A stretch of DNA of 64,000 bases from a virus: positions 1-64,000 of the IMG/VR virus record IMGVR_UViG_3300046453_000081. The stretch is one strand, 5' to 3'. Numbering within the stretch: position 1 is the first letter of the stretch; each line of letters begins with the position of its first letter. A model generated the notes under the pieces. It made no database searches. It was not told the origin of the DNA and saw only the letters and a program-made list of their open reading frames with translations. The position numbers and the translations under genes were made by a program. Positions 1 to 64,000 of this stretch are shown here, piece after piece.

Positions 1-416
1 ATCTGAACAAACTTATCAGCGTAAATAAATGCGTACTTTGAGCCTTCAAACATTTCATTTTGAAAATCTGATTTAATGCCATACGCAATTATTGGAATAT
101 CTAGATTGTCCTTGATTTTGCAAAGTTGAATAATGTGTCTTTTGCTCAAGAAATTGACTTCATCTACTAAAACGATGTCAGGCAATCTTTCTTCTACTAT
201 ACTAAAAATATTAGTATCACTATATATAACTAAGTCTACCTTTCTTTCTCCTCCATCTCTAGACTTGATTACGTCAAAACCATCTCTATTATCAACAACA
301 GGTTTAATTACGAAAGAATCTAACCCATTATCAACCCTAAAATTAAAGTCTACTGCCAATAAATCCCTAGTTTTTGTAGATGCCATTGCCCCGAACTTAT
401 AAGTAAAATGTGCCAT
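1..416 (-). CDS. tdk: Thymidine kinase (runs off the left edge of the window)
   Basis: Not in the ORF track. Manual translation from ATG at 416 gives MAHFTYKFGAMASTKTRDLL...VIKPVVDNR...IKSRDG...VLVDESQFL...AYGIKSDFQNEMFEGS, matching TK motifs. Confidence 0.9.
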   Translation of the reverse strand, partial: MAHFTYKFGAMASTKTRDLLAVDFNFRVDNGLDSFVIKPVVDNRDGFDVIKSRDGGERKVDLVIYSDTNIFSIVEERLPDIVLVDEVNFLSKRHIIQLCKIKDNLDIPIIAYGIKSDFQNEMFEGSKYAFIYADKFVQ

Positions 417-1049
417 TTAATCATTTCCTTTGTATGCGAATTCATTAAAATATTTCTTCTCAGCTTCCAATCTCGCACTAAAAGCTTCTTGCTTATCTTT
501 AAAATAACCCAATACTATTCTTTGTTTATTAACATTTATAGATGAAATCCAACATTTATCTCTTTTACTGTACGAAACACCTCTTAAACCACTCTTATTG
601 TCTTTTCTATTAGATTTATTCATATTATTTTGACTGTTTGAACAAATTCTTAAATTTGACTTCATATTATTGAGAGTGTCGTGGTCTTCGTGGTCTACTG
701 TCATTTTTTCAGGACAATTTGTTAGGTATCTATGCAACAATAGGAATACCTTATTGTTTTTGCAAACAACATAACCATTCTTATCTAAATACCATTTATA
801 TTTTGTTGCTTTATCAATATCATCTTTATCTATTTTTGTTCTTCCTACTTCTTGGTTTTTTCGATTATACAAAACTATTTCCGCATAATCTTCATTTATC
901 AATACTTCATTTTTGTCTCTAATACTTCTTCCTATTTTTCCGTTATTGTATAGTTGTAAATAATGTTTTCTACATAGAAATTTGTTGAATCTTGCACTAT
1001 TTATTATTTTTGTTTCTTTCTCTGTAGTGCCACAAATATCGCATTTCAA
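417..1049 (-). CDS. Free-standing HNH endonuclease with C-terminal AP2-like DNA-binding domain
   Basis: LHRYL...VDHEDHDTLNNMKSNLRIC...QNNMN followed by SGLRGV...W...I...LGYF...EA. Confidence 0.85.
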   Translation of the reverse strand: MKCDICGTTEKETKIINSARFNKFLCRKHYLQLYNNGKIGRSIRDKNEVLINEDYAEIVLYNRKNQEVGRTKIDKDDIDKATKYKWYLDKNGYVVCKNNKVFLLLHRYLTNCPEKMTVDHEDHDTLNNMKSNLRICSNSQNNMNKSNRKDNKSGLRGVSYSKRDKCWISSINVNKQRIVLGYFKDKQEAFSARLEAEKKYFNEFAYKGND

Positions 1050-1087
1050 ATTATTACCTCACTTCTAAGGGAGTTAAATCACAACCT

Positions 1088-1306
1088 TCAATTAATTTTA
1101 TTTAATACTTGCTCATTTAGTCTGCACCAAAGTAAAAATGGTTCTTCATTATTTTTGAATTCAACATATCTAGCAAAATTATATACTTCTTTTAACAAGT
1201 TAATCTCATGGTCATCTAGTTTCCGTTTCCACTTGTCTTCCATGTATATAATTGCTTCGTTATAAAGGATTTGACCATACTCAGGAATATAGCTATTATC
1301 TACCAC
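1088..1306 (-). CDS. Hypothetical protein
   Basis: Minus-strand ORF with GGTGA-type RBS, co-oriented with neighbours. Confidence 0.6.
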   Translation of the reverse strand: MVDNSYIPEYGQILYNEAIIYMEDKWKRKLDDHEINLLKEVYNFARYVEFKNNEEPFLLWCRLNEQVLNKIN

Positions 1307-1425
1307 TTTAAATCACCAACCTTATTAGAATATTAACTTAATCCAACCAATAAAAGAAATCCACAAAAGTATACTTAACAATGTCCCCCACACCCAACCC
1401 TTAAAGAACTTGTTGCCCACTTTTT

Positions 1426-1836
1426 CTATCTAATTCCTTTAAATTTATCAAGTTGTTCAATAAGGCTATCGTAATCTTTTTCAGTCAATCCCCCTGCATC
1501 ATCAAGAGCATTAATCATATTCTCTAACATGTCTTCAAGCGTATCATTTTTTTCTTCTTGGGTAACATCATATGTCAATCGTCCATCCCAATTGTTCAAA
1601 TCATCAATCAAATCTATCGGATTTTCTATCTTATTTATTAATTTCTTAATTATATCTATCACTTCACTGGCTTTTGTGTCTTTATTGAATCCAAAAACAC
1701 CCCTGTATAGCACATTTTCCTCCTTGTTCGATACAGGTTCGTAATATTCAATAGAGCAATAATAACTATTTTCATCAAAATCAAAAGTAACTTTATAGTT
1801 ATTTTTCTTTGTGACTACTTCTTTGATAATTATCAT
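1426..1836 (-). CDS. Hypothetical protein
   Basis: 136-aa ORF with GGAGG RBS. Confidence 0.7.
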   Translation of the reverse strand: MIIIKEVVTKKNNYKVTFDFDENSYYCSIEYYEPVSNKEENVLYRGVFGFNKDTKASEVIDIIKKLINKIENPIDLIDDLNNWDGRLTYDVTQEEKNDTLEDMLENMINALDDAGGLTEKDYDSLIEQLDKFKGIR

Positions 1837-1853
1837 ATTAACCCCTCCGTTTT

Positions 1854-3275
1854 TTAATAGCCTGAAACAACCAATTGTAGCTTGTCAGCCCACTTACTTA
1901 TAAAGTTCATTTCTTCTTTTAGTGCATTTCTGTTCTGTTTACCCCTTATTTGTCGTATGTATTTATTATCTCTCACTTCTATTGTAAGCAATGATTCATC
2001 TAATTGTTTAGTAGGTCGCATAAAGATAATTTTACATCTTTCTTTAATGATGTCGTTCACATATGAAGCAACACAATGACTTAGCGATTCTCCCTCTCGG
2101 ATTACATCATTTGGTTCTTTTGGCAAAATGATTGAGTAAACTTTATCCCTGAATGCAAGTTTTGAGTAATCTTCTTTTGTTACAGCTTTTTCGAATTCTG
2201 CTCGTTTTTTTTCGTCCTGCATTGTTTTATAATTCAATAAAATAATATCGTGTTCTTTTTTCAGTGACTTTGGATATTTCTCAAATTTAACCTTCATCTC
2301 TACACTCATTCTCACATAATCTCGCAATACTGTAATTGCGTTACTTGGTTTATCAATTCCTTGCTGTAGCTTTACTTCTCTTGCCAAATAAAGTACTAAT
2401 TTTTTCAAATCTTTGTATCCATATTCCTTATATAATTGCATTAATATATCATACATACTAAATATTTGAGATACATTACTTTCTTCATCAAGAATGGTCA
2501 AGACGCTTTTCAGGTTATTGCCATTGATAAGCTTATCTAATTTGTTCAACTTCTCAGCATAGTAATCGCTTAGAACGTCCGCCTTCATTAGATATTTCAC
2601 CAAATATTTCGGAACACCAATCATTTTATATGGTCTTGTTTCAGACTTATTAAGGTAGCCCATATTATTCCAAATGGTTGATGGACTGAATCCACAATAA
2701 TATAATATTTCAAGAAATGGTGCATTTATTATTGTTTGAAAACCTCTGTGAACTCTTTGGGTTTTTTCCTTCTTTGTTTTTCCGAATTGATTCAAGCCGA
2801 ATGAGAATAAGTCCTTATTTCTTTCAGTTGAAACTAGGCTGATGAATCCCCTTGGATTATTGATATTTTTAGAAAACAATTCTAAATTATCATTATTCGC
2901 TTCTATCTCTACATTGTTTTCATCGAATAATTTAATAAATCTATTTTTTAAATCCACTTTCAATTGCATTGTCTTTCCTGCAACTAATTCTTTAATTCTT
3001 TTCCCATCATCAATTAATGCTGTGATTTCTGTTTTTTTAACATGAAAATAGGTATCATTTTTTTCAATCAATTCAATCATTGAATCTATTAATGTCCTTT
3101 TCTTGGGAATCGTGTAAACTTCTTTAAAATTGCTATTATTACACACTGAACAGGTTAAAGTCTGACCTCTTTCAATTCTAAATGTATTCCCACAACCACA
3201 AAGCACATCTTTTGTTGACCAATAGCTACTTGTTCGTTTATAAATTCCTGTTTTAAAGTCTGTCTTGTTCGACAT
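1854..3275 (-). CDS. PcfJ-like domain protein
   Basis: C-terminal LRDY..M...YPKSLKKEHD...EGESLSHCVASY...TIEV...QIRG..N; N-terminal Cys pairs (CGC, CSVC). Confidence 0.8.
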   Translation of the reverse strand: MSNKTDFKTGIYKRTSSYWSTKDVLCGCGNTFRIERGQTLTCSVCNNSNFKEVYTIPKKRTLIDSMIELIEKNDTYFHVKKTEITALIDDGKRIKELVAGKTMQLKVDLKNRFIKLFDENNVEIEANNDNLELFSKNINNPRGFISLVSTERNKDLFSFGLNQFGKTKKEKTQRVHRGFQTIINAPFLEILYYCGFSPSTIWNNMGYLNKSETRPYKMIGVPKYLVKYLMKADVLSDYYAEKLNKLDKLINGNNLKSVLTILDEESNVSQIFSMYDILMQLYKEYGYKDLKKLVLYLAREVKLQQGIDKPSNAITVLRDYVRMSVEMKVKFEKYPKSLKKEHDIILLNYKTMQDEKKRAEFEKAVTKEDYSKLAFRDKVYSIILPKEPNDVIREGESLSHCVASYVNDIIKERCKIIFMRPTKQLDESLLTIEVRDNKYIRQIRGKQNRNALKEEMNFISKWADKLQLVVSGY

Positions 3276-3292
3276 GTCTCATAAATACCCCC

Positions 3293-3748
3293 TTATATTT
3301 TTTCGTTTTTTATCAATTCTCTAATTTTCATTAACCTTGAACAAAACTCGTTCTTAGTTAGAATTGTTTCTGTAATTTTATTTTTGCCAAGTGAATGATT
3401 GATTTTTGCACTACCTGTTGCGAGTAATGCTTTGCGAAAACCTACATTCTCCGCAAGTGCCAAGTAAGCCCTGTCTAAGAGTTCTTGATACTCTTGACTT
3501 TCTCTACCGTAGGTCTTACCCTTCCAGTACAGCTTTTGCTTTACCCACCACTTTTTTTTCCTACCCTTACTTTTTGCTTGAATTCCTACAAGCGTACAAA
3601 CATATTCTTGAAAAGATGGATTCTCATATTTGAAAGATTGAAGTAATCCTTCCATGCTATTACATTTTACCCCATCAAATTCAAATGGATGTGGCGCAAA
3701 GTTTGAGAGAGAACTTGCGGGATAACCGCAACCACTTTTTACGTTCAT
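3293..3748 (-). CDS. NADAR-family protein similar to T4 gp30.3 (putative ADP-ribosyl hydrolase)
   Basis: LSNFAPHPFEFDG...EGLLQSFK...LYWKG...GFRKALLAT...TILTKNEF; likely start at MNVKSG (3748). Confidence 0.8.
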   Translation of the reverse strand: MNVKSGCGYPASSLSNFAPHPFEFDGVKCNSMEGLLQSFKYENPSFQEYVCTLVGIQAKSKGRKKKWWVKQKLYWKGKTYGRESQEYQELLDRAYLALAENVGFRKALLATGSAKINHSLGKNKITETILTKNEFCSRLMKIRELIKNEKI

Positions 3749-3767
3749 GTTTTTCCCAACCTTTAAT

Positions 3768-4583
3768 TTATTTATCACCTGTTTTAATTTCATCAATAAT
3801 TTTGTTTTTTATAATATCTTGCGATATTGATATGAATGTATCTTTGATTGAGTAATCAATTCTTTTTTCATTAATTGAGGATAAAATTTCATCTTTTTCT
3901 TCTTTTGCATCTTCTAGAACAGACTTCGCAAATCCTTTGGCATAATCTAAATCAAATTTGTTTAATTTTAAATTTAACAAAAAACCAATCTCATTAGTTC
4001 TAGGTAAAAAACAGTCTTTCAAAGGTTTCTTTATTCTGTAATAGTCAACCATCACTAACCATAATCTATACAAATGATGAACCTGTTTTCCACAATAACC
4101 AAATTCTTCAATCTTGTGAGCGATAGAAGGATAAGGATGACACATTGCTTTTTCTTTTTCACACATCATTCCATAAATGCTTCTAACAAATTGTGCAGAT
4201 AACGCTTCCATTAATTTATCTCTCAGTTTAAATATTTTATTAAACTCATTGATAAATTTATCATCTACAATACAATGATTTGTATAAATAGTTTCTACGT
4301 ATGCAGGATTAGCTTTTAACAGTGTTTGAAAGTAAGTCCTAATATCTTTTATGTCGCACTGACCCCATTCTGTATCTACTACAACTGAAACAGGCTTACT
4401 ATTTCTAACTAAATCATCCAATGTTGGTACAATGATAGCTTTCATATCTATATCAGACTGATATTCTTCTGTATAAATATCTAATCCATAGTTTTGTGAG
4501 CCATATACCGCCAAGTAGCAAACCGTATATCCTTGAGATTCTAGTATTTGCTTCTGTTTTTTCAAACATTCTCTTAAAATCAT
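3768..4583 (-). CDS. Predicted Pol-beta-superfamily nucleotidyltransferase (T4 NrdC.11-like)
   Basis: YGSQNYGLD...SDIDMKAIIVP, LLKANP, KQVHHLYRL. Confidence 0.75.
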   Translation of the reverse strand: MILRECLKKQKQILESQGYTVCYLAVYGSQNYGLDIYTEEYQSDIDMKAIIVPTLDDLVRNSKPVSVVVDTEWGQCDIKDIRTYFQTLLKANPAYVETIYTNHCIVDDKFINEFNKIFKLRDKLMEALSAQFVRSIYGMMCEKEKAMCHPYPSIAHKIEEFGYCGKQVHHLYRLWLVMVDYYRIKKPLKDCFLPRTNEIGFLLNLKLNKFDLDYAKGFAKSVLEDAKEEKDEILSSINEKRIDYSIKDTFISISQDIIKNKIIDEIKTGDK

Positions 4584-4601
4584 TATTACACCTCTCTAAA
4601 T

Positions 4602-5123
4602 TTAGTTATCAATTCGTTGTTTGTTTTGTATTTTTATGATTAGTGGGTTATTGTGAATGAGGTTAGAATTGTTGAAGTGTTTACCCACAAATTCGATTAA
4701 TTCTTGTTTGTCGTAAAACTTTTGAAATGTATTTTTTGTTGTTATTACTCCATCATTATATTTAACACTTGTTTTTAGGCTTTTGAATTCACTTTGATGC
4801 CTAACAGTTATGTAAGCACAACCATTATCTTTAAGTAATTCTTTAATATGCATCAATACTGCTACTCTTTCATCTATAGTTGGTATGACATTTAAAACAT
4901 AATTACAAATGATAGTGTCATATTTGATACTTAAATCAGCGTCACTATCAAAGAACTTATCATAATTATAAATCTCGTAATCCTCAAGTCTTAGTAATTC
5001 TGTATCTTCTCCATGTCCTGAGCCATAATTGAGAATCATCCCTTTTAATTCATGCTTATATAGTTGAACAGGTTTACTTAGTTTTTTTCTACGAATTGCT
5101 GTCTTCCATGATTCAATTGTCAA
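4602..5123 (-). CDS. Class I SAM-dependent methyltransferase resembling the DNA phosphorothioation-associated putative methyltransferase domain
   Basis: KTAIRRKKLSKP, LNYGSGHGED, YVLNVI...ER, DGVITTKNTFQKFYDKQEL. Confidence 0.75.
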   Translation of the reverse strand: MTIESWKTAIRRKKLSKPVQLYKHELKGMILNYGSGHGEDTELLRLEDYEIYNYDKFFDSDADLSIKYDTIICNYVLNVIPTIDERVAVLMHIKELLKDNGCAYITVRHQSEFKSLKTSVKYNDGVITTKNTFQKFYDKQELIEFVGKHFNNSNLIHNNPLIIKIQNKQRIDN

Positions 5124-5199
5124 TAATAATCACACCCAATATATTACAATAAAATACAAGAGAGAAAACGTAGTTATCACCCTTGCATCATTCATTTGT

Positions 5200-5448
5200 T
5201 TATTTAAATATTTTTTTATTCCAAATTTTACTAATTGTTTTATTGCTTAATTTTTCTTTTAAATACAGTACTGCCCAAATAAGTATAATAATTACTACCA
5301 TTATAAGGGTTGCAGGAAGAAATACTATCCCGCAAAAGATGTGTTTGACAGCAACTCCTTCATCAATATCACCCATTACTGGTTCAACACCAAATGCCAT
5401 AAATAATAAATTTGCAAAAACATAAACAAGGACTAGAATCGCTATCAC
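5200..5448 (-). CDS. Small membrane protein
   Basis: Two hydrophobic segments and a basic tail. Confidence 0.6.
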   Translation of the reverse strand: MIAILVLVYVFANLLFMAFGVEPVMGDIDEGVAVKHIFCGIVFLPATLIMVVIIILIWAVLYLKEKLSNKTISKIWNKKIFK

Positions 5449-5499
5449 AGTATCACTTCTCCATTCGGTTATATTTTATTTGTTTTTTTCTATACTACT

Positions 5500-5528
5500 A
5501 ATATATCATTTTATTTATCACTTGTCTA
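5500..5528 (-). promoter_or_regulatory. SigA-like promoter containing the repeated GTGATAAATAAAAT motif
   Basis: TAGACA-agtgataaataaaatga(17)-TATATT on the minus strand. Confidence 0.6.
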
Positions 5529-5535
5529 TGAATTT

Positions 5536-6021
5536 TTAATAATATAGTACAATTTTATTTTTTTCTAGACTTCTTTTCACATCTATTATTCTTTGGTTCG
5601 AACTGCCCTTATACAGTAAGGACAAGTCCCTCTTATCAAGTTCGAATCTACCGTCCACTAATACATCAATGTATTGTAATAGGTCTTTATGATTCTGATT
5701 TTTCAGTAATTGTTCAAACTCAAATCCAGTAAAACTCCATATATTTTTACCAATCTCCTTTAATTGCTTCGCCAAAACAATTAAATCTTTTGATTGAATA
5801 AAGGGTTCACCGCCACTAAAAGTGATGTCTGTAAGTTTATTTTTGTTTATTTCTTCCAGTATTTCCTCAATAGACATTTCTGTTCCATTGTTGTAGTCCC
5901 AAGACTGTGGATTATGACAGCCACGTTATCGACAGTGGTGAGGACAGCCACTGAAAAAAATCACGCTCCTTAAACCTTTACCATCAACGATACTATCATG
6001 AATAATATTCATTACCTTCAT
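5536..6021 (-). pseudogene. nrdG: Anaerobic RNR activating protein NrdG with an in-frame TAA (5926-5928) inside the radical SAM motif
   Basis: From ATG at 6021: MKVMNIIHDSIVDGKGLRSVIFFSGCPHHCR*RGCHNPQSWD, continuing in frame into the track ORF (TFSGGEPF, DVLVDGRF, GSSNQR). Confidence 0.85.
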
Positions 6022-6059
6022 AAAAATCACCCTGTTCTTTCAATTTATATTTAAATAAA

Positions 6060-6090
6060 TGAGGTGAAAATAATCAATATTTTCACCTCA
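6060..6090. terminator. Stem-loop between nrdD and nrdG
   Basis: TGAGGTGAAAATA-atcaa-TATTTTCACCTCA perfect inverted repeat. Confidence 0.55.
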
Positions 6091-6099
6091 AATTCCAAC

Positions 6100-7938
6100 T
6101 TACTTAACTTTATGAACCCTTCGCTCACGTTCTTCAGCCTGTTTTGCCTTGTTCCATTTATTTAAGCTTCCAACCAAATATCCAGTAATTCTGCGGATTT
6201 TTTCAATCTTTGTTTCGTCTTTGTTTCCGCACTTAGGACACTCGTTATCTATGATGCCTTGATACTTACAGCATAAGCAACGGTCTACTGGATGATTGAT
6301 TGAACCATAGCCAATGTTATTTTTACGCATTGCTCTAACAAGCACATCTAACGCTTCTATGTTCTTACTAGCATCACCGTCTAGCTCAATGTATGTAATG
6401 TGTCCTGCATTAGTCATTTCATGAAATGGTGCTTCAATCTCAATCTTGTCCAATGCTCTAATTTTATGATAAACAGGAACATGATAGCTATTAGTAAAGT
6501 ATTCTCTGTCTGTTACACCTTCGATAACACCATGTTTCGCTTTAGTTGATTTCAAAGCTTTTCCTGCAAATGATTCAGCAGGAGTGGCAAGCAATGAATA
6601 GTTTAATTGATAATCTATTATTGCCTTGTCTGCCTTATCTCTAAGGAACTGAACAATTTCATAACCAAGCTTTCTAGCTTTATCATCTTCGCCATGATGC
6701 TTACCTACAAGTTGAACCAATGTTTCTGCCAATCCTACAAATCCAATTGACAACGTTCCCTGTTTAAGAATTTCACCCAACTTTTCAAATGGGTCTAATT
6801 CTTCACCATTCCACCATAAGCCTTGGCTGTATAAGAATTTAAAGTTTAGTAATGTTTTTTCTGATTGATACAAGTATCTCTCATGTAATTGTTTAATTGT
6901 CAGGTCTGTATAATGGTTCAACTTTGTCCAAAACTCTTCAATAGAATCTGATTCAATTGCGATTAGTGGAAGATTGATAGATGAAAATGATATATTCCCT
7001 CTACCTACTGGTGTTTGTTGACCATGAATATTCCCAATAACCCTTGTTCTACAGCCCATAGTTGCGATTTCTGACTCTTTTGTACCATCATAATATTGCA
7101 AATTGAAAGGTGCATCAATAAAGACATAATTAGGGAACAGACGTTTTGAAGTTGTTTCTAATGACAATTTATACAAGTCATAGTTAACGTCATCTTTATT
7201 GAAGTTAATGCCATCCTTAACCTTAAAAACAATGATAGGGAAAATTGGTGTTTCACCATCGCCTAAACCTTTTTGAGTTGCAAGTAGAATATTCTTTGTA
7301 ACTAATCTACCTTCTCTAGAAGTATCTGTCCCAAGATTAATAGAGATAAATGGTGTCTGACTCCCACCTCTACTATGCATAGAGTTCGAATTATGTATGA
7401 AGGCTTCGCTTGCTTGATAAACGTCTTTGTCTGTTAATTCCCATGCACGTTCTTCCGCATTGTCTACACCAAATGATTCTAGCATTTTAAGGTTCTTTTT
7501 ATATGTGCTAGTTACGTATGGTGCTAAATCGTAATCAAAACATGGAATAGACTGACCACCATGTTGCATATTTTGATTACTTTGTAAGATAATGCTAGTT
7601 AGTGCCATTGCACTCATGATGTGTTTTGGTTCTCGCATATGTCCATGCCCTGTGTTAAATCCATTCTTTAATACTTTTGCCAAAGGAATTTGGAGACATG
7701 TACTAGTACCTGTAGCATAGAAATCTAAGTCATGGATATGAACATACCCACTCTTGTATGCTTCTCTTACATCGTCTGATAGCAAATTTTCAATTGCATA
7801 ATGCTTTGATGATGTACCCGCAAATAAACTCATGATTCCCATTGGTGACATGCCATCTGTATTTGCATTTTCCTGAATTAAATCCTGATTGCTACTGTCT
7901 ACGATTTCCTTAAACTGTTGATAAAGATTATTTTCCAT
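6100..7938 (-). CDS. nrdD: Anaerobic (class III) ribonucleoside-triphosphate reductase, no ATP cone
   Basis: ENAN, HIHDLD, MGCRT, ATPAES, YFTNSYH, CxxC...CxxC zinc site, glycyl-radical motif RRITGYL. Confidence 0.95.
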   Translation of the reverse strand: MENNLYQQFKEIVDSSNQDLIQENANTDGMSPMGIMSLFAGTSSKHYAIENLLSDDVREAYKSGYVHIHDLDFYATGTSTCLQIPLAKVLKNGFNTGHGHMREPKHIMSAMALTSIILQSNQNMQHGGQSIPCFDYDLAPYVTSTYKKNLKMLESFGVDNAEERAWELTDKDVYQASEAFIHNSNSMHSRGGSQTPFISINLGTDTSREGRLVTKNILLATQKGLGDGETPIFPIIVFKVKDGINFNKDDVNYDLYKLSLETTSKRLFPNYVFIDAPFNLQYYDGTKESEIATMGCRTRVIGNIHGQQTPVGRGNISFSSINLPLIAIESDSIEEFWTKLNHYTDLTIKQLHERYLYQSEKTLLNFKFLYSQGLWWNGEELDPFEKLGEILKQGTLSIGFVGLAETLVQLVGKHHGEDDKARKLGYEIVQFLRDKADKAIIDYQLNYSLLATPAESFAGKALKSTKAKHGVIEGVTDREYFTNSYHVPVYHKIRALDKIEIEAPFHEMTNAGHITYIELDGDASKNIEALDVLVRAMRKNNIGYGSINHPVDRCLCCKYQGIIDNECPKCGNKDETKIEKIRRITGYLVGSLNKWNKAKQAEERERRVHKVK

Positions 7939-7969
7939 TTGTGTAAAACCCCTTCGATTGTCATAATTT

Positions 7970-8446
7970 TTATCCTTTCGCCCTATATCTCATTATTGAA
8001 AAATATGGTAAAGACTCTAAGTTGTGATTAACTAATTCATATACTTGCCACTTGCTAGAATCAATATTTGGAAAATATGAATCTGCATCATGACAAGATT
8101 CTGCAATAGATGTTACTATTAATTCATCTGCATATGGCATAAATAATTCATATATCTGCTGACCACCAATGATAAATACATCATCTTTCAACTTCAATAT
8201 GTCATTTATGTCATTTGTTTGATAGCAACCTTTAATGTCACTATTAATACTTCTTGATAAAACTATGTTCTTCCTATTAGGCAAAGGCTTTCCAATACTC
8301 TCATAGGTTTTTCTTCCCATTACTATCGTTTTACCTGTAGTGGTTTTCTTAAAATGCTTTAAGTCTTCAGGAATTTTCCATAGCAATTGATTGTCCTTAC
8401 CAATCTCATTATTCATACCAATTGCAACAATCATAGAAATTGTCAT
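7970..8446 (-). CDS. dfrA: Dihydrofolate reductase
   Basis: IGKDNQLLWKIPEDLKHFK...VMGRKTYESIGKPLPNRKNIVLS, IIGGQQIY, DSYFP. Confidence 0.95.
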   Translation of the reverse strand: MTISMIVAIGMNNEIGKDNQLLWKIPEDLKHFKKTTTGKTIVMGRKTYESIGKPLPNRKNIVLSRSINSDIKGCYQTNDINDILKLKDDVFIIGGQQIYELFMPYADELIVTSIAESCHDADSYFPNIDSSKWQVYELVNHNLESLPYFSIMRYRAKG

Positions 8447-9258
8447 CAGATAGCAACCTCAATTCCTTTAATTTGCGAATGCGGGTTATAGCCCTCTAAT
8501 TTAAAATCGTCTACAGTGAAGTCGTAAAAATTCTTTACGTCATGATTAATGATTAACTTTGGTGCTTGTCTAGGCTCTCTGTCTAGTAGTTCTTGAACAT
8601 ATTGTTGATGCTTATTGTATATATGCATATCTTGAACAAAGTGTGCAAACGTACCAACCTCTAATCCACAATGTCCAGCAATCATGTGTGTTAGAATGGC
8701 ATAACCTACAACATTCCAGTTGTTTGCAGTGATGAAATCATTTGAACGCTGTAATAAAGTTAAGTTAACTTTATTATCCTTTACACTAATATGAGTACCA
8801 TAGGCACACTCAATAAGATTCTTTTTAAGCATATCTTCAACATTAAACATGTTGGTCATGATTCTTCTAGATGTTGGATTAGATTGAATAGTCCCTAGAA
8901 CATAATCAATTTGATTCATGAATCCCATCATAGGTTTACTAATTTGATATGCATATGCAAGACCAATAGAACCATTTTCGTCAGCCCATGAATTCCATAT
9001 ATTAGGCTTTAAGTCATTTATGTTGTTAGATTGCCTTTGGAATATCCATAAGATTTCAGCTATTATACTTTTCAATAGTACAGGTCTAATATTTGAAGCA
9101 GGAAACTCTTTAGACAAGTCATACTTATTCATAACTTGTAGTATACGTTTTGTTTTGGGTTTTTCTCCATTCTCCCATACAGCACGATTATCAATTTCCC
9201 ATTCTTGTTCATTAATTTCCATTAAATTCTCTCTGAAGATTATATCTGCTCTAGACAC
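8446..9258 (-). CDS. thyA: Thymidylate synthase (Bacillus/Clostridium ThyA type)
   Basis: EILWIFQ, IWNSWADENGSIG.AY, SRRI, ECAY, QRSND...N, DMHIYNKH; overlaps the DHFR start. Confidence 0.92.
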   Translation of the reverse strand: MSRADIIFRENLMEINEQEWEIDNRAVWENGEKPKTKRILQVMNKYDLSKEFPASNIRPVLLKSIIAEILWIFQRQSNNINDLKPNIWNSWADENGSIGLAYAYQISKPMMGFMNQIDYVLGTIQSNPTSRRIMTNMFNVEDMLKKNLIECAYGTHISVKDNKVNLTLLQRSNDFITANNWNVVGYAILTHMIAGHCGLEVGTFAHFVQDMHIYNKHQQYVQELLDREPRQAPKLIINHDVKNFYDFTVDDFKLEGYNPHSQIKGIEVAI

Positions 9259-9291
9259 GATTACACTCCTTCAAAACCAACTCTTGTCAAA

Positions 9292-9762
9292 TTAGCTTAA
9301 CTTATAAAATAAATCGAATTTTTTACCTCTTATCAAAATATCATTATTTCTTATAATTTCAATTTGATAATTGCTAGTGCGAAAGTGATAGTAATCCCTA
9401 GTAGAAGCTATCTTTAATATGTTATCAGTTCCAATTAGATTGATAAACATATCGCCAATAAGTTGAATTGATAAGTCCGTTGCAATCAATAACTTTATGG
9501 GTTCAACATTAGCATTCTTCTTTTTCTTAACTAACTTTAATTCATCTTGAACCAAACTGACTGTTCTTAGAATTTCACTTTTTGATTTGATGTGTGTTGG
9601 GTCAGCAATCGCATAACTATATTGCAAATCCAATAATGCCCTCACATTAAATTCCTTGATAAATGGAATTTCAAATTCATCTTTCCACTTCTCCAACTCT
9701 CGCTCTACATACTCTTTTCTAGTAATCGCTCTCTCACTCTTATCATTCAAAATCTCAGTCAT
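9292..9762 (-). CDS. Hypothetical protein
   Basis: 156-aa ORF with GAGGAG RBS. Confidence 0.65.
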   Translation of the reverse strand: MTEILNDKSERAITRKEYVERELEKWKDEFEIPFIKEFNVRALLDLQYSYAIADPTHIKSKSEILRTVSLVQDELKLVKKKKNANVEPIKLLIATDLSIQLIGDMFINLIGTDNILKIASTRDYYHFRTSNYQIEIIRNNDILIRGKKFDLFYKLS

Positions 9763-9787
9763 TCAAAATCTCTCCTCTACTAATATA

Positions 9788-10348
9788 TTATTTTATTTGT
9801 AATGAACTATTATTGTTCACTAGCTTTACGCCTAAATCTTTTAATTCAACTTCATCTAAGTCTTTAAAATCTCCAATTAATTCTTTAACATGTTTTAGCA
9901 TGTCTGCCTTACGAACACAGGATTCATCACGTTTTTGTGGCTTATCCCATTCTGTTGGCACTTTGTCAATATTGACAATTTGAAGTGTTGGAGGATTCTT
10001 TTTAAACCCAACATTACCGATTGAGGTCTGAATTTTCTTTTTGTTCTTGTGATTGTAGCCAAGTGATGACAACATTGTAGCCAAGTAATTATGTAAGCCT
10101 TCCATTTTTTTCTTGGTTGACTTTTCAAGTTTATCAAGCCTTTGTTTTTCAGCCTTGTACATTTCAACGTTTGCTTCTAAGTTCTTTATGTATTTCGCAA
10201 TGTTTTCTACTTTTTGAGTCAAGTCAATATCTATCAAACTATTAAGATATTGCTCTACTGCTTCAAAGGTTGCATCCCCTTCATCCATTGCTTCAAGTAC
10301 AACTTCTAACTGTTTAATGTTTTCAGCTATTTCGTACAGTTTTGGCAT
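9788..10348 (-). CDS. Siphovirus Gp157-family coiled-coil protein
   Basis: MPKLYEIA...KVENIAKYIKNLEA...KAEKQRL...FKKNPP...SLQIK. Confidence 0.8.
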   Translation of the reverse strand: MPKLYEIAENIKQLEVVLEAMDEGDATFEAVEQYLNSLIDIDLTQKVENIAKYIKNLEANVEMYKAEKQRLDKLEKSTKKKMEGLHNYLATMLSSLGYNHKNKKKIQTSIGNVGFKKNPPTLQIVNIDKVPTEWDKPQKRDESCVRKADMLKHVKELIGDFKDLDEVELKDLGVKLVNNNSSLQIK

Positions 10349-10362
10349 TTTTTACACTCTCC

Positions 10363-10719
10363 TTAGTTTTTCTTGTATTTTTCTACCATAATCAACATTG
10401 CAAAAGCCATGCCTTCATTGATGATTTCTAAAATCATATATCCCCAAGCACCAAACATAAAAAATGTTACAGTAGCATTGATAAGCATTAGGGTTAATGC
10501 AATGTTCAAATATCGCCAAAAATCTAAATTTATTCCTTCAACTTTTTTTGTTAAATAGGTCTGTTTCAGTTGAGGAAAATAACACCAAGTTAAATATGTG
10601 GTTGATAGTACAGGCAGTCCATTAAGTAAAACTTGAACATGACCACTCACTAAACTGTAAAGCACTCCTAATGCAATAATTATTACCTGTCCATAAAATA
10701 ATCTGTCCTTGTTAATCAT
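10363..10719 (-). CDS. PQ-loop/SemiSWEET-like small membrane protein
   Basis: YFPQLKQTYLTKKVEGINLDF with 3-4 hydrophobic segments. Confidence 0.7.
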   Translation of the reverse strand: MINKDRLFYGQVIIIALGVLYSLVSGHVQVLLNGLPVLSTTYLTWCYFPQLKQTYLTKKVEGINLDFWRYLNIALTLMLINATVTFFMFGAWGYMILEIINEGMAFAMLIMVEKYKKN

Positions 10720-10760
10720 TAATTCAATTCTCCCTTATTTCTCTCTGCTTTATAAATATA

Positions 10761-11684
10761 TTACATATTAATACTGTCTCTACATTCTGTAGCTTCATTT
10801 TCGTCTAAGAAAAATTTCCACCCATTATGGCTGTTTCTCTTTCTATCTAAACACATGCTTATATTGCCCTCGCTTAGATTGTATTGTTTAGCGAAGTTTT
10901 TCGCTCCAACAACTCTAACAATTTCAAGTGTTTTTAGATTTAGTGCAAAGAATTTTTTCAACCCATGTTCATATTTCTTCAGTAAAGATTCAAACGATTC
11001 ACTTGCATCACCAAATGTCCAACCCTTATGTCTAAAATGTCCGCCCTTGTTTAATAAGCTGTAAACTTGTCCACATTGTAATCCATTTTCTTCACAGAAC
11101 TTTTTTACATTTCTACCTTCAAAAAATTTACCTTCAGGAGAGATTGCTTTAAAACTCCTAGTGCTAGAGTTTTCTTCTATATTTCTACTTCTACTGACAA
11201 ACATACACGTATCTAGTGAATATGTCTTATTTGCAACCTCTTTTTGTCTAATGTCTTTGTCAAGTTGTAGTTCGCCTGAGTAAAATTTATCTTCATCGTA
11301 ACCAATAATATCAACTATGTCGTTATGGAAATTTGTATAATTAAGCCATCTCTCACAAACCGTTATACCTTTTGCTCCGTAATTTTTAAATGAAGCGTTA
11401 GTCGGACTGTAACATCTGCCTAGCAAACCTCTCCAAAGACTAATAATTTTTTTATCAGTTTGACCGAACATATCACCCAAGAAACCTACTCCATATACTT
11501 TAGGTTTATAGTAATCTTTAACTAGGTTTTGTCTAACACAGCTTCTATCAGCTTCATATTCAAAACCTGTTTCTAAGAATCTTATCCAATAGAATTTCTT
11601 GTGTCGTTGTTTTTTCTCAATTCTAGTTATTCTTTCGACAATATATTTTCCATAATTTTCCATTTTCCCGAACTGTACCCACAA
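10761..11684 (-). CDS. Free-standing HNH-type homing endonuclease with C-terminal NUMOD-like repeats
   Basis: WRGLLGRCY...YGAKGITVCERWLNY.NF, LQLDKD, DTCMFV; two C-terminal HTH-like repeats ending HKGWTF and HNGWKF. Confidence 0.75.
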   Translation of the reverse strand: MWVQFGKMENYGKYIVERITRIEKKQRHKKFYWIRFLETGFEYEADRSCVRQNLVKDYYKPKVYGVGFLGDMFGQTDKKIISLWRGLLGRCYSPTNASFKNYGAKGITVCERWLNYTNFHNDIVDIIGYDEDKFYSGELQLDKDIRQKEVANKTYSLDTCMFVSRSRNIEENSSTRSFKAISPEGKFFEGRNVKKFCEENGLQCGQVYSLLNKGGHFRHKGWTFGDASESFESLLKKYEHGLKKFFALNLKTLEIVRVVGAKNFAKQYNLSEGNISMCLDRKRNSHNGWKFFLDENEATECRDSINM

Positions 11685-11695
11685 AATCCACGAGT

Positions 11696-12169
11696 TTACC
11701 CCATTTCTTTTATAGTCTCAACCAATTCATCAACAGATGTACATATTTTACCATTTGATTTTTTAATTATTCCAATCACAAATAAATTAAAGTATCTCCA
11801 CTGTAACTCAAAAGGGTCTTCTATAAAAGCGTCTATTTTTTCTTTATTATTTCTTCCTTGTGTTCTAATGTCTGTAGATAAGGCAACTATTTTTTTTCCA
11901 CTCTCAAACGCTATGCCTAACTCCACCAACATTCCTTCATCCATACTGTCTAAAACTGCTATAAATAAATCTGATTCATACAACTCTTTTAAATCACCAT
12001 CTACTATCATTATACTATTTGCGAATTGACTTTTATCGTTGATTGAATTATTTTCCATTGGATTGTAAAGTTTTAAAGAAGGAATTGCACTTCTAATTTC
12101 TTTTGCAATTAATTCATTAACAATCCTATTCCCCAAGTCAAACAAATTGTTAGCTAAATAGCCTTTCAT
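11696..12169 (-). CDS. Nucleoside 2-deoxyribosyltransferase-like protein
   Basis: GYLAN.LF, LYNPMEN, D...LYESDLFIAVLD, DEGMLVELGIA, DIR, NLFVIG. Confidence 0.8.
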   Translation of the reverse strand: MKGYLANNLFDLGNRIVNELIAKEIRSAIPSLKLYNPMENNSINDKSQFANSIMIVDGDLKELYESDLFIAVLDSMDEGMLVELGIAFESGKKIVALSTDIRTQGRNNKEKIDAFIEDPFELQWRYFNLFVIGIIKKSNGKICTSVDELVETIKEMG

Positions 12170-12197
12170 ACTATCACCACACTTTCAATATATATTT

Positions 12198-12938
12198 TTA
12201 CTCTTTGCCTTCAACTTTTTTCAAAACACTTTTTAGTGATTCTCCAATAGTTTCAGAACTAGCTTTTATTGAATCCCCCATAATTTGAACACTATTTTTT
12301 ATTTCAGCATCCATATATGACATCATTTGTCCTGTAGAACGATAACTCATTACCATTTCACTAGCATTGAGGATTGCTGATTTTGTACCAAATCCATCAG
12401 CGACAAAATTCCCCGCATGAATACCTTTAATGCCCAAGCTAGTAGCTTCACCAATTGCATCTTGGTTAGCACCTAAATAAATAAATTGCCAATTATATTT
12501 ATCAGTTTGGTGTGAAATTTTGTCCATTATAATGCTTCTCGTGTATTCTCTTGAAGAATTCTCTTGTCCATCAGTCAAAATAGCAAAAACTACATTTTCA
12601 GGTTTTTCATCTTCGTGAGTTTTGCTCAACCTATTCCCAACACTATCAATCATGTTGCCAATAGTATCTAAAAGTGCAGTTCCACCTGAAGGTATGAATG
12701 TTTCTTCGCTTAACAATTCAACTTCGTTAATGTCTCTGCCTTCAAACACGACTTGATGACTAGGTGTTTTATAGCAACTGCTAGAAAACAATACCAATGT
12801 CATTTTAGCTTCGCCATCTAATTTCTTCTGTTCTTCTACAAAACTGTTAAATCCACCAATTGCATCTTGTTTAATGCCCCACATTGAACCACTTTTATCT
12901 AATATAAAAACTATTTCCGTTAAGCCCTTTTTAGTCAA
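12198..12938 (-). CDS. von Willebrand factor A domain protein
   Basis: MIDAS motif ILDKSGSM, GGTALLD, ILTDGQENSS. Confidence 0.88.
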   Translation of the reverse strand: MTKKGLTEIVFILDKSGSMWGIKQDAIGGFNSFVEEQKKLDGEAKMTLVLFSSSCYKTPSHQVVFEGRDINEVELLSEETFIPSGGTALLDTIGNMIDSVGNRLSKTHEDEKPENVVFAILTDGQENSSREYTRSIIMDKISHQTDKYNWQFIYLGANQDAIGEATSLGIKGIHAGNFVADGFGTKSAILNASEMVMSYRSTGQMMSYMDAEIKNSVQIMGDSIKASSETIGESLKSVLKKVEGKE

Positions 12939-13149
12939 TTTAATTTCCTCCTTACTATTGTTTTTCTATTTCTTTGATTGTCACAAATTTATTATTGAAT
13001 CGCTCATAGCCTTTGCCAGTGAACTCCTCATAAGACTGTGGTGATTTACCATTGTATTGTGGTGCGAACTCCTCATTGTTCATCCTTGCTTCCATTCTAC
13101 GTTCTCTACGATTTTTCATTAATAATCCACTCCTAATTATATTTATTAT

Positions 13150-14445
13150 TTAGATTGCTTCCTCTTCTAAGCTTTCAGCTTCCTCAATGTCTAATATGTC
13201 ATCAGCTTTTACAATAGATTCTAAACATTTGAAATTAAAGTTCTTGTGCTTAAACGCTGTAAACTTTTGTTTATTGTCAATTCGTACTATAACTCCTTCT
13301 CTAATATGGGATTTACCAATTGGGTCAGCACCATCTTCAAATTTTCTCACTCTTTCCAGTAAATCTTCTCTAGATGTGAATAAGAATTTGTCTAGAATAG
13401 GTACAAAGTTAACAGCCATTTGCTCACAACGTAATTTGACTAATTCTGTAGGGTAATCAATAATCTGACCATCTTCATTTGTCATTGTTATTCTATAAAC
13501 ATAAATTTCACTCTGACCTGTTCCACAACCATATGTAAAACGTGTCTTATTGCCATATTGTTTGATAAACTCTTTGTCTTTAGTTTTCTTATTGTCACAT
13601 TCAGGCATAATTAATTGGTCTTCTTTTGTGAACCCTACCACCTCATAGTAAGCGCACTCCCCTTTATGAAGCTTGCCCGCAAAAAAATCATGCCATTGCT
13701 GTCTAAACTCATTTCCACCGTAGAATCCACCACTGTAGTTTTCTAAGGTGACTCGTCTAGTCCCACTGATATAGTCCCATGTCTTTTTTGATTTGAATTT
13801 AAACCCTATTTTATTTAACACTTGTTGGAGTAGATTAACAGTCTTTTTCTTAATTGTGTGTGCAGTACGCTGAGATGTTCCATGAAGTTTAAGTGTGATG
13901 TAACATAAATCCCCTTCTTTAAACTGTTGAGTATTATATGCCAATTGTGATGTATCTACATGCTGTTCGAATAATGGATATGATTCTTTTGGGGCTTTCT
14001 TTTTTACTTTTGTAGTATTTACTGAATTGCTGTTAACTTTACGTTTAGGTACATATTTTTCACAAATCAACACTCCCTTAAGAGTTGTAATTGTGTCACC
14101 CTCTTTGAGAGTGGAAATATTACAAAAACTAGAAAGAGATTCAATAGGTACATACAAACCATCTGATTTTTCGCCACGCAATTTTAGGCTTGTAATATGT
14201 CTTCTCTCATAGTCAAGATAACCGCCCATAGGATAACCATTTTCATCTTTTCTTAATAGATTGTTTGCCCTTGCAAATTCAAGTCCTAATTTACCATCTG
14301 TTGGAAAATATACTCCAAGGTCACCCTCATTAACATCTAAGCCAACAATAACAGAATTTCCAAATAGTGTAGCAACTTGTAATCTATCAGCATTTTCATG
14401 TTTTCTTAATTCTTTAATTCTAGTAACATATCCGCAATAACTCAT
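13150..14445 (-). CDS. RNA ligase (OB-fold plus nucleotidyltransferase, DRB0094-like)
   Basis: HENADRLQ N-terminal domain, motif I TLKLHGTS, YYEVVG, REGVIVR, FKHKN..FK. Confidence 0.8.
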   Translation of the reverse strand: MSYCGYVTRIKELRKHENADRLQVATLFGNSVIVGLDVNEGDLGVYFPTDGKLGLEFARANNLLRKDENGYPMGGYLDYERRHITSLKLRGEKSDGLYVPIESLSSFCNISTLKEGDTITTLKGVLICEKYVPKRKVNSNSVNTTKVKKKAPKESYPLFEQHVDTSQLAYNTQQFKEGDLCYITLKLHGTSQRTAHTIKKKTVNLLQQVLNKIGFKFKSKKTWDYISGTRRVTLENYSGGFYGGNEFRQQWHDFFAGKLHKGECAYYEVVGFTKEDQLIMPECDNKKTKDKEFIKQYGNKTRFTYGCGTGQSEIYVYRITMTNEDGQIIDYPTELVKLRCEQMAVNFVPILDKFLFTSREDLLERVRKFEDGADPIGKSHIREGVIVRIDNKQKFTAFKHKNFNFKCLESIVKADDILDIEEAESLEEEAI

Positions 14446-14474
14446 TGGTTCATGCTCCTTTTGTTTGTTTTATT

Positions 14475-17044
14475 TTAAATACTAATATTAAATTCTTCTA
14501 ATATATTAATGATATTCTCATTGGTTATTTGTTCGAATTCATATTCATCCCAAATATCAATTATACCCTGTGTAACGAAATCAAAATCTAACACGCCACG
14601 TAATGCTTGAACTAGTTTTTTAAGAGACTCATACATCTCAGAATGTACTGACTGTTCGCAACAAAGATATAATAATCTACCAATCTCCAAACTGACTACA
14701 TCTTTTTTCATATTTTTATCTCCTTAAACTATTTATTGCTATACAATGTTGAGTTAGCAAGGAATGCACCCTTCCAGTTGAATTCATCATTGATTATTTG
14801 TTCATATTCATATTCGTTTAATTTAATAGTGTCATTTACATGGCATGTAATCATATTGATATATTTGTCATACTCTTTAATAAAATTTTGTGGTTTAGAT
14901 GGTTCTTGTGGTCTTTGTCCAGTTCCACCATAATTGACCCAATCTTTCATTTTTTCACTATGTTCTTCCATTTTTAATTTCCAACCATCTAATTGGTCTT
15001 TGTATTCAAGAATATGTTTTGCTTTATTAGTCCCAAGGGTTTTTAATACAACACTTTTAAACATTGTAATATCCATTTTGACTCCTCCTTCGAATTGTAT
15101 TTAATCTATTTATTTGATAAGACTGAACCTCTTAATTAATTGACCATTTTCTTGTAATTTGTACCCAAAGAAATCATCCACTTCTCTAGCCCAAACTCTA
15201 TCAGTGTCATAGTCCTTCTCGGATTGATAAATAACATGTGGGTATTCAGAATCAATAAACATAACTCCATCCAACCCATACAGTTCAACGTCATGAGTGT
15301 TTTCATGATACCTTGCTGTGCCTAGAAGGTCTAAGCTTTGAACAGTTTTGAATGATAGGTTACCATCTCTTAGTGGAAAAGCAATTCCTTGAAAGAAATA
15401 TTCTCCACCTTTGCAATGTTTATATTTGTCTGCATATCTCATTTATCTATCCCCTCCTATCATCGTATAGCGTCATTAATCAAACCAATTCCAATCATCT
15501 GTATCTATGATGAAAACCCCGAAAACTATCACCAAAACAATAATTATAACAATTGTCCAAAACGTCCCCATCTCTTCGCCCTCCTTCGGAATATTAGTCA
15601 AATGAACACTTTGTTTCGTAATGTGTCGTTAACCCCTTAATCGTTCCATCTGTTCATCATTTAAAATAATAGTTGTATCTTCAAAAACAATTTTATGAAC
15701 AAGTTCGCTATTATCAGTATGGCAAGAAATAAAAACCAATTTATCATCTCTTAAATCAATAGTGGTACGTTCCTTTTTCACAATTTTCACTCCTTCATCT
15801 TTTGTTTCGAAAGCGTCTTCTCTACTTATCTTCTTTTTCTCTTTTTTGGATAAGAATTACTTAGCAAAGCCCAAGATGGAAATATAACTAAGAATGCAGA
15901 TATGTAACCTGACAAGCCTGCACACATTATTTTTACAATGCTCCAAGCGATAAGGCTTGCGTTTATAACTCCGTTTTTCACCAATAAACTAACAGCTTCA
16001 ATAAGTCCAATAATTCCACCAACAAAACACACCCAAAGTCCCACATAAACACCTAGTGCAATACCCGCAATGATTCCAAATATACCTATAACCGTTCTCA
16101 TTTAATCACCCCTTTTAGACAATGTGTTTTTTTACAACTTTACCGAATAAAATATCCATATCTTCCAAACTATCAAATTCAATAATGAATAAATTGTCAA
16201 AATATTTTCCTTTTGGGAAGGTAATCATATGACCGTAAGGTTTGCATAATACTTTCTTCTTCTTGTTCCAATCATAACGATATGCGTTACCTCTTTCGAA
16301 AATCATTGCATAGTGAACGAGTTGTATATCATTTGTTAATAGTGGAAAATGCTTTTTAAATCTTTTCTTCATCTTTGCTCTCTCCTATCTTGTCTTTATT
16401 TAATAATTCCCAACTAATCATAAGAACTTCTTGAATAAAATCTTTCTCAGCTTGGTCTTTTGGAACTGAATAATGACCAACTTCGTTTTTTCCATAATAG
16501 CTAGATGCTATGTTAAATAAATGTTCTAATAAATCTTTATCTCTAGGCTCTGTTTCTCTATTTAATTTTTTCTTTCTTTCATTCAATGATATTTGAAGCT
16601 TAATAATAAAGTCTTGTATTTCATCGTCAGACATATAGATATAGATACCATCGTCACCACCACTATTTTCAATAGCAATATGAGTTGTACCTTTTGACAT
16701 AGTATCCTGACCAACACAAACATCTGTTTCATTTGGACTGTAGGAGTTATATATTACGTTCATAATTAATATTCTTCCTCAATGGAGATTTCGTTAATGT
16801 CCCCTAAGTAAATATTGCCTTGAACTACTTTTTCAAGCATTTCCCACTCGTAATCAAGCCATTCTGTTTCATCGCCCTTGTCTTCAATACTTAGTGATAA
16901 ATCAGCATCAAATAATTTTTCTTTTGCTTCTTCTTCATTTTCCGCTTTTACACCAACCATCAGTTTTACCAGTACTGGAACTTCAATATAGAAATCTTTC
17001 AATCTAATTCCTCCCTGTCGCTGTGTTTTTTTATTCAAATACAT
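14475..17044 (-). CDS. Run of small hypothetical genes (14475-14711, 14729-15076, 15110-15442 DUF1653-like, 15826-16101 membrane protein, 16115-16372, 16356-16763, 16766-17044)
   Basis: Tightly packed co-oriented ORFs with RBSs; YKHCKGGEY...WARE..DFF in 15110-15442. Confidence 0.6.
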
Positions 17045-17047
17045 ATT

Positions 17048-17422
17048 TTAATCGTATTGCCTAGTAAGCCCTTGTTCTGCCTTGGCATCTTTTAAAGCCA
17101 GTTCCCAATTTATTTCTTCATCCATTCTTTCGATAATGATTAATCTGTTTGGAAATAAAACCGTTACCCATTCAGTAAGATTAGTTTTAAATCGACTATA
17201 AATCTTCACATGTCCTTCAACTGATGGGTTAATTTTAAAATAAGTAAGCCCTAACCTAAACAACTGTCTATCATTTGCACTTTCATAACATTCAATGTCT
17301 GTATCTTCCAAATAACAATCATTCATACAGCACCACATAGCATATGAAACATTGGTACAGATTTCATTAATGTCATGTCCTTTAACGTAAGCACCATTTT
17401 TGAAAAAGTTTATTGTAATCAA
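17048..17422 (-). CDS. Possible Prp-like (ribosomal L27-processing) cysteine protease
   Basis: N-terminus MITINF...VKGHD..EIC.NVS resembles the Prp GH...C dyad pattern. Confidence 0.45.
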   Translation of the reverse strand: MITINFFKNGAYVKGHDINEICTNVSYAMWCCMNDCYLEDTDIECYESANDRQLFRLGLTYFKINPSVEGHVKIYSRFKTNLTEWVTVLFPNRLIIIERMDEEINWELALKDAKAEQGLTRQYD

Positions 17423-17452
17423 AATCTCACTTTCCTTTACGACATAATTCCG

Positions 17453-17767
17453 TCAATTGTATATAAGGAATTGATTCTTTATATTTTGACACTGCCTAAC
17501 AGTTAATTTTAATTTTCTCGCTATTTCATTCATATCAAAACCGTTATTAAGCATTTCTAGAATCATTGAAAATCTTATTATATTAACATGGTGTCGTTTA
17601 ACCCCAACTTTTTGTTTCCATCTATCCAAGGTGTGATGCCCAACAAATAGGTCAACAGCAATTTCGCCATCACTTTGACCATTAATTTTTCTTATAATGT
17701 AATCATCAATTGTCAACATAGAGTCTAATATACTACTACCTTTTGTTGTCATGTGCCATCTTTCCAA
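17453..17767 (-). CDS. Helix-turn-helix DNA-binding protein
   Basis: SDGEIAVDLFVGHHTLDRWK and MNEIARKLKLTVRQCQNI. Confidence 0.6.
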   Translation of the reverse strand: MERWHMTTKGSSILDSMLTIDDYIIRKINGQSDGEIAVDLFVGHHTLDRWKQKVGVKRHHVNIIRFSMILEMLNNGFDMNEIARKLKLTVRQCQNIKNQFLIYN

Positions 17768-18020
17768 TCTATTGATAGAATAAGTCTTTGCCTAAAAAAT
17801 ATGCCATTATTATTAATGTGTAAATAATCAAAATGAAGCCCGCAAATACAGGATATTTCTTAGATAAAAACAAAGTAATTATTATCATGGTAAGAACTAA
17901 TGTCATTACTGCCAACAATGGTATAGATAAAATCATAGTTATCATTCCTATCTTTGTACAATATTGTGGGCAACACTTTTCTATAAATGCTACCCACAAT
18001 ATTATTATTTATTATATTTA

Positions 18021-18770
18021 TTACTTGTTGCTTGAACCAACTTTGCCTTCTCCACGTTCAGATGGGATAGCTTGCAGTTGCTCTAAAGTGATTTCTTTTA
18101 CTCTTACATTTGGAACAATATCAAGTGTGGCTTGTGCAATCGCTTGGTCAGCAGGATAATATACTACACCCAAAGTCCTGTCAAGAACAGCCTTTTTCTT
18201 TCCATTAACAATAGGGAAAGGATAAATTTTTGAAATGATTACATCAAACTTTGTAGGAACAATATTTACAAACCATTCTCCACGATAGCCTGAGTCAACT
18301 AACCCCGCCAACACAGACATGCCCCATTTTGCTGTTGAACCTCTTTCGTGTTTTAAATTGAAAAAATATTTAGGCAAAAGTGAAGACGCAATTCCTGTTG
18401 GAATCATGTTTGACTCTCCCGCTACCAACCGTAATTGGTCGCCTTCAAAATCTGTATATACATCATATCCTGCATCCTCATGACGCTTACTAGGAATGAT
18501 AGCTGTATCACGAACCTTTGCAAACAGAACAGTATCAGTTCTACGTTGCTTTGCAACTGATTTAGAATCAGTTTTAGCAATCGGATTCTTTTTGATGATT
18601 AACTTGTCAATCTCCATGAATTTAACAGTTTTTTCATGAAAACTTCCATCTTCTTGCTTTACAGATACACGTACAGACAAGTTTGGAATATCTAAAGATA
18701 ATACCTTTGCCTTTGTTTTTTCTGATACCAACCAAACCATTTCGTCAATTTTGTAATAACGCTTTGCCAT
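18021..18770 (-). CDS. dut: Trimeric dUTPase with an N-terminal extension
   Basis: Motifs AGYDVY, ERGS, GLVDSGYRGE, IAQA, RGEGKVGSS. Confidence 0.9.
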   Translation of the reverse strand: MAKRYYKIDEMVWLVSEKTKAKVLSLDIPNLSVRVSVKQEDGSFHEKTVKFMEIDKLIIKKNPIAKTDSKSVAKQRRTDTVLFAKVRDTAIIPSKRHEDAGYDVYTDFEGDQLRLVAGESNMIPTGIASSLLPKYFFNLKHERGSTAKWGMSVLAGLVDSGYRGEWFVNIVPTKFDVIISKIYPFPIVNGKKKAVLDRTLGVVYYPADQAIAQATLDIVPNVRVKEITLEQLQAIPSERGEGKVGSSNK

Positions 18771-18833
18771 TTTTAAATTCCTCCATCAAATGTTTTTATT
18801 GTTTATGTATTAGAAGGTTTCCCTTCATTAATA

Positions 18834-18862
18834 ATGATACCATTATATTTATCACCTGTCAA
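18834..18862 (-). promoter_or_regulatory. SigA promoter upstream of dut with the repeated motif in its spacer
   Basis: TTGACA-ggtgataaatataatgg(17)-TATCAT; GAAGG-GAAA-CCTTC hairpin just downstream. Confidence 0.7.
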
Positions 18863-18917
18863 TAATAAAGAATTTTTATGTTCTTCTATTTGTCGGCTTC
18901 AAGTGTGACAGAATATA

Positions 18918-18946
18918 ATTCTATCATATATATTGATTTTTGTCAA
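18918..18946 (-). promoter_or_regulatory. Second SigA promoter upstream of dut
   Basis: TTGACA-17 nt-TAGAAT, with a TG extended -10. Confidence 0.65.
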
Positions 18947-18971
18947 GCCCCATGATACTACATGTAGTGTT

Positions 18972-20597
18972 TTACACTATCCTATAGCCATCAAGCAAAA
19001 CCTGATTCGTCCTATATTCCTTACCCCAATTAGTCCTATAGATATTCAAATTCAACTGTCCAACTACTTCAATTTCTGCCATGTCAGGTATGTCTGAAGC
19101 ATAGTTAGATTTGGTATTAAACTTGATTAGAGTGATGTCATCCAATTGAATCTTAACATGATTATTGTTTGCTCCCATAGTCTTTCTTCCATCTTTGTCA
19201 TAGATAATACCTGTTACCTTAAATGTGGCAATAGGAAACCCTTGTCCCGCAAGATAATTTATTTTCTCTATATCTAGCAATAAGTCTTCCGTAATCTCAG
19301 AAACATCAAATTCCATATCGTATTCTAAAACATTGTCAAACTCAAAACTAGCTAATTCTTTATTAATACAATCCTTAAAAGCTTGTAAGTTTTTAGCATA
19401 TAGGGTAACTCCACCCGCAAACGTGTGTCCTTCTGCCGAGTTAACATATTCACACTTCCTTAAAAACTTTTGAACATTGAAGTCACCAATTGTTCTGTAA
19501 CTTCCTGCCAATGTCCCCTTATGCTCTCTCATTACAAGAGTGGGTTTTTGATGTTCTTGTGAAATGTTTGTAGCCACTAACCCATTAAATGATTTGCTTG
19601 CAGTATCACCAATTGCAATCAGAATCTTATCGTTAAAGTCAGTATTCTTAGAATATTCTTCAGCCAACCTATTTTGTATCAACTTTCGTTCATCGTTGAG
19701 TTTACTTAATTCTTCAGCCAAATATAGACATTCCTCATAGTCGTCTGACATCACAAGTTGTAATGCTAATTCTATTTTGCCCATACGTGAACAACCATTG
19801 ATTAATGGGACAATTGTGAATCCTAGTGTTTGAGAGTTTACATCTTCTAGTCTAGTGTTTTTAACTTCAAGAACTGCCTTAATACCATAATTTTTAATAC
19901 TCTTCATTCCCTGAATAATTAAATACCTATTTTCCATAATGTCAACTCGCATCATGTCACCATATATCCCAATGCCACACATGTCTACTAATTCCCAAAC
20001 TTTATTACTTTTGAGTTTTTCGTCCATTACTTGAATGGTTTTAAAAGTTACTCCTGCCCCACTTAGATTCTTATTTGGATAATCATCATTCTGTGGATTT
20101 ACTAAAGTTGCATATGGATTTTCTACATCAATTTGGTGATGGTCAAGAATAACAACTTCCATCCCCTTGTCCTGAAGTTGTTTACAGGCTTTAACAGAAT
20201 TCGATGAAGAGTCTAGGATAATAACTAAATCAGTCCCATCTTCTACAAATTGTAATTGATTCTCAATTCCATGACCCTTATCTCTCTGATTGTAAATATA
20301 GTATATGTTGTCAGTAAACTGCCTTAAATATCTAACCATTATTCCAGTGGACATTACTCCATCACTGTCACAGTCAGCACTAACACATATTCTCTTATTC
20401 TTTAAGACTGCTTCTAAAATAATATTTGAAGCTTTAACAATATTGTCTAATAATTTAGGACTATGTAATTCTTTTACTGTTGGGTTGAGGAAGTCTCTAA
20501 TTTTATCTTTTGGGATTCCTCTGATACGTGCTATATTCTCTGTGATAGAGTATCTTTTATGAGGTTCAAGAACAGGATTTCTCTTTTTCCATTCCAT
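18972..20597 (-). CDS. recJ: RecJ-like single-stranded DNA exonuclease (DHH family; SPbeta YorK-like)
   Basis: DCDSDG, ILDHH, LSGAGV, D..RV...NR, PLING..R, GSYR, GHTFAGG. Confidence 0.92.
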   Translation of the reverse strand: MEWKKRNPVLEPHKRYSITENIARIRGIPKDKIRDFLNPTVKELHSPKLLDNIVKASNIILEAVLKNKRICVSADCDSDGVMSTGIMVRYLRQFTDNIYYIYNQRDKGHGIENQLQFVEDGTDLVIILDSSSNSVKACKQLQDKGMEVVILDHHQIDVENPYATLVNPQNDDYPNKNLSGAGVTFKTIQVMDEKLKSNKVWELVDMCGIGIYGDMMRVDIMENRYLIIQGMKSIKNYGIKAVLEVKNTRLEDVNSQTLGFTIVPLINGCSRMGKIELALQLVMSDDYEECLYLAEELSKLNDERKLIQNRLAEEYSKNTDFNDKILIAIGDTASKSFNGLVATNISQEHQKPTLVMREHKGTLAGSYRTIGDFNVQKFLRKCEYVNSAEGHTFAGGVTLYAKNLQAFKDCINKELASFEFDNVLEYDMEFDVSEITEDLLLDIEKINYLAGQGFPIATFKVTGIIYDKDGRKTMGANNNHVKIQLDDITLIKFNTKSNYASDIPDMAEIEVVGQLNLNIYRTNWGKEYRTNQVLLDGYRIV

Positions 20598-20620
20598 TTA
20601 ACCACTCCTTAATTATATTT

Positions 20621-20650
20621 AACACCTGCATTAATATTAACACAGGTGTT
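20621..20650. terminator. Stem-loop upstream of recJ
   Basis: AACACCTG...CAGGTGTT inverted repeat. Confidence 0.45.
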
Positions 20651-20658
20651 TTATCTAG

Positions 20659-23600
20659 TCAATCGAATGCAATATATATTTGACGATTAACAATACAATT
20701 ATTTAATATAATCGTACTTCCATATTTCTTTTTGTATTTTTTCTTAATGCGTTTCTTTCTTGACATTTTAATTCCAGTTGGTAAGTCAATCATATCCGTC
20801 ACAATGTCAAATCTGTCATCCAAAGATGGGGTGAAGCCTTTGCAGAATTTCACTTTGTTTGAGTCTATAGAGTGTTTCCTACTGGAAATAATTCTGCCTA
20901 TTATTGGGTTGCCCAAACCTTGACATATACTTACATGCTCGGTTTCTATCGTTATGTCTAATGGGTTTAGAGTGCCAACTTCCTCATTTTTATATTTAAT
21001 AACTGTCTTATAATGTCTCATATCGTCACGACATGGCAGGGCTAAAGGTGTATCGCCCTTTCCAAGTCTTGCCTGACATTACAGGCAAACCATTCTTAAA
21101 CAGTGGACTTACTACTGTTTTTATAGATTGATTCCTTACAATGTTTACTTCGTGTTCTTCTGCCTTGTTTGCAAGTACATACATAAAATTACGACCATAA
21201 TTTTCTCCAATCATATGAATTCTATCATCGTAAATATGTTTAATAACATAGTATTCCCAATCAGCACTCTTATTTCCATCGTGGAATGAAATTTCACATA
21301 ATTGACCCTCAATCATTTTTGTCATATTATTGTTCTTCCTTTCTTGTTACCAAGACCTTTTGAACATTTTCCACTGTCCAAAAATTTGGTTTATAATTAA
21401 ATTCTTCCATCCAAGCGTACAAGACATCATTTAATCTCTCTTCTAATATAGATTCATGTTCTCTTGAGACATCATACAGGTAATCTTCTGCATACTCACC
21501 CGCCTGTTCATATGCTTGTTCTCCTAACTGGTCTAACAGCCAATTGGTGTTAATACTAACTATTACCTCTTTAGTTTGACCAACATAAATAAAATCTCTA
21601 TCATCGTCAGCTTCATATACATAGTATTCAGCTTCAGCAATAGCTTCCGCTTTAGTTCTAAAATCACCTTCAAAATTCTCTTCATTAAAACTATAACACC
21701 ATTTGCCTTCACCCATGTTTATCACTCCTTTTATTTAATTATCAGCTAAAAACCTTTTTAATCTATCTTGATATATATCAATCTCTGAAATAAACTCTGC
21801 TAGAATTCGAAAAGCTTTCTCAAAGTCTTCTTCATTAAAATCCTCAGAAACTACCACAGCAAACATAGCATCTTCGTCACCATATTCATTGTAAACAAAA
21901 TAATTTGGGTCAGTTGCTTCTAATTCATTTTTTCGATAGGCTTTTGCCCACATGTTATATTTTTCAGGGGATAAATACCCTCTACCTAAACACCAACTCA
22001 TATATGTTAATGGATGAATATCTGAATTAAAATAGTCTGTAAAACTTTCCCCTGCTTCCATTTGCCACTCCATAACAGATTCATAAATTTCTTGCTTATT
22101 CATATTTGCCACACTCCTAATATATTAGAATATTATCTGTTTTTTCAATTCTCCATTGGTTTTTGAATATTATTTTCAAACCAATATTTTCCTTGAAAAT
22201 TTGAATCAAAGCTAAATACTAATTCATCATTTATATTCACTGTTATTAAATTTTTCCCTTCAGTTATATCTCTCTTTATTGTTACGCTATCTATATCTCT
22301 CCATCCAAGTGAAGTACTACACATGCCTTCACTTACATTTGATATTCTAACTCTCGACCTACCCCTATACTTTTTTAGTTGTTTCTTTCTTAATCGTTGT
22401 TTCATGCTTCTCCATCCCCTATTGAAATGAGAAATTTATCAAGCAAACCAATTCCTATTTTCACACTTTTGACTCCATTTATTAAATATTAAAGTATTTT
22501 TATTCAGATTCATTGTTAAATTCTTTTTCAAACTCTTCACTTTCTTGTTGATATAATGATGTCAGTACATAGTCCAATCTTGATACCTGCCCCATAAGAT
22601 TGTCCCTTGTTTTTTCAATTTCTTCTATAAGTTCTCTAATATTTAATACTCTCATATTTTTTCACCTCTTAATAAAATTGCATCGTTATGAATTTCTTTT
22701 ATCCTGTCTTGATAATCTTGCTCGTTTTCTCTAATCTTATAACATGACCAACATATAATAGTATTGTAAACAATATCATCAAAAGGAACGCTTACACGAC
22801 CACTACATCTAGCACAGTTCATACTATCACCTCAATTTTCGTAAAAACCTGTTAAATTATAATGTTTATGTGTGTCTTTAATCCACTCAACAGGTACATC
22901 ATCCCTATAAATATTAAAATCCTTTAATGCTTCTAGGTATCCATCTATTCTTTTATCAATTTTGTCATGGTAATAGTCGCCCACTAATATTACTTTTTCC
23001 CTATCTAAATCAAACAACGCTCTTTCTTCTTCAAAATTGTCATTCACATAAATAATCAGATTCATATAATTTCCTCCTAATAAAAGTGTTATTTTGAAAA
23101 ATCATAAGATACATCCATTCTATTCACTTCTTTAACATTTACGTTTAATAAACTTAGATGTTTTACACCTTTATTCATAATTTCATTTATTACTGCGACA
23201 TGAAAATCTTTTCCATATTTACTCATGTTATCATATGTTAAAACTATATTCACACTGATAGACTTTCAAACACCTCTTGAAAACTGCAATTCAACATCCA
23301 AAAGTACAGAGTTTTCATCAATGTACTCAACAACCAATTCTTCTAATGTGTGGCAATATCCATCATATCCGTTATAAGGTATATCTAGGTCAAATTCATT
23401 TTTGTAACTTTCTAATTTATGTTGACCATCAGCCTTTTCCTTTAAATCAATTAATCCATCTACCACATATTCATCAAATACATCTCTACTATAAGAATTA
23501 ATTGTAGTGATGTAATCTCCATCATTTGAATCTGCCACAATAGTTACTATAAATAGTTCTCTTTCGGATTTTTTAACAAATTGATATTTTTCCATCATGC

Positions 23601-24069
23601 TTCCCCCAATGCCATCTTCCAACATTCTTCACATTGTTCATATTGTGATTCCAAACCATCTTCCTGTTCTTCGCAACATAGACCCTCGAAATGGTCTAAT
23701 CCAAAACTTGAAGGACAACCTTCCAAATATTTATATTCGCCTTTTTCAATCATTCCTTTATTGTCTAGGCAGTTTTGAATATGGTCAATTGATGATTCAG
23801 AGAATTGCTTACAATAATTTAAAATAGTCTCTTTGCCAGTTTCCATACTATTCTTCATCTTCTTCCATCATTGCAATTGCTTCGCCCCAACCACTCCAAT
23901 TGTCTACTCCACATGCTTCTAAACAGCTTAGAAATTCACTTCTTTCCTGAAGTCTATCGTATTCTTCTTTTGATGTTGTTACTGTTGTCATATTAATTCC
24001 TCCTATTTTTTGACAAGGATATAGTGAATATTTCTTCACCATCAGTGGTGATGTCATATAATTGTTCAT
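20659..24069 (-). CDS. Array of small hypothetical genes (20659-21021, 21026-21325, 21327-21725, 21735-22112, 22145-22405, 22832-23065, 23266-~23598, 23595-~23846 and shorter ORFs)
   Basis: Densely packed, co-oriented, mostly acidic ORFs with RBSs; no recognisable domains. Confidence 0.6.
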
Positions 24070-24334
24070 TGCTATCTGTCATTTTATCTGTATTCTTTAT
24101 TTTTCTTATCTCTTCACATATATTACTAGGAACTCTATATTCATCTGACTGCTTTCCATTTTTAGAATAAATAACAGCAAAATAACCACCTTTGCCAGTG
24201 TAACTTGGCATTTTAGTAATTCTTACATCTGTAATAATTACAGTGTTTGAAACATTATAGTTTGACACATATGTAGTCTCACAACCTGTTAAAAACAAGA
24301 CAATAAGTATCAAACTAACCATCAACCTATTCAT
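23993..24334 (-). CDS. Putative lipoprotein
   Basis: Signal peptide with lipobox LFLTGC. Confidence 0.65.
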   Translation of the reverse strand: MNRLMVSLILIVLFLTGCETTYVSNYNVSNTVIITDVRITKMPSYTGKGGYFAVIYSKNGKQSDEYRVPSNICEEIRKIKNTDKMTDSNEQLYDITTDGEEIFTISLSKNRRN

Positions 24335-24540
24335 AAATTACACCTCTATTTAATGAAAATATTATCTCTAAATTCTTTTTCTAGATTGTCTGCAATCTCT
24401 CTATATGCATCTGCTTTGCCATACCAAATAATACTTCCTACATTACCTTCAGCTTCAAAACCCTCTGCCTGTTCACGTAGAATTTTAATAAATTCATACA
24501 TCTTCAAATCAGTTTCATTCATTATAAGCACCTGCCTTAT

Positions 24541-24912
24541 TTATCTGTTTATTTTGCTTGCAGTTGCATTGCCACCTATATTGTCACAGTTAATGGTTAC
24601 TCCTGCTGTAGCGTCCCCTTTAATATCATCACAATTAATATTGACCCCCGCACTAACATTGCCAAAAATATCGTCACAATTAACATTTGTTTTTGCTTCA
24701 ACGTTACCTGTTACGCTTCCTTTGATATTTATAGATTCTTCGCTGATAATCTTGTCAACATTGCACAACACTTTAATCTCAATTTTACACTCATTGATTT
24801 TATCTTGAACCTGTCCATCAATTATTACCGAATCACCATTAATTGTGATGCTATTACCTGAATATGTCTTACCGTTAATGATTACTTGACTATTACTTCC
24901 AATGAATCTCAT
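24541..24912 (-). CDS. Beta-solenoid repeat protein (bactofilin/DUF4097-like)
   Basis: Repeats of (V/I)NCD.I.G...A; likely start at MRFIGSN. Confidence 0.6.
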   Translation of the reverse strand: MRFIGSNSQVIINGKTYSGNSITINGDSVIIDGQVQDKINECKIEIKVLCNVDKIISEESINIKGSVTGNVEAKTNVNCDDIFGNVSAGVNINCDDIKGDATAGVTINCDNIGGNATASKINR

Positions 24913-25262
24913 TTGCCAATCCTCCATTGAAAACTATCATCTAGAAAATCAGGTTCAAAAACTGATTCATATGTTGCTTCAAATATGTCAGGCTTGCAAG
25001 GGTAGAATTCTCCTGCGACCCCTTTTATTATATAGTCACCTAAACTAGCCCTCTTTGTTCCTTCTAAAGTCTCAATCTCGAAGAATAGACTTCCTTCAGG
25101 TGTCCCATTTGGTTCATATCCTGTTCTAACAATATTGCCTATAAAGTTTGCTATTTCACCTTCGTTATATTCTTTGGCTACTCCATACTTACAAGGTATT
25201 TCCCTGACTAATTCAAATTGTACTGCTTCAATAACTACTGGTTTTTTACGATATTTTGCCAT
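24909..25262 (-). CDS. Conserved phage protein of the KKPVVIEA...YPCKPDIF family
   Basis: MAKYRKKPVVIEAVQF...TLEG...GDYIIKGVAGEFYPCKPDIFEATYE. Confidence 0.8.
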   Translation of the reverse strand: MAKYRKKPVVIEAVQFELVREIPCKYGVAKEYNEGEIANFIGNIVRTGYEPNGTPEGSLFFEIETLEGTKRASLGDYIIKGVAGEFYPCKPDIFEATYESVFEPDFLDDSFQWRIGK

Positions 25263-25273
25263 TTTTACACCTC

Positions 25274-25669
25274 TTAATTTATATCAAATATCTTTTTAGT
25301 ATTTGGGAAACTTTTTCTAGATATATTTATGCTTAAAGCTGTTAAAAGGCTGTCTAACTCTTTTAACGTTACTACACCACTAAAATCCTTATTTATTTTT
25401 TCAATCAATTCATCAACCTTCTTTTTTGCCTTTTTGGGATTATTTGGCTCGTACTCTAAAGTGTATTTGTAAACACCTTCTCCAAGATTCTCAACTGAAA
25501 TTATGTATCCCGCAGAATACAATTCACTCAATCTAGCGGTATAGCAGTTTGCAACTTTTGAAAATTCAACATTAGTTACACCTTTATTTCCTGCTTTTTT
25601 TAACATTTCAATCATTCTAGTCTTTTGTGATGGTTTCCGCTTATTTGCTTCACTCAAAATATTCGACAC
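25274..25669 (-). CDS. Winged-helix protein (paralog 1)
   Basis: SQKTRMIEMLK...GVTNVEF...Y.ARLSEL...GY.I.VENLGEGVYKY.L. Confidence 0.65.
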   Translation of the reverse strand: MSNILSEANKRKPSQKTRMIEMLKKAGNKGVTNVEFSKVANCYTARLSELYSAGYIISVENLGEGVYKYTLEYEPNNPKKAKKKVDELIEKINKDFSGVVTLKELDSLLTALSINISRKSFPNTKKIFDIN

Positions 25670-25679
25670 AATATCACCC

Positions 25680-26060
25680 CTATTTATTTTTCCTTGGTTT
25701 CTTCATTAGTGTTAGGTCTAAATCGTTCAACATTCTCACTAATTCTTCCGAACTAATAAGGTCAGAAAATTTATTTGAAATTTCATTAAATAATAACTCT
25801 TTCGCACTTCCTACATATTTGTACTCATATTTTTCAGGCTCATTGAGTAAATAATATTTACAAAGTCCACCACCGATATTTTCAACAATAATGTCATAGC
25901 CTTTTCTTTGCATTTCACCAATAATCGCACCATATCTTAAACTAATTTTTTGTAGTTCTGTATTTGTAATTCCATTTTTTTCATTTCTTAGTAATTCTAT
26001 AATTTTTTTTGATTGAGATTCTACTCTCTTTCTAGATTCTCTATAAGGGGCTTCTATCAT
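25680..26060 (-). CDS. Winged-helix protein (paralog 2)
   Basis: SQSKKIIELLR...GITNTEL...Y.A.I.E...GY.I.VENIGGGLCKY.L. Confidence 0.65.
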   Translation of the reverse strand: MIEAPYRESRKRVESQSKKIIELLRNEKNGITNTELQKISLRYGAIIGEMQRKGYDIIVENIGGGLCKYYLLNEPEKYEYKYVGSAKELLFNEISNKFSDLISSEELVRMLNDLDLTLMKKPRKNK

Positions 26061-26127
26061 ACTTATTACTCCTTTCTAAAACTTTAGATTATATAAATTA
26101 AATATCATTATATTATAATTATATTTA

Positions 26128-29100
26128 TTATTTGTTTAATAACGTTGCGAATGCAGGAGTGTGTTCTCCCATATATGCAATCACATTAAATTCAAAGAAT
26201 TCTATTGCTTCAATTTCATCCATTTCACTATTCTCCATTAAGATACTGATACATTTATCTCTGTCATACAGTGCAACAGGATAGTTACCAAACATTTCAA
26301 CATATCCAATTAATGCATCATCAAACCCATCTGCTATCAATATATTTTCATCAACATCTGCTAACATCTCTACAATATTCATAATCAATACCCTTCTTCT
26401 TCATCACTAAATTCAATAGGTTTTACCCCAACCAATTCACCTTTTTTATAGACCACACACACATAATATAATTTGTTGTCAACGTCTAGCATAATTCCCA
26501 TTTCAGGCTCATACTCTAGTGTTTTAATAATTTGAGGTTTTTTATCTTTGTTGTACCATAATTCTGCATCAAATAAGCATATCTTACATTTCATCTTATC
26601 TACCTCTTTTTCTCTATAATTCCCTTTTCTACTCTGCCATCTATATAATGAATTCGATATTCTTTAGTCATCCAAGGGCTGTGTTCACTTATAGGTGCGC
26701 CATAGATACATGGTTGGTCAGTTGCATCGTCTTCATCCCATTGTTCGTGCCATCTGTTGCCACAACATGAACAATCAAATTGTCCATCAAAATAGATTCC
26801 AATATCTTCTGCCTTATTATTTGCATCTTGATAACTATTAGCTTCAATGATTACATATTCCGCAACATCGTCAGCTACATCAAAATATCCACCACTGTTG
26901 TTTTGGCTGAAAAAATAAAACTTACCCATGTCCCATACCTCTTTTCATTTTAGTTTGCTATCAATGTTTGTGGTTCAACATAAACAATAAATTCCTTTTT
27001 ATGTTTTTCGCACTCATTGTTTTCACAGATTAATGTAATTTCTAAACCTTTGGGGGTGTCTTCTTTTGTAAGGTATTCTAAATTTTCTCGACAATATGGA
27101 CAACTTATCAACTTGTAGACCACCTTTTAATTCAGATTTATCTTCGTCTTACTAAGCAAGCCAAGTATTCGTCTTAGTAAATGCGTTACTAAACTCTAAC
27201 TCTGTTTCATAATAAGTAACTTTATCGCTCCCAAAATCTCTATGAGCAATAAGATACACATAACCATCTCTTGTTTCATGTTTAACTTTTGCCACAACTT
27301 TGTACTGAGAGTTTTTTCGTTCGTACACTTCTTCTAATTCCATTAATTGTCGCTCCTTTACATCTTTATAGAGATTGCTTTTCTCGTAAGGCGAACTAGT
27401 CTTTCAATTCACTCTCTAATTCTTCTATTCGCCTATCAATCCATTCTTTTTCACCTGCCATATACATTTCCTCACGTTTGTAATAGGCTTCAAGTAACTC
27501 TTCCTTTAATTCCTCAATCTCTTCTCGTTGTTGTTTCAGCCTTAATTCCAAAGACATTTTAACATCTCCTTTACGACACAATTTTGATGATTTAGTTAAC
27601 AACTGTCTTTTTTAATTCTTCTACCACTTGTTCTTTTGAAACAATAACATTCATTAGTTCTAAAGCCACGCACTTATTGACACTCGTATAAAGTGGAAAT
27701 GTCTCTAAAAATGTTTCCAAATGATTTATAATTTGTTCCTCTGATTTAATCGCTTGCCGAAGCAATAATTCCTTTGCTTCTTTTGTCATTTCCATTTTTA
27801 TCGTTTTCATTTTAGTTCCTCGCTCTCTATTCTTCTATTTCTTCCAATTGTTTAAGTAGTTTTTCTTTATGTTTTAATTCTTCTCTTAATGTTGCTACAT
27901 CATTTTTTAATGTAGTAGTTTTGTCAAATGCTAAAATCCACTTAATCTGCTTTTTATAAAACTCCTGTATACAGACTCCATTTACCCAAACCATTAACAC
28001 TAATTCTTCATATATGCCATCAATTTTAAATGATTCGGCTTTTTCCTTGTCGTTGCCCGCATATAATACATCTTCTTTATATTCTTCATAGTCACCGTAA
28101 CTACCAATTACCACATAAGTTTTCATATTAGTTACCCTCCATAGTTTGTTTTATTTCTCAAAATAATTCGGATTTTATTAGATTTCAGATGATTCAACTT
28201 CATTATATTTATCATCTTTTCTCCAACCACTATTATATGGTTTAATAGTATTTTGAACCAAGTGTAAACATAGCTTCATCATATCTTCAATAAACTGTTC
28301 TTCTTGCTGTTTTCTTTCCACCATATCAATTTCATCGTCCATATATCCCCAAGACCAGTTTTGAATACTTTGTAAAGTATCACAACCACTACATGAACCA
28401 TAGTCAACATACGTCATCAAATATTCGTGTGCGCTTGGCTGATATGTTCTTAATGGAATAAGGTACAATAGTGTGCCTTGGTAATCACCATCGTTAATCT
28501 CTTTAATTAAACCATAATTATAGTTATCAGAATCCAAATCATCTTCGTCATTGTTGAAAATGATTTCTACTACTTTTTCAACAATTTTTTTATATGAGAA
28601 TTCGTTCCATAATGTAATATTTTCACGAATATCAGCTAATAACTTGTCTCTATTTTTGTCCCATTGGTCTACACAATATATAATCATATTATCAATCCTA
28701 TCTATTGTTTTTACAGTCTACTAAACTCTACTATTTCATTGTTAGAAGTGTCGATTTCAACACACAATCTCTCTTTATTGAACAACCCATTCAAAACACC
28801 TAACAAACCAACTTTACATACCCCATCTCTTTCTCCTACAACAATAGTTGGATGGTCAGCCAATACTTCATTGCATACAACTCTATTATTTACAAGTTCT
28901 GTAATTGCTTGTCTATCAATAACTAACATTTGATTCAAAAGATTAATAATATCATCTAAAGTTATTTTTTGACTTTTTTCACCTGTCACCATTTTCAGCG
29001 TCCTCTCCTTCATCTGTAAATACACCATCAATGATATCTTCCATGTCATCTCTATCTAAGCTAAACATTAACTCTCTGACTGTTTCTTCGAAAATCTCAT

Positions 29101-29662
29101 GTGGAACTACTTCTTTTGCAAATTCATCTTCATCTATGATTATTTGTTTAGCAACTTCCAATCCCTGTATGAAATAATGAATGTCTCTCACAGGAAAGTT
29201 GTTTACCGCTTGAAATTTACTGTCTTTATGCCTATCTATACATTGGTCGATTGTATCAATAATCCCCTCATATAACATATTTGTCTACAACCATTCGCTA
29301 TGATTTAATTGTTCTGAAATTACTCTTGCCTGATGTCCGTAATAACCATTATGGTCATTGTACGCTACAAACTGAAGAACTCCCCTGTCAGTTATTAGGT
29401 CTACAAACATTACTTGTTCATTATAAAAATCATTAAATGATTCTTTATTTAATGCTGTATCTGTAATTTGAATATCCGTCAAATTAGCCCCAATATATGA
29501 ATCTGTATCCTCTTCTGACATGAAGTATCCCCAATCCTCACAACATGATTGGTAACTGTCAATCAATAGACTAATAACTTGTTTATTAGTTTTGATTTGA
29601 TAGCCCGCTTCACCACGAACATCTACTTCTTCTATATTCAATATTTTTTCCATTATTTTCAC
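26128..29662 (-). CDS. Array of small conserved phage hypothetical genes (26128-26388, 26385-26594, 26600-26929, 27152-27343, 27592-27810, 27827-28126, 28178-28687, 28711-~28992, 28979-29278, 29285-29662)
   Basis: Co-oriented ORFs; several carry Cys motifs (CSCCG, SCSGCD, SCCE). Confidence 0.6.
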
Positions 29663-29942
29663 TCCCTAATTTTTAATTCATAATTTCTTCATAATGCGTA
29701 TTAGTCAAAAACTAATCTTCCTTTAAAAAAGAATTGATACAGCTTTCCATCAAATACCTTTTTAACCTTGCACATATAGGTATCAACACTGTTAACTCTA
29801 ATGGTTTCACCTATTTCATATTCGAATTTCGTTCTTTGTGGTTCATCATTGCCAAGCACAATATACTTTTCCATTTTATCACCTCAATATGTCACAATTA
29901 AATTCTAAGACTACCTTTCCTCGAATTGTAACGTAATTAACT

Positions 29943-30398
29943 TTATGAAACTGGTTCAGCAAGAAGAATTTTATCTCGTCCCTGAAACCAAACATCAGGT
30001 TGGATTTTGAAGTCTATTCTCGTTGCGTACCTTATTCTTGTTTCAAGTTCCATTCGATGATTTGCATAACTACTCCAATACTCCTTTTTGTCTAGGTATT
30101 GATATAGCTTTTGTTCATCATTAGGCAACGTTCCATATCTTTTTTCAAACTCTTCAACTGGCATAATCATTGAAATATCTAAATCTCTTGGGTATGGTTT
30201 CCATAAAACAGAACCAACAAGATATACAGGATAGCCTTCCTCATTTGCAACTTCTTGGGCGTATTCTCTAATTGTTAAGAAAGTTTCCCAAGTCATATGG
30301 TGATAGTCATATTGTGGTTGCGGTTCGTGTTTTGTGTATTTTGGTTGAATCACAATCTCAACTCCTTTTCTCTTGACGTAGCAACCTAATTTGTTCAA
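29943..30398 (-). CDS. Minimal Pol-beta-like nucleotidyltransferase
   Basis: PVYLVGSV...RDLDI, with a candidate third acidic residue in RIDFKIQ. Confidence 0.6.
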   Translation of the reverse strand: MNKLGCYVKRKGVEIVIQPKYTKHEPQPQYDYHHMTWETFLTIREYAQEVANEEGYPVYLVGSVLWKPYPRDLDISMIMPVEEFEKRYGTLPNDEQKLYQYLDKKEYWSSYANHRMELETRIRYATRIDFKIQPDVWFQGRDKILLAEPVS

Positions 30399-30840
30399 AC
30401 AATGACCTCACATCGTCCATTATGTGTAATTTATTATCTAAACTTTGATGAGTTTCAATTATTTCAAGTAATTTCTTTTCCATTTCCTCAACTCCTTTAC
30501 GTCTAAGTATCAGTCAATTATTCCGCATTAGTAGACTCTCGCATAAAGAATTAGTCAAACCAATCCCAATCGTCTGATACAACTATTATACCGAAGACAA
30601 CAACTAGGATTATCATTATAACTATCGTCCAAAATGTACCCATCATAATTCCTCCCAATTCACTACAGTTGTTAAAAAGAACTGCTCACAATCTTTAAAA
30701 ACTTCATTGCAGTCAGGACAGTACATATGCCCATCATCTTGACTAACTGCATCTTCATGGACACATTCATTTTTCAGCACACTCACCTCTTGTTACGTGA
30801 TAGTTGTTCTTGATAAATAAAGCCATCATATAATTGTTTA

Positions 30841-32764
30841 TCAAAGACAAGCAACAACATCATTGACCAAGTAAGCGTATTTCTTAATCCACTTCATGTT
30901 CTCCCATGCTTTTTGATTAGTGTATTCGTCTTTCTTTGGTTTGGGGTAAACACTATCTGACCAACCATTTTCGATGTGGTTGAAATAAATAACACCCCTA
31001 TCATTAATCATGTTCCATACTGTAATTTTCATCTTTTTACTCCTTTTAGTGGTACATCACAGTTGTCTATATCTTCGGATTGCGAATTAGTCATACTGTT
31101 CGTCCCAATGCTCAACGATACCTCTTGTATAAGTCCATACTCCATTTTTTTCTAGTCTTTCTAAAGTAATTTCTACTGGAACATAATCTGAACATAACTC
31201 ATTTGAGATAACGTCTAAAGCCATTATCTCTGTAGGTAAAAAACAGTTTTCTGATAAATTCATTGTGTCTTCTTCTATTTCAAAATCATAATAAATATCT
31301 TCTTGATATTGGTAAGCCAATGCCCAAAATGTCATTCCATTCTTCTCCTTTAATTACGTCTAAATTTGAGTCGTTAATGACCTGACCTATAGATTGTGTA
31401 GTTAACCTCTTTGAGATTCGATAAACTTTTTAATCTGTATTAACTCTCTCATATTTCTGAAATATAGTAACCCTGTACATTCATCTACTATTATAGATAA
31501 TTGCTTTTGAAAGTCTGCTCTCAATGATGAAGGACAGTCAATTTGGTTAGGGGTTGCGTATTTGAAACCTCCATCACTCTCATGGCAACATTGGTCAAAC
31601 ATGTTCCAGTAACAATGTTTATTGTTACATTCCATTCCAACTTCCCCTTTCTTATATTTAATTTTTTATCTACTATATAATTCGTTAAGAGAGGGGGCAT
31701 TTTCCATCTTATGATATGCTGAAGATTGCCCATTCCCCCATCCGAAAGCATAAGAGATTAAGCAGACAATAATTAATAAACTAATCTTTATACACTTTAC
31801 CAATTCTGTTCACCTCTTATTTTATTTTTAACTCCAAATCCTGTGCTTTTCCGCTACCCATTCATTCCCATCGTACTCTTCAATTGTCCATTCAACATCA
31901 TCAGGAATTTCAACTATTTTAATTCTAGAATATCTACTATTCGCTTTCTCGCCCAATTCCTCTACTAATGCTACCAAATCAGGGTCATTTCTTTCATAAT
32001 CGCAATCAAGCCATTCGATTTTTTCGGTTTTCTCTCCGAAATCTGTTAGTGATGGCTGAACAAATAAACCATCATACTCCTTATTCACCTTTTTATACAC
32101 TAAGTTTCCACCACTAAAATCTTGGTCGTAAAAGTATGTCTCTAACCCTTTTCTTCTTCTGTATTCATGGATAGCTAGATTTGATATACCGAATCCACCA
32201 TAACAGTCATTTATCATTATTTTCATTATATTTATCACTCCGTTTAATTTACTAGACTTATTGGTACAGTATTTAATTCTCTACAATATGGACACAACAC
32301 TGTTGGATTTCTATTGCTAAAATCTTTTGGTTCAAATCTTTTTATGATTGTTTGATTGCAATTCCAACAATTCATTTTTGCCAATGGTAGCTTTCTAAAC
32401 AACCAAGAGTATAAGCTATCATATGATTCAAAATAACTTACCATTCTTGGTTTCAATCATAACCCCAACCGTAATAATCTTGAGGAATATATTGAAACAT
32501 TAATGGTATTAGATTTTTCGTTATACACATACAATGTCTGCAAGCAGTCCCTTCCCAAGAAAAACCATTACCATAATTTGAATAAATTGTTACATCTTCA
32601 TCATTGTTGCATTTACATTCTCTTTCAGGGTATGTTCTCCAATTCTCCCACATTTCATCGAATGTTTCATAGAGAGCAGGTATGCAAACATCACATGTTC
32701 CGTCATATTCATAATGTAGTACTAAACCATCTTTGAATGTTACTGTTCCGCTTGAATGACTCAT
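30841..32764 (-). CDS. Array of small hypothetical genes (30841-31032, 31087-31335, 31402-31635, 31828-~32226, 32244-32456, 32453-32764)
   Basis: Co-oriented ORFs; the 31828 protein has a recurring phage pattern CYGGFG...RNDPDLV...EEYDG.EWVAEKHR.W. Confidence 0.6.
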
Positions 32765-33225
32765 TATTTATCATCCCTTTTATATAGTGTTACTTCATAC
32801 CGTTTAAATATTTCATCAATCATTTCATACACCTTTTCCCAATCACCATTTGCCAAACCGCATCCAATATTATAAGGCAATGCTACTGATTTATTATGTT
32901 TCTTACACAGGTCTTTCAAACACTTTAATCCTTTATATAAGGCATCATAACTTGTGTAAATCACATCTTCATCTCTACCATAATATTGTTGTCCAAAAAT
33001 GTTTGCTATATATTTAATCTTAGAAACTGGAACAATCTGTACTTCACCTAATAAATGAAAGGGTTTCTTCCTAGTACACAATCTCTTGTATCCTTCGAAT
33101 ACATTAGGATATTTGTCTCTAACTTGTCCACCAATCCCTGATTTCATGTCACCTTGGCAATTTACTTGATGACCTATTAAATGCTCTGTTGCTTCTAATA
33201 AATCTCCATCAATTATCCTTATCAT
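32764..33225 (-). CDS. Macrodomain protein (Poa1/TARG1/DarG-like ADP-ribose-processing class)
   Basis: Start MIRIIDGDLL (33225), HQVNCQG.M.SGI, IANIFGQ, ALPYNIGCGLANGDW. Confidence 0.88.
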   Translation of the reverse strand: MIRIIDGDLLEATEHLIGHQVNCQGDMKSGIGGQVRDKYPNVFEGYKRLCTRKKPFHLLGEVQIVPVSKIKYIANIFGQQYYGRDEDVIYTSYDALYKGLKCLKDLCKKHNKSVALPYNIGCGLANGDWEKVYEMIDEIFKRYEVTLYKRDDK

Positions 33226-33532
33226 TTGTTTCACCGCTTTTTTCTTTAAACTCATGACATCTACAATACTTACATCCACAAGGAAACATATTTTCCCAAC
33301 TGTCAAAGTGTCTATAGTAGCTATGACCACATTCACATATTTTATCATCACCAAAATTAGGATTGTAAAGACTTATCTTTCGAACTTCAAATCCCACAAG
33401 ATATGGTTGCTCTTTGACATCTTCTACCAAATGAAGACTATCTGCTTCTTTTAAGTCGCATATAAACTGCTCTTTTTTTGTATTCTCAAAGTAATTATCA
33501 AGTGATTTAGTTAATACTTTTTCTTCCCACAT
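33209..33532 (-). CDS. Cys/His-rich conserved phage protein
   Basis: YNPNFGDDKICECGHSYYRHFD...GCKYCRC. Confidence 0.65.
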   Translation of the reverse strand: MWEEKVLTKSLDNYFENTKKEQFICDLKEADSLHLVEDVKEQPYLVGFEVRKISLYNPNFGDDKICECGHSYYRHFDSWENMFPCGCKYCRCHEFKEKSGETNDKDN

Positions 33533-34071
33533 TTAACATCACCTCTAGTTTTATATCATTTAATCTTGGTTAATTGCACTACAATATCCACCTATACCTA
33601 TTTCTTTAACAATCTTTCCACATGCAGTACAATAGACATGTAGTGGCTCATAACCACCTTCATCATCTTTCGATTTTCCTGCCCATACAAACTTTATTTG
33701 TAAGTTTTCTTCCTGTTCGCAACAGGGAATTTCATACTTCTCCATTCTGACTGAACTCCCAATACAAAATTAAGTAGCAGATACCTTAAATTACCTACTA
33801 CTCTTTTATTTTTTAAAGCTATATATTTTATCAATTTTATTTATTACTAGATAAATCTGCCAATCTGTCCTCAATTTCATCTACTGTTGAATACATTGTT
33901 TCCATCAAATCTTCAATGACGTTTATAGCCCTTTGCTGAGTGTTTAATAGTTTTTTCAGCCTAACTAGGCTTAGTTCAAGTTTTAGTTGTTCAATTTTTT
34001 CAACCGACAAATTCATCTTTAAACCACCTTTGATTAATCTTTTATTATATTTATCACTTAACTAAAGTATA

Positions 34072-35211
34072 TCACTTTGCAAATATGTTTGGTATAGGGA
34101 ATTGTGAACGTTTCTTGAACAGTTGGACAAATTTGTCTTTACCTTGGTCTATAGGCGAATCTTTTTCGTCTAACAAGCCCCATTTATCAATAAGCGCAAA
34201 CACATTTCTATTTGTAATTTTCTCAGCCTGTTCCATGATTGCGGGTGGATAATCGGCTAACAATTCTCCTGTTTCTTCATCTATTGGAATAATCATTTTA
34301 TCTTTGTCATAAGCCAATATAATGCTTACATCAATTCCTAGACTTTTCAATAATGAGATTTGAACTGGTGAAAGGTCATCACCTTCCATACTTACAACGT
34401 TATAGATTCCTATGTCATAGCACTTCATGACCGACTTATAACCCTCGAACACTATTACACTTTTATGTTTTTGGATGTATGGCAACGCTCTGTGTAAATT
34501 GAACAATTCAACCGATTTATTCATTTTTTGCAAATATAGATATTTTTTGCTATCTAATATATCTTTATTTTCACCTACATAGCGTCCCTTGACCCCTATA
34601 AGCTGTCCGTCCTTGTTCCTGACCATTGTTACCACCCTGTCAGTCGCTAGGTCATAACCCACCTCAAATTCCATCTGAGTGTCCCATGTGATACCTTCTT
34701 GAATCCAAGGATAATAAGGGAACATGATATATTGGTTTTTTATTTTTTCATCAATTGGCAGATTAGGTTTTACGTTGTCCCAATTAATCCTATGTCTAGT
34801 TTTTTTAATTTCCTTTAACCACTTGTTTAATTCTTTCCCTTTGTTCTTCATCCCTTCATATCTGCCATCCAAGATGTCGTGATAGCCAAGCACCTCTATA
34901 ACCCATTCTTTTGCTTTGCGTAGGTCGTTTTGGGTTTCATTTGCAGGAATGCCATTGACTATATAGCTGACAAGGGTGAAAATATCGCCTTTAACTCCCC
35001 TAGAACGAATATTAGATATGAGTTTTTCACTCTGTCTAACCTGAATACTTCTAGGATTACCTGACTTGAAAGATGAAGGTAACTGACATACAATCAGTTC
35101 CCCTCTTTGTTCATATGAAATCTTCTCACAACCCATGTAGTCAAGAAGTTCTTCAATTCTATTTTCCTTCAATATGCGTTCTTTGATGATTTTAAGGTCG
35201 TCATTACTCAA
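34072..35211 (-). CDS. DNA primase (TOPRIM; SPbeta YorJ-like)
   Basis: GDIFTLV, LIGVKGR, KYLY, LFNL, VFEGYKSV, LAYDKD, KDSPIDQG. Confidence 0.85.
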   Translation of the reverse strand: MSNDDLKIIKERILKENRIEELLDYMGCEKISYEQRGELIVCQLPSSFKSGNPRSIQVRQSEKLISNIRSRGVKGDIFTLVSYIVNGIPANETQNDLRKAKEWVIEVLGYHDILDGRYEGMKNKGKELNKWLKEIKKTRHRINWDNVKPNLPIDEKIKNQYIMFPYYPWIQEGITWDTQMEFEVGYDLATDRVVTMVRNKDGQLIGVKGRYVGENKDILDSKKYLYLQKMNKSVELFNLHRALPYIQKHKSVIVFEGYKSVMKCYDIGIYNVVSMEGDDLSPVQISLLKSLGIDVSIILAYDKDKMIIPIDEETGELLADYPPAIMEQAEKITNRNVFALIDKWGLLDEKDSPIDQGKDKFVQLFKKRSQFPIPNIFAK

Positions 35212-35227
35212 TTCCTTGACCCCCTAT

Positions 35228-35506
35228 TTATTCTGCAAGCAAAACCTCAAATACATGCCAAACATATGTTTCTTCGTGTGTTTTAACTGTACCAACAAAA
35301 ATATTGCCATAATCAAATGTGTCACTCAATTCCCAACCTGTTCCCACGACATCAAATCTAAATTCATCCAGTTCATTGTCAGGGTCTACTAAACAATATA
35401 AAACTACTTTATTTCTTTGTGAAATAACAGATAAAGTTTCAAACCCTAGCGGAATATTTAAAAAGTTAACATCATTTTTTAAATCATATTTCCAAATTGT
35501 TTTCAT
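35228..35506 (-). CDS. Small conserved phage protein
   Basis: MKTIWKY...VVGTG...FVGTV...VWHVFE. Confidence 0.65.
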   Translation of the reverse strand: MKTIWKYDLKNDVNFLNIPLGFETLSVISQRNKVVLYCLVDPDNELDEFRFDVVGTGWELSDTFDYGNIFVGTVKTHEETYVWHVFEVLLAE

Positions 35507-35519
35507 AAGAATCTCTCCT

Positions 35520-37055
35520 TTAATAATTTCTGTCATTATGTATTGTAGTCCAACCTATTTCATACCAACTATTATTGTTGAAATTAGGCTGTAGTATCAA
35601 TGCATCTAAGCCTGTCTTATTATCTCGCCCTCGTCTATTTTTAGGTGTGAATAACGCATAATATGTCTTACCTGTTTCAAGCGTAAACTCATGTTTTATC
35701 AGTCCGTTTTCATTAGCAAATGGGTTAGATGGGTCGTGTTCCCACTTGTAAACAGTTAACTCATTGCTCCCATCCTTAAATTCATCTGCCCAAATAGCCC
35801 TAATCATGAAGACAACTGACGCTTCATTTTTAATTTTCTTACTGTCCCCAAAAGCAAATTCATCAAGATATCTGCTTCTCAAACTTGTGTCTGCGAGTTG
35901 AACGTTTACCCATAGTCTGAGATTTAGTCCTCCACCATTAGGTCTGCAAAGTTTATATAAGTCCTTGAAATCGTCAGTAAAAACTTCCCATCTCTGTTTG
36001 CCAATTCCACCCTCACTAGGTTTTCCAGTATCTATGAGGACTGATTTATATCCACGATTTGCATAGTGCCTAACTAGCTTTTTTACATCTTCCATTATAT
36101 AATCTTCCATGAACACAAGCTTGATTAGTGAATCTTCCCCACCACATAATTCTTCGACCCACTCAACAGCCTTACTCATTTTATCGAATTCGTCATCGTT
36201 AAATCCACCCTCATTAATTCTCTGTCTGTTGAAGGTGTCTTTAGTTCCAATCCCCATTGCAGTAACAATAAGCATTTTCTTGAATTCGTCAATACCTTGT
36301 TCATTTGCTATGATTAATAATTTTTCTTTTTCAGCTATACAACTCATTATTACTTTATTGAACGACATAGAAGTTTTGCCACTGCCCCCAAAGCCACCCA
36401 TTATGTATAAGTTTCCAAAATCCCATCCAGTAGTGATTTTTGTCATTTGTGGTGATTTATAGAATGGAAGTCCAACAGCAGGATTCATATTCCATCTATT
36501 AATATCGTCCCTTAACCCCTTTAATAAATCATGTTCATCATACTTATTGTCTCCATCCATGCCCAATTGATTTACTTGGTCATTCCAATAGATATGTATT
36601 TGATTTTTATTCATTAACTTATAATTATATTTACCATTTGGTGTTAATACTTTTTCGCCAAATAGTGCTATTAGGCTTTTCAACAAGGCATATTTTTTAA
36701 GTTCATCATAGTATGCGTCTATATTGTCTTCTTTTCCTTGTACTTCATACGTCACTTCTTCTACAGATGCAAATCCACCATACTCTTCATATTTTTCATT
36801 CACACCCAACTCTTTGACATGATTCATTACTGATATGTCATCGAAAATTTTAATCTCCTTTTTAAATAAGCTTCTACCTAACCCAAAATAAAATCCCCAA
36901 GCAGGATTTTGAAATGTTTTTACATTAATCTTATCTTCAGGGTAAAAAGCATAGAGACTAGGATTATTGTAAAATAGTGCTGTAAAATATGCTTCATGAA
37001 TAATAGTTTCTTTCTTTAATCTGTCTGTTACCTTTTTTAATAATTTCTCACTCAA
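35520..37055 (-). CDS. Replicative DnaB-like helicase (SPbeta YorI-like)
   Basis: Walker A GGFGGSGKT, ANEQ, VLIDT, NVQL, KNRRG. Confidence 0.88.
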   Translation of the reverse strand: MSEKLLKKVTDRLKKETIIHEAYFTALFYNNPSLYAFYPEDKINVKTFQNPAWGFYFGLGRSLFKKEIKIFDDISVMNHVKELGVNEKYEEYGGFASVEEVTYEVQGKEDNIDAYYDELKKYALLKSLIALFGEKVLTPNGKYNYKLMNKNQIHIYWNDQVNQLGMDGDNKYDEHDLLKGLRDDINRWNMNPAVGLPFYKSPQMTKITTGWDFGNLYIMGGFGGSGKTSMSFNKVIMSCIAEKEKLLIIANEQGIDEFKKMLIVTAMGIGTKDTFNRQRINEGGFNDDEFDKMSKAVEWVEELCGGEDSLIKLVFMEDYIMEDVKKLVRHYANRGYKSVLIDTGKPSEGGIGKQRWEVFTDDFKDLYKLCRPNGGGLNLRLWVNVQLADTSLRSRYLDEFAFGDSKKIKNEASVVFMIRAIWADEFKDGSNELTVYKWEHDPSNPFANENGLIKHEFTLETGKTYYALFTPKNRRGRDNKTGLDALILQPNFNNNSWYEIGWTTIHNDRNY

Positions 37056-37067
37056 TTAAACCATCCC

Positions 37068-37679
37068 CTACAAGAAGTCTGAAATGTCGTCATCACGTTT
37101 TTTCTTTTTGAATTCAACAGTTGTTTGTTGATGACTGACAATATCATTGCTATGTTGTTCTTTCTCTTCTGCTTTTTTCTTTGCTTGTTGAAAGACTTTC
37201 TTTTCTTCTTTCTTTTTGACTGCATTAATTTTGTCGTTAATGATTGCCCAACCGTATTTTAATTCACCTAGCAAACTATCATTAAAATCCTTATTCTTTT
37301 TCCAGTATTCAATATCTGCTCTACAAAATAAATATGTTTTAGCTATAAGAGTATATGAAAAACCCTCTTTATATTTTTTCTTTTTCTTTTTGCCAATCAA
37401 CACCGTTCCATTTCTTAATTCTTGTATAAATGAATAGAATTTTTGATGGACATCAGGTATTTTATGTACATCTTTAATAACTTCGACTAAGTAATCCAGT
37501 TCTTCGCTCTCCTTGTCTAAGAACTTCTGTTGTTCTATGAATTTCGGATAGCACTCTTTATGATAGCGTTTATTGACTTTGTTTCCACTTTCAGTTATAT
37601 GTTCGTGTAGAATCAATTCATCACGTTCTGTGTCCTTTATGTTACAATACCAACATTTTAATATCATTTTATTTATCAC
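37068..37679 (-). CDS. Zinc-finger replication protein (SPbeta YorH-like)
   Basis: CWYC...YHKEC, C-terminal DDISDFL; directly upstream of the helicase. Confidence 0.65.
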   Translation of the reverse strand: MINKMILKCWYCNIKDTERDELILHEHITESGNKVNKRYHKECYPKFIEQQKFLDKESEELDYLVEVIKDVHKIPDVHQKFYSFIQELRNGTVLIGKKKKKKYKEGFSYTLIAKTYLFCRADIEYWKKNKDFNDSLLGELKYGWAIINDKINAVKKKEEKKVFQQAKKKAEEKEQHSNDIVSHQQTTVEFKKKKRDDDISDFL

Positions 37680-37711
37680 CTGCCAATGGTCAAATTATTG
37701 CTTCTTCTATT

Positions 37712-37740
37712 ATTATAGATTATTATAATCATATTGTCAA
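37712..37740 (-). promoter_or_regulatory. Consensus SigA promoter of the helicase/primase operon
   Basis: TTGACA-17 nt-TATAAT, flanked on both sides by copies of the repeated motif. Confidence 0.8.
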
Positions 37741-37760
37741 TTATATTTAACACTAATAAA

Positions 37761-37784
37761 ATAGGCTAGAGAAATCTAGCCTAT
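37761..37784 (-). terminator. Rho-independent terminator
   Basis: ATAGGCTAGA-gaaa-TCTAGCCTAT, followed by a T-rich tract on the minus strand. Confidence 0.7.
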
Positions 37785-37793
37785 TGGTTTTTA

Positions 37794-40736
37794 TTATAAT
37801 GGTGATAATTTCATACTGCTTATTCCACCCAACATAAACTTAACACTTGATTTAGGTTCAACCTTTTCAACAATTTCAGCAATGTCTTCATGTAGTGCAT
37901 TTTTAACTGCAATTAACTTACCAATAACAGTTTCAAACTTATCATTAGAGTTGCATTTGCTTCGCCCCAAAAGGAGTTTGCCAGTAACAATTTGTACTCC
38001 CGCAAATAAGACTTCTCCACTTTTCTTGTCAATTTTAATTTTTACATCAGAAAATTGTTTTAGCTTAAATGCTAATTCGTTTTCAAGATAATGTAATTCT
38101 TTCTGTCTTTTCTCGTATTGTTCAACCACTTTTAAAGCTTCTTCATAAGAATATTTACTAGGTGTTACTGTTGCCATTATTAATCCACTCCTATATATTA
38201 TTGTATTTTTATTAATCTTCTAAATTGTCCCAATTTGTTACTTTATACTTATTCTGCTTTCTTTCATGCCTTAACTTGACTGTAGGTGTTTTTCTTTCAA
38301 ATGTGTCCAAATCACCAAATGTACCCCTAAATACTGTTGGGTCATTTTTCTTTTTCTTACGCATTCTTTGGGATTCAGTTTCTCTAGCCAATATATACAT
38401 TCCCTTCAGTCGTGTTGTACATTTCATCAAGTTCTATCATTTCACCCATCGCAACCATCGAATCAATTGAATATGTTCTCCATTGACTATTGCTATCTGC
38501 ATCACAGATTTCGATAATTCTATTCTTTAAAAAATTTTCATGGTCGATTGGCTTAATCATTAGTTGACACGCTCCTGTGATGTGAATTTTTCTCTAACTT
38601 CATCTTCTGTCATCGCTGTAAAAATAGATATAATTTTAACATGTTCATCGTTCTGCAATGGAAGAGGGTAATGTTTATTTAACACATCACCTAATTCGTC
38701 CCATAACAAATAATGGGTTTCAGGGGCTTTCCAGTAGAAGTCTTCCTCAATATAGTTAAATGCTACTAAGACTTCTTCATTGTCAATAATATATGGCTTC
38801 ATTTTATTCATTACATCAACAATATTTCTCATTCGAATTTCCCCTATTCGTTTAATTGATTTGGATTTTGCGAAATACTGAAATTACTCTATTGCCTTTA
38901 CCTCCACGAAGCACCATGTCCCCATCACTAAAGTCAATTAGCGCATCTTTAATTCCAGTTGAATTTGTCGTTTCAATATGTTTTTTATACTCTTTCTTAA
39001 CTTTGATAACATCGTTTATAGTCCCTCTTTCATAACAGGTCAGCCAATAATTGTATTTGCTCAAACTGTTTTCAATTATCCAATCAATTTGTTTCATTGG
39101 GCTTTCCCCAACAATTGATTCCAATATGGCTAAATCATGCTTTCTTTTTTGGATTTCTGTATCAATGTCCACATCTTCAGATGTTAGAATTTCTGCATTG
39201 ATATTTTTACGATTTGCTTTTAAAGAGAACAAATATTTCATTTTCTGTAATATTTTTAATAGCCAAGTCATACTCCAACACCATCTTTTTTACTTTTGCA
39301 TCATTGTCATTGATAAATTTATCTAAAAAGAACTGTTTATTAAAAGCAACCTGTAGTCCATCCCTTATTCTGATAGATGGCACTCTATCTTCAAATCCTG
39401 ATGAAATTGGTATTATCATGTTATTATCTATACTCCCTTGTAAACTTGATAACAGCATTTGCTCTTACGTTATAGGGATAATGGTCGCTCTCAACTTCCT
39501 TCTCGCCTAGCAAGTCTTCCTTCTCAACCTCAAATGAAAATAATCCACTACTAGGTACATGGTATTTAGCCATATCTTTTTCATCCCATGCACCAAACGA
39601 ATCTCCATATTCAATTGCAAGTTCTACCCCATCACCACAGGTAAAAAGCTTCATAGTATTTCACTCTGCCTTTCCAAATGTTGCAGATAATTCTTGATAC
39701 AGTTCTTCAATCAATTCAACTGGAACATAACCGTAAACAGTATCTTCATATTCTTCAATTTCTTTTAATCTAGTAAAATTAGGTAAGGCATCACTCACAG
39801 AAATAAATCCCTCTTTATTCATTAAGGCAAATTCCATTGCTGTATATTCATTTATATCTTTAAGTGTTTTTCTAGGAGTGCAATAGTGACCATAACTAGC
39901 TTGGATACTTAACCAAATATTGCCAAATTGAAAACCTATAAACTTTCTATACGTTAAATCTTCATCGAATGGCATAATTTTACCAACAGCTTTACTGTCA
40001 TTTGTTTCTTTTAAGTTCTTAATGAATTCCATTGTTTTTCTCTCCCTTTTTATCTTTCTTGAAGACATCTTTTAAATATAGGGCAACACACTCTAACTCT
40101 CTCTCTGTTTTGCCACTACCAAGTTTAAGACCTTTTTCTATCGCCTTGTTTACATCTCTAATGTCTTTGTTTTTACGGTACATCCATTGACCATTAATCT
40201 TTTCATCTAGCTGTTGTTTATTTTTGATAGAGCTAAACAAAAGGAATCCTGCTAAATCCTCAAGTTCCAAAATCACTGATTTCACCACCTACTTAAATTT
40301 AAATGTTAATTTCTTTTTTAAATGTTTCTAAAAGTTTCTTTTTAAACTCTTCTCTCTCAATTGTGGTAAAAGAATATCCATACTCGTTATAATAGGACAA
40401 ATCTTCAAGTTTCTCAATCATAAAATCAATAATTCCATCTTCGTCTTTTAGGATTTGGCTAACTCTGACCTTTTCTTCTCCCCACCTACTCAACACTTCA
40501 TCTTTTGTCTTAAATCTCAGGTTGCTTAACTCTGTTAATCTATATTTATCGCCACCATATGGTTTTACTCTTGTAAGGATAGGTACATCATTTTCAATAT
40601 CGACACACTTCCATTCCCAATCGAATGGAGTATCTTGATAAAGGAGGTTAAATTCAGTGTAATAAGTTTCGCCAATCTTAAATTCGACTTCCATACTCTT
40701 CACATCCTTATTGATTTGTATGATTATATTTAACAC
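37794..40736 (-). CDS. Array of hypothetical genes (37794-38177, 38212-38430, 38560-38832, 38852-39271, 39207-39458, 39424-39654, 39661-~40032, 40019-40288, 40299-~40694)
   Basis: Co-oriented, often overlapping ORFs; no domains recognised. Confidence 0.6.
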
Positions 40737-40756
40737 TAGGGGACAAAGCCCCTAGT
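40735..40756. terminator. Stem-loop downstream of the acidic repeat gene
   Basis: ACTAGGGG-acaaag-CCCCTAGT. Confidence 0.55.
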
Positions 40757-40762
40757 ATATTT

Positions 40763-41686
40763 TTAAAGAGTCATAAATACCTGTTTGACTTCTGACAACT
40801 CTACAAATGTACAACCATCATGAATAAGTTCAATAAATTGTGCCTTCGCTTCAGTTGGTGTCAATTCTAAAATAACATCTTCCTTGTCTTCATCTTCATC
40901 AACAACAAATGTAAATTTGTATGTTTGTTTTTCTTCTAACACCTCTTGACCTTCTTCTTCGCTAATGTATGGAGAATGTTCAAAAATGCATTCGCAAAGT
41001 TCTTCAAGTTTTTCTAGTTCATCAAGGTCTTCAGTTGTGACAAGCATTTCTTCACAACATGATTCACAGCATCTATCACAGCACTCATCTTCATCTTCAT
41101 CTTCATCTTCATCTTCATCTTCATCTTCAAAATCATCTTCAAAATCATCTTCAAAATCATCTTCATCTTCAAAATCATCTTCAAAATCATCTTCAGACAT
41201 GTTTAGTTTTTCCAACTGAACTTTAGAGAAAATAATCATTTGCTCTGCATTTCTCAAGTAGGCTTCATTAACGGTGTCAGTTTTTAAAATGACTCCTGTT
41301 GTTAAGAATTTGTACACAGTAAAGATTTCTTCAATAAGTTCGTAAACAATTTTTGCCCTCTTATCTACGTCAATAAGGTCAGGCAGATAGCTATATTTCT
41401 TTAATGAGCCTTCAATTTTCTTTAATTCATCATCATATCCATCGAATGAGATTGAGTACCAATATTGGTCACTGCCTACACCATACTGAGTGTATTGTTC
41501 GTCTTCTTCCTCGATAACAACAAGCCAAACAATGTCTTCTCCTGTGGTTGCTACAACATTGTCAATTGCGTTTATACCTGAGTATAAATGATATTGGAAC
41601 ATGAATAATGGGTCTGTAGAATCTGTCCTAGACTCTAATTGATTTTTGTATGCTTCTTCCCATGAGTTAAAAATTGCTTTTTTCAC
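40763..41686 (-). CDS. Highly acidic protein with an ED/EDDF repeat tract and a CCxxCCxxCC cluster
   Basis: 307-aa ORF containing EDDFEDDF...EDEDEDECCDRCCESCCEE. Confidence 0.75.
   Translation of the reverse strand: MKKAIFNSWEEAYKNQLESRTDSTDPLFMFQYHLYSGINAIDNVVATTGEDIVWLVVIEEEDEQYTQYGVGSDQYWYSISFDGYDDELKKIEGSLKKYSYLPDLIDVDKRAKIVYELIEEIFTVYKFLTTGVILKTDTVNEAYLRNAEQMIIFSKVQLEKLNMSEDDFEDDFEDEDDFEDDFEDDFEDEDEDEDEDEDEDECCDRCCESCCEEMLVTTEDLDELEKLEELCECIFEHSPYISEEEGQEVLEEKQTYKFTFVVDEDEDKEDVILELTPTEAKAQFIELIHDGCTFVELSEVKQVFMTL
41085..41195. repeat. Coding tandem repeat: (TCATCT)x7, (TCAAAATCATCT)x3, TCATCT, (TCAAAATCATCT)x2
   Basis: Perfect 6-mer and 12-mer repeats read directly from the sequence. 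Confidence 0.95.
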
Positions 41687-41910
41687 TAATTAAACATCTC
41701 CCTGAATTGTATTGTTATTGCTATTATGTATTACACAGTTGTCTTCATTGAAAGCATTAAATTCATTTTTACTACACCCAATAACTTTTTTACACTTTTT
41801 TCTAAATCTTGTAATTCACTTTTAGTCAGTTCTGTATTTGACCATTTTTCTAAAAGCGTTTTGAATTCTTCATGTTCGTTTCTTTTCATATTCTATCACC
41901 TTGTAATTCT

Positions 41911-41939
41911 ATTATATTTGACACTCGTTAAAATGTCAA
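41911..41939 (-). promoter_or_regulatory. Consensus SigA promoter with an internal TTGACA-N10-TGTCAA palindrome
   Basis: TTGACA-ttttaacgagtgtcaaa(17)-TATAAT. Confidence 0.75.
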
Positions 41940-41954
41940 CTATTTATATTTATT

Positions 41955-42977
41955 TTATTTAGCACTTGTATCGGCTAAAAATAAAAACTCTAGGTTCTCA
42001 AATGTGTCTTGACTTACTGAATTTTTTAGTTTATTGACACTCTTTTCTGTTTCGGCTTGTGTTAGTCTCATATGAAGCTGAACTAACTCCACAACCTCTA
42101 GAATGAAATCGTCATCGTATCCCAAAACGTTAAGTATAGAACAGGCTATTTGTCCGCTTACATTCTCATGTCCATAGTAACTAGCAGTGCGCTTAGGCTC
42201 TCCATTAATGTTGGTGAATGTCTTTGTATGTCCCTTCCCTACATCGTGAAATACAGCCACCCAAAGCATTTTAAGAAAGTCTTTAGCATGAGTTATTTTA
42301 TCTTTATTGTAGTTGTCATAAACATATTTATAAACATGGTAAATATGTCTACTAACACTAAATGTATGGTGAGGATTGTCCTGTGGGAGTTCAAATATGT
42401 TTGAAAAGTCAGAAAACTGACAAAGCCCTCTTGGAAAATTGAACATTTCTTCATATGACCAATCATTTAGCAACCATTTTTCAAAATTATCCTTAGTAGT
42501 AAATGGTGTCATATATTTATCATACTTTATCTCAATATTGTCCCAACCTTCAGAATATGTTGGAATTTGTAGGTTTTTAAACATTTTCAGTATAATGTCC
42601 TTACCAACTGTTCTATTTCTATGCAAATCCCTCATTATACATGCTGAATGTGACGTATTAAAATAAATTATATTTCTATTATATTTAAAGAACTCATTGT
42701 TAAAATGAACTCGCTTCTTTCTGCTGATATTAGTTGCATCAATAATGACATTTTTTCCTGAATTTAATAAAACCTTTGCCTGATTGTACATGTATTGAAA
42801 AATTTCAGTATTCTTATCCTGTCTTGATACATCTCCAAACAAAGTCTCTCTTAAACTATCAGAAGAAAGAATTTCAGCATTTAATACACTGGCATTCTCA
42901 ATAGCCCATGAAGACTTCCCTGACGATGGCATCCCACAAAGCATATATACTGTCGCATTTGACATAATTACCACCAC
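41955..42977 (-). CDS. Polynucleotide kinase (AAA_33) fused to an HD phosphohydrolase domain
   Basis: GMPSSGKS, SSDSLR, IIDATN, R...R; QDNPHH...H, FHDVGK, YYGHENVS, LHM. Confidence 0.85.
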   Translation of the reverse strand: MVVIMSNATVYMLCGMPSSGKSSWAIENASVLNAEILSSDSLRETLFGDVSRQDKNTEIFQYMYNQAKVLLNSGKNVIIDATNISRKKRVHFNNEFFKYNRNIIYFNTSHSACIMRDLHRNRTVGKDIILKMFKNLQIPTYSEGWDNIEIKYDKYMTPFTTKDNFEKWLLNDWSYEEMFNFPRGLCQFSDFSNIFELPQDNPHHTFSVSRHIYHVYKYVYDNYNKDKITHAKDFLKMLWVAVFHDVGKGHTKTFTNINGEPKRTASYYGHENVSGQIACSILNVLGYDDDFILEVVELVQLHMRLTQAETEKSVNKLKNSVSQDTFENLEFLFLADTSAK

Positions 42978-42983
42978 CCCTAA

Positions 42984-43319
42984 CTATCTTCTTTTTCTTG
43001 ACGAACTGTTTCTAAATTTAGACTTAGAAAAACTTGACTTACTTTTAATGAAAGATTTGGGTTTAGATTTATTTTTTCTAATATTGATTGACTTGGATTT
43101 GCTTTTAGAAAATGCTGATTTTTTTCCATGCTTATTCTTTTTTAGGTCAATACCATAACAATCTTCGTCACCTTCGAGTAAATCTTCTTTATCACAATCT
43201 TCTATCTTATGCTGATTAGAATTATTACTTGTAGGAGTATTTACCACTGTCTTTTGCACTCTTCCACATGCGGTTAACAGAAGTAGTAAAATCATTGTTA
43301 ATATTGTAAATTTTTTCAT
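42984..43319 (-). CDS. Putative lipoprotein with a Lys/Ser/Arg-rich C-terminal tail
   Basis: MKK...LLLLTAC lipobox; tail KSKSKS...SSRKRR. Confidence 0.65.
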   Translation of the reverse strand: MKKFTILTMILLLLLTACGRVQKTVVNTPTSNNSNQHKIEDCDKEDLLEGDEDCYGIDLKKNKHGKKSAFSKSKSKSINIRKNKSKPKSFIKSKSSFSKSKFRNSSSRKRR

Positions 43320-43397
43320 AGTTTATAAATCTCCTTTACAATTTCTTCTGAAGACGTACTTTATTTGCTTGTCTGCAAATCAATATTTGGAATAATT

Positions 43398-43736
43398 TCA
43401 CTTGCCATCAAAATCTAACCAATCACTAACCATTTCTTTCTGCCCCAAATCAAGTTTGTTAAAATTTTCAACAAACCATTTCCTCTGTTCTTCAGTAATA
43501 ATTGGTTCAATTATTTTTTCGTCAATATTTATGAATACATATGAACGACTTTCATCCCAAAGGCTACCCATAGGTATGAAAAATTTTTCATACCTAAGCC
43601 TGTCATAAGCGCTATATGGATAGTCATCAATGACTTCTTGTGCAAAAATGCTGTGTTCACCGTAATCACATGGATGAAATATTCCTTCAGGGTCTAACCA
43701 ACCTGTCAATCCTTTAATTTCACTCATGTTAATCAC
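43398..43736 (-). CDS. Conserved phage hypothetical protein
   Basis: GWLDPEGIFHPC..GEH...TEEQ..W. Confidence 0.65.
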   Translation of the reverse strand: MINMSEIKGLTGWLDPEGIFHPCDYGEHSIFAQEVIDDYPYSAYDRLRYEKFFIPMGSLWDESRSYVFINIDEKIIEPIITEEQRKWFVENFNKLDLGQKEMVSDWLDFDGK

Positions 43737-43740
43737 CTTT

Positions 43741-44277
43741 CTACTTTTTCAATTCTTTTTTAAATTCACCATAGCTTCCAAAATTATCTTTAATTTCTTT
43801 CTTCAGTGTAGCAATATCAACACCATACTTATGTAACATGTAAGCTGTTGCGTCACTATCTGTTAAATCACTGAAGTTACAAATTGGGCAAAGTGATTCA
43901 GGAACACTGTATCTAAACTCATAATCGTTCAATAAGTCTCCCCAATCGAAATCATCTTCCTTGGAATCGTCAAGGTAATCTGCTAAATCTTTCTCGTATT
44001 CTTTTACCATGTCAGCATAGTAGTTGTCGCCACGCTTGGCATCATAAGATTCTACATATTCTTTGTATCTTTCAATGTTTGCTTTGACTAGTTCTATAAC
44101 CACTGCTCTTTCATCGTAGCTCTCCATATGGTCTTCGCAAATGGTGTGTCCATTCTCGCATTCAACCATATTTGCTTCACTTAAACACATATCCCAACCA
44201 CTTTCGTCATGACCACAACTATCACAAATAAAACTACTTGAACTACTGTTTGTTACAAATGATTTACGTACTTTCAT
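43741..44277 (-). CDS. FVTNSSSSSF-motif protein D (Cys-rich, probably metal-binding)
   Basis: MKVRKSFVTNSSSSSFICDSC...CENGHTICEDH...CPIC. Confidence 0.85.
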   Translation of the reverse strand: MKVRKSFVTNSSSSSFICDSCGHDESGWDMCLSEANMVECENGHTICEDHMESYDERAVVIELVKANIERYKEYVESYDAKRGDNYYADMVKEYEKDLADYLDDSKEDDFDWGDLLNDYEFRYSVPESLCPICNFSDLTDSDATAYMLHKYGVDIATLKKEIKDNFGSYGEFKKELKK

Positions 44278-44298
44278 TATATCTTACACTCCCCTATA

Positions 44299-44715
44299 TT
44301 AATATTCTTCTCTAATGAGAATAATCTCTGAATCTTTTTTTGGTAAACTTCTCAACAACCCTGATAAAGTTTCATCATTGTAATCCACACTAATATCTAC
44401 AATACCATAACCATCATTAATGTATTCCATCATTTTATTATATTTATCAGTCAAGTAATCATCGTCTTTTAAAATGTCTTTAATAGTACGTGCTTGACTC
44501 CAACCGTATTGGTAAATAAAATGTCCATCTAATTCTTCCTCTGTTGTAATTGCATTATCAAAATCAAAGAGTTGTTTAACCATAAGGTAAGATGATTTAA
44601 AGATTACAGGAACACTCTCCATTGCTTCTTCAGTTTCTCTTAATCCCTCACTTTTAAATCCAATAACAAAGCTACTGCTAGAACTGTTTGTTACAAATCC
44701 TTTCCGTATCTTCAA
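44299..44715 (-). CDS. FVTNSSSSSF-motif protein C
   Basis: TTG start at 44715 overlapping the upstream TGA: MKIRKGFVTNSSSSSFVIG. Confidence 0.85.
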   Translation of the reverse strand: MKIRKGFVTNSSSSSFVIGFKSEGLRETEEAMESVPVIFKSSYLMVKQLFDFDNAITTEEELDGHFIYQYGWSQARTIKDILKDDDYLTDKYNKMMEYINDGYGIVDISVDYNDETLSGLLRSLPKKDSEIILIREEY

Positions 44716-44987
44716 TCTCGCCACTTCCAATCTATTAAATTTGTATTAACACCAATTTTTTCAAGATATTCAACCATATCAAAGTTGTCCATACTTGTAT
44801 AGAAATCAAGATGCTCTCCATCATCACGAATAGACCAACCATCATATTCATGGCAAGGCTCACCAAACTCCCATGCTCTGTCTTCATGTCCCATAATTAA
44901 CTCTAGTTGAAATGGTGAAATGAATTTTCTACTAATAATAAAACTAGAACTGCTTGAATTTGTTACAAAGCCATTTCTTATCTTCAA
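44712..44987 (-). CDS. FVTNSSSSSF-motif protein B
   Basis: GAGGT RBS, TTG start: MKIRNGFVTNSSSSSFIIS. Confidence 0.85.
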   Translation of the reverse strand: MKIRNGFVTNSSSSSFIISRKFISPFQLELIMGHEDRAWEFGEPCHEYDGWSIRDDGEHLDFYTSMDNFDMVEYLEKIGVNTNLIDWKWRD

Positions 44988-44993
44988 AGTAAA

Positions 44994-45323
44994 TTACCTC
45001 AATTTCTTGAATGCAAATTTTGTCAATGAACTACCAACTTCTTCATCTAATTCATTTTTCAACCAATTAAAGAATTCATCCTCAGTAAATTCTTTAATTT
45101 CATTGACGTTGTTAAGCATAAGCTTCATCATGTAACCATCGGATAGAGCATATTCATACATTTCATTTACTTCAATGTTAATATTTCCTGTTGTCAATTC
45201 AAAAGTAATTTCATTAATGTATGAACTACCATAATCACAGGTTGAGCAACCGCCATATGAATGTGTATCAGTGTATATTTCGTTGATTCCACCATTTTTC
45301 ATTTCTAATATCATTAATATCAC
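44994..45323 (-). CDS. Acidic CxxC protein embedded in the FVTNSSSSSF cluster
   Basis: HSYGGCSTCDYGSSY. Confidence 0.7.
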   Translation of the reverse strand: MILMILEMKNGGINEIYTDTHSYGGCSTCDYGSSYINEITFELTTGNINIEVNEMYEYALSDGYMMKLMLNNVNEIKEFTEDEFFNWLKNELDEEVGSSLTKFAFKKLR

Positions 45324-45336
45324 TCCTAATAGTTTT

Positions 45337-45666
45337 TTATTCTCCTACTTCACCATAATAAAGTTTAACTAAATAAGTAGGTATATCTACATTGAGTTTT
45401 TCTTTTACTTGATTGACAAATTGTTCTTTCATCTGTGGGAGTGTCATAGTTTCCATTAATTCCTCAATATCAATGCCCGCATAACTTACATAATCGTAAT
45501 CGCCATAGAAGTTTACTACTTTGCCATCACTAATACCATAACTACATCTAGGTTTGTCAATTTTTTCTGCTTTCAATAATTCCTCAATAGTATTGTCATT
45601 ACTTACCCCAACAATTACAAAACTACTAGAACTTGAGTTCGTCACAAAACTTTTACGTATTTTCAA
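45337..45666 (-). CDS. FVTNSSSSSF-motif protein A
   Basis: GGGAGGT RBS, TTG start: MKIRKSFVTNSSSSSFVIV. Confidence 0.85.
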   Translation of the reverse strand: MKIRKSFVTNSSSSSFVIVGVSNDNTIEELLKAEKIDKPRCSYGISDGKVVNFYGDYDYVSYAGIDIEELMETMTLPQMKEQFVNQVKEKLNVDIPTYLVKLYYGEVGE

Positions 45667-45682
45667 AATGCATATACCTCCC

Positions 45683-46126
45683 TTATTTTGTCATTGCATC
45701 TTTTACTAGCTGTGAAACTTGCTTCATATCTACCTTACCTTTTAATCTCTGAGACAGGTACTTCATGATATTATCAATTTCACCATTTTCGGCTAAACTG
45801 ATTACATGTGCAATTACTTCTAACACTTCTGTTGCAGACATTTGTTTTGGCAAATATGTTAATAATAACTCTTTTTCTGCAACTTGTTTTGAAGTATCAC
45901 GCCCCGCATTGACCAATGACTCTACTTCTTGATTAATTGTTTTAAGGTTTTTGCTAATTGCATCAATAATGTCTGATTCAGTCAACTCAGTCATTAATGT
46001 TAACTTTTTTTCAACTTTCTTTTTTTCGATAGTCGCAATTAGCATTCTAAGAGTGGACAACTTATCTTTTTCTTTATTACGCATGGCTTGTTTCATATCA
46101 TTCTGAATCGTTTCAATTAGTTTCAT
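45683..46126 (-). CDS. GatB/YqeY domain protein
   Basis: IQNDMKQAMRNKEK..LSTLRML...GR....E..LL..YLPKQMS...KGKVDMK.VS..VK. Confidence 0.88.
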   Translation of the reverse strand: MKLIETIQNDMKQAMRNKEKDKLSTLRMLIATIEKKKVEKKLTLMTELTESDIIDAISKNLKTINQEVESLVNAGRDTSKQVAEKELLLTYLPKQMSATEVLEVIAHVISLAENGEIDNIMKYLSQRLKGKVDMKQVSQLVKDAMTK

Positions 46127-46449
46127 TTTGTTGGCTCTCCTGTCTTTTTCTTTTCATCTTTAAAAGTGTATAATTTTAATGAAAATAATTTTTTAAATGT
46201 TGGAAATGTAATACCAATAATCATTGGTGGAATATCGAATATCATTCTAATAACATGATATAGTCTTAAATCCTTTTTATACTGTCCAATTAAAATATGT
46301 TTATATCCTTTTTTAAAGCCATATTCTGTTACTTCATCCCAAACATCATAAGCACGTAATAGGAAATATATTGCGTAAACAATCCATAGAATCATTTGCC
46401 ACCAAGTTAAAGACACAAGTCGTGTCAACCAAAAATCAATATCAAACAT
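46123..46449 (-). CDS. Membrane protein
   Basis: Hydrophobic segments; likely start at MFDIDFW. Confidence 0.55.
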   Translation of the reverse strand: MFDIDFWLTRLVSLTWWQMILWIVYAIYFLLRAYDVWDEVTEYGFKKGYKHILIGQYKKDLRLYHVIRMIFDIPPMIIGITFPTFKKLFSLKLYTFKDEKKKTGEPTK

Positions 46450-46574
46450 TTTATCACTTCTCCTTTTATAAAAATAACTTACAGATGCTCTCCATAATAC
46501 TGTCAAGAGCAGATAAGAAAACTATCAATATGAGAGTGAATGCAAAGGGGTGTTTGTCTGCAAACTTCCACATA

Positions 46575-46775
46575 TTATTCAGATTCAATCCATTCAAATT
46601 CTAATTCAACTAGGTCTTGAATATGGTCATTCTTGTCTATGAATCTGTACCAAGTATCATTCCATTCTGAAAGACCTACACATGTCACAATCTCACCTAT
46701 TACAAAATCATGCGCCCCTGCTTCTTCGTAATCAATTACTTTTGCTTGTTTTCCTATTTTCATTATATTTAGCAC
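46575..46775 (-). CDS. Small hypothetical protein
   Basis: ORF with RBS immediately downstream of the radical SAM gene. Confidence 0.55.
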   Translation of the reverse strand: MLNIMKIGKQAKVIDYEEAGAHDFVIGEIVTCVGLSEWNDTWYRFIDKNDHIQDLVELEFEWIESE

Positions 46776-46778
46776 TCC

Positions 46779-47867
46779 TTAGACATTAAAAATATTTTTC
46801 TCTTCTCTATTGCACAATGTTATTTGGTTCACTACAGGACATCCACCCATGCATAATTCCCTTTGTTTGCAACCTCCACAGCTATATCTTAAATGATTGC
46901 GGAATTGATTAAATAAATCACTATTCCAACCTTCCTCAATAGAATGAGTATTTAAATCTATTGCCCATCTTTCTTTTTGGTTGTCAAATGAACATGGTAG
47001 CAATTTATTGTCAGGTGTAATATAACAACTGTACCTACTTGCTTCGCAAGCATCTGTACTATCCATATTGATATTCTTATTAAAATTGACTAATCCTGCC
47101 ATATTGCAACTATCAAACCCAATTTGAAAGTCAAAATTCATTTGGTCAATGATGCTATAAAATTCTGCAACCTTTGGGTCATCAACTTTTAATACATTTG
47201 CTTCACTACCTAATCCAACAGGTTTATGCAATAAGAAAACAACCGCATTAATTCCTTTAGGGAAATCATTGTTTTTTAATCTCTCGATAGCTTCATCAAT
47301 ACTATTGTTGCCAAGAACATAATGAATATTGGTTGAGATTCCTGCATCAATAAACATTTGTAATGCTCTATAAGTGTGAGATTGACGATAGAAGCTGACT
47401 GCCACAGAACCCGCAAATTCTTTTGTAATCTCTACTTCCTTCTTAGTTAGTCCAAGCCCACTAGTCGTGTAGTTGGGTGCAATCCCATTTTCTCTACAAT
47501 AACTCATAATTTCAGCAAACGACTCATGCTTGTTGACATCTCCTCTGCCCCCTAAAGCAAACTGAAATGAATTACCTTTTGATTGGTCAACAATTTTTTT
47601 GAAAGTTTCTAAGGACATATTTGGTTCTGTTTTTCCTAATCCGTTTTGATAGCATTCTACTCCTGCTTTAACACATAGACCTGATTTACCATGTATACAG
47701 CTTCCCATAATGCCAACGTCAATTAATTCAGGGTACGATGCCATAAATGGGTCAATCCCTGTATCCTTACCGTTGTCAATGATTCCTGTTCTTACATAGA
47801 ATCCTGTCTCAGTATTAAACATAGATACAAATTTATTTTCCTTATCTACTCTAGTAATCATGCTCAT
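46779..47867 (-). CDS. Radical SAM/SPASM-domain protein with a non-canonical cluster motif
   Basis: CIHGKSGLCVKAGVECYQ, ALGGRGD, YTTSG, KPVGLG; C-terminal CEASRYSCYITPD..LLPCSF...CGGC...LCMGGCP...C. Confidence 0.9.
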   Translation of the reverse strand: MSMITRVDKENKFVSMFNTETGFYVRTGIIDNGKDTGIDPFMASYPELIDVGIMGSCIHGKSGLCVKAGVECYQNGLGKTEPNMSLETFKKIVDQSKGNSFQFALGGRGDVNKHESFAEIMSYCRENGIAPNYTTSGLGLTKKEVEITKEFAGSVAVSFYRQSHTYRALQMFIDAGISTNIHYVLGNNSIDEAIERLKNNDFPKGINAVVFLLHKPVGLGSEANVLKVDDPKVAEFYSIIDQMNFDFQIGFDSCNMAGLVNFNKNINMDSTDACEASRYSCYITPDNKLLPCSFDNQKERWAIDLNTHSIEEGWNSDLFNQFRNHLRYSCGGCKQRELCMGGCPVVNQITLCNREEKNIFNV

Positions 47868-47913
47868 TTTAATGTTCCCCTTTTACTGTTTAGTTTATTA
47901 TATTTATCACTTA

Positions 47914-48252
47914 TTATACACTATAATTATTTGGATGATATTGTAATGATTGTTCAAATCTAATTTCTTCACCATCTTCATTCTTAACAAAATGGTATAC
48001 TCTAACATCTATGCCACACTCAACACAATTCGCTACACCATGTGCTATTCCCCATTGAATATATAGAGATTCATCACACAACCAACATGTTTTAGATGGT
48101 TTTACAAAAGCTTTTAGATATTCATTTAACAAATCTTCTGATATTCCTTTTGGAATTCTTATTAAGTCCTCGACTGTTGCAACAGGAAGCTTTTTTGCTT
48201 CTTCAAGTTTCTTTGCAGTTTCTTCTTTATTCATTGTATTAGTTACCTCCAA
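47914..48252 (-). CDS. Zinc-finger-like protein
   Basis: CWLC...WGIAHG...CVEC. Confidence 0.6.
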   Translation of the reverse strand: MEVTNTMNKEETAKKLEEAKKLPVATVEDLIRIPKGISEDLLNEYLKAFVKPSKTCWLCDESLYIQWGIAHGVANCVECGIDVRVYHFVKNEDGEEIRFEQSLQYHPNNYSV

Positions 48253-49276
48253 TCAGATTATTCACATGCTCAACTGCTGTTTCAAGTCTTTCTTGATAAT
48301 TGCCTGAAATACTGACATAATTAACATAAAATTCTTTTAACAATCCTTTTAGATATTCATTGTTAGATTCACGTATACCTTGTTCCCCATGAACTCTAGT
48401 TCCATCATCCACCCACTTTACATCAGGTTCTAGGAACAACCATAAATCATATTCTTGCATATGAGCGATTGCTTCTAAAATAGGATTCCACTTCTTCAAG
48501 TATAGCAAAGAATAGTATTGAGTGACTATTGCTTCTGTGTCAATAAAAAGAACTTTATTCGCCTTTTGTAATTGCACTTTTTCATGGTATTTATGTTCGA
48601 AAGCTATTTCAGGATAATCAGATGGCAATGTTATATCGTCACATCCACCAAGTCGTTCATAGAAGGTTCTGCCAAATTCTTCTACAAAAGTTGTGTTATA
48701 TAGACTTGCTAAATTTTTAACTAGAGTTGACTTTCCGCAACTTTCCGTCCCTACAATTACTACCTTCTTAGCAAAGTATGGTCTAACAATTTCAGGTAGC
48801 ATGTCCCAATGTTTCATCGCTCCCTCAGTTCTTAGTTCAGTGGCTGATATATTATAATTTTCTCGTTTAGCATCAACAACAACATGTTGTGCTGTCGGAT
48901 ACAGTTTACTAAAGAACTCACCATATTCATGTTCTGAACTGAATACTACATCAATATGTTTGCCAATAGCTTTTTTAATACCATCTGCCCCTTTTTCCCA
49001 ATCCGAGAACTGTCCTGTTTGTTTCTCCTCTATTGCATGAACGTGGACATGGGACATATCCTTTGTTATCTGTTTCCACCATCGTAGTCGAATATTGAAA
49101 GGCACATGCTCCATTTTTGTATTTTTAAATAATACATTTTTCTCAAATTCATCATCATATGAAACTATAATGTGTAATTCGTCCACCATTGTACTTGCCT
49201 TAATCATTGCGTAAACATGTCCATTGTGGATAGGGCTGAATTTACCTCCATAAAAACCAACTTTACCAACTGTCAT
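48239..49276 (-). CDS. nadR: NadR-type NMN adenylyltransferase / ribosylnicotinamide kinase (no HTH)
   Basis: GKFSPIHNGH, ISATELR, GTESCGKST, FIDT, WVDDGTR. Confidence 0.92.
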   Translation of the reverse strand: MTVGKVGFYGGKFSPIHNGHVYAMIKASTMVDELHIIVSYDDEFEKNVLFKNTKMEHVPFNIRLRWWKQITKDMSHVHVHAIEEKQTGQFSDWEKGADGIKKAIGKHIDVVFSSEHEYGEFFSKLYPTAQHVVVDAKRENYNISATELRTEGAMKHWDMLPEIVRPYFAKKVVIVGTESCGKSTLVKNLASLYNTTFVEEFGRTFYERLGGCDDITLPSDYPEIAFEHKYHEKVQLQKANKVLFIDTEAIVTQYYSLLYLKKWNPILEAIAHMQEYDLWLFLEPDVKWVDDGTRVHGEQGIRESNNEYLKGLLKEFYVNYVSISGNYQERLETAVEHVNNLIGGN

Positions 49277-49968
49277 TATCTCTCACCTTGTTCCTTTGAT
49301 AGTTTCAGCCAATTGATGAACCCAAATACCGAGTTGACCAAAAATGCTGACCACATCACTAACATTGCGTAATCGTTCCCGCCTTTTGAAGCCAATACAA
49401 TGAACCACATTGTAACCGATAATACATTTACTACAATCCACAAAACCCACTGTTCTGCAAATCGTTTTAACATTAAAAATTGTGCAATGATAGATAACAC
49501 TACCGCTATTGAATCCAATCTAACCTGTTGCCCACCAATTGCATTTAGAATATAAGCATAAATACTGGAAGTGACCACCATTATTGTAATTAAGTACACC
49601 CAACCTTTATTTGTTAAACGATTAACTATAACATCTTCACCTTTAACACTGTTATCTGTCTTATGCTTGCTCCACATATAGATACCAATAAATTGAATTG
49701 GAAGATAGAATAAGCCATTTAGCATTGACTCTCCGTATAATCCATATGTGTAGGAGATATACGTGTAGGTGACTGTTTGAACAATACCAAAGTAGTAGTT
49801 TGATATTTTGCCTTTTGCAACAAGCAGAACGCAAAGCATACCTGTTATTGAACTTACAAGTCCAATTAATGAATCATGGAGTGCAATAAAGAGATATATG
49901 TTTACTCCTGTGAATGTTAATAGCCACATCTTTTCGAATAGTGTCCAATCCTTTAGTAATTTGTTCAT
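49276..49968 (-). CDS. pnuC: Nicotinamide riboside transporter PnuC
   Basis: Multi-TM protein; LVAKGKISNYYFG, LYGE, Q..G...W, EQWVLWIVVN, G..NW; adjacent to nadR. Confidence 0.92.
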   Translation of the reverse strand: MNKLLKDWTLFEKMWLLTFTGVNIYLFIALHDSLIGLVSSITGMLCVLLVAKGKISNYYFGIVQTVTYTYISYTYGLYGESMLNGLFYLPIQFIGIYMWSKHKTDNSVKGEDVIVNRLTNKGWVYLITIMVVTSSIYAYILNAIGGQQVRLDSIAVVLSIIAQFLMLKRFAEQWVLWIVVNVLSVTMWFIVLASKGGNDYAMLVMWSAFLVNSVFGFINWLKLSKEQGER

Positions 49969-49998
49969 TATAATTATCACCCTTCATGTTTAAGTTTT

Positions 49999-50796
49999 TT
50001 AATAAAAACAACCATATCCAATCTGTACGTTTAGGTTTCCCCAATATCCATTTATAGCCTGTGCTTCCAACACTCTATATTCAAAGTTTTTGGGCATACT
50101 GTAGGAGATAAACCACATAAATAATTCAAACATATCTCCTCCGCTTAGATAATCATTACCTTTAGTTAGCTTTTTACCATACATTGTACAACCATGTTCA
50201 ATAAGTATTTCTAATGCTTCCTCTTCAATTTCTGAATCTTGATATTCTGTTGCTATTTGTCGCCAACTACCATATCCGTTGCATTCAGGTAATCCAGTAT
50301 AGTTTTCATTATGATTTAATTGCAATCCAATCTTTTTACATGTGTCCTTGTATGCTTGCTGTAAATCTTCAACTGGATAGTTTGAAATAATATAGTAGTC
50401 ACTGCTTTGATTGTGACCATCACATGACCAATCACCAATAGGCACTTTCAATATATGTTCTGTCATCGTTATTTTTCTCTCCCTGTTAGGTTATTTTTCA
50501 GTAGAACTCCTCAACCCTAAAGCTAATTCGATTACTTGAATATAGTAATCATCCCAATTTTTATCAGGCAACTTGTAATCTAGACACCCTTCTTGTCTAA
50601 GTAGGTTTCTAACGTTTGTTCCCCAACCATGATGATATGGGATTGCCCATTCTATCTCTCCATCTTGCTCATACGCATTTTTGATTTCATCTATTTCTTC
50701 TTGTTCAAATTCCTTTTGAATTAATTTAACACATTCTTCTAAGAAATCTTTTGGTATTTCTGACAACTTTTCGTCATAATATGCTTTATTCGACAT
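49999..50796 (-). CDS. Two conserved phage hypothetical genes (49999-50466, 50491-50796)
   Basis: IGDWSCDGH...IGYGCF; HHGWGTNVRNLLR...DDYY. Confidence 0.65.
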
Positions 50797-50874
50797 GGTT
50801 TTCCTCCTATGTTCGTTATATAATACAATACGTGGATATGAGTCTAGTAAAGGATTCAGAATATTCCAAATATG

Positions 50875-50902
50875 TTTACTAATTGTAAAAATCTGTTATA
50901 AT
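50875..50902 (+). promoter_or_regulatory. Extended -10 promoter for the plus-strand endonuclease
   Basis: TG-N-TATAAT at 50894-50902, TTTACT upstream, GGGGAG RBS downstream. Confidence 0.55.
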
Positions 50903-50915
50903 AATATTATGGGGA

Positions 50916-51287
50916 GTGAATTATATGATTTCAAATAATAATAAGTTATTACAAGGCAATATCGGTTTAGGTATCGCTATATCATACTTCACTTTAAATG
51001 GCTGTATAGTTAGCATACCTTTAAACGATATTCAGGATTATGATTTAATCGTAGACTTTGGAGATAGCAAACCAACTAAAATTCAAGTTAAGACTACAAC
51101 TTGTATAGAAAGAGGTAAATACAAGGTTGCCTTAAAAACAACTGCTAAACTTTTTACAAACAATCAATCAGACTATTTATTCGTTGTTGATGGTGATGGC
51201 AATAAATATTTAATACCAAGAAGTAAGGTGAAGGCTAGTAGTGCAATTGTTTTAGGGAACAATTATTCTAAATATGTGGTTTGTTAA
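50916..51287 (+). CDS. PD-(D/E)XK endonuclease (group I intron-associated type), free-standing and antisense to neighbours
   Basis: QGNIG...VSIPL.D...YDLIVD...KIQVKT...DYLFVV. Confidence 0.8.
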   Translation: MNYMISNNNKLLQGNIGLGIAISYFTLNGCIVSIPLNDIQDYDLIVDFGDSKPTKIQVKTTTCIERGKYKVALKTTAKLFTNNQSDYLFVVDGDGNKYLIPRSKVKASSAIVLGNNYSKYVVC

Positions 51288-54191
51288 AAGTTTTTAATAA
51301 ACTTTCCATACCAGTAATATACACGATTTCCAACAAAAAGAGAGTCATCTGATTTTTTAACTTGACCTGTACATTCAAATCCGTATGATTCCATCAATTT
51401 AATGTGGTCTTCTCTTTCTTCTTTAGAATCATATTTAAATTCAAGAACCTTAAATTCAGATATTTTTTCCACAATTATCACTCCTTTTATTGACCTTATA
51501 GTCAAATGTACATTTTCTTACGTTTGAATTCTTCTCGACTAAATACTCTGCCAATCCTTTTAAACTTCCTTTTAGTTGAATTGTATTTAATCACGCAGGG
51601 CTTACACATGCTTGTTAACCTGTCTGTAGCTGAATCATAGTAAAAATTATCTTCATCTTTTTCACATTCGCACATTGTACATCTTTTCATGCAAATACCT
51701 CTAATTTTTTATTGTTTTATTAAATTATTTTTCGGTTAAAGATTCTTCTTCTTCTGTATGCATAGCATAATAAAGCATTTCTGTAATTTCTCCAACTGCA
51801 TTTAAATGAGTTTGATTTTCCATTATATTTTACCTCCCTACAGATACTTATTAGGTAGAAACTTTATTCATTCGTATGGTGTTTTACTTCTTAAGGCTTT
51901 TTCTCATTTCAAGTTGTTCTGATAATTCCGAAGTGGTAAAGAATGAAAGGATTGAATGAATTAATCTTCTTTTCACGAATAGCACCTCCCTGTATGGTCA
52001 TGATATTTGAGACACAATTGTTGTCGTTAATGGCTCATAGGTTCGTATTGTGTCGTTTGGCTACTCAATTTCATCAACATCTAAATCAACAACGTCTGAA
52101 TTGTCTAACCAGTTTCTCCAATCAATTTCACCGCTGATTACGTCCTCTTGTTTCCATCTTGATAAAGCATCAAACTCTTCTTCTGTCATGTCTAAATCAA
52201 CTTCAAAGTTGGCTCGTAATCTGAGTTCACCTTTAACTTTTATCATTTTTACACACCCTTTTTTCAACGTGATATTTACAGTGTTTTTTACTTAATCTTG
52301 ATAAAACGACCATACCTTCTAAGAAAAATCATAACTGTTTCAATTTCTTGTGCGTTCCTGCTCGCTAATAAATCCTCAGCCAATGTTTCATGTAACCCAA
52401 ATTTTTCTACTAATTCCTGATATTCTTTTTCATACATATTATCAATTACACCCACTTAGACCCCTCCCTCCTTTGTTTAATCATAATTTAACCATTGTAA
52501 TCAAAAGACTTTTACGCACAATCCTTTAGAGATAAAATATTGATTATAATCTTTATCTTCAATATATGTTTTCTCTAAATAATTTTCATCCAAGTCTTCA
52601 GTATGTCTACTAATAATGTCATTATAATCACTGCATGTTTTAATAAATTTCTTAACTTCTACAAAACCAATATCGTATTCATCTGAACCAACTACATCTA
52701 AATTTCCATAACGCTTTCTTATTTCTTGCAAATCATTTATTACATCGTCTATACTCATTTTGTTATGCCTACTCTCCCTGCAATGTTTGTATTGCTATGT
52801 CTACAGCGTCATCAATAGACAATGGATATAAAGAATGAGTAATTTTACCTAACCCTTGTTCATAACGTTCTCTTAGTGCTTTTTCTTTTCGCCATTCACG
52901 ATGTAGATTTAGATACTGAACGTCTAAATCAGCTAGTTTTTGCACTATTGATTCAAATGTTTTATCATCCATTTTCTTTCCTCCTTCATTTTACAGCTTT
53001 TAGACAACTAGCCTTTTAAGTGCTTTGACTTAGATAATTTTTCTCCTGCTTGTAGTTTTTTTAATACTTCATCATCATGGCTATTGTCGTTTGAATCATA
53101 GCCCAACTGTTCTCGTACCATTTCAACTAAAAAATCTGCGTAACCTTCAATATGGTTCATAGAATCACTCTTTCGTCCTTATGGTCAACAATACGATTGA
53201 AATCGTATTGTAAATCACTTAATTTTGTCATTTTCATTTTTACCATTTTCATTTTTATTTCCCTTTCTTGTTGAGCAATTTCCATCGTTAATGACTTATA
53301 TCATCGAATTGCGAATTAACCCACTCGTTTTGAATCATAGGTTAAATGAAATTTTAGCCAATAACAAGCTTCCTTTGATTCGTGCAAATCACCTTTAAAA
53401 AACTGTTTAATCATATTAAAGAAGAGGAATCCAACATGTTTCCAATCTTTCTTATCAAAATTAAATATCCTTTTAATCACCTAAATCCCTCCTTCGTTAT
53501 ATGCGTCTAATGGTTCGTAAGACGAATTAACACATTAACAAATGATTGGTTGCCTTTCCTATCCAATACCAATTACCGTCATTTTTTCCTCTTAGTTTAG
53601 ATACCTTGGAAAAGGCTTCGCCAAAGGAAATATTGTCGTATATTTGTGTGACCTCACCTGTTTTGGTATCCTTCATACAAACACCATTGTTCATCTTCGT
53701 TAACCCTCCCTAATTGCTATAGTTATCAGTTGTATTGTTACCACTCATATTTATATAGAACATAATCGTCTGAAACTAACCTAAAATAAGATTCACTATG
53801 TTCGCCTGAAAGAGTATTGTTTAAAGCATTAACAATAATCTCACCGTAGTACTTTTTAACATTTTCACAAACTAAGACATCATCAACTGTATCTCTGTTA
53901 TAATTATCTACATTGATTATTTTCATTTCTAATAATCCTTTCGAACAATTTTTAGTCAACTTTACAAGTTCTCCACTCTTCAAGTTCTAGTCTGTCTAGG
54001 GTAAAAAACATTGGAGTGTCGTCATTCATAAATTCAATAATCATCATTTTTCCTTTTTCATTGTCAGGACAATCATCAGGATTCTTATATGTTGATTCAG
54101 CGCTTACTACACTGTAGCTACCTCCATAAGCCCAAGAATCTCCGATGTATTCAATTCGACCACCTTCTTTTACTTTTGTTAAATCCAACAT
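51284..54191 (-). CDS. Array of very small hypothetical genes (51284-~51472, 51502-51690 zinc finger, 52061-~52246, 52501-52758, 52769-52972, 53738-~53926, 53952-54191 and shorter ORFs)
   Basis: Short co-oriented ORFs with RBSs. Confidence 0.55.
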
Positions 54192-54217
54192 TTTAGTTGC
54201 ATCTCCTTATTGTTCGC

Positions 54218-54895
54218 TTACAATTCTTGCAGAATTCTTCTGAACATTAAATCCCATTCATCTGCTTCTACTTCTTCATCACATTTTTCAACACTTAAGA
54301 GTAAAGCATTTTCACTAACTTCTACAAGATAAGGTAGTTCATTAATATATTTTTTAAGCAATGTTATCCTAAAGCCCTGACCACGATTATCAAAACTCCC
54401 AACAAAAGATTGTCTTTCTTGATTTAATTCAATCCCAAAAATATCAGTATACAAAGTCACTGTTTTCAGTGATAAATCCTCATAAATGTTATCATCTTTA
54501 TCTTCATTGCAATGACTACACATGGTTTGGTAATTCGCCAATTCATTTTTCCCGCCTTTACTAACTGGAATGATGTGGTCTTTTGTCATAAGAACCTCAT
54601 TGCCTTCTCCATCAACTGCATACAGGTTAAAGTGATATATATCCGTTTTGTTTGTGCCTTTTGAGTCTCTTTCTTTGAAGAAGTATTGACCTTCAATTCC
54701 ACAGCTTACACACTTCGTTCCACTAAGGATAAAACACTTATACCTATCTGAAGCCATTTTCATTAAATCTCCATCAAATTCAACTCTTTGTCTTGGGTCA
54801 GTCTTTTTCATATCAATAAATAGTTTGGCTTTTGACAAAACTTCTTCAATTGTGTATTTCTCTTTTCTAATCATGTTTCTAGGATTTATAATCAT
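54218..54895 (-). CDS. HNH nuclease domain protein
   Basis: CVSCG...MTKDHIIPVSKGGKNELANYQTMCSHCN. Confidence 0.85.
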   Translation of the reverse strand: MIINPRNMIRKEKYTIEEVLSKAKLFIDMKKTDPRQRVEFDGDLMKMASDRYKCFILSGTKCVSCGIEGQYFFKERDSKGTNKTDIYHFNLYAVDGEGNEVLMTKDHIIPVSKGGKNELANYQTMCSHCNEDKDDNIYEDLSLKTVTLYTDIFGIELNQERQSFVGSFDNRGQGFRITLLKKYINELPYLVEVSENALLLSVEKCDEEVEADEWDLMFRRILQEL

Positions 54896-54945
54896 GTTTA
54901 TTTTCTCCTTTGTTAAAACATATCCTTTTCACTTTTATGGTAGTT

Positions 54946-55826
54946 TTACCCTTGTTCTTCAATATCATATTCACAATTGTTAATTCTCTCATACATATCC
55001 AAATACGCTTTAGTCTTATCTTTTTCTCCATTTCGATAACATTCTGCATATTTATTAGATATATAAATTAGCATTTTTTCTTTATTCATTTTACAAATAG
55101 AATCCATATATGCCATTCTACCAATCACTCCTTTGTTAAAACATATCCATTGCATCTTCGCCCAAGTCTATATCTTCTTCTTCTACCTTGTTCATTTCCC
55201 ACAAACAACAAAAAAGTCTCCAAAACATTCTTGCATCTTCATGTTCGGCAATTTCGCAATAATAGACTTCATATTTTTCATTCAAGTAGTTCAAGGCTTC
55301 ATACTTATCTTTGAATCTAGCCATTACTGGAATAATCCTCCCCAAATGATTCCCGCAGAAATAGAACTGATTATAATAGCAATAAACCACATTATTGCAT
55401 GAAACTTGTTCAAGCTACCGCCAAAAAAGAATTTTACCAACCCTTGAAATGCAAACAATCCAAAACATACTAATAATACCCAAGCTGTTATTGTCATTTT
55501 TAATTCCACCTTTTAGTTTATCAATTATATTAGTTGACAAATTCGGCTGTCACACCAAATCTTACACCTGACTTCACTAGTAGCTGATTGAATAGTTCAG
55601 TTAAAATAAAATCTTCAAAAAATGTATCAATATTATTGTTTTTTATTACTTTTAAAAATCTATCTTCTTCTTCATTTGTCATTAACTCTTCTTTTTTAAA
55701 TCCTTTTTTGATTAGTTCAAAGTAAATTATGTACATCATAACAACATCTTTTTTGTAAAATACTTCTTCCATTGGCTCGTCAGATTCTATTAATTCATTA
55801 TTTTCATTCACTGTTGTCATCACCAA
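54946..55826 (-). CDS. Small hypothetical genes (incl. membrane peptide 55324-55509 and 55530-55826)
   Basis: Co-oriented ORFs. Confidence 0.5.
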
Positions 55827-55903
55827 GTTTCATTTTATTTATCACTTGCTATAATTACATGTTACACCATTGCCAGTTAAGTGTCAATGGATTACAAAGA
55901 AAA

Positions 55904-55933
55904 AATGCAAGAATATAACATAATTCTTGCATT
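55904..55933 (-). terminator. Rho-independent terminator after the dNMP kinase gene
   Basis: AATGCAAGAAT-N8-ATTCTTGCATT, followed by a T-run on the minus strand. Confidence 0.6.
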
Positions 55934-55953
55934 AAATTTATATAGTATTATTG

Positions 55954-56484
55954 TTATGAATTTAAGTAGGTCTTTACCAAATCTTGCTCTAATATTTCTT
56001 TTATCATAGCCGATACAATTGAGAAATCAGAATTTGAAGTATCCAGTGAAAACATCATTCTTGGCATATATATCCCATTCATAGCCTTCTCATATTGAGT
56101 TAAAATATTGCCAATATCTTCTAGTTTAATCATATCATCTCCACGCATTGCCATTCTCTCAGCAATAATATTTTGTGGCGCATTTAGATAGATTACCAAT
56201 GTTTTTTTACTTAACTTTTTTGACAGTTCCGCATATTGAAATTGGTTCATCATTGGATAATTATATAAAAAACCATAAACAAGGTTGCTATAGAAAAATC
56301 TGTCAATAATAACATTCTCCCTATCAAGCAATCCCATCATATGTTCAAACATTCCATCTGAACCAAACTCTGAAATTTCAAAACTACTTCCTTTTACAAC
56401 TGTGTAGCCTGTCTTTTCAGCCAACAAACTTGCAAATGTAGTTTTACCTACACAATCACAGCCTTCAGTTACTATATTTACCAT
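55954..56484 (-). CDS. Deoxynucleoside monophosphate/thymidylate kinase-like protein (SPbeta YorR-like)
   Basis: EGCDCVGKTT, IIDRFFYSNLVYG, R..MRGDD. Confidence 0.8.
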   Translation of the reverse strand: MVNIVTEGCDCVGKTTFASLLAEKTGYTVVKGSSFEISEFGSDGMFEHMMGLLDRENVIIDRFFYSNLVYGFLYNYPMMNQFQYAELSKKLSKKTLVIYLNAPQNIIAERMAMRGDDMIKLEDIGNILTQYEKAMNGIYMPRMMFSLDTSNSDFSIVSAMIKEILEQDLVKTYLNS

Positions 56485-56498
56485 TATATTTTACCACC

Positions 56499-56750
56499 CT
56501 AATTAAATGTATTAATATAACGCTTTCCCAAATCAACCATTGCAGAAAAGGTTGCATTTTCCGATTCTGCTACAGTTCTAAGTATCTGAGATTTTTTACT
56601 CTTAAAAAATAAAAATCTTTTAAACTCAAATATTGTTAATACATATGTTGGTGTTCCCACATCTTCGTTTTTATCAACTTGAAGACAATATTCATGACCA
56701 TCTTTTTTTATCAGTTCTTGAAACATTAAAATGTTATTTTCTTTGTCCAT
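56499..56750 (-). CDS. Hypothetical protein
   Basis: ORF overlapping the stop of the 3D-domain gene. Confidence 0.55.
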   Translation of the reverse strand: MDKENNILMFQELIKKDGHEYCLQVDKNEDVGTPTYVLTIFEFKRFLFFKSKKSQILRTVAESENATFSAMVDLGKRYINTFN

Positions 56751-57480
56751 ATCTAATTATCTCCACCATAACTTTTCTTCTACCGAATGTGTTTGCTTCT
56801 CTTTCATTGTTGACTAGCAAATCTATTTCATATCCTTTTATTCCACCGCCAACATCCATACTGATTGCATAAAATTCGGTATTGTCATATGATATTTTAA
56901 CGATTGAATACAATGGGACTATTCTTCTATCTGTTGCAATTATCCTCATGCCCTTATATCTAATGGTGTTAGTGACATTATATCCAGTAGACGTTGTTCC
57001 TGAACAACCATAACAATAAGGTGTGTACGCTGTAGCTTCAAACACAATTGAATCAATGTGAGTAGCTTCGCCCCTAGAGGGGATTTGTGTTAATTTCTTC
57101 ATTCTCTCTTTTTTTCTTCTTAATCTTTCTTTTTCTGCCTTTTCTTGTATCAGTTTGTCGTTTTTTATTTTTACTGATTTTAGGTATTCTATTCTTTTCT
57201 TGGTATTTTTTAGTTGTTCATATTCCCCTGCTTTAATTAATTGAGAGTATTCTTCATACCATAAAACACTTCCAACGGATACATTGACAATTGAATTCCT
57301 ACGTAATATTTCATTTTTATCCTGTTCTACAATGACAATGCTCTCAATTTTCACCTTTTCACTATAGGGCAATGTGGCTGAAGATTTATCCTCAACCACA
57401 TTGTTATATTGTGAAAAGAGAAAATGAGTTATTGCTAAGACAATGGCGATACCAAAGCCCCACTTTAGAAATCTACTCAT
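56734..57480 (-). CDS. Membrane-anchored 3D-domain (lytic transglycosylase-like) protein
   Basis: N-terminal TM, coiled coil, FEATAYT..C.GC.G.T.TG...IATD...DVGGGIKG..IDL. Confidence 0.85.
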   Translation of the reverse strand: MSRFLKWGFGIAIVLAITHFLFSQYNNVVEDKSSATLPYSEKVKIESIVIVEQDKNEILRRNSIVNVSVGSVLWYEEYSQLIKAGEYEQLKNTKKRIEYLKSVKIKNDKLIQEKAEKERLRRKKERMKKLTQIPSRGEATHIDSIVFEATAYTPYCYGCSGTTSTGYNVTNTIRYKGMRIIATDRRIVPLYSIVKISYDNTEFYAISMDVGGGIKGYEIDLLVNNEREANTFGRRKVMVEIIRYGQRK

Positions 57481-57510
57481 AATTTCCCCTTTCTTTTTCA
57501 ATTATATTTA

Positions 57511-59990
57511 TTACTTTAAGCTATCAACAAATTCTGCAATAGCTTTTAAGCTATCGACATCAGTCATCTTTGTATAATCAACTTTTTTGTTGTTATGTTT
57601 TTTGATAACAGTTTTAATCTCTGCCATCTTGGTTTCATCGTCAGAATAATTACCAATTGTATTCTTTAAGTGTTCAATTAGTTCATCTGACGTATGTAGT
57701 TTATCAATAGAATTTTTTTGTTTTTCTATGTATTCGTTTGATTTTTCTTCGTGTTCTTCAAACTGAATTTGTTTTTGTTTTTCTACAGCTTTAGAATCAC
57801 CATTGTACTCTGCAAGAATAGCTTCTTCAATCACGTTAATAAATTCAGTAGGAGAGTATTTAATCTTGTCAGGAACATTTGCAAATCGTGAACCTGCTTC
57901 CAGTGTGGAATCACCTCTGAAATGAATGTAGCGTACATCCTGATATTCCTTACCAACTTTTTCTTGAGCAATATCTATGTATACAATAAAGTCAACCATG
58001 TTAAGGACAACATCACGAATCTTTCCTTGAAGTGAAAGTGTGGTCTTATCATATTCTTGACCATTCTTATGTTTGACGGTTTTTTCTTTATCATGAGTAA
58101 TAAATACCCAATGATAGCCCGCTTGGTCTAACTTTGTTACTTGCTCAAGAAATGCTGACTCTAACATATTGTGTGCTTTACCATAACCTACATCTTGCAA
58201 TACTTTATATGTTTTAGTGTCTTGAATAGATAATTGATTAAGGACATATTTTTCACAAAGTTTTTGTGCCATGTCAACTGTATCCATGCCAAGGATTCTA
58301 TATGGAACTTCATCTTTCTTTTCGACCAGTTCATCGACTAAATCAACGAATCCATCCCAATCCTCAATATCTACTGCATTAATACCATTTAAAGCGTTGT
58401 ATCCCTTTTCAAAAGCAAGTAAAAGAAGTTTAGATAAGTCACCATTATACTTTTCCTTAACTAGTTTATAAAGTAAAGATGTTTTTCCTGCTTTTGGTCG
58501 CAAATGCTTGTTATCGCTAAAGTTCTTTATCTCTAGCATCTAGAGGTTTCCCTCATACCTACACGCAGGACATATAGGATACGACAGGTCAATTCCTGCC
58601 TAGTTCAGAATAAATCATCAACTTAGTTATCTCACGACAGTAAGTTGTCCCTCTCTCGTGGCTTTATTATACTCTACACATATTAAATATTTCTTAAAGA
58701 AATACATTCCTCAAATATATTTCTTTTTCTCCTTAACGATAAACAGTCTTCTTTATACATCATTTCATATATTTTAATTGAATGAAATGTGCTATACTCA
58801 ATCTCATACAGATTTTGTTTTCGTTTTGAGACTTTCTTAATAGGTATTTCTTTGTCTGATTGACAGTGAATAACTTCAACAATTTTCTTAAGTATTTTTT
58901 CAGAACCACTTACAATTCTGAGTCTTAGTTGTGGTGTAATCGTCTTTACTCCAAACTTATTAGTTGGATATGTTATCCCAATACTACCATCACCATCAAA
59001 GTAACCTCTAACGAAATCCATCTCATATTCTTTTGGCACATTCGGAAACTCTATAATTAGGGATTTTCTGTTTTCAATTCCTAAGTCAATTAGGGTTTGA
59101 CAAAATTTAACAGACCTGATTATTAAATTTACATTACTGAATTTCCCACTTTTTCCATATTCTAAATTACCTGTGTAAGATAGTTTTCTTCTTATTTCTT
59201 CTAACAATTCGACGTTATATTCATCATCTTTTAGTCCGATTTTTAGTATGCCAAAGTTTTTCTTTCCCTTAGTAATAGTGCCATCGGAAGCTATCAGACC
59301 TAAAATATATGCCATATCGCTAGACCATTCTTTAAAATAGTCTTCATTAACATTGTAAAGTCTATTTTGTGTGTGTCTTCCTGTTTCCCTCATTGCCATG
59401 TTTGCTTCGCTAGGGCTTCTTTTTTCAATTCCATTATATACCATAATGTCACTAACAAGTTTTATAGAAACACCTAGTTTTTTAGCTATTTCAAAACATG
59501 ACATTTTTTCATTGATATACAGATTACGAATAGCGTCACTGTATTTTTCTCTATTCTTATCTTTTCTTCTCTTAAATGGAATATTGAGTTTTTCGCACCA
59601 TTTAACTAATGTCTGATAACGACAATTCGCCTTTTTACAAACATCCATTGTTGGAGTTTCTTTCACAACTAATTCTTCATATAAGAAATTTCTATCCTTA
59701 TAAAGAAAATCGCTCATTTTATTCACCGCCTTTCAGTAGTTAAGATGTGAGGAAAGTTAATATTGTAGTTTCAAAAGCTATTCGTTGCACCTGTATAGCC
59801 TTTTAAAGCCATACTTCGGTTCGCATTGCCATATCCATAAGGACTTAGGGTTTTACGATTTTCAGAGGAATTTGCAACAGTGCGTCACCGCAACTGTGGG
59901 GCAGACCTATTTACCCGAAATACAATATTTATAAAGAGTCCAATCTGCTACTACTTTGTTTGTTTTAATTTTATCTAACATTGATAACAT
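57511..59990 (-). CDS. YorG/Sak4-like AAA ATPase, intron-split: exon 1 59990-59913, exon 2 58500-57511 (about 355 aa spliced)
   Basis: Exon 1 ends YKYCISG and exon 2 begins RPKAGKT, so splicing restores Walker A GRPKAGKT; exon 2 also has AFEKG, MDTVD, GYGKA, ITH, AGSRF. Confidence 0.88.
58501..59912 (-). mobile_element. Group I self-splicing intron carrying a LAGLIDADG endonuclease
   Basis: 5' exon ends in U (GGGT) and can pair with intron GCCC (P1); intron GGTC can pair with 3' exon GACC (P10); candidate P7 GAATA/TATTC; terminal G. Confidence 0.85.
58683..59726 (-). CDS. Intron-encoded double-motif LAGLIDADG homing endonuclease with N-terminal HTH repeats
   Basis: AYILGLIASDG and FVRGYFDGDG; LRRK near the C-terminus. 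Confidence 0.9.
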   Translation of the reverse strand: MNKMSDFLYKDRNFLYEELVVKETPTMDVCKKANCRYQTLVKWCEKLNIPFKRRKDKNREKYSDAIRNLYINEKMSCFEIAKKLGVSIKLVSDIMVYNGIEKRSPSEANMAMRETGRHTQNRLYNVNEDYFKEWSSDMAYILGLIASDGTITKGKKNFGILKIGLKDDEYNVELLEEIRRKLSYTGNLEYGKSGKFSNVNLIIRSVKFCQTLIDLGIENRKSLIIEFPNVPKEYEMDFVRGYFDGDGSIGITYPTNKFGVKTITPQLRLRIVSGSEKILKKIVEVIHCQSDKEIPIKKVSKRKQNLYEIEYSTFHSIKIYEMMYKEDCLSLRRKRNIFEECISLRNI

Positions 59991-60136
59991 CAAATCACTT
60001 CTCCCTTATATTTTATCACTTTTGGGAAGAATGTTCCATTGAATCTCCCCAAAAGTCATAAATCCGTAAATTTTATTTACTACTTGTTAAACATATGTAT
60101 TACTATTGTTAATTATATCTATCACTTATGTTAAAC

Positions 60137-61228
60137 TTAGTTGAAGGGTAACGAATCATCATCATCCGATTCATCTGAAGCAAAAGGATTATCTGACATG
60201 TCTTCTTCATCTACTAAATCCTCTTCAACAATAAAGTCTTCAAGTTTATAGCGTTTTTGTACAAACGATTTAAGGTCTACACCTGTAATTTGTAGTTCTG
60301 TTATACGCTTTGTATTAGCACGTTTACCTTGTCCTTTAGGAGTATAACCACCATCCCCAAAGATAGAATCTTTTGGTGCTTCTACTTCTTCGGTTTCAAC
60401 TTGTTCAGTTCTATTAACACATAATCCTACTACCTTCACATAGTCGCCAAATTTAAGTTTGCTATTGAACGCTGTAGCAACTGTTTTTAGCTTGGCATCC
60501 TCTGTATCAATGACAAATGGATAGTCAAAGAATGTGCCATCGTAAGAAATTGTTCGACCAAGTACAGTAAGTTTTTTAGTCTTTTTATCATACGCACTAC
60601 CAACAAAGATTAGTTCTTGTTCAAATGAAGCTGTTTCTTCAAACTTTTCATCAGCAAAATCAACTTGCTTAACTAACTTTGAAGCGTATTTAATTTGATA
60701 TTTTGCTTGTTTGACTTTTTCACCCTGTTGATTTTCGTATTCGCTAAGAGTTAAATCACCACTTACTGAAATACTATCCCCATCATCAAACGTTTGGAAA
60801 ATGCTATCTACAGCATCATATTCAACAAATGTTTCATAAACAATTTTTTTCTTTTCAGCTTCATCGTCTTCAAATCTACCAACGTTGATACCAATAAGAT
60901 TCCACCCTTCAGGAATGTCATCACGATTTTCAAATGATAGTTTCTTTGTAGGTGTTTTCTTACCCTGTTTACGTAATTTTTCTCGCTCCTCTTTTTTTAG
61001 TGCTTGAGAAATGTAAGCGTCTTTTTCCATTCCGTATAATTCAACAAACAACTCATTTGTTTCATTCGTCTTCACTGAAAAACGTAAGCTTCTCCATTCC
61101 TTACCAATATTCTTCCCCTTATCGAACTCACCTTCTGTGTAAGCCTTGTCCTCACTGATACGGTTTACAATTCCAACTGCTCTCCATGTTCCTTTTGTTT
61201 GTACTAATGGTGTTTTTTCTTTTGCCAT
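60137..61228 (-). CDS. Putative single-stranded DNA-binding protein (two OB-like halves, acidic tail)
   Basis: Beta-rich sequence, C-terminal DESDDDDSLPFN, upstream of the recombination ATPase, strong GGAGG RBS. Confidence 0.65.
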   Translation of the reverse strand: MAKEKTPLVQTKGTWRAVGIVNRISEDKAYTEGEFDKGKNIGKEWRSLRFSVKTNETNELFVELYGMEKDAYISQALKKEEREKLRKQGKKTPTKKLSFENRDDIPEGWNLIGINVGRFEDDEAEKKKIVYETFVEYDAVDSIFQTFDDGDSISVSGDLTLSEYENQQGEKVKQAKYQIKYASKLVKQVDFADEKFEETASFEQELIFVGSAYDKKTKKLTVLGRTISYDGTFFDYPFVIDTEDAKLKTVATAFNSKLKFGDYVKVVGLCVNRTEQVETEEVEAPKDSIFGDGGYTPKGQGKRANTKRITELQITGVDLKSFVQKRYKLEDFIVEEDLVDEEDMSDNPFASDESDDDDSLPFN

Positions 61229-61289
61229 TGTTAAATTCCTCCTTGAGATATGTATAATTAATATTTTGTCTTGATGCGTAGCTTGGTAG

Positions 61290-61316
61290 TTAACTGTTTG
61301 AAGGTGGACTTCTCAC
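61290..61316 (-). CDS. Candidate leader mini-ORF MRSPPSNS
   Basis: AAAGGAG, 10 nt, then GTG AGA AGT CCA CCT TCA AAC AGT TAA within the SSB leader. Confidence 0.4.
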   Translation of the reverse strand: MRSPPSNS

Positions 61317-61345
61317 AGATATTCAACTCCTTTATCACATAGTTA

Positions 61346-61374
61346 ATAATATCATTTTATTTATCACTTGTCAA
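61346..61374 (-). promoter_or_regulatory. SigA promoter of the SSB/ATPase operon with the repeated motif as its spacer
   Basis: TTGACA-agtgataaataaaatga(17)-TATTAT. Confidence 0.75.
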
Positions 61375-61478
61375 GCTTTGTCGAATCTTGTCTAAAACCG
61401 TCTTTTTAATACAGGTCGGCTATACAAGATGACAATATTCCTATATATATTATATTTATCATTTGTGAAGCAACCCTT

Positions 61479-61862
61479 TCACAAAAGAAGTCGCAACATT
61501 TTTGCTCTTGGGGATTTTAAGTGTTCAGTAAATAATTTCTCAAGTGAAATCTTACCATTCTTAATTTTATTTGTCAATAGCAAGAACTCTTGTTTGGTTA
61601 TTGGATGTAAAAACAATTCTTCTAGTGCTTGCACTTGGTTCTTTGAATATTTTTCTGTGAATTCATCGAACTGTTGTGGATACTGCTCTAATCTGTGAAC
61701 CCTGTAGTCGCTTACAGCCAAATTTTCATTAGAGGAATCTAAAAGAAAATTGTAAATAAATGAATCAGCTTGCTCAAGACGGTCGATTAAAATACTTAAA
61801 ATGCCCTTGTTTTCATTTGTTAAGTTCTTAACTGTAAAACCATTGATTAAAACTAATTCCAT
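61479..61862 (-). CDS. Hypothetical protein
   Basis: 127-aa ORF with GGGAG RBS. Confidence 0.6.
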   Translation of the reverse strand: MELVLINGFTVKNLTNENKGILSILIDRLEQADSFIYNFLLDSSNENLAVSDYRVHRLEQYPQQFDEFTEKYSKNQVQALEELFLHPITKQEFLLLTNKIKNGKISLEKLFTEHLKSPRAKMLRLLL

Positions 61863-62159
61863 GCCGACAACAACTCCCCATAATCTCTCTCTTTAATATT
61901 GCTTTTTGTTTACTATATAATAATAGTTGTTCAATATAGTAAACAATTATACAAAAAATATTTTTATATGTGTAATTTAAATACTCTGCTCATATTCTTA
62001 TTATATCTTTCCTGTCATTATACGTCTATAATTTTATTTATCACTTGTATGTAGATTTAGTGACTTTCATGGGACATAATGACGATTTTTTAAAAAAAAT
62101 GTTTGACAACATTTATCACACTTAGTCGAATAAGCATATTAATTGGAACAAAGTGTCAT

Positions 62160-62208
62160 AAATAAGGGAAGTCCCCTGATACCATATATCAAGAGACTTC
62201 CCTTATTT
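62160..62208. terminator. Long stem-loop downstream of the HTH gene
   Basis: AAATAAGGGAAGTC...GACTTCCCTTATTT. Confidence 0.65.
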
Positions 62209-62226
62209 ATTATATTGCCATATCGT

Positions 62227-62481
62227 TTATTCATTTCCATTTTCATCTGCATTAAATTCAAATAAATCATTTATATCCACACTTAACATGTCTGCAATAG
62301 CAAATCCATAAACTAATTTCCAACTAACGTTATTATTTAATAGTTCCATAAAATTATTATACTTAATAGTAAAACCATACTTCGTTGTCCATCGTTCATG
62401 GAATTCCTTTGCAGTCCACTCTTCTTTTCCAATTAAATTCTGAAATCTTTGTCTGTTTAATTTCGCATCTGTCAATACCAT
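62227..62481 (-). CDS. XRE-like helix-turn-helix regulator
   Basis: Start MVLTDAK; C-terminal AIADMLSVDINDLFEF. Confidence 0.6.
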   Translation of the reverse strand: MVLTDAKLNRQRFQNLIGKEEWTAKEFHERWTTKYGFTIKYNNFMELLNNNVSWKLVYGFAIADMLSVDINDLFEFNADENGNE

Positions 62482-62498
62482 AGTTTTCGCCCCTCTTT

Positions 62499-63707
62499 TT
62501 ATACGAACGTACATTCCTCTTTGTATAATTTCTTAATAATTTCTGGATTACAATATTTTTTAACAGGATACCAATTTTCAATATTATATATGGCACATAT
62601 TTCTAAATAATCTTCTTTTGTTAATACTCCATTTTTTATTCTTCTACTCGCTTCATAGATTATACCACTTCTAACAATGTTTTTAGCAGTTAGATACGGA
62701 TAGCCTAGTACTTCATTAATCATTTTGATTTTTCTATAAATAACCATTTTATCCACAGGTCTATTTTTCTCGTCAGTCCTAGTAATAGAGGTGCGGATTA
62801 CGTAATCATTGCTAACTAGGTTCGTAAGTAAACCAACCGATTCATCTTGAATATCGCCATTTCTCTTAACGTATTCTTCTTGAATCATTGCTTTTTCTAA
62901 TAAGTCCATTGTGGACTGAGTTAGCTTAACCTTCCTCTTACTATTATCTTCGTTGTATACTATAAGAATATTGTTATTGTCTATTGCTTGTCGGACATGT
63001 TCTTTCTTGATGTTTCGTATTTCAGATAACGATTCTCCCTGAATCCCTTCGAACAATAATTTGATAATAACAGCGTCTTGAGGATTTTTGCAGTCCCAAT
63101 TGATTTTTTCAATTGTTGCTCTTGTGAAGTATAACTCTAACTCTTTGTCAACAAATCTTATAAAATAATCCATAGGTAATGTCTTTAATTCATTATTTTT
63201 AGCACTTGTCTCGCTATTGTCGATGCACCAATCAATGTATGTTGAAATGATTCTTCCATTAACGTGGGAAGCTGATTCTGTTAGTGGCTCTAATTCATAC
63301 AATACATTTTCCAGTTCAGACAAGGTAAACAGAGATAAGTCTTTATTATATTTGTCTTCATACTTCAAACTTTTCTCAAGAATTCTTGCATATGGTGTTT
63401 GTGTATTGCTTGGGTATCTGTGAAGGAATTTTAATTTAATTTTATTATTGTAGAATGTCTCTAGATTATATTTTTCACTTTTGGTAATTTCAAATACAGA
63501 ATGAATTAACATGTATTTTACAGATAATTTTAATTCCTCGACATCTTGGCTCAAAATAATCTTACGTACTTCTCCGCTGAGTAGACCATACTTTTCCATC
63601 AATATTTTTAATTCTTTTTCCCCATCAACTCTACTCCTTATTTCGTCAATTCCACTGATTACTAATGCATTGATTTTTCTTGTTTTATCTCTATCAATTT
63701 TTGTCAT
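62499..63707 (-). CDS. MrpR (SPbeta YopR)-like tyrosine-recombinase-fold lytic-cycle repressor
   Basis: YN..IK.KFL, E..Y.KDL..F, YIDWC, NPQDAVI..LLFEGI.G..LSEI.N, LTAKNIVRSG; likely start at MTKIDRD. Confidence 0.7.
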   Translation of the reverse strand: MTKIDRDKTRKINALVISGIDEIRSRVDGEKELKILMEKYGLLSGEVRKIILSQDVEELKLSVKYMLIHSVFEITKSEKYNLETFYNNKIKLKFLHRYPSNTQTPYARILEKSLKYEDKYNKDLSLFTLSELENVLYELEPLTESASHVNGRIISTYIDWCIDNSETSAKNNELKTLPMDYFIRFVDKELELYFTRATIEKINWDCKNPQDAVIIKLLFEGIQGESLSEIRNIKKEHVRQAIDNNNILIVYNEDNSKRKVKLTQSTMDLLEKAMIQEEYVKRNGDIQDESVGLLTNLVSNDYVIRTSITRTDEKNRPVDKMVIYRKIKMINEVLGYPYLTAKNIVRSGIIYEASRRIKNGVLTKEDYLEICAIYNIENWYPVKKYCNPEIIKKLYKEECTFV

Positions 63708-63921
63708 GTTTTTCACTCCTTTGTATTGCACCCTTTATTGTCTCAATGTTATTTATTTGAGTTTTTATTGTACTAATACTTAATTTAATTATAATTTAAT
63801 TCACAACATTTTTCAATGTTATTAATTAGGCATTAAAAGGAGTGGGATATTTTTTTGCATTTCTTATAATACTTAATTGCTAAAGGCAGATGAATAAATC
63901 AACTTTTATCTGTTTGATTAT

Positions 63922-63950
63922 ATTATAACACATTTTCGATTCATTAACAA
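63922..63950 (-). promoter_or_regulatory. Candidate promoter of the mrpR-like gene
   Basis: TTGTTA-17 nt-TATAAT with a TG extended -10. Confidence 0.5.
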
Positions 63951-64000
63951 TGGATTTTGGTATAAAGTACCATATTTCGATTCTGATAACTCGCTTTGTT

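Follow-up and report, generated by a model that had tools for sequence, protein, structure and literature searches.

A phage radical SAM/SPASM enzyme clustered with proteins that share an N-terminal tag: a candidate protein-maturation cassette

Introduction

Four neighbouring genes of a virus known from IMG/VR record IMGVR_UViG_3300046453_000081 encode proteins that begin with nearly the same residues, and a radical SAM/SPASM gene lies close to them. What does such a shared start do for otherwise dissimilar proteins, and is the enzyme involved? A sequence-only reading of the window, the stretch of 64,000 nucleotides analysed here, had proposed a portable recognition or modification tag that lets one maturase act on several client proteins, and it knew of no functional description of such a system. 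Our literature search agrees, having found no publication that describes the enzyme and its tag.

Results

Four minus-strand open reading frames (A to D) start with the motif MK(I/V)RxxFVTNSSSSSF, as had been read, and the radical SAM/SPASM gene reported 1.1 kb upstream of them is present. The features of the locus are:

46779..47867, minus strand: radical SAM/SPASM enzyme, 362 aa (Pfam, NCBIfam, AlphaFold model)
44994..46775, minus strand: untagged intervening genes between the enzyme and B, with A among them (Pfam, PHROG), namely the next three entries and the 109-aa phrog_20043 protein
46575-46775, minus strand: untagged 66-aa ORF
46123-46506, minus strand: untagged 127-aa hydrophobic ORF
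45683-46126, minus strand: untagged YqeY-like protein (Pfam YqeY 2.7e-25)
45337..45666, minus strand: tagged protein A, 109 aa, pI 4.75, TTG start (tag codons 45619-45666)
44994-45323, minus strand: untagged 109-aa phrog_20043 protein, between A and B (PHROG match)
44712..44987, minus strand: tagged protein B, 91 aa, pI 4.67, TTG start (tag codons 44940-44987)
44299..44715, minus strand: tagged protein C, 138 aa, pI 4.54, TTG start at 44715 (tag codons 44668-44715)
43741..44277, minus strand: tagged protein D, 178 aa, pI 4.44, ATG start, Cys/His-rich (tag codons 44230-44277)

The N-termini read MKIRKSFVTNSSSSSF in A, MKIRNGFVTNSSSSSF in B, MKIRKGFVTNSSSSSF in C and MKVRKSFVTNSSSSSF in D. The TTG starts noticed in three of the four tagged genes are those of A, B and C, and the overlap of B and C also holds, the start of C sitting on the stop of B as TTGA. 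Between the enzyme gene and D, intergenic gaps measure -4 to 68 nt. No terminator had been seen in this span by eye; our scan detected a single weak terminator-like hairpin on that strand, within an ORF. The first client, A, lies three unrelated genes away from the enzyme, a point against maturation by the enzyme. The untagged intervening genes all form singleton clusters, with no recurrence in 67 related loci, and are passengers outside the conserved cassette. Neither the window nor the whole 109-kb record holds a copy of the tag beyond those of A to D.

The tag occupies residues 1-16, with the consensus M-K-(I/V)-R-x-(D/G/S)-F-V-(T/S)-N-S-S-S-S-S-(F/Y). Among 335 unique proteins from the fetched loci, N10 and S11 are conserved in 100%, K2 and S12 in 99%, V8 and S15 in 96%, and R4 and S13 in 93%; the start codon stands exactly six codons 5' of F7 in 367 of 419 tag-like matches. 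The profile search suggested by the sequence-only reading matched 29,736 representative clusters in a set of 1.84 billion proteins, at residues 1-33 in nearly every one. Since it recurs at the same position in 335 distinct proteins and in these clusters, the shared tag is far beyond chance. On recheck, the serine codons of the four tags switch between AGY and TCN exactly as claimed. Pairs of tags among A to D are identical at 29-37 of 48 nucleotides and 13-15 of 16 amino acids and differ by 5-8 synonymous codons, indicating that they are conserved at the protein level and do not stem from a recent DNA repeat.

Past the tag, the client proteins have little in common. Their lengths span about 80 to 458 aa, and they are strikingly acidic, with a median pI of 4.62 versus 7.62 for neighbouring ORFs. 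Comparison of tag-stripped subfamilies by hhalign gave most pairs a probability below 5%, while a few classes are related (2/26 at 96%, 28/30 at 95%, 1/28 at 32%). No convincing Pfam match was obtained for any of the 103 clients scanned, and in one client the tag is followed by BspA-type leucine-rich repeats (LRR). A belongs to class M28, with homologues in eight other loci, B to class M1 (~30 homologues) and C to class M4 (25 homologues). Class M4 resembles the tagged family of cellular Avs2-like operons at a probability of 77% once the tag is stripped and 91% with the tag (hhalign).

For D, an alignment (A3) of 35 homologues from both enzyme clades has conserved positions that include C18, C21, C40, H44, C47, C130 and C133. 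Its AlphaFold model has an overall pLDDT of 89.7 and a mean of 48 for residues 1-10, and residues 1-12 are modelled as a low-confidence tail, not as a core strand. Residues 1-10 of the tag are nevertheless the best-conserved columns. S13-I17 form a strand of the folded domain in the model, so part of the tag may be structural. The predicted fold had no significant match in PDB or BFVD.

Members of the radical SAM superfamily have a partial TIM-barrel and a [4Fe-4S] cluster on three loop cysteines after strand 1, canonically CX3CX2C. The enzyme belongs to this superfamily: its AlphaFold model (pLDDT 92) matches radical SAM structures at Z 16-26. Its cluster loop, with three cysteines after strand 1, is CX7CX6C (C57, C65, C72), C57 and C72 being retained by no fewer than 30 of 31 homologues; other family members have CX5CX3C, or canonical CX3CX2C, CX6CX2C or CX9CX2C. 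Pfam PF04055 matched only the relative with a canonical loop and did not match the window enzyme. The enzyme does belong to the SPASM subgroup, which is defined by the seven-cysteine motif CX9-15GX4C ... CX2CX5CX3C ... C and two auxiliary clusters: the full SPASM motif CX2CX5CX3C is present at its C-terminus (C330-X2-C333-X5-C339-X3-C343), and it scores above the cut-offs of Pfam SPASM PF13186 (2.9e-6, 27.9 bits, cut-off 21.5) and NCBIfam SPASM TIGR04085 (33 bits, cut-off 27). In the basal clade of the enzyme family, SPASM is shortened and twitch-like.

Residues 1-45 of the enzyme form a beta-rich N-terminal extension. The best structural matches of the model are SuiB (Z 26.5) and SkfB (Z 24), whose alignments cover this extension, followed by anSMEcpe (Z 21), whose alignment begins at residue 45. 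NCBIfam returned weak matches to MftC, PqqE and NirJ2. The enzyme is equidistant from all characterised SPASM enzymes, so its reaction cannot be assigned from kinship. In one family member (locus L007), an intein lies at the third cysteine.

Co-occurrence of the tag with this radical SAM family, the association that the earlier proposal depended on, is strongly positive both ways. When loci were collected by the tag (68 in all), no other family co-occurred as often as that of the enzyme; it lies within 8 kb in 53, on the same strand every time and mostly directly upstream, and three more tag-found records carry it elsewhere on the contig. Of the viral loci found through the enzyme, 74 of 80 have tag genes, none on the opposite strand, and five of the six negatives are cut off by contig ends. 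For bacterial genomes the count is 75 of 80, and 39 of 39 where the locus spans at least 15 kb. Among 72,556 plasmids, tag and enzyme genes occur on the same seven. The cultured Klebsiella phage Matisse encodes the enzyme and, at a distance of 20 kb, two tagged proteins. The linkage persists across unrelated phage lineages with differing flanking genes. The enzyme is the single conserved cassette partner of the tag genes, and no protease recurs. Five tag-bearing viral records have no enzyme gene and may count against maturation by the enzyme, albeit all five are incomplete (5-79%). The residue at position 9 of the tag tracks the enzyme phylogeny, with T9 in the full-SPASM clade and S9 in the basal grade; the switch corresponds to essentially one branch of the enzyme tree, which points to co-inheritance and does not prove co-evolution.

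Discussion

Some 150 other loci of phages and bacteria show the same pairing, so the enzyme most likely uses the tag as its recognition and modification site. The loci have one maturase-like gene near at least one substrate-like gene with the common recognition sequence. Our preferred reading, to which we assign a probability of roughly 55%, is a two-component protein-maturation cassette whose enzyme recognises and modifies the tag on several unrelated acidic clients. The portable tag proposed from sequence finds support as far as computation reaches: genomic linkage to the enzyme is present, and the clients are not whole-length paralogues.

In such a cassette, the enzyme would recognise the 16-residue N-terminal tag of its clients, here A to D. 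The flexible N-terminal end would dock as an extended strand on the beta-rich extension of the enzyme and thread into the barrel/SPASM cavity, where a 5'-deoxyadenosyl radical would take a hydrogen from a tag residue, leading to a covalent change. Three-residue cyclophane ('triceptide') chemistry exists for F-x-S-type radical SAM systems, and a carbon-carbon cyclophane of this kind from Phe7 to Thr/Ser9 is one candidate reaction; oxidation of Ser to formylglycine, as carried out by anaerobic sulfatase maturases (anSMEs), and an ether cross-link or epimerisation within the N-S-S-S-S-S run are others, none of them favoured by direct evidence. One enzyme would serve many clients, much as one RiPP maturase serves many precursors that share a leader. 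The clients, however, are folded proteins, and nothing points to removal of the tag.

It is possible, though in our judgement rather improbable, that the tag is a docking element that stays chemically unchanged. The clients would then be interchangeable adaptor or regulatory subunits whose N-terminal strand plugs in by beta-augmentation, and whose variable bodies (LRR, zinc-ribbon-like and others) target the enzyme to host proteins or nucleic acids or switch it on or off. Gene linkage is no less expected of docking partners than of an enzyme and its substrates, and the bodies include typical binding modules, the LRR and the Cys/His-rich D. In the sister operon KpAvs2-Avap1-Avap2, moreover, defence requires the small partner Avap2, which makes physical contact with the Avs2 sensor, and the radical SAM partner Avap1 is required against some phages only (Bechon et al. 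2024, PMC11564622). However, N10, S11 and S12 are almost invariant over ~30,000 clusters and both enzyme clades, which is stricter than is usual for a docking strand; the strictly N-terminal end, predicted to be unstructured, would suit threading into a buried active site; and the closest structural relatives of the enzyme modify the peptide that they bind.

Quite unlikely is an assembly or sorting signal, be it a strand for hetero-oligomerisation, a polar zipper of Ser and Asn, or a targeting peptide as in phage T4, with the enzyme a mere syntenic neighbour acting on another substrate. In T4, unrelated internal proteins have an N-terminal capsid-targeting peptide in common. This precedent, the strand-prone character of F-V-T-N-S-S-S-S-S-F-V-I with its strand at S13-I17 in the D model, and the 20 kb between enzyme and tag genes in Matisse speak for such a signal. 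Against it, the linkage holds across unrelated phage lineages and in operons on bacterial plasmids, which are free of capsid genes, tag genes never lie opposite to the enzyme in viral loci, and neither a prohead protease nor a cleavage motif accompanies the tag; T4 and the present tag share the short N-terminal peptide on unrelated phage proteins and differ in that this tag is linked to an enzyme and not to a prohead protease or capsid genes. Very unlikely, too, are ordinary diverged paralogues of one small fold, whose N-terminal strand and loop would be a catalytic or ligand motif (e.g. a phosphate-binding Ser loop) while the rest drifted. Small phage proteins evolve fast and a few tag-stripped classes are related, but most class pairs stay below 5%, the lengths vary more than fivefold with one LRR-bodied member, residues 1-12 of D are modelled outside the fold, and linkage to one enzyme family would be left unexplained.

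Known radical SAM systems resemble the proposed maturation cassette in part. The RiPP SPASM maturases (SuiB/StrB-streptide, SkfB, CteB, PqqE) have the SPASM auxiliary-cluster domain and the best structural agreement, extension included, and their genes likewise adjoin substrate-like genes with a conserved N-terminal recognition sequence and variable remainders. RiPP precursors are short peptides, whereas the clients are folded proteins of about 80 to 458 aa; the conserved part here is just 16 residues starting at Met1, the cassette is accompanied by neither protease nor exporter, the cluster loop of the window enzyme reads CX7CX6C instead of CX3CX2C, and against every named maturase family the enzyme scores far under the cut-off. 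We accordingly do not class the clients as RiPP precursors, which are short peptides with a leader and a core that a protease releases. The anSMEs (AtsB, anSMEcpe) are SPASM enzymes of similar size that act on Ser or Cys of full-length proteins, and they match the model over residues 45-355. They have no counterpart of the N-terminal extension, however, and none of the NCBIfam anSME models matched the window enzyme. An anSME-sulfatase pair was rejected: the sulfatase motif (C/S)-x-(P/A)-x-R is missing from the tag, whose logo shows neither Pro nor Arg beyond the serines, and the clients are not sulfatases and contain no sulfatase domain.

The FXSXX-COOH/Fxs peptides of conflict operons also occur with a radical SAM/SPASM enzyme, beside highly variable proteins with a short conserved F-x-S peptide (Kaur et al. 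2020, PMC7159879), and the tag includes F7-V8-(S/T)9. The Fxs peptide is C-terminal and released by a peptidase, whereas the tag is N-terminal; Fxs belongs to vWA-MoxR/AP-ATPase systems and has no counterpart of the invariant N-S-S-S-S-S run, and the family models for Fxs and Xye gave no match to the window enzyme.

The enzyme-tag system is not confined to phages; cells have a form of it within defence operons of the Avs2-like kind, where a tagged version lies behind SMEK+NACHT (Avs2-like) genes on the seven plasmids. Together with their acidity and diversity, this cellular homologue in immune operons suggests a probable role for the clients as effectors of early host takeover or of counter-defence. 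A bolder and rather doubtful extension is that the tag serves as a universal handle by which one phage enzyme places a new kind of radical post-translational modification on whole proteins, a changing set of acidic effectors that disarm host immunity, and that bacteria copied the pair into Avs2-type sensors, where it would either be a guard or decoy or provide an activation step; if true, an arms race between phage and host would revolve around modification of the tag.

In the KpAvs2-Avap1-Avap2 operon, too, a STAND sensor of the Avs2 type is encoded together with a radical SAM protein and a small partner of ~130 aa. That operon is a host defence, whereas the cassette in the window belongs to a phage and has several clients. 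The N-terminus of true DUF6375 (Avap2-like) proteins is MKIW.E.GSEHS, without the NSSSSS tag, and show no similarity to the tagged family (hhalign 0.1%). Searches with DUF6375 (PF19902) gave no match at E up to 10 in the genome that contains the window, nor among the clients at E up to 1, and the clients were rejected as Avap2/DUF6375 proteins. The radical SAM partner of operons of this type is a distant relative of the window enzyme (hhalign 93%, E 2.8e-7), and the two have an N-terminal F-N-x-x-T-G stretch in common.

The tagged gene cluster

The window (GC ~32%) carries almost all of its genes on the minus strand. Among them are the gene for a radical SAM/SPASM protein (hereafter the enzyme) and four ORFs whose products, the clients A to D, begin with the 16-residue tag MK(I/V)RxxFVTNSSSSSF, which is the arrangement that the sequence-only reading had described. 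No copy of the tag beyond A-D was found in the window or in the entire 109-kb IMG/VR virus record.

Enzyme and tagged proteins of the window
46779-47867, minus strand, enzyme, 362 aa
45337-45666, minus strand, tagged protein A, 109 aa, start MKIRKSFVTNSSSSSF
44712-44987, minus strand, tagged protein B, 91 aa, start MKIRNGFVTNSSSSSF
44299-44715, minus strand, tagged protein C, 138 aa, start MKIRKGFVTNSSSSSF
43741-44277, minus strand, tagged protein D, 178 aa, Cys-rich, start MKVRKSFVTNSSSSSF

The TTG starts of A, B and C, the TTGA overlap of B and C and the exact serine codons of the four tags were all as first read, and Shine-Dalgarno-like sequences precede the three TTG starts. Since ATG is the usual start of tagged genes, TTG is a local habit of this window. 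Any two of the four tags share 29-37 of 48 nucleotides and 13-15 of 16 amino acids, with 5-8 synonymous codon differences, and a repeat finder returned short, diverged matches only in the tag-coding DNA. The likeness is therefore maintained by selection at the protein level and is not a DNA repeat, as had been argued from codon usage.

Between the enzyme and A lie a 66-aa ORF, a hydrophobic 127-aa ORF and a gene for a YqeY-like protein, and an untagged 109-aa gene separates A from B; because none of these four recurs in other loci, they are outside the cassette. The sequence-only reading had seen no terminator between the enzyme and the tagged genes. Intergenic gaps from the enzyme to D measure -4 to 68 nt, and the sole terminator-like hairpin on this strand is weak and falls within an ORF. 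Scans of A-D against Pfam, NCBIfam, PHROGs and PADLOC gave nothing meaningful except phrog_7397, a family of unknown function whose match covers the tag. A tblastn search of the phage collection with protein A found no match, probably owing to low-complexity masking, Megablast with the locus found none, and a word-indexed protein search recovered only 3 relatives of A. The ESM Atlas gave only viral clusters without names.

Sequence and distribution of the tag

The tag is conserved at the protein level and fixed in position. A logo built from 335 unique tagged proteins defines its residues, and the start codon lies exactly six codons ahead of F7 in 367 of 419 tag-like matches.

Tag residues and their frequencies (335 unique proteins)
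Position 1: M
Position 2: K (99%)
Position 3: I/V/F
Position 4: R (93%)
Position 5: any residue
Position 6: D (53%) or G (43%)
Position 7: F (92%)
Position 8: V (96%)
Position 9: T (66%) or S (32%)
Position 10: N (100%)
Position 11: S (100%)
Position 12: S (99%)
Position 13: S (93%)
Position 14: S (86%)
Position 15: S (96%)
Position 16: F (83%) or Y (16%)
Positions 17-18, after the tag: two hydrophobic residues

When a 34-column tag profile was run against the representatives of 50%-identity clusters from 1.84 billion proteins (E up to 0.001), 29,736 representative proteins were matched, nearly always at residues 1-33. Tag-bearing clusters occur in gut Clostridia phages, jumbo phages and SPbeta-like phages, and also in cultured T4-like phages of Klebsiella, Enterobacter and Escherichia. 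Among 103 proteins found with the profile, none had a convincing Pfam family, and full-text searches of the literature collection found no description of the tag motif or of such a phage radical SAM/SPASM system. In some database proteins (P0004-P0013) the profile hits two sites, or an internal one at residue 30-180, probably because adjacent tagged genes were joined by read-through or by faulty gene calling.

Two further identities for the motif were rejected. A mini C-intein is suggested by the resemblance of (G/D)-F-V-(S/T)-N|S to intein block G, but a stretch of ten residues is much too short for one, and there is no recurring N-intein partner; an N-glycosylation sequon (N-S-S) has no linked glycosyltransferase.

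Linkage of the tag to one enzyme family

The genomic association of tag and enzyme, for which the sequence-only reading had proposed a test, was found in both directions. A tag-pattern scan of 2.9 million viral contigs gave more than 594 matches, with 67 loci among the matches listed, and nearly every tag-found locus among them held from 2 to 8 or more genes in one orientation, each with its tag at residues 1-16. When all 1,899 ORFs of the tag-found loci were clustered, the enzyme itself proved to be the family present in the largest number of loci (53/68, among the matches listed). It shared the strand of the tagged genes in every case and, as a rule, stood immediately upstream of the first of them; the neighbours of enzyme and tagged genes were otherwise unrelated between loci. 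A search of eight enzyme-negative records over their full length located the enzyme at another place on the contig in three; the other five are 5-79% complete.

Starting from the enzyme, 74 of 80 viral loci contained tagged genes on the enzyme strand and none of the 80 had one on the opposite strand; five of the six tag-negative loci had <3.2 kb of downstream sequence. Bacterial-genome loci, mostly from gut Clostridia MAGs, held tagged genes in 75 of 80 cases, and in 39/39 of those of at least 15 kb. In the plasmid collection, enzyme and tagged protein were found in the same 7 of 72,556 records. The pair is also present in the cultured T4-like Klebsiella phage Matisse (Slopekvirus), where the enzyme CPT_Matisse164 lies ~20 kb apart from the tagged CPT_Matisse113 and CPT_Matisse118, both of which begin MKIRSGFVSNSSSSSF; the cultured phages KP15 and RB16 have at least the enzyme. 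The tag is thus linked in both directions to one enzyme family across unrelated phages, prophages and plasmids.

The variants at residue 9 follow the enzyme tree, Thr9 pairing with the full-SPASM clade and Ser9 with the basal clade. Because this amounts to essentially a single switch on the tree, and both variants occur in the tagged family of bacterial Avs2-like operons, we read the pattern as co-inheritance and as weak evidence of co-evolution.

Diversity of the tagged proteins

Client bodies are mostly unrelated and acidic. In keeping with the earlier remark that A-D share no obvious similarity past the tag, they fall into four different recurrent classes, and tag-stripped profile-profile comparison of eleven client classes gave <5% probability for most pairs; relationships without the tag appeared between classes 2 and 26 (96%), 28 and 30 (95%) and 1 and 28 (32%). 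A 458-aa client in one fetched locus (L061) continues after the tag into BspA-type leucine-rich repeats (4e-35). The median pI of clients is 4.62, with 81% below 5, against a median of 7.62 and 22% below 5 for the other, similarly sized ORFs of these loci; A-D lie at 4.4-4.75.

The most widespread client class is that of D, in which conserved C18, C21, C40, H44, C47, C130 and C133 suggest metal binding. In the AlphaFold model of D (pLDDT 89.7), residues 1-12 are coil and residues 1-10 average 48, so that the prediction for the monomer leaves unstructured the very residues that the family conserves best; S13-I17 form a strand in a small N-terminal sheet. Such an N-terminus, conserved and modelled as disordered, is typical of a segment acting through partner binding. 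The predicted fold of D had no significant match in PDB or BFVD.

The enzyme resembles peptide maturases

Pfam recognises in the enzyme the SPASM domain alone (2.9e-6), which also passes its NCBIfam cut-off; weak NCBIfam matches over residues 68-343 (MftC, PqqE, NirJ2 and a tungsten-enzyme maturase) are all far under the family cut-offs. An AlphaFold model from 26 input homologues (pLDDT 92, pTM 0.91) predicts a peptide-maturase-like fold, with SuiB, PqqE, anSMEcpe, CteB, TigE, BtrN and SkfB as the best Foldseek matches. VIA-align superposed the model on SuiB with Z 26.5 over 322 residues (model 1-354) and on SkfB with Z 24.0 (model 2-347), whereas anSMEcpe, PqqE, CteB and ChlB reached Z 20-21 in alignments beginning only at about residue 30-45. 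By these starting points, the only counterparts of the modelled beta-rich N-terminal extension (strands 4-8, 13-17 and 24-26) are maturases with an N-terminal peptide-binding domain.

Residues C57, C72, H182, D252, C254, C274-E275, C292 and C333 are near-invariant in 31 dereplicated homologues. A catalytic base was sought by alignment to anSME, but sequence searches from the enzyme failed to reach that family. The cluster-binding loop is unusually plastic in spacing for a single family: the window enzyme and the majority of its close relatives have CX7CX6C, some homologues have CX5CX3C, and a second group, whose SPASM domain is shortened, has the canonical CX3CX2C, or else CX6CX2C or CX9CX2C. 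Essential sites are the usual targets of inteins, and in locus L007 (4388-6926) an intein (C|LPAGVPV... to ...GLLVHN|C) enclosing a separate HNH endonuclease ORF splits an enzyme homologue exactly at the third Cys of CX3CX2C. The enzyme gene is targeted by a second mobile element as well, since in L052 (1458-3317) a GIY-YIG-like homing-endonuclease ORF is continuous with the enzyme ORF in a 619-aa frame.

A cellular counterpart in Avs2-like operons

On plasmids of Agrobacterium, Rhodobacter and Rhizobium, enzyme and tagged protein directly follow a SMEK_N+NACHT protein that PADLOC scores as Avs2 (8e-27). The tagged protein (131-132 aa, beginning MKIK(L/M)DFVSNSSSTSF) is a member of a family that is well conserved and present in many bacteria. 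By hhalign, this family is related to the class of window protein C at 77% when the tag is left out and at 91% when it is included. In the published KpAvs2 operon, the radical SAM protein is Avap1. Avap2, which is DUF6375-like, binds KpAvs2 and is required for defence, whereas Avap1 is required against T2 and dispensable against SECphi18, and the authors stated in 2024 that both roles were unsolved (PMC11564622).

We rejected Avap2 of KpAvs2 as a tag carrier, judging by members of the DUF6375 family, which are untagged: genuine DUF6375 proteins from two Avs2 operons start MKIW.E.GSEHS.NLV.IG, and no relationship to the tagged family was detectable (0.1%). The radical SAM neighbour in DUF6375 operons is a distant relative of the enzyme (hhalign 93%, E 2.8e-7) that shares with it an N-terminal F-N-x-x-T-G stretch, and in the tree of enzymes those linked to DUF6375 make up an outgroup on a long branch, with the plasmid enzymes nested among those of phages. 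For these reasons the published KpAvs2-Avap1-Avap2 operon is a sister system and not the same one. Both systems show that Avs2-type sensors repeatedly have a radical SAM enzyme and a small partner as accessories. At L242:4862-10220 and L243:4213-9584, an Avs2 operon combines a DUF6375 protein with a radical SAM gene that lacks SPASM. In its order of MKI, a loop containing Ser and a hydrophobic strand, the DUF6375 N-terminus loosely resembles the tag, a similarity that is not significant.

A candidate protein-maturation system

With a probability of roughly 0.55, we propose that the enzyme recognises the tag and alters it. The enzyme would bind the tag and would change it covalently; which reaction it performs, and what the clients do, we infer as well. 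Cyclophane chemistry is known on F-x-S motifs. F-x-S motifs are also among the known substrates of the SPASM enzymes in conflict systems (PMC7159879). The reaction may be formation of a Phe7-Thr/Ser9 cyclophane, oxidation of Ser to formylglycine, an ether link or epimerisation, and homology favours none of them because the enzyme is equidistant from every characterised family.

A docking or adaptor role, in which an unchanged tag would serve as a strand that plugs into the enzyme, would fit the linkage equally well, and is set against the maturase-like fold predicted for the enzyme; we hold it to be rather unlikely. A signal for sorting or assembly that has nothing to do with the enzyme could draw on the modelled strand S13-I17, but the two-way linkage speaks against it, and we consider it very improbable. 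Slightly less probable still is ordinary paralogy of the tagged proteins, to which the few related classes would conform and most class pairs would not.

Were modification of the tag by the enzyme confirmed, this would be among the largest uncharacterised protein-maturation systems in viruses, with ~30,000 clusters. It would extend the 'leader-guided' chemistry of radical SAM/SPASM enzymes from small peptides to folded proteins, and the 16 residues would be a portable handle and a possible enzymatic protein tag. The presence of the tag-enzyme pair in Avs2-like immune operons also bears on the roles of Avap1 and Avap2. The proposal is directly testable, since cultured Matisse has the pair and KP15 and RB16 have at least the enzyme.

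Other genes of the window

Several further genes of the window also lie on the minus strand.

40763-41686, minus strand, 307-aa protein with a long (D/E)-D-F-E and E-D repeat run, then a CCDRCCESCCEE cluster
41955-42977, minus strand, AAA_33 P-loop kinase with HD domain, weak matches to Pnkp and CCA-adding enzyme
42984-43319, minus strand, small protein with lipoprotein-type signal (MKKFTILTMILLLLLTAC|G) and Lys/Ser-rich tail
48239-49980, minus strand, NadR-like gene (345 aa) adjoining PnuC-like gene (234 aa)

Relatives of the kinase-HD protein in gut phages lie near the cassette, beside an RNA ligase and an RlaP-like nucleotidyltransferase, which together suggests an RNA-repair module. The product of 42984-43319 could be a phage surface or exclusion lipoprotein, and the NadR-like and PnuC-like genes suggest NAD salvage from nicotinamide riboside.
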